The translations under genes and the position numbers were made by a program. Positions 1-20,000 of a stretch of DNA of 20,000 nucleotides are shown here, one piece after another. The notes beneath the pieces were generated by a model. The model worked only from the letters and a program-made list of their open reading frames with translations, was not told the DNA's origin and ran no database searches. Location of the stretch: assembly GCF_004010195.1 (NCBI RefSeq), contig NC_057717.1, positions 105,117,444 to 105,137,443 on the forward strand, read 5' to 3'. Every line of letters starts with the position of its first letter. Within the stretch, counting starts at the first letter, position 1. The stretch comes from Chiloscyllium plagiosum (Eukaryota).

Positions 1-229
1 ACTCCAGGAAGGCTAGTACTTGGTCACTAAGTCACCCTTCATTTACACATGCATAGTATGTGACACTGACCCAACTAGCTCAGAGTTGGCACCTACTGTG
101 AACAGAACCCCTGATACTCTATTTATATCAGTCAGTCAGGACTCCCTGATTGGGGCTGTTAACCTGATCCAAATCAGTGAACTCAAGTTTGATGAGGTCT
201 ACCTGGCTGATCTCGTTCCAATCACTACA
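1..229 (-). mobile_element. Solo LTR (probably Gypsy-type), truncated by window edge
   Basis: Minus strand starts TGTAGTGATTGG at 229. It contains CCAAT (149-153), TATAAATA (120-127) and a degenerate polyA-like GTAAATGAAGGG, in U3-R-U5 order. Resembles short shark LTRs from memory; the CA end and TSD lie outside the window. Confidence 0.55.
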
Positions 230-949
230 TAGCCCTTCTGAAAGCTCACTTCAACCTGTTCCCAGGCCTCCACTATTAAAGTTATAAACTGGTTGGTAAG
301 GTGAGGAGAGTCATTCCATTATTTTTCATACCAACCGAACCTCCAATCATTGCTTTCTAATGTTAGAATGATATCGGCCCAATTCAGGGAATCACAGGCA
401 CATGGATTCCTTGGAATCATTAGACTCACATGCTAAATAGTCCTGACTTTCCAAATGGTTTCTAATTTTTCTGAAATATTCAGACATTGCTTTTGTCCAC
501 TATTAAAGAGAGTGGTTTCAGGCAAAATCCTCAGTCAAATATTTACCATTAAATTTAAGTAGAACACATTGAATATGGTGTTATCACTACAGTAATACTA
601 TAGTAACAGATCTGCTTTATATATTTCCATTTCACAGTTGGTGGTGCCTTGAACTATCAAGGCCATACACTGTGGAATTTCCACCTTAAACTTCTCAATA
701 ATAACCGATTCTCCTTAAAAGCTACTTTGACCAAGACCGGGCATTTCCGTTAGTAATGTTTGTCCAATTATATTCCTATGAAACTTCTGATCAATTCTCT
801 CAAAGACAATGTATAAATGCAAGCTCTGAATGTTAAACAGCATCAATTTTCTCAAAGGAAATGACCTATGCTGAGTTTCTTTTCCATTTTGACTGCCTGG
901 CACTTAACCAAGCAGTACTCTTGTCAGTGTCAGCCCAGATAATAGCTGA

Positions 950-965
950 CTACCATGTCATGTTC
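950..965 (-). CDS. Candidate terminal coding exon (…T-N-M-T-W-stop) of unidentified host gene
   Basis: Very strong minus-strand acceptor cctcttcattttctctttgttttccctatccccAG (AG at 967-966). Read in the phase set by the 3495-3522 candidate it gives G AAC ATG ACA TGG TAG. Confidence 0.35.
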
Positions 966-1518
966 CTGGGGATAGGGAAAACAAAGAGAAAATGAAGAGG
1001 ACATTACAGTAAATTGTGTTGCTGTTATCATGACCACTGGTCAGAAGTGCTATGGACAGTTCTGACTGTAAAACACATTTTGGAATTATAAGAGTGCTGA
1101 TGCAGCAAAAGATAGCTGCAGATGTAAATTAAATGATGTCTGGAGAAGGAGAGACCCCTGAAATGTCACTCGAAAGGTATAAAAGAAATTCCAAACAATC
1201 TTTCAAAAGGAGGAAAGAGGTAAGTCAAAAAAGACTGGACTGTGATCTTGTGGCTACAAAGATAATTAGGAACGAATGCCCTCCTACTAAACAGAAAGCC
1301 ACCCAGTGTGAATTATGCCCTAAACTGTAGATCCATTTTGTAGAATGCACAAGGACAGGTGCTAAAAAGACAGTTTCAACTGTACTGGATGGGCTACAGG
1401 GACGAAAGTTCTCAGGTGTGTATTAGCCTGGATTAGCGTACTGTGAAGTCCATACTTGAAGAACTATCCTATAGTCACCCATCAGTTGCAAGTAAAGGGA
1501 CTCTTACTCTGAGCCAGC

Positions 1519-1675
1519 AGTTCAGGCAGCATCCAAGGAGCAGCAAAATCGACGTTTCGGGCAAAAGCCCTTCATCAGGACGTCGATTGCTGCCTGAACT
1601 GCTATGCTCTTCCAGCACCACTAATCCAAAATCTGGTTTCCAGCATCTGCAATCATTGTTTTTACCTGTTTTTAC
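1519..1675 (+). mobile_element. Short Penelope-like (pLTR-derived) non-autonomous insertion with inverted 5' arm
   Basis: Perfect inverted repeats at 1516-1531/1588-1603 (16 bp) and 1547-1555/1580-1588 (9 bp). Hammerhead core on the inverted arm, tandem tail tgtttttacc x2 (1657-1676), and flanking 18-bp duplication. Confidence 0.7.
1551..1578 (-). ncRNA. Minimal hammerhead ribozyme core (Penelope-type)
   Basis: Minus strand reads CUGAUGA-a-GGGC-uuuu-GCCC-GAAA-CGUC: conserved CUGANGA and GAAA boxes, 4-bp stem II, palindromic ACGU in stem III, GUC cleavage triplet. Stem I is disrupted in this copy. Confidence 0.6.
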
Positions 1676-2087
1676 CTCTTACTCTGAGCCAGCCAACTAG
1701 CAAGCCAGACAAAATTGACAATAAAAAGGCTCTCTCTCACACACGGTCTACTGGAATTCAGTCACAGTCATAAGGAATCAGAACAACAGAATCTCAACCA
1801 ACTTGTGAAACTAAGAATCTTGAAATTGATTGCTGAGCTACCAACATCACACGACCAGTAACCTCTTTTGCAATGGCTGCAATGTTCAACTGTTAGCTCT
1901 TTATGATGAATCCAGAGACTGGTCTATATATCTGCTTTTTTTTTTATAAAGACTTTGATCTTCTTGGACTCACTTCTTTTAAATCGATGTTTGTTCCATT
2001 ATGAATTCTTCTCAAATTTAATCATTAATAATCTCACTCTTTGTTAACTCAAGAAAGCCTGGTTAAATTAGTTCCTTTTAAACAAGA

Positions 2088-2613
2088 GTATACAGTTCTG
2101 GTCGCCCTGCTACAGGAAGGATATTATTAAATTGCCGAGGTTTCAGAAAAGATTTACCAGGATGCTGCTGAGACTGGAGGGCTTGAGTTACAGGGAGAGG
2201 CTAGATAGGCTGGGACATTTTTCATTGTAATGTAGGAGGTTGAGGCATGACCTTACAGAGGTTTATAAAATCATGACGGGTACAGATAAGGTGAATAGTT
2301 AAGGCCTTTTCCCTCGGATGAGGGAGTTCAAAACTAGGGGGCAAATTTTAAGGTGAGAGTAGAAAGATTTAAAAAGGACCTGAGGGGCAACATTTTCACA
2401 CAGAGGGTGGTTTGTATGTGGAATGAACGGCCAGAGGAAGCGATAGATCAAAATACAAGTTCAACACTTAAAAGAAATTTGGATAGTACATGAATAGGAA
2501 AGGTTTACACGGATATGGGTGAAACGCAGGCAAGTGGGACTAGGTTAGTTTGGGAAGCTTGGTCAGCATGGACAAGTTGGACTGAAGGGTCTGTTTCTGT
2601 GCTGTATGGGTCT
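2088..2613 (+). mobile_element. 5'-truncated CR1 LINE 3' fragment
   Basis: Encodes a decayed QFWSPCYRKDI…RFTRML…RLDRLG ORF2 C-terminus and a CR1 3' UTR (ggtcagcatggacaagttggactgaagggtctgtttctgtgctgtat). Homologous by eye to 14915-15240 and 18850-19360. Confidence 0.9.
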
Positions 2614-3494
2614 TTGTGGATCTGGAGAAAGATATCTCCTTTGAATCAAATTTTTAAAATGGCGCTGGTTGCAATCAGTGAAGGTGGTCAGTGACTAAAA
2701 AACAAAGGGAGTTAGTACATCCCTCCTCACCCAAGTATCCCATCTGGAATCATTACAAATTGCGTAACCTCACCCAGGGACTGGGCAATACACTGTTCTT
2801 GTTGATACAAACTTCAGTTGAAGATCATCATGTTCAGTAGCAGAGAATGAGAATAATAGGTGGCTAATCAAAGGCTGTCAGGAACATACTATTACCACGG
2901 GGGTTGATACAACAATGATGAAGCTGTAACAAATTAAAAGAGCCACCACAGGAATGCTGCTGTACTGACAAGCTTCAAACATATCCTGTTGTCTCAGTCA
3001 TCCCTTGCAGAGACCAAAGCCAGGCAGATATAATTTCCAGAACAGCCACTGCAATTAAAACAGTTCCTATTCACAAATGAACAGTTTGATGTTTAAGCAA
3101 ACTAAAAATATAAATTTTCAGTCATAAGATGAATCCTTCAATGAAATGTCAAATTTTCTTCCGTTCATTAAGATAGACATTTTTTCTACTCAATAGCTGC
3201 CCTAACAATCTGCATTCTTACATGAATTAGATTATATTACTTGTATAAACATGTGTAGCTTTGACTGGGTACAAATGTTATACTGGTGCATACTGGTACA
3301 CATTACATTTTGAAAAATGAACAATGAAGAATCATGCAATACTGTAATCAGTTGATTAGTTTTACAGCTGGACATACAAGGCCTGCTGCTTATCCTATGT
3401 ACTAAATTGTGGAATATCACATAGCTATAAGCTGGGGAGTCCATTTGAAGGGCAAAGAATTTTTCCCCATACCTATCCAGTATAGGGTACTTAC

Positions 3495-3522
3495 GTTTTC
3501 TGAGAGTTATCATTCAGTATTC
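3495..3522 (-). CDS. Candidate 28-bp micro-exon (GILNDNSQKT)
   Basis: Acceptor taacctttcAG (3524-3523) and consensus donor GTAAGTA (3494-3488). Only one frame is open (phase 1 in, phase 2 out), and it matches the upstream candidate. Confidence 0.45.
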
Positions 3523-3599
3523 CTGAAAGGTTACATATCACAATTATCAAAAGGTTAAACCTTACTTTCTAATGGGTAACAACAAGTTTCACTAAGGGG

Positions 3600-4073
3600 C
3601 AGCTTACCAGATTGACATCTGGAATGAGCAGGGTATTTTATGAGGACAGGTTGAACAGGCTGGGCCTGTTTCCACTGGAGTTTAGAAGAGCAAGGCATTA
3701 CTTGATTGAAGTTTAAAAGATCCTGAACAGACTTGACAGGGTGGACATCAAAAAGGTGTTTCTTTTTGTGGTCAGTCCAGAAGTAGGGGACAATGTGTAA
3801 ACATTAAGAGACCCCTTTTGAAAAAGAGATAAGAATTTTGTCTGAAAGGGTAGTGCAACTTTGAAACTCTACTTCAGGAGGTGGTAGAAACGGGTCATTG
3901 AATATTTAGCCAGAGGTGGATAGATTATCATTAGGCAAGGAATCAAAAGGTTATCAGGGATAGATGGGAATGTGGAATCTAAAACACAATCAGATCAGCT
4001 GTGATATTATTGAATTGTGGAGCAAGGTCAAGGGCTGAATGTGTATTTCTGCTCCTGTTAAGTATGCTCATAT
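3600..4073 (+). mobile_element. Older CR1 LINE 3' fragment
   Basis: Decayed YEDRLNRLGLFPLEFRR motif and a CR1-type 3' end (ggctgaatg…tctgctcctgtt…tatgctcatatg). Confidence 0.85.
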
Positions 4074-4354
4074 GGAAGGTTTAAAACTATAAAGGGAACT
4101 GATAGAACTGACCAAGGTGAATAGTCAAGAGTTCAATCACCAAGGGAAACTACTTAAAATTTAGGAATCAGGAGAGACTGCTTTCACTAAAGTAAGTAAA
4201 TTTTAGATTTAGAGTATTTGGTTTTCTTAAAAGGCAGTTAAAGATCACATTACATAATTCATAAAATAGTAGAAAAATCATCTAGTGTTCTATTATTATT
4301 CATTTTTCATATGAATATTATTCACTATCCATGTTTTATTATATTATCCTATGA

Positions 4355-4545
4355 CCCATAGGATGCCAGTATATACTGCTCTTCCCTAATTGCCCTTGAG
4401 AAGCTGATGAAAAACAGCTTCCTTGAATACAATTGGATGGTTTGCATGGCCATTTCAGAGGACAGTGAAGAATCAAACTTATTATCTTCACACATATGCC
4501 AGACTGAACATGGTCAGCAGATTTTCTTCCCAAAACAATGTTGTT
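4355..4545 (-). mobile_element. Degenerate shark SINE/LINE tail remnant
   Basis: Motifs ccctaattgcccttgagaag, gccatttcagagg-cagt-aaga-tcaa and gcagatttt-cttccc match the reverse complement of a common shark interspersed repeat (recognised from memory). Confidence 0.4.
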
Positions 4546-4648
4546 AATATTCTCTGGTGGTGCAAAAATGTCATTACAGTACCGCAAAACAATTCACTGC
4601 ATATGAAACGCCATGAGACATTTAAGAAGTTAATTTTTCTTTCCTTAC

Positions 4649-4695
4649 CAAGAAAGTCCACTGAAATACTTTTATAAAGACAATTATTAAAGTTT
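4649..4695 (-). CDS. Candidate 47-bp exon (NFNNCLYKSISVDFLG)
   Basis: Acceptor atgtatctcttcAG (4697-4696) and donor TTG|GTAAGG (4648-4643). Open frame, phase 2 in and phase 1 out, joining the 3495-3522 exon as G|GA. Confidence 0.45.
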
Positions 4696-5849
4696 CTGAA
4701 GAGATACATTGAAAGGATAAAGTGATTGAACAAAATGGCCTTTCACAAATGCCAAAAATACTTAAAGTTTGAGATCTCATGTACTCTTCAATAGCATGAC
4801 CATAAAATGTATATAATTTTTACAAAAATTGTTTGCTGTTCACAGCATAATATTGCATGTTTGTTAATATCAGACAATAAAGTGTTTCAGTAATCAATAT
4901 AAAAACATTTGAACTTTTCCAATATTTTATATAAAACCTACTAAGTGTGGAAAAAAATCTTTGAGTCCATATTTTACTCAAATTCTATATAATCGGCAAT
5001 CTCATGCACATACCATAGCGAAATGAACTAGTTATTGATACATTCCCTTGGAACTCACAGTCAGCTCTAAATCTTAAGTATCTTCTCAAAATGCTGTCCT
5101 TCACCTTCAAGTGATGGAACACAACTCTGTGTTGACAATGGCCAATGCAAGTTTTCAGTTACCTGTTATTTTATTCAGTGACAATTTTTGCCTGACGATC
5201 TTCCTGTGACTTATGATATTTTCCCACATTAAAGGAAAATGCATAAATAAAAGCTCTGGCTGTGATATACCAAATGTTAAAAGTTGCGAAGTATAAGTTA
5301 GAACTATTTCACCACAGACTGGGGGAGGAGGAAAGAGAAGAAATAAAAGAAGTATGCAGTTTTCAATTATCGGGTTAACAGTTCAATTTATATTTGAAAA
5401 ATACTGTTGCAAGTTTTACTGTAATTTTAAAACCAGGCTTTGGCACATGAAGCAAGTCTGCCAAATATAAAGAGAAAGGTAGGCAGAAAATAGCTTCTGG
5501 GTGCCACAGCAATATAAATATTTCAAGTCTAAGCTAAGTGAGAGCCCAACTTCCACCATCAGAATGTGTTCCAATTTTAATGTTTCGATTTTCACAGTAA
5601 AAGAAAATGTCCAGCGTCTAAACAGCAAATGGCAGCCATACACCATATTCAAATAGCTTATTCCATTCTTATTTACAATTTTAAAACCCTGGTTACTAAA
5701 TTTGGTAAAGGAAAACTGAAGGTCTATACAAAATGGGAAGGCCAAGTTACAAAACATTCCTCCAGGGTAGTCACACATTGAAAAAAGAAAGGCACCATTC
5801 TACTGAATGGCTTGTTGAATATTATGAAATGTCAAATATCTTGCAAAGA

Positions 5850-6700
5850 GCATGTCTTTTTCTCTTTACTTTTAAATTGTGGAGCAAAATGAAAAAAGCA
5901 TGCTTTTTTTTAAACTATGGAAACTGTTTAAAGAAATGTTGCAGTTTCCAAACAAGTTATTGGGTGTCATTGAGAGTTGTATTTACAATGTTGCCTTGAT
6001 CAAGCAGTGAGAGAGGATTGCTGGACTCATTGGTACCAGGGTCTGTGCTCGGATCAATTGCCTAGAGACAAGCTGTTGATTGGTTTTCAAACAGGATCAA
6101 TTGTGTGGGTCAGGAATGCTCAGTACAACAGCTCGCTGCTTGGAATCTGAGTAAGTAGCCAGTCAGTGTGTGAACAATAGAGAGGGGCAAAAGGCCTCCA
6201 GACTCAAACATGACAGCATCTCACTTTACTTCCAGAGAAATAAAGAATTGGAAGACAGCTAGCTATTCTCACTATTTGCCTATAAGGCTGCTGCCTCTAA
6301 TCAATGACTGACAGACTGAACAATTAGTGTGTTAACTGCCCTGTGTCTGAGTAAAGAAACAAAAAGACACCTAACTGATTTCGCTGGATTGGTACTTTTT
6401 GAAAAGAGCTCCCATAATATTTTTCTTTCCACAATTTTGTTTTGCTCATCTATGTCTGTTTCAATGTGTTTGTAGGGATTTAAGAAGGGCTAGCGTACAG
6501 GCTAGAGTTATAAGTTGATAAATTCATATTTTGTTTAAGTGTAGTTGGAACTGATTTATTTGGAATGAATAGTAATTTTGTTAAGTACAGAAACATGATC
6601 AGTACTTTGTATTGACTTATAAGTTCACTAGATCAGAAAATTGAGAACTTTGAGTAATTTAACTAAATTTTTAACTTTTGTCACAATCCTCAGAGTAGTC
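5850..6700 (+). mobile_element. Possible decayed LTR-like interspersed repeat
   Basis: The 3' part (aatagtaattttgttaagtacagaaac…ttaacttttgt) resembles shark LTR-like repeats from memory. No coding homology; boundaries are guesses. Confidence 0.2.
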
Positions 6701-8677
6701 TCATCTAGTATCAGTACACTTTCCTAAGTTGATTGAGTCTCAAGATTGTTCACACTTGCCAGGTATATTTCTGCAGAAAAAGTTTTGCAGAAAACTTTTT
6801 ATCTATGTCTACAGTTTCTGCATTGTGAAGCAAAACATTAGTTTTATCTTGCACATTCCAGATTTCCCCTCCTTTTTGCACACACACACAATTTTGTGTT
6901 CATTCAGGTAAGTGATATTAGTGTTGGGGAGCGGAACATTTTTCATCTCAGTATCCAGTATCAAGTGCCTCAAATGTAACAGAAGTAAACTCAAGGCAAA
7001 ATCTCTATTCTCTCCTAGTGATGTATTATAAGGACAGACCTACTGTGTCAGCTGATAATTTTGATTTTTCCACACCACCCATTTTTGTGGACTCTTCAAG
7101 GACCTTATCATTTTATACTGAATTGTGGACAACATTATATAAATCTGACATTTGACCGGCTCATTTAGTCAGTTATCAAACCAGATACTGAGCAAATCCA
7201 TCTTCTAAATTTGCCATCCGGTCTCAAAAGAAGAGTTTGCTCTTAATATTTAATTAGATAGAGGTTCAGCATGTGGGGAGTCTGGGTTAAAAGGTTTATG
7301 GGCTGTCTTTATGGTTCATTCGATCAAGAGTTTTCACAACCAGGACATCTAGTAACATATTTTAATTCATCTTCTCAGATTCATTGCATCTCCCTCACCC
7401 CTAAATGATGCAATGTGACAAACTAGTTCCTAGACATTTACCAATTATGAAACCATATGTTATTACAAGTGCAGAGACATATAACACTCTCACTTTATGG
7501 AATATACAATTCCTTTCCATTCTCTGTTCTAACAATATTGGGAAGCACAACCTGGATCCGACTCCACCTAAATCTAATATTTTAGTTCAGAATTCTATGA
7601 ACATTAAAATATCAAATGCAGATACTTAATTGGTCTTATTGATTTGATTGTGTGAAGTAAGGGAGCTTGTTACAATGAAATGTTTGCAATGTGGAAAATG
7701 CATGTTCTATATACATGAATTTCTGCATGTTGTATTTTCACACAAGCTTGGGAAGAAAAACAAATTGATTAAAACTTAAATGGCAAGACTATGCTCTGAA
7801 ATATCTGAATGAATGAGTGACTCCTTTTTGTGTTAGGAATTGAAGTCTTGTAGTGTCTTGGCTAATTCAGTAGTAGCAAAAACTAAGAACTCAGTTTCTT
7901 CATAGATTACTCCAATACAGAAATGTATATTTTGATATTTTGGGACAATAAGATCTGTTCCAAAATGTCTGCTATTCTAGTTTGATTACAAATCAAACAT
8001 TTGTGCTACTTCTGAGAGAAACAAAAAATCTCTTATTCAAATTTGAGACAAGAATAACAATAAAATAGTTCATCTTTTACAGAATTCAAATCAACATTAT
8101 TATATGTGCCTTTAAACACTACTTTTCTCAACAGGCTACCCAGTCAATCTCATCAATTAAAAACAAAGCTAACTAGTGAGTTTTGTATCTTAGCTCAATG
8201 ATGGGTGACATCCATGACACTTTATGTTTTAAATAATCAAATAACGAACGATGCTGTAAATTAGAGTATGGCAACTTTGAACCTTCCCATAATGTGACTT
8301 TCTCAGCTGTGTGTCATGAGGGGATCAAGAGAGAACAAATGTCACTCTTGACCAATCTCAGGCAACTTTTATTAACGACGAATATCGCTGTATGAGTAGG
8401 TCTAGGAGTAGGTAGCTGACTGATGCTTGGCTAAGGATGATGCTTAGACTGAATGGAATAAATTCAACAATAAATCATGATTCTTGAGAGATTAGTTTGA
8501 ATAACCATGAGAGGTTCAACAATATATGTTTAGAACACAGAGTTCCAAGTTTAGTCATTAATGTTGTTAACACTAAGGGTCAGTCTCCAAGGGAGTAAAT
8601 TTGCCTTGTTCTCTACATCATGGGGGAAGAAGAAAGTTAAGCCTTGGAAGAGGCTTTCGTTTACATTTTAATATAAG

Positions 8678-8790
8678 AAACATACTGCAGATACTGGAAA
8701 TAAGAAATAAAACAGTAAATGCTGGAGAAACTCATAAGGCCTGGCAGCATCTGTGGAGGGAGAAACAGCATTAAAGTTCTTCTTTGGAAC
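8678..8790 (-). mobile_element. Decayed Penelope pLTR-type repeat remnant
   Basis: actgcagatactggaaa…aaatgctggagaaactca…ggcagcatc is the reverse complement of a tail related to 1589-1655 (gctgcc…ccagca…tttccagcatctgca). The hammerhead portion is eroded. Confidence 0.5.
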
Positions 8791-9515
8791 TCCATTTACA
8801 TACAGTTTAGTTATAGCATTGGTGTCACGGGAGCTATGATTTTAAAGTGAGACACAAAAAGATCGTAGTAAAACAAGTACTGAATACATAAAAGCTTTAA
8901 AATCATAAAATACAAGACAGACACAATCTTGAGTAATAGTTGCCTTGGATATTTCAAAATCACCACTATAATAGTTTCAAATTAATCAATCAACAGCCAA
9001 ATTCCTTGACGAGGGCCATTCATTACAAAATAGATTTTAAGATCAAATTTTTTTCGCCACATTTTTAGAACCAGGATCCAGTTGTCCTCTAATATTCCAC
9101 ACAACAGAGGAGATTTGTAAATAGTTGTGCGTTAAAAAGGTTTGAATGCTCAGACTACAGTTTTGATTTCAATTTAATTTATTTTGAAATCAGGACAACT
9201 ATTGAGTTGCTAGTAGCTGTAAGCGAAAGGACTATTCTGATATTCATTGCTCAAAATACGCAGGGGTTTCAGGCAAAAGTCCCCAATCACCTGAGAAAAT
9301 TCACTCAAAGAGTGCCCAAAAGACAGAAAAGTTTCCCCTCTAGTTGCAATGAAAGTAAATGATTAAGTGTTGCTCCTCCAAGCACAGACTGGGTCTCTCC
9401 CATATTTGCATCTGACAGGCTGGCTGGTGAGCTTATCAGCAACAAAAAAAACAGTCTGCGATTGGAGGAGCAGTGAGTAGCTGGGAAGGCAAATGCTGAC
9501 TTGAGGAATGGTTTT

Positions 9516-9563
9516 AAGTAAATCTGTTGGACTACAACCTAATGTCGTGTGACTTTTGACTTT
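9516..9563 (+). mobile_element. Short fragment of another shark Penelope-type repeat
   Basis: ctgttggactacaacctaatgtcgtgtgacttttgacttt resembles a common shark repeat segment (from memory only). Confidence 0.3.
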
Positions 9564-10341
9564 GACTTAAGGAAATTACCAGAGAATGCCTTTTTCAGAG
9601 GATAAGGTGCAAGTGACAAGAGCCTGAGGGCACAGTTGATTACAGTTGAGGGCCAAGGGTTGAACCCAGGGTCAGGTGGCAATAGCCAGGAGTGGGAGTG
9701 CCGAGAGCAAAGGTGTGAGATCCAAGTGGAGGAGAGAGAAGGGGAGGGGACACACACCTTTTGGCAGGCATGGCTGAGCTTTTTGCCATCACCAGTTCTG
9801 GGAGTTCCATCCACTGGATCTAGATTCTGGGGAGGAAGAGACTGCAAAAGATATAAAATAGGATAAGGCAGCTGCATGGGGAGTTGGGGAAGGAAATAAA
9901 AAGTGTGGGTGTGATTGCAAAGGAGAAGGGGAAGAGAAGGACGATACCAGAGAGATCAATTTTAAACCTGTCAACAAAGAAATACTCAGCCAACTGGGAA
10001 CTTAGAAAACTTTAAATCACTGAGGTAATAAATTCCTTGTAAATTAATGTGGAATAACTAGTTTATGACTAAGTGACACCAAGAGCATCCAAACTTGGAA
10101 AGGACATAGTGGATCCTACTGTGATAAATCTTGTAAATTGTTAAATTTAAATCTGTGCTTGAGATCGGAGATACAATAAATAAAGTTGTAACTGGTTAAA
10201 ATGTTCCAGCTTTGAGAATATGCAATGAAAATGCATTAGCAATGACATTACAAGTCTGTGCAAATTATGTTTAGGGTGCTGGCTTTTTATGTCTAAAAGT
10301 TTTCATAACTTATTTTGAAATAAAACTTTGTAAACTTACTT

Positions 10342-10934
10342 ACCATGCTGGGACCACAGTCCTAGCAAATCGCATAACTAGGGCTGTAAACAGGGCTTTA
10401 AACTAAATAAGATGGGGGCGGGGGAGGGAAGGGTTCAGTTATAGGGGAAATTAGAAAACCCAAATTAAAAGGAGGAGATAAGAGTGCAGAACTCAGAAGA
10501 GGTTATTAAAATCTCCAGCACAGACACAAATAGGGCAGAGTATTTGGAAAGGGTTAGCAATTAAACTTCAAGCACACTGGAGAAACTAATGACAATGAGA
10601 AAAGGGGCAGTTCACATAGGACTGAAGGTGTTATATCTGAATGCACGCAATATAAGGAATAAGGTAAATGAGCTTGTGGCACAGATCAAAATTGGCAGGT
10701 ATGACTTGGTGGGCACCACGGAGACTTGGCTGGAAGGGGATCAGGATTGGGAGCTGAATATTCAAGGATATACATCTTATGAAAAAGATAGGCAGGTGGG
10801 CAGCGGGAGTGGGGTTACTTTATTAGTATTAAATTAAGTCAATAGTAAAAAACAAAGTAGGGTCAGATGGTGTAGAATTTGTGTTTGAAGAATTGAAGAT
10901 CCACAAAAGGTTTAAAAAAAGCCATTGTCGGTGT
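10342..10934 (+). mobile_element. CR1 element A, left part (end of ORF1, start of ORF2 endonuclease)
   Basis: HAGTTVLANRITRAVNRALN* ORF1 end, then LKVLYLNARNIRNKVNEL…TETWLEGDQDWELNIQGY APE-endonuclease motifs. Ends …KKAIVGV at the insertion point of element B. Confidence 0.9.
10397..10433 (+). promoter_or_regulatory. Candidate -1 frameshift signal: T TTA AAC plus G-quadruplex motif (element A)
   Basis: gcT TTA AAC taa in the ORF1 frame (10397-10403), followed by GGGGGcGGGGGaGGGaaGGG at 10414-10433. Confidence 0.45.
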
Positions 10935-11161
10935 AGCTGAAGGATTCTGGGTAATCCAAGATGGAGGACAGGAAAAGTTTCTGGCTGTAACAGCTGCTAG
11001 TTTTAGGTATTGGAGGTGATTTCCTCGAATTCCAGGAGCAGCAATTACTACTTTATATGCTGTTGCATTGTTTTGGAACTCTGGAGAAACAAAGTCAAAA
11101 CAACAGCACTTTTAAAAGAGAGAGGAACAGACAAAGGCAGCACATGGTGAGGTCAAAGCAG

Positions 11162-11177
11162 GAGAGAGAGAGAGAGA
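11162..11177 (+). repeat. (GA)n microsatellite in CR1 5' UTR
   Basis: gagagagagagagaga. Confidence 0.8.
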
Positions 11178-11523
11178 AGAAACAAACAAACTGACACAGC
11201 AGTGAACTTGCACAGTTACTGTCTTTGCTGTATTGCTGGGTATCGGAGTGCATGTGGGAAAACTAACAAACAGTGAAATTCACAACTAATCTTGGAGGAG
11301 CCTGTTTGGGAGAGGTCATAACACAGAAACAGATAAGTGGATATTTTAAGCGTGGCCTTACATTAAGTCTGCAGGATTGAGGAGAGTGGGTTATTTCTTG
11401 ATTATTTGTTTTATTGAGATATGTCTCTTGATTAAACTTAAAATATAAGCCATAACTATTAATTTATCCTGGAGAAATAAGACAGTGCTATTTTCTGGGT
11501 CTGTAGATTGTGAAGGAGCAAAA

Positions 11524-12455
11524 ATGGCCTTTAGTAGAGTGATATGCTCTTCTTGACGGATGTGGGAGCTTAGGGAGGGTTTACGTGTTACTGAGGATTA
11601 TATCTCCAATAAATGCCGTTGGTTGCAAATCCTATCAGATCGAATGGATCAGCTGGAGAGACAGAGGTAATGAGGAATTTACAAGAGCAAGGGGATGTGA
11701 TGGGTGGCAGTTATAGGAAGGGGGAAAAAGTCGCAGACACAGTCACATAGATGGGTTAACTCCAGGAAAGCTAAGAGAGGTAGGCAGTTAGAGCAGGAGT
11801 CTTCTGTGGCTATCTCTATTTCAAACAAGTATGCTGTTTTGGAAAATGTAGGGGGTGATGGATTCTCAAGGGAACATAGCATAAACAGCCAAGTTTCTGA
11901 TATTGAGATCGGCTCTAATGCAATGAGGGGTACGTCGGGTTGCAAGAGATAGATTTTGTTAGGGGACTCTCTAGTCCAAGGTACAGACAGACGTTTTTGT
12001 GGCCAGCAGCAGAAAATCAGAATGGTATGTTGCTTCCCTGGTGCCAGGATCAAAATGTCTCAGAGAGGGTGCAGAATGTTCTCAAGGGGGAGAGGGGCCA
12101 ACAGGAGGTCATTGTACACATTGGAACCAACAACATAGGAAGGAAAAAGGTTGAGATTCTGAAGGGAGATTACAGAGAGTTAGGCAGGAATTTTAAAAGG
12201 AGGTCCTCAACAATAGTAATTTCTGGATTACTCTCGGTGCTATGAGCTAGTGAGGGCAGGAATACGAGGATAGAGCTGATGAATGCATGACTGAGGAGCT
12301 GGTGTATGGGAGAAGGATTTACATTTTTGGATCATTGAAAGCTCTTTTGGGGTAGAAGTGACCTGTACGAGAAGGACGGATTGCATCTAATTTGGAAAGG
12401 GACTAATATACTAGCGGGGAGATTTGCTAGAACTGCTCAGGAGGATTTCAACTAG
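11524..12455 (+). pseudogene. CR1 ORF1 (zinc-finger plus SGNH/GDSL esterase-like), inactivated
   Basis: MAFSRVICSS*RMWE…, ISISNKYAVL, LGDSLVQGTDRRFC, VCCFPGARI, VIVHIGTNNIG, VISGLL, DGLHL, ending AGRFARTAQEDFN*. Multiple stops and frameshifts. Confidence 0.88.
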
Positions 12456-12493
12456 TAAGGTGGTGGGGAGGGGAGGGGGGGGAAGCGGGTGGG
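12446..12493 (+). promoter_or_regulatory. Candidate -1 frameshift signal: T TTC AAC (degenerate) plus G-quadruplex motif (element B)
   Basis: gaT TTC AAC tag at the ORF1 end, followed by GGGGaGGGGaGGGGGGGGaagcGGGtGGG at 12465-12493. The -1 frame continues into the endonuclease. Confidence 0.45.
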
Positions 12494-13911
12494 ACCCAGG
12501 GAGATACTGAGGAAAGAGATCAATCTAAGACTGGTTAAGCTGAGAACAGAAGCAAGTCGAACAGTCAGGGACAAAGCAGAGAACAAGGTAGGACTGATAA
12601 ATTAAACTGTATTTATTTCAATGCAAGGGGCCCAACAGGGAAGGCAGATGAACTCAGGGCATGGTTAGGAACATGGGACTGGGATATCATAGCAATTACA
12701 GAAATGTGCCTCAAGGATGGACAGGACTGGCAGCTTAATGTTCCAGGATACAAATGCTACAGGAAGGATAGAAAGGGAGGCAAGACAGGAGAAGGAGTGG
12801 TGTTTTTGATAAGGGATAGCATTACAGCTGTGTTGAGGGAGGATATTCCTGGAAATACATCCAGGGAAGTTATTTGGGTGGAACTGAGAAATAAAAAAGG
12901 GATGATCACCTTATTGGGATTGTATTATAGACCCCCTAATAGTCAGAGGGAAATTGGAGAAAGGCCAATTTCGACGGTATTAGGCAAGAACTTTCAAAAG
13001 CTAATGGGGGTAGATGTTCACAGGTAAAGGGATGGCTGGAAAATGGGAAGCCTTCAGAAATGAGATAACAAGAATCCAGAGAAAGTATATTCCTGTCAGG
13101 GTGAAAGGGAAGGCTGGTAGGTTTAGGGAATGCTGGATGACTAAAGAAATTGAGGGTTTGGTTAAGAAAAGGAAGGAAGCGTATGTCAGGTATAGACAGG
13201 ATCGATTGAGTAAATACTTAGAAGAGTATTAAGGCAGTCGGGGTACAATTAAGAGGGAAATCAGGAGGGAAAAAGGGGAGATGAGATAGCTTTGGCAAAT
13301 AGTGTTAAGGAGAATCCAAAAGATTTTTACAAATACATGAAGGACAAAAGGGTAACTAGGGAGAGAATAGGGCCCCTCAAAGATCAGCAAGGCGACCTTT
13401 GTGTGGAGCCACAGGAAATAGGGAGATACTAAACGAGTATTTTGCATCAGTATTTACTGTGGAAAAGGACATGGAAGATATAGAAGATATAGAATGTAGG
13501 GAAATAGATGATGACATCTTGAAAAAAAAAGTCCATATTACGAAGGAGGAAGTGCTGGATGTCTTTAAACGCATAAAAGTGGATAAATCTCCAGGACTTG
13601 ATCAGGTGTACCCTAGAAATCTGTGGGAAGCGAGGGAAGTGATTGCTGGGCTCCTTGCTGAGATATTTGTATCATCAATAGTCACAGGTGAGGTTGGCTA
13701 ATGTGGTGCTACTGTTTAAGAAAGGTGGTAAGGACAAGCTAGGGAATTATAGACCAGTGAGCCTGACGACAGTGGTGGGCAAGTTGTTGGAGGGAATCCT
13801 GAGGGACAGGATGTACACGTATTTGAAAAGGCAAGGGCTGACTAGGGATAGTCAACACGGCTTTGTGCATGGGAAATCATGTCTCACAAACTTGATTGAG
13901 TTTTTTGAAGA

Positions 13912-14228
13912 GGTAGCACGGTGGCTCAGTGGTTAGCACTGCTGCCTCACAGCACCAGGGACCAGGTTCGATTCCAGCTTCAGGTGACTGCCTGTATGAG
14001 GTTTGCACATTCTCAGTGTTAACGTGGGTTTCCTCCGGGTACTCCGGTTTCCTCCCACAGTCCAAAGATGTGCAGGTTAGGTGAATTGGCCACGCTAAAT
14101 TGCCCATAGTCTTAAGTGCATTAGTCAGAGAAAAATGGGTCTGGGTGGGTTTTCCTTCGGAGGGTTGGTGTGGGCTTTTTGGGCCAAAGGGTCTGTTTCC
14201 ACACTGTAGGGAATCTAATCTAAAAAAA
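13912..14228 (+). mobile_element. tRNA-derived SINE (HE1-like) inserted in CR1 RT
   Basis: Pol III A box tggctcagtgg (13922-13932) and B box ggttcgattcc (13965-13975); central gggtttcctccgggtactccggtttcctcccaca domain; CR1-like 3' tail ending aatctaatctaaaa. Splits RT at FFEE|VTKR. Confidence 0.92.
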
Positions 14229-15242
14229 AGTAACAAAGAGGACTGATGAGGGCAGACCGGTGGACGTGATCTATATGGACTTCAGTAAGATGTTCGACAA
14301 AGTTCCCCTTGGGAGACTGGTTAGCAAGGTTACATCTCATGGAATACAGGGAGAACTAGCCATTTGGATACAGAACTGGCTCAAAGGTAGAAGACAGAGG
14401 GTGGTGGTGGAGGGTTGTTTTTCAGACTGGAGGCCTGTGACCAGTGGAGTGCCACAACAATCGGTGCTGGGTCCACTTCTTTTCATCATTTATATAAATG
14501 ATTTGGATGCGAGCATAAGAGGTACAGTTAGTAAGTTTGCAGTTGACACCAAAATTGGAGGTGTAGTGGACAGCGAAGAAGGTTACCTCAGATTACAACA
14601 GGATCTTCATCAGATGAGCCAATGGACTGAGAAGTGGCAGATGGAGTTTAATTCAGATAAATGTGAGGTGCTGCATTTTGGGAAAGCAAATCTTAGCAGG
14701 ACTTATACACTTAATGGTAAGGTCCTAGGGAGTGTTGCTGAATAAAGAGAATTTGGAGTGCAGGTTTGTAGCTCCTTGGAGTCGCAGATTGATAGGATAG
14801 TGAAGAAGGTGTTTGGTATGATTTCCTTTATTGGTCAGAGTATTGAGTGTAGGAGGTTGGAGGTCATGTTCTGGCTATACAGGACATTGGTTAGGCCACT
14901 GTTGGAATATTGCGTGCAATTCTGGTCTCCTTCCTATTGGAAAGATGTTGTGAAACTTGAAAGGGTTCAGAAAAGATTTACAAAGACGTTGCCAGAGCTG
15001 GAGGATTTGAGCTATAGGGAGAGGCTGAACAGGCTGGGGCTGTTTTCCCTGCCAGAGGAAGTGGTGGAGGCTAGTACAATTGCAACATTTAAAAGGCATC
15101 TGGATGTGTATATGAATAGGAAGGGTTTGGAAGGATATGGGCCAGGTGCTGGCAGTTGGGACTAGATGGGTTGGGATATCTGGTCAGCATGGACATGTTG
15201 GACCAAAAGATCTATTTCCGTGCTGTACATCTCTATGACTCT

Positions 15243-17188
15243 TATGTACAGGCCTCCAAATAGTAGTCAGGAGCTGGGGTGAAGTATACACCAGGAAATA
15301 GAAAAGATGTGTAGGAAAGGCAAAGTTACAGTGATCATGGGAGATTTCAACACGCAGGTGGACTGGGAAAATCAGATTGGTTGTGGATTGCACGAAAAGG
15401 AATTTGTGGGATGTCTACAAGATGGCTTTTTGGAGCAGATTGTGGTGGAGCCCACTAGGGAACAGGCAATTCTGGATTTAGGATTGTGCAATGAGGCAGA
15501 CTTGATAAGGGAGCTTAAGGTGAAGGAAGCCTTAGGAGTAAGTGATCATAATATATTGAATTTAGTCTGCAATTTGAGGGGGAAACAGATAGCATCAGAG
15601 GTAACAGTATTACAGCTGAATAAAGGCAACTACAAGGGCATGACGGAGGAGCTGGGTAGAATTGATTGGGAGGGGACTCTAACAGGAAAGACAGTTGAAT
15701 AGCAATGGCAAGAGATTCTGGGAGTAATTCAGGAGACACAGCAGATTCATGCTGAGAAAAAAGCATGGTACAGAAAGGATAAGGCAAACATGGCTGACTA
15801 GGGCAGTCAGGGGTAACATGAAAGCAAAAGAGAAAGTATATAATGTGACAAAGAGCAATGGGTAACCAGAGGATTGGGAAGTTTACAAAGACCAACAGAG
15901 GGCAACAAAAAAAAAGAAAGGATTGAATGAGAGGGTAAGCTGGCCAGTAATATAAAGGAAGACTGTCAGAGTTTCTTTGGATATATAACGGGCAAAAGAA
16001 AGGCAAAAGTGGACATTGGGCTGCTGGAAAATGATGCTAGAGAGATAGTAATGGGGAACACGTGAATAGCTGAGGAACTGAATAATTACTTTGCATCAAT
16101 CTTCACAATGGAAGACACGAGTAATATCCCAAAAATTCAAGAGACTGAGGGGGCCATCACCAAGAAGAAGGTGCGAGAAAAACTGAATGGCCTGTAAGTG
16201 GATAAAACATCTGGATCAGATGGACTACACCTCAGAGTTCTAAGGGAGATAGTGAAGGCGTTAGTGGTGATCTTTAAGGAATCACTAGAACCAGAGAGGG
16301 TCCCAGACGGACTGGAAAATCGCTAACCTGATACCCCTGTTTAAAAAGGGAGTACGGCAAAAGATGGAAAATAACAGACCAATTAGCCTATACTCAGTAA
16401 TAGGTAAGATCCTGGAATCCAACTTGATGGATGAGATTTCTGAATACTTGGAAGTGTATGCTAAATAGGGCAACGTCAGCACAGTTTCATCAAGGGGAGT
16501 GTATGCCTGACGAATCTGCTAGAGTTATTTGAGGAAGTAATGAGTAGGTTAGACCATGGAAGGCTGACTATAAAAGTAGAAATGTACTTTTGAGGCTCTA
16601 CAACGCTCTAGTCAGACCACATTTGGATTACTGTATACACTTCTGAATGCCATATCACAGGAAGGATGTACTGGCCCTGGAGCAGGTCCAGAGGAGGTTC
16701 ATGAGAATGGACCCAGGAATGAAAAACTTAACATATGAGAAACATTTGAGGACTCTGGATCTATACTCAATAGAGCTTAGAAGGATGGGAAGGGGTTCCA
16801 GTCAAAACATACAGAATACTGAATGGCCTGGACAGAGTAGACATTGGGACGATGTTTCCATTGGTAGGAAACACTAGGACCCGAGATCTCAACCTGAGAA
16901 TAAAAGGGAAGACCTTTTAGAATGGAGATAAGGAGAAACTTCCTCAGCCAAGGAGTAGTTAATCTGTGGAATTTATTACTAAGCAAGACATTTATTGCTG
17001 GCTGTGGAAGAAAGGTCATTGAGTATATTTAAGACTGAGGTAGACAAGTTCTTAAGTACCAAGGGGACCAAGATTATGGGGAGAAAGCAGGAGAATGAGT
17101 TTGAGAACCTTATCAGCCATGTTTGAATGGTAGAGCAGACTCAATGGGCTGACAGGCCTATTTTCTGTTCCTGTGTCTTATGGTCTTA
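15243..17188 (+). mobile_element. CR1 element A, right part (rest of EN, partial RT, 3' end)
   Basis: Resumes at MYRPPNSSQE…IMGDFN…PTREQAILDL…SDHN, then the RT start. Jumps at about 16560 to DYKSRNVLLRLYNALVRPHL and ends in a tcttatggtctta tail. Confidence 0.88.
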
Positions 17189-17457
17189 CTCCAAATTTAA
17201 ATACTGTGAAATTGAGGAAATTAGCTCTTTCCTTCACTGTTGTGACTTTATATTTAGTAGAGTTGATAATTATTGAGGATATTGATTATTCTAATTCTGC
17301 TTCTGTGAAAGTCCAAATATCACCTATATCGACACAAATTAATACAGCAAGACCTGATAAATGAGGTGGTGAGAATCAAAAAGTAGCCTCTGAAAAGATC
17401 TAAAGAAACCCTGGAGAAAGAAACATTATTTTGACACCTGCTGACATCTACACCAAT

Positions 17458-17961
17458 ATAGAGTCATAGAGTCCTACAGTATGGAGATAGGCTTTTTGGC
17501 CCAAACTGGTCCATGCCCAACCAAAATGTCCATCCAGGCTAACTCCATTTCCCTGCATTGGCCCATATCCTTCTAAATGCTTCCCATCCATGTATTTGTC
17601 CAAATGCCTTTTAAATATTGCCAATGTACCCATCTCAACCACTTCTGCTGGCAGCTCATTCCCCCCATTTGCTTATCACCATCTGTAAAAAATAGTTGCC
17701 CCTCAGGTTTCCTTTTATTTTCCCTCTAACCTTAAACTGATACCTTCTAGTCCTCAATTCCCCAACCCTGGGAAAAAAGACTGAGTGCGTTCACCCAATC
17801 CATGCCTTTCATTATTTTATATACTTTTATAAGATCCCCCCTCAGTGTCCAAGCTCTAAAGAAAAAAGTCTTAGCTTGTCCAAACTCTCCCTATAACTCA
17901 GACCATTGAGTTCTGGCAAAATCCTTGTAAATTTCTTCTGCATGCTTTCCAGTTTAATAAC
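17458..17961 (-). mobile_element. CR1 3' fragment, minus strand
   Basis: Begins with the reverse tail atagagtcatagagtc. Minus strand encodes FKRHLDKYMDGKHLEGYGP. Confidence 0.9.
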
Positions 17962-18354
17962 AGCCAAAACTAAAGTTACAATGCAATAAATCTTAATCTA
18001 GCTCAAGACCATTGTGTCTGTTAGTTATAGCTTCATGCATCCTGAAATTACACGTAAAATTGCATGACAATTATTTGGTGTCTCTGACATTTGCCTAAAA
18101 TAATTTAAAACACATGTATGCAAAATATTTAGTACAGTCGGTTATGTAGCACTAACCATGTAATTCCAATATTTTCTGGTTTTATATTTAGATCTCCAGC
18201 ACTGTTTGTATTTATTTTTAAATGATTACTTGGTATTAAAAAAATCAGGTATTGCTGAAAAAAAAAGTGCTTTTTGCCTTACACCAATAGGACAGACACA
18301 AGAGAATACACTTCTAAATGGACAATACTTAGCAACATTTCAACAAGTTGAATA

Positions 18355-18597
18355 AGTGGGCAAATACATGGCAGATGAAGTGTAATGTGGGTAAATGTGA
18401 GGTTATCATGGCGAGAGGTTTTGAGCACAGGAGCAGGGATGTCTTGCTGCACTCGTAGAGAGCCTTGGTGAGACCACCTGGAGAGGGCTGTCCAGTTTTG
18501 GTCTCTTTATCGGAGGAAAGATTTTCTGGCTATTAAGTGAGTACAACAAAGGGTTGTACTCACTTGTACACACTGATTCCTGGAATGGCAGAACTTC
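18355..18597 (+). mobile_element. CR1 element D, left part
   Basis: WANTWQMKCNVGKCEV, then RGFEHRSRDVLL…ALVRPP…LIPGMAEL (internally deleted). Confidence 0.75.
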
Positions 18598-18604
18598 TGT
18601 ACAA

Positions 18605-19364
18605 AGATCCATTAGGAAAGGCAAATCAGGGCTTATCCACTTAACAGTAAGGTCCTGGGGAGTGCTGCAGAACAAAGAACTTGGAGTGCATGTTCATAGT
18701 TCCTTGAAAGTGGAATCACAGATAGACAAGATAATGAAGGCGGTGTTTGGTATGCTTGCCTTTATTGGTCAGTGCACTGAGTATGGGAGTTAGGAGATCA
18801 TGTTGCGGCTGTACAGGACATTGGTTAGGCCACTTTTGGAATACTGTGTGCAATTCTGGTCACCCTGCTATAGAAAGGATATTGTGAAATGTGAAAGAGC
18901 ACAGAAAACATTTACAAGGATATTGAAGGGTTTGAGCTATAGGGACAGGCTGAATAGGCTGGGGCTATTTTCCCTGGAGCTTTGGAGGCTGAGGAATGAT
19001 CTTATAGACACTTATAAAATCATGAGGGGCACAGATAAGGTGAATAGACAAGAATTTTTCCCCAGAGTGTAGTCCAAAACTAGAAGGTATAGGTTTACAG
19101 TAAGAGGAGAAAGGTATAAATAGGACCTAAGGGGCAACATTTTCACGCAAAGGGTGGTATGGATATCATGGCCAGAGGAAGTGGTGGAGGCTGGTACAAT
19201 TACAGCATTTAAAAGGCATCTGGATGAGTATATGAACAGGAAGAGTTTAGAGGGATATGGGCCAAATGCTAGCAAATGGGACTAGATTAATTTAGGACAT
19301 CAGCTCTGCATGAACGAATTGGACTAAAAGAACTGTTTCCATACAGTACAGCTCTATGACTCTA
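18605..19364 (+). mobile_element. CR1 element E (B-like family) 3' fragment inserted in D
   Basis: LGVHVHSSLKVESQIDK…LYRTLVRPLLEYCVQFWSPCYRKD…, ending in a gctctatgactcta tail. Highly similar by eye to 14680-15242. Confidence 0.9.
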
Positions 19365-19772
19365 TTCACTGAAGTTTAGAAGAAGAAGGGAAATCTTATA
19401 GAAACCTATAAAATTCTAACAGGACTAAACTGGGTAAACACAGAAAACATGTTCCCAATGACTACCGAGACCAGAACCAGGGCTCACAGTCGATGGATAT
19501 AGATTAGGCTATTTAGGATATGAAGAGAAATGTTTTAACCAGTGTGGTGAGCTTGTGGAACTTCTGCCACAGAAAGCAGTTGAGGGAAAAACATTGAATA
19601 TTATCAAGAAGGCGATAGATATAGTTCTTAGGGCCAAAAGGATCAAAGGGTATGTGGCAAAAGCAGGAACAGAGTATTGAGTAAAATGATCAGCCATGAT
19701 CCAACTGAATGGCGGAGCCGGCTTGAAGGACTGAATGCCTAATCCCATGCCTATTTTCTATGTCTGTATGTT
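19362..19772 (+). mobile_element. CR1 element D, right part with 3' end
   Basis: YSLKFRR…LIETYKILTGL continues D and ends cctattttctatgtctgtatgtt. Confidence 0.8.
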
Positions 19773-19788
19773 TAAAGGGAACAATACT

Positions 19789-20000
19789 TAGACCATATGA
19801 CCATAAGACATAGGAGCGGAAGTAAGGCCATTCGGCCCATCGAGTCCACTCCGCCATTCAATCATGGCTGATGGGCATTTCAACTCCACTTACCCGCATT
19901 CTCCCCGTAGACCTTAATTCCTTGTGACATCAAGAATTTATCAATTTCTGCCTTGAAGACATTTAGCGTCCCAGCCTCCACTGCACTCTGTGGCAATGAA
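19789..20000 (-). mobile_element. CR1 3' end, minus strand, relatively young; continues beyond window
   Basis: Reverse tail gaccatatgaccataagacatagg, 3' UTR hairpin aggccattcggccc, and many retained CpGs. Confidence 0.88.

Follow-up and report, generated by a model that had tools for sequence, protein, structure and literature searches.

A candidate -1 frameshift signal conserved at the ORF1-ORF2 junction of CR1-type LINEs

LINEs of the CR1 group that carry an esterase-type ORF1 are the dominant retrotransposons in many non-mammalian vertebrates. The way in which the second ORF of a LINE is translated has been studied chiefly on human L1 and on SART1. In human L1, ORF2 is translated by an unconventional, AUG-independent termination/reinitiation and the spacer between the two ORFs contains in-frame stops. 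In SART1 of Bombyx, the two ORFs are coupled through UAAUG and a downstream RNA structure is required (Kojima et al. 2005, as related in excerpts of PMC3894237 and PMC10275272). The excerpt of PMC3894237 presents the mechanism of LINE ORF2 translation as an open question. For two Dictyostelium LINEs, TRE5-A and TRE3-A, ORF2 is said to need a -1 frameshift (excerpt of PMC5911963). Furthermore, the heptamer U_UUA_AAC is well established as a place of -1 frameshifting in eukaryotes and is used by coronaviruses (excerpt of PMC5737552). The junction described here has several features in common with these systems. It carries the same U_UUA_AAC heptamer as coronavirus ORF1a/1b and, as in the gag-pol arrangement of retroviruses and LTR retrotransposons, the upstream ORF closes with a canonical heptamer in 0-frame phase, followed by an enzyme ORF that lies in the -1 frame and has no conserved start of its own. 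As for TRE5-A and TRE3-A, they resemble it as APE-type LINEs whose ORF2 lies in the -1 frame and is inferred to need frameshifting, but they belong to another clade and another host kingdom, and they were compared by description and not by sequence.

The window, by which we mean the whole stretch of 20,000 nucleotides analysed (Chiloscyllium plagiosum, NC_057717.1, positions 105,117,444 to 105,137,443), contains one LINE copy inserted into another; all coordinates below are those of the window and all features lie on its + strand. The inner copy, a decayed CR1-type LINE of what we call family 1, occupies 10941..15246, with an approximate 5' limit, as resemblance to other copies begins at 10941-10974 and the compared loci extend to ~10800. 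The outer copy belongs to a second, diverged LINE, family 2, 5'-truncated at ~10342; its left portion is found at 10342..10940 and its endonuclease picks up again at 15247, beyond the nested element. A tRNA-derived SINE-like insertion, recognised by sequence reading only, splits the reverse-transcriptase region of the inner copy at 13912..14228. Elements of the CR1 group are expected to end in short tandem repeats, without poly(A). The family 1 element ends in ...CTCTATGACTCTTATG at 15246, where poly(A) is absent and Tandem Repeats Finder gave no repeat. A search for younger family 1 copies found that the closest matches to the window copy have just 86-89% identity, and the well-aligned copies of the family are at ~5-9% distance from their majority sequence.

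Stops and one or more changes of frame interrupt the ORF1 remnant of the inner copy (11524..12455), which comprises an SGNH esterase domain and an N-terminal part rich in Cys. The remnant matches PDB 4c1b, the esterase of zebrafish ZfL2-1 ORF1p, at E=1.4e-7, and Pfam OSK at E=0.0068, which fails the cut-off. A search for ORF1 homologues found 195 proteins, and PF13472 and PF17182 are present on homologues. The ORF2 remnant (12602..15165), also broken by stops and frame changes, starts with the endonuclease (from LNCIYFNARG) and continues with the reverse transcriptase, its pieces matching Pfam Exo_endo_phos (E=2.4e-9) and RVT_1 (E=4.2e-18). The element combines an APE-type endonuclease and a reverse transcriptase in ORF2 with an SGNH esterase in ORF1, the characters of the CR1 group. 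This assignment fits, indirectly, the description of ORF1 content in the excerpt of PMC13343379, according to which chondrichthyan L2 elements are without ORF1 and the esterase ORF1 is found on canonical CR1.

At the junction, ORF1 (frame of 12453) terminates in GAT TTC AAC TAG at 12444-12455, the TAG, present in 26/30 family 1 copies, being followed in the same frame by a TAA (12453..12458 for both stops). The letters T_TTC_AAC at 12446..12452 stand in ORF1 phase (codons TTA and AAC in the family) and are the remnant of a slippery heptamer: the window's TTTCAAC departs from X_XXY_YYZ, and T_TTA_AAC, which the original prediction had guessed as the family form, is found in 26/30 copies. From 12446 the -1 frame reads FQLVRWWGGEGGEAGGTQGDTEERDQSKTG*AENRSKSNSQGQSREQGRTDKLNCIYFNARG, with a lone stop, TAA, at 12536-12538. 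This stop had been taken for a plausible decay mutation, and indeed it is private to the window copy (1/30), with ACA at this place in 24/30 copies. Between the G-rich tract and the endonuclease, the linker in the ORF2 frame (12494..12601) has neither stop nor ATG in the family, and its in-frame indels of 12 nt and 9 nt distinguish family 1 subfamilies. The ATG at 12704..12706, within the endonuclease at the TETW position, is the sole one of the -1 frame between 12300 and 12800, so that no start codon precedes it, as had been claimed. Since only 5/30 copies have it, it is not the start codon of the family; most copies read ACA at 12704 and one reads ACG, which is compatible with CpG decay. The G-rich tract itself (12459..12493) begins 6 nt past the heptamer, comprises at least four G3+ runs, has strong G-quadruplex potential (G4Hunter 2.92) and is hypervariable in length among copies. 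Hence the predicted reading of the junction agrees with the letters of the window. The copy, for its part, is a dead, decayed fossil with a mutated site, no longer able to frameshift at this junction, so that the ORF1-ORF2 fusion proposed for CR1 finds its support in relatives, where heptamer and open frame are conserved.

Indeed, in-phase T_TTA_AAC with an immediate stop was found in 26/30 copies of family 1, 19/26 of family 2, 19/21 of family 3 and 10/10 of families 4-6, counts that are not independent events as copies within a family share ancestry, which also holds for many of the database proteins considered below. The family 2 copy of the window is one example, with in-phase T_TTA_AAC and TAA at 10397..10406 and a G-rich tract next to it at 10414-10433; an ATG at 10412 is private to that copy. 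TTTAAAC+TA is identical in the majority sequences of all six diverged families of the genome and the sequence flanking it differs; between families 1 and 2, the C-terminal region of ORF1 has only ~36-40% identity. The codon ahead of the two heptamer codons is GAT, GCT, GTT or GGT, so the residue varies and the T is constant. In the rest of ORF1, 22 of the 283 Leu codons, pooled, are TTA, and families 1 and 3 use AAC for Asn less often than the alternative codon. Judged from these alignments, the synonymous positions of the heptamer are retained, TTA and AAC going contrary to the codon usage of the remaining ORF1. By our own arithmetic, an in-phase X_XXY_YYZ immediately 5' of a stop is expected by chance in ~1/256 per ORF.

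The same ending is seen outside this genome. Among the first 59 homologues, which include sharks, rays, frogs and others, the ORF1 C-terminus is LN or IN in 45/59; the residue preceding it could be encoded by an NNT codon in 44/45, and one position nearer the N-terminus stands E, Q, K or M, which have no NNT codon, in 35/45. Moreover, contigs of other organisms have TTTAAAC-TAG (L103, L105, L107 and L109) or G_TTA_AAC-TAG (L101) at the end of ORF1. In contig L106 the ORF1 tail is ..QGN and the heptamer is replaced by another canonical one, G_GGA_AAC-TAG; with this swap the amino acid is altered and slipperiness is retained. Such an ending could also be explained if the heptamer had no translational role, ORF1p needing a C-terminal Leu-Asn with a small residue before it, the codons being inherited, and ORF2 being reached by an unrelated route, for example internal ribosome entry, a transcript of its own or AUGs further downstream. 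In favour of it, LN is mostly preceded by a small residue (G, T, C, D, S or A, 39/45), and AUGs stand immediately 5' of the endonuclease in family 2 and L106. We nevertheless regard this explanation as very improbable: L106 has Gly for Leu and keeps X_XXY_YYZ, TTA and AAC go against the codon choice of ORF1, the ORF2 frame is open for 46-62 codons ahead of any AUG, back to the heptamer, and not one of the 35 relatives with a 0-frame ORF2, described below, has the heptamer. Counted against frameshifting are two teleost L2-type ORF1 proteins whose C-terminus is not LN, and ZfL2-1 ORF1p, reported as dispensable in cell culture (excerpt of PMC3880073); the alignment of ORF1 with the PDB chain of the latter ends 8 residues short of the chain end.

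The phase between ORF1 and ORF2 was determined with substitution-only anchors, indel-tolerant ones being unreliable by one base either way, and the counts for -1/0/+1 were 7/13/10 in family 1 (n=30) and 8/7/10 in family 2 (n=25). In family 1 the spacing from heptamer to ORF2 anchor is hypervariable among copies, 32-57 nt. Given this variable length of the G tract and the -1 phase kept in 7/30 copies, the -1 phase of the window copy alone proves nothing. The spread over three frames in families 1 and 2 may come from decay of an unstable G tract, and it is compatible with an unread spacer too. Where no long G tract disturbs the phase, ORF2 is in the -1 frame, which contains no stop and usually no AUG between heptamer and endonuclease. 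This is the case for families 3-6 and for contigs L101, L103, L105-L107 and L109; in the contigs, ORF1 is open over 145-350 codons upstream and the -1 frame over 91-235 codons, with Exo_endo_phos above the Pfam cut-off in the -1 frame of L101, L106, L107 and L109. The linker shows no stop in the -1 frame vs 2-5 and 4-10 in the two other frames, the probability of finding none in shuffled sequence being 0.03-0.06 per family. It is ATG-free in the -1 frame in families 4 and 6 and in 3/4 family 1 representatives, which were picked because they read through.

Heptamer and frame go strictly together in those metagenome loci whose frame stays open for 80 codons or more past the junction. All six loci with ORF2 in the -1 frame have a heptamer at the stop (5 canonical, 1 GTTAAAC), whereas it is found in 0/35 of those with ORF2 in the 0 frame, which have an in-frame TGA instead, and in 0/3 of those in the +1 frame. 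Carried across families in this way, the original prediction holds for TTTAAAC and for an open, mostly AUG-less -1 frame; it does not hold for the G tract, which is not general, and family 3 has UAAUG.

Within the genome, open frames of 1100-1380 aa, and one of 3728, had the appearance of ORF1-ORF2 fusions and were rejected as an artefact, a run of N following ORF1. The least-decayed copies have N past ORF1 in the available data, which makes the junction of intact elements of this genome unreadable. Gene models either cross the ORF1/ORF2 junction or end there.

The main rival to frameshifting is termination-reinitiation in the style of SART1 or human L1, where the small subunit would stay on the RNA after the ORF1 stop and restart nearby at an AUG or a non-AUG codon; ORF2p would then be a separate protein, and the role of the G-rich element would be to retain or stall the ribosome there. 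This alternative stays alive because 18/21 copies of family 3 have TAATG, read as UAAUG, whose ATG is in frame with ORF2 (the ATG itself in 19/21). An ATG is also present 5 nt past the ORF1 stop in L103 and L109. Family 3 resembles SART1 in its UAAUG overlap, in its ORF2 in the -1 frame and in a conserved element shortly downstream, and SART1 provides the precedent for such coupling, with its needed downstream RNA structure (excerpts of PMC3894237 and PMC10275272). Furthermore, an open linker is compatible with any start at the junction, and the free length of the G tract in families 1 and 2 is most easily explained if the tract is untranslated. From human L1 comes the likeness that ORF2 can lack a needed AUG and that ORF2p is made at low level, after ORF1. 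On the other hand, most CR1 families here are without a junction AUG, each family possesses a slippery heptamer, a feature that the SART1 model can do without, and the CR1 ORF2 frame is open as far as the ORF1 stop, unlike the L1 spacer with its stops. No start codon was found near the ORF1 stop in families 1, 4 and 6 and in contigs L101, L106 and L107, and no conserved ATG at the ORF1 stop in families 2 and 5, the codon after CUA being AUG, AUC, ACU, GUA or AAU depending on the family. In family 2, in-frame ATGs are retained immediately upstream of the endonuclease, which makes an independent ORF2 start possible in that family. Termination-reinitiation would leave without reason the invariant in-phase heptamer and its retained synonymous positions, and it explains neither the switch of L106 to another slippery heptamer nor why the heptamer goes strictly with the -1 frame and TGA with the 0 frame. 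We consider it rather unlikely.

The second part of the original prediction was that the frameshift is stimulated by a G-quadruplex. G-quadruplexes stimulate -1 frameshifting in reporters (excerpt of PMC3919603), and the tract of the window, with its G4Hunter score and its 6-nt spacing from the heptamer, would suit such a role. Canonical G3+ motifs are present in 21/30 copies of family 1 and 7/29 of family 2, and G4Hunter is at least 1.5 in 29/30 and 22/29 respectively. Against this, family 3 has 0/20 for both measures, no four-run tract is found in families 4-6 and the element common to families 3-6 is just GCAGGGGnnTGGGAACC, with two G-runs; the contigs from other organisms have GAAGGGGGAAGGGGA downstream, likewise with two G-runs. 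Since the potential is confined to two families, a G-quadruplex cannot be the general stimulator, and we judge stimulation by a G-quadruplex to be distinctly unlikely. The long tract is unstable in length and scrambles the reading phase, and for this reason it looks like a derived expansion and not the ancestral signal. The conserved pair of G-runs lies at a distance suited to a stimulator, an RNA structure being looked for 5-9 nt downstream of the heptamer. RNAfold compared with shuffled sequences showed no convincing hairpin, the z-scores lying between 0.2 and 1.0 for families 3 and 4 and between -0.5 and -1.8 for families 5 and 6, and the consensus fold of five contigs, at -3.8 kcal/mol only, showed none either.

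Taken as the main reading, -1 frameshifting that yields an ORF1-ORF2 fusion in working family members is probable, at roughly 0.6. Ribosomes placed on the final pair of sense codons in ORF1 (UUA AAC in U_UUA_AAC) would slip back by one base at low frequency, bypass the adjacent stop and go on as CUA... through the linker into the endonuclease and the reverse transcriptase. The product would be mainly ORF1p with a minor ORF1-ORF2 fusion, close to the gag-pol output, in which the fusion enzyme is scarce beside abundant structural or accessory protein. The G-rich element 6-11 nt past the heptamer, two G-runs in most families, may assist, and in families 1 and 2 it would have grown into the long, unstable tract. 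That slippage occurs, how efficient it is and whether the G-runs take part in it are points we infer. The likeness to gag-pol extends to the alternative heptamer G_GGA_AAC of a relative and to the sister arrangement with an in-frame stop, which resembles the readthrough type. The differences are that CR1 is a non-LTR LINE, that its upstream protein is an esterase-type ORF1p rather than Gag, that its 0-frame stop directly adjoins the heptamer, and that it shows conserved G-runs with no hairpin found, the CR1 case resting on sequence comparison.

A wider and more tentative reading, to which we give somewhat less than even odds, joins these observations. According to it, CR1 elements with an esterase ORF1 may produce their enzyme fused to ORF1p, through recoding of the retroviral kind. 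In the vertebrate lineages and a number of further contigs this would be a -1 frameshift where U_UUA_AAC or G_GGA_AAC adjoins the ORF1 stop; in a group of metagenome relatives with the look of insect elements it would be readthrough of an in-frame UGA-CUA. The stimulator would be the short G-run pair and not a hairpin, and in some shark families this pair would have lengthened into an unstable tract of G-quadruplex type, leaving many daughter copies out of phase. In the papers searched we met no report of CR1 frameshifting, and the excerpts of PMC5009743, PMC13343379, PMC4120745, PMC3905857, PMC3894237, PMC3880073, PMC4176376, PMC1925062 and PMC3956500 contain no statement on CR1 ORF2 being made by frameshifting; an older mention, for instance in the original chicken and turtle CR1 papers, is possible.

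For the window locus itself the finding is of no consequence, the copy being dead. If frameshifting is the true explanation, a conserved CR1 signal would give a concrete and testable answer to the question of ORF2 translation in a very large group of elements, and the annotation of CR1 ORF2 would change. Moreover, a covalent ORF1-ORF2 fusion would bear on cis-preference and on the assembly of the ribonucleoprotein.

The original prediction held that a -1 ribosomal frameshift, stimulated by a G-quadruplex (G4), joins ORF1 to ORF2 in the CR1-type LINE copy at ~10941-15246 of the window (family 1). The features it drew on at 12446-12706 of the forward strand are as described: ORF1 ends in GAT TTC AAC TAG (TAG at 12453-12455, then TAA), the -1 frame from 12446, that of ORF2 relative to ORF1, encodes the peptide that the prediction quoted and holds a single stop at 12536-12538, its only ATG within 12300-12800 starts at 12704, and a G-rich tract with a G4Hunter score of 2.92 lies at 12459-12493, 6 nt past the heptamer. 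The ORF1 is of the SGNH-esterase type, with a match to the esterase of zebrafish ZfL2-1 ORF1p (PDB 4c1b, E=1.4e-7), and the ORF2 pieces carry Pfam Exo_endo_phos and RVT_1 domains. Given stops and a frame change in ORF1, and stops and a SINE-like insertion in ORF2, this copy is a dead fossil. The insertion (13912-14228, forward strand) lies in the reverse-transcriptase region, and its tRNA-like head (GGTAGCACGGTGGCTCAGTGGTTAGCAC...) and A-rich tail suggest a SINE from sequence reading alone. The entire family 1 element interrupts the endonuclease region of another, diverged LINE copy (family 2), which has its ORF1/ORF2 junction at 10397-10433 (forward strand); family 2 pieces at 10342-10940 and from 15247 onward flank the insert, and the family 2 reading frame (..YRPPNSS..) picks up directly past the family 1 3' end.

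A search of the window's genome (3.56 Gb) with 12300-12760 gave 5366 first-look candidates, of which 40 were scored and 30 fetched, a set that includes the window copy, to which the remaining copies are 86-89% identical. At the position of the window's TTTCAAC, 26/30 copies have TTTAAAC, which was the heptamer predicted for the family, and TAG follows that position directly in 26/30. The 0-frame codons GAT TTA AAC TAG thus put T_TTA_AAC in the phase that tandem -1 slippage requires. The stop at 12536 is private to one of the 30 copies (ACA in 24), in agreement with its proposed origin as a decay mutation, and the ATG at 12704 is found in 5/30, the majority having ACA and one copy ACG, which looks like CpG decay. 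Subfamilies differ by linker indels of 12 nt and 9 nt, each in frame. With substitution-only anchors, ORF2 is in phase -1, 0 and +1 relative to ORF1 in 7, 13 and 10 of the 30 copies; hence the window's -1 phase is not a present-day property of the family.

Family 2 (3468 candidates, 30 loci) has TTTAAAC in 19/26 scored copies and TAA directly after in 20/26, followed by a variable G tract. Its phase is also scrambled (-1, 0 and +1 in 8, 7 and 10 of 25) and conserved in-frame ATGs lie just upstream of the endonuclease; the ATG right past the stop in the window's family 2 copy is private to that copy. A further esterase-ORF1 CR1 family, family 3, was a chance find in the flank of a fetched locus, L023 (6138 candidates; copies 92-93% identical to the query). 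Here GTT TTA AAC TAA is in phase in 19/21 copies, 17 of the 19 exact-heptamer copies lead into the endonuclease in the -1 frame, and TAATG in 18/21 forms a UAAUG stop-start overlap with its ATG in the -1 frame. Genome searches with shark and ray ORF1 proteins yielded families 4, 5 and 6 (5, 4 and 1 copies), each with NNT TTA AAC TAA or TAG, the codon before being GGT, GAT, AGT or CGT, and with ORF2 in the -1 frame. The least-decayed ORF1 copies of this genome (L081-L090, L094-L097) have N runs after ORF1 in the sequence used, and the apparent open frames of 1100-3728 aa that result were rejected as ORF1-ORF2 fusions because they run through N.

The original prediction proposed comparing families for conservation of the heptamer, the G tract and an open, AUG-less -1 frame, and the outcome was divided. 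TTTAAAC+TA is invariant over the six family majorities, with varying flanks, and the -1 frame of families 4 and 6 contains no ATG up to the endonuclease; on the other hand, family 3 lacks the long G tract, and AUGs occur in families 2 and 3. Families 1 and 2 share only ~36-40% identity in the C-terminal part of ORF1. Elsewhere in ORF1, TTA accounts for 22 of 283 pooled Leu codons, and in families 1 and 3 AAC is the less used of the two Asn codons. That the heptamer has no translational role is, in our judgement, very improbable. Furthermore, families 3-6 have GCAGGGGnnTGGGAACC in common at +9 to +26, and since its conserved positions include codon third positions while its variable positions alter the amino acid, it looks like a motif under constraint on RNA, not protein.

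As to the proposed G4 stimulator, the same comparison weakened it. Indeed, the canonical four-run motif is found in 21/30, 7/29 and 0/20 copies of families 1, 2 and 3, and a G4Hunter score of at least 1.5 in 29/30, 22/29 and 0/20 respectively; representatives of families 4-6 score 0.56-1.36. From this distribution the long tract looks like a lineage-specific expansion of a two-run element. In reporter assays G4s are able to promote -1 frameshifting (PMC3919603), and the long tract may act as a G4 in families 1 and 2; by these family counts, it is not the conserved signal. G-runs as such are conserved at the right distance from the heptamer. The heptamer-to-anchor distance is 32-57 nt in family 1 and 26-48 nt in family 2, tract length differing in nearly every copy (L001-L060), far more than flanking DNA varies, and this instability has put most copies of both families out of phase. 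The length variation could come from slippage at the genomic level or in reverse transcription; G-rich templates promote RT slippage in vitro (PMC5737552). RNA folding and a consensus fold of contigs gave no convincing stimulatory hairpin downstream. For five metagenome loci (L103, L105, L107, L109, L112) the consensus fold predicts a small 6-bp hairpin (AGGCCU...AGCCU) 29-50 nt past the ORF1 stop, weak at -3.8 kcal/mol, in which both partners of one pair have changed.

Between heptamer and endonuclease, linkers of 138-174 nt in representatives of families 1, 3, 4 and 6 contain no stop in the -1 frame and 2-5 and 4-10 stops in the other two, and shuffling yields a stop-free linker in just 3-6% of trials for each family, family 1 carrying less weight as its representatives were chosen for reading through. 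These linkers are open yet allow no protein-level alignment between families, and ORF2 translation therefore seems to begin no further downstream than the ORF1 stop, in most cases without an AUG. Termination-reinitiation at that stop, the main rival and in our view an unlikely one, accounts for the open linker as well, and it fits the UAAUG of family 3 and an ATG 5 nt past the stop in two metagenome loci (L103, L109). It has a precedent in SART1, where stop-start coupling requires a downstream structure (portions of PMC3894237 and PMC10275272). However, it leaves the heptamer and its synonymous conservation without explanation.

In other organisms, a protein-level query made of 246 aa of open ORF1 (L024) returned 195 proteins from sharks, rays, a chimaera, frogs and others. 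A C-terminal LN ends 45 of the first 59 ORF1 homologues (IN in one of the 45), which are not mutually independent, the remaining 14 being mostly truncated or aberrant models. The residue before LN is G, T, C, D, S, A, Y, V, I or H in 44/45, all NNT-compatible, and E once, and the next residue upstream is E, Q, K or M in 35/45, never encoded by NNT. Such tails would be expected if UUA AAC had to be preceded by U; a preference for small residues could also account for them. Two ray gene models (P0020, P0121) run without a break from ORF1 into the -1-frame endonuclease, reading ...GGFKL(N/D).QGAG... at the junction. Some LINE ORF1 proteins (among P0016, P0006 and others) bear misleading names such as 'hydroxyacid oxidase 2 isoform X1' and '40S ribosomal protein S24 isoform X2', and one 55%-identical copy filed under Pseudomonas aeruginosa is probably contamination.

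A profile of 27 ORF1 homologues further retrieved 80 metagenome loci. ORF1 ends in TTTAAAC-TAG in L103, L105, L107 and L109, in tcG_TTA_AAC-TAG in L101 and in CAG GGA AAC TAG (L106:1348-1357) in L106, that is G_GGA_AAC with the tail ..QGN. In these six, ORF1 stays open over 145-350 codons ahead of the junction and the -1 frame over 91-235 codons past it (225 in L106, endonuclease included), and Exo_endo_phos exceeds the Pfam cut-off in the -1 frame of all four scanned (L101, L106, L107, L109). L104 and L112 have the heptamer, with the locus ending shortly past it; all heptamer loci have two G-runs 8-13 nt downstream, e.g. GAAGGGGGAAGGGGA. The match reached the ORF1 C-terminus in 67/80 loci, with a stop within reach in 61. 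Among loci with at least 80 open codons past the junction, the heptamer is at the stop in 6/6 with ORF2 in the -1 frame (five canonical, one GTTAAAC), 0/35 in the 0 frame and 0/3 in the +1 frame, an association resting on few independent lineages and not 44 events, since the locus groups are clades. The 35 frame-0 loci look like insect elements and read ...AAC/AAT TGA CTA..., the endonuclease continuing in the same frame with weak Pfam matches (E about 6e-4 to 8e-4), a layout that suggests stop-codon readthrough instead of frameshifting. Some (e.g. L120, L127, L129, L139, L145) have 100-224 same-frame codons past the TGA without a nearby AUG. By sequence comparison L106 is the most telling case: Leu has become Gly, yet a canonical slippery heptamer stands in the same phase and place. 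Neither this swap nor the frame dichotomy is explained by termination-reinitiation.

The simplest reading, to which we give a probability of roughly 0.6, is that -1 frameshifting yields an ORF1-ORF2 fusion by gag-pol-like recoding. The ribosome would slip -1 on U_UUA_AAC while decoding the last two ORF1 codons, resume at CUA... and translate the linker, endonuclease and reverse transcriptase, producing the fusion at low frequency. We infer slippage from what is observed, namely the signal, its phase and conservation, its replacement by a different slippery heptamer, a -1 frame that is open and poor in AUGs, and the split between heptamer with -1 and TGA with 0 frame. The predicted fusion is hence strengthened well past the window by six families and other organisms, even though the window copy itself is a fossil and only 7/30 family 1 copies keep the -1 phase. 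Frameshifting and termination-reinitiation could also both be in operation.

Frameshifting by -1 is textbook for retroviruses and LTR elements, and some plant viruses likewise have a stop codon right at the 3' edge of the shift site. The coronavirus example makes U_UUA_AAC an established -1 site in eukaryotes (PMC5737552), and -1 frameshifting is stated for the Dictyostelium LINEs TRE5-A and TRE3-A in a figure legend of PMC5911963. A literature search found nothing on CR1 frameshifting, an earlier mention being possible in older papers on chicken/turtle CR1 and CR1-like esterase ORF1; the accessible portion of the Atkins 2016 recoding review makes no mention of 'CR1', and the terms frameshift, overlap, start codon and slippery are all absent from a 2026 survey of CR1-group elements. 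If the reading is right, canonical -1 frameshifting in CR1 LINEs would be a new case of a known recoding type, and it would give the question of how ORF2p is produced in these elements an answer open to direct testing.
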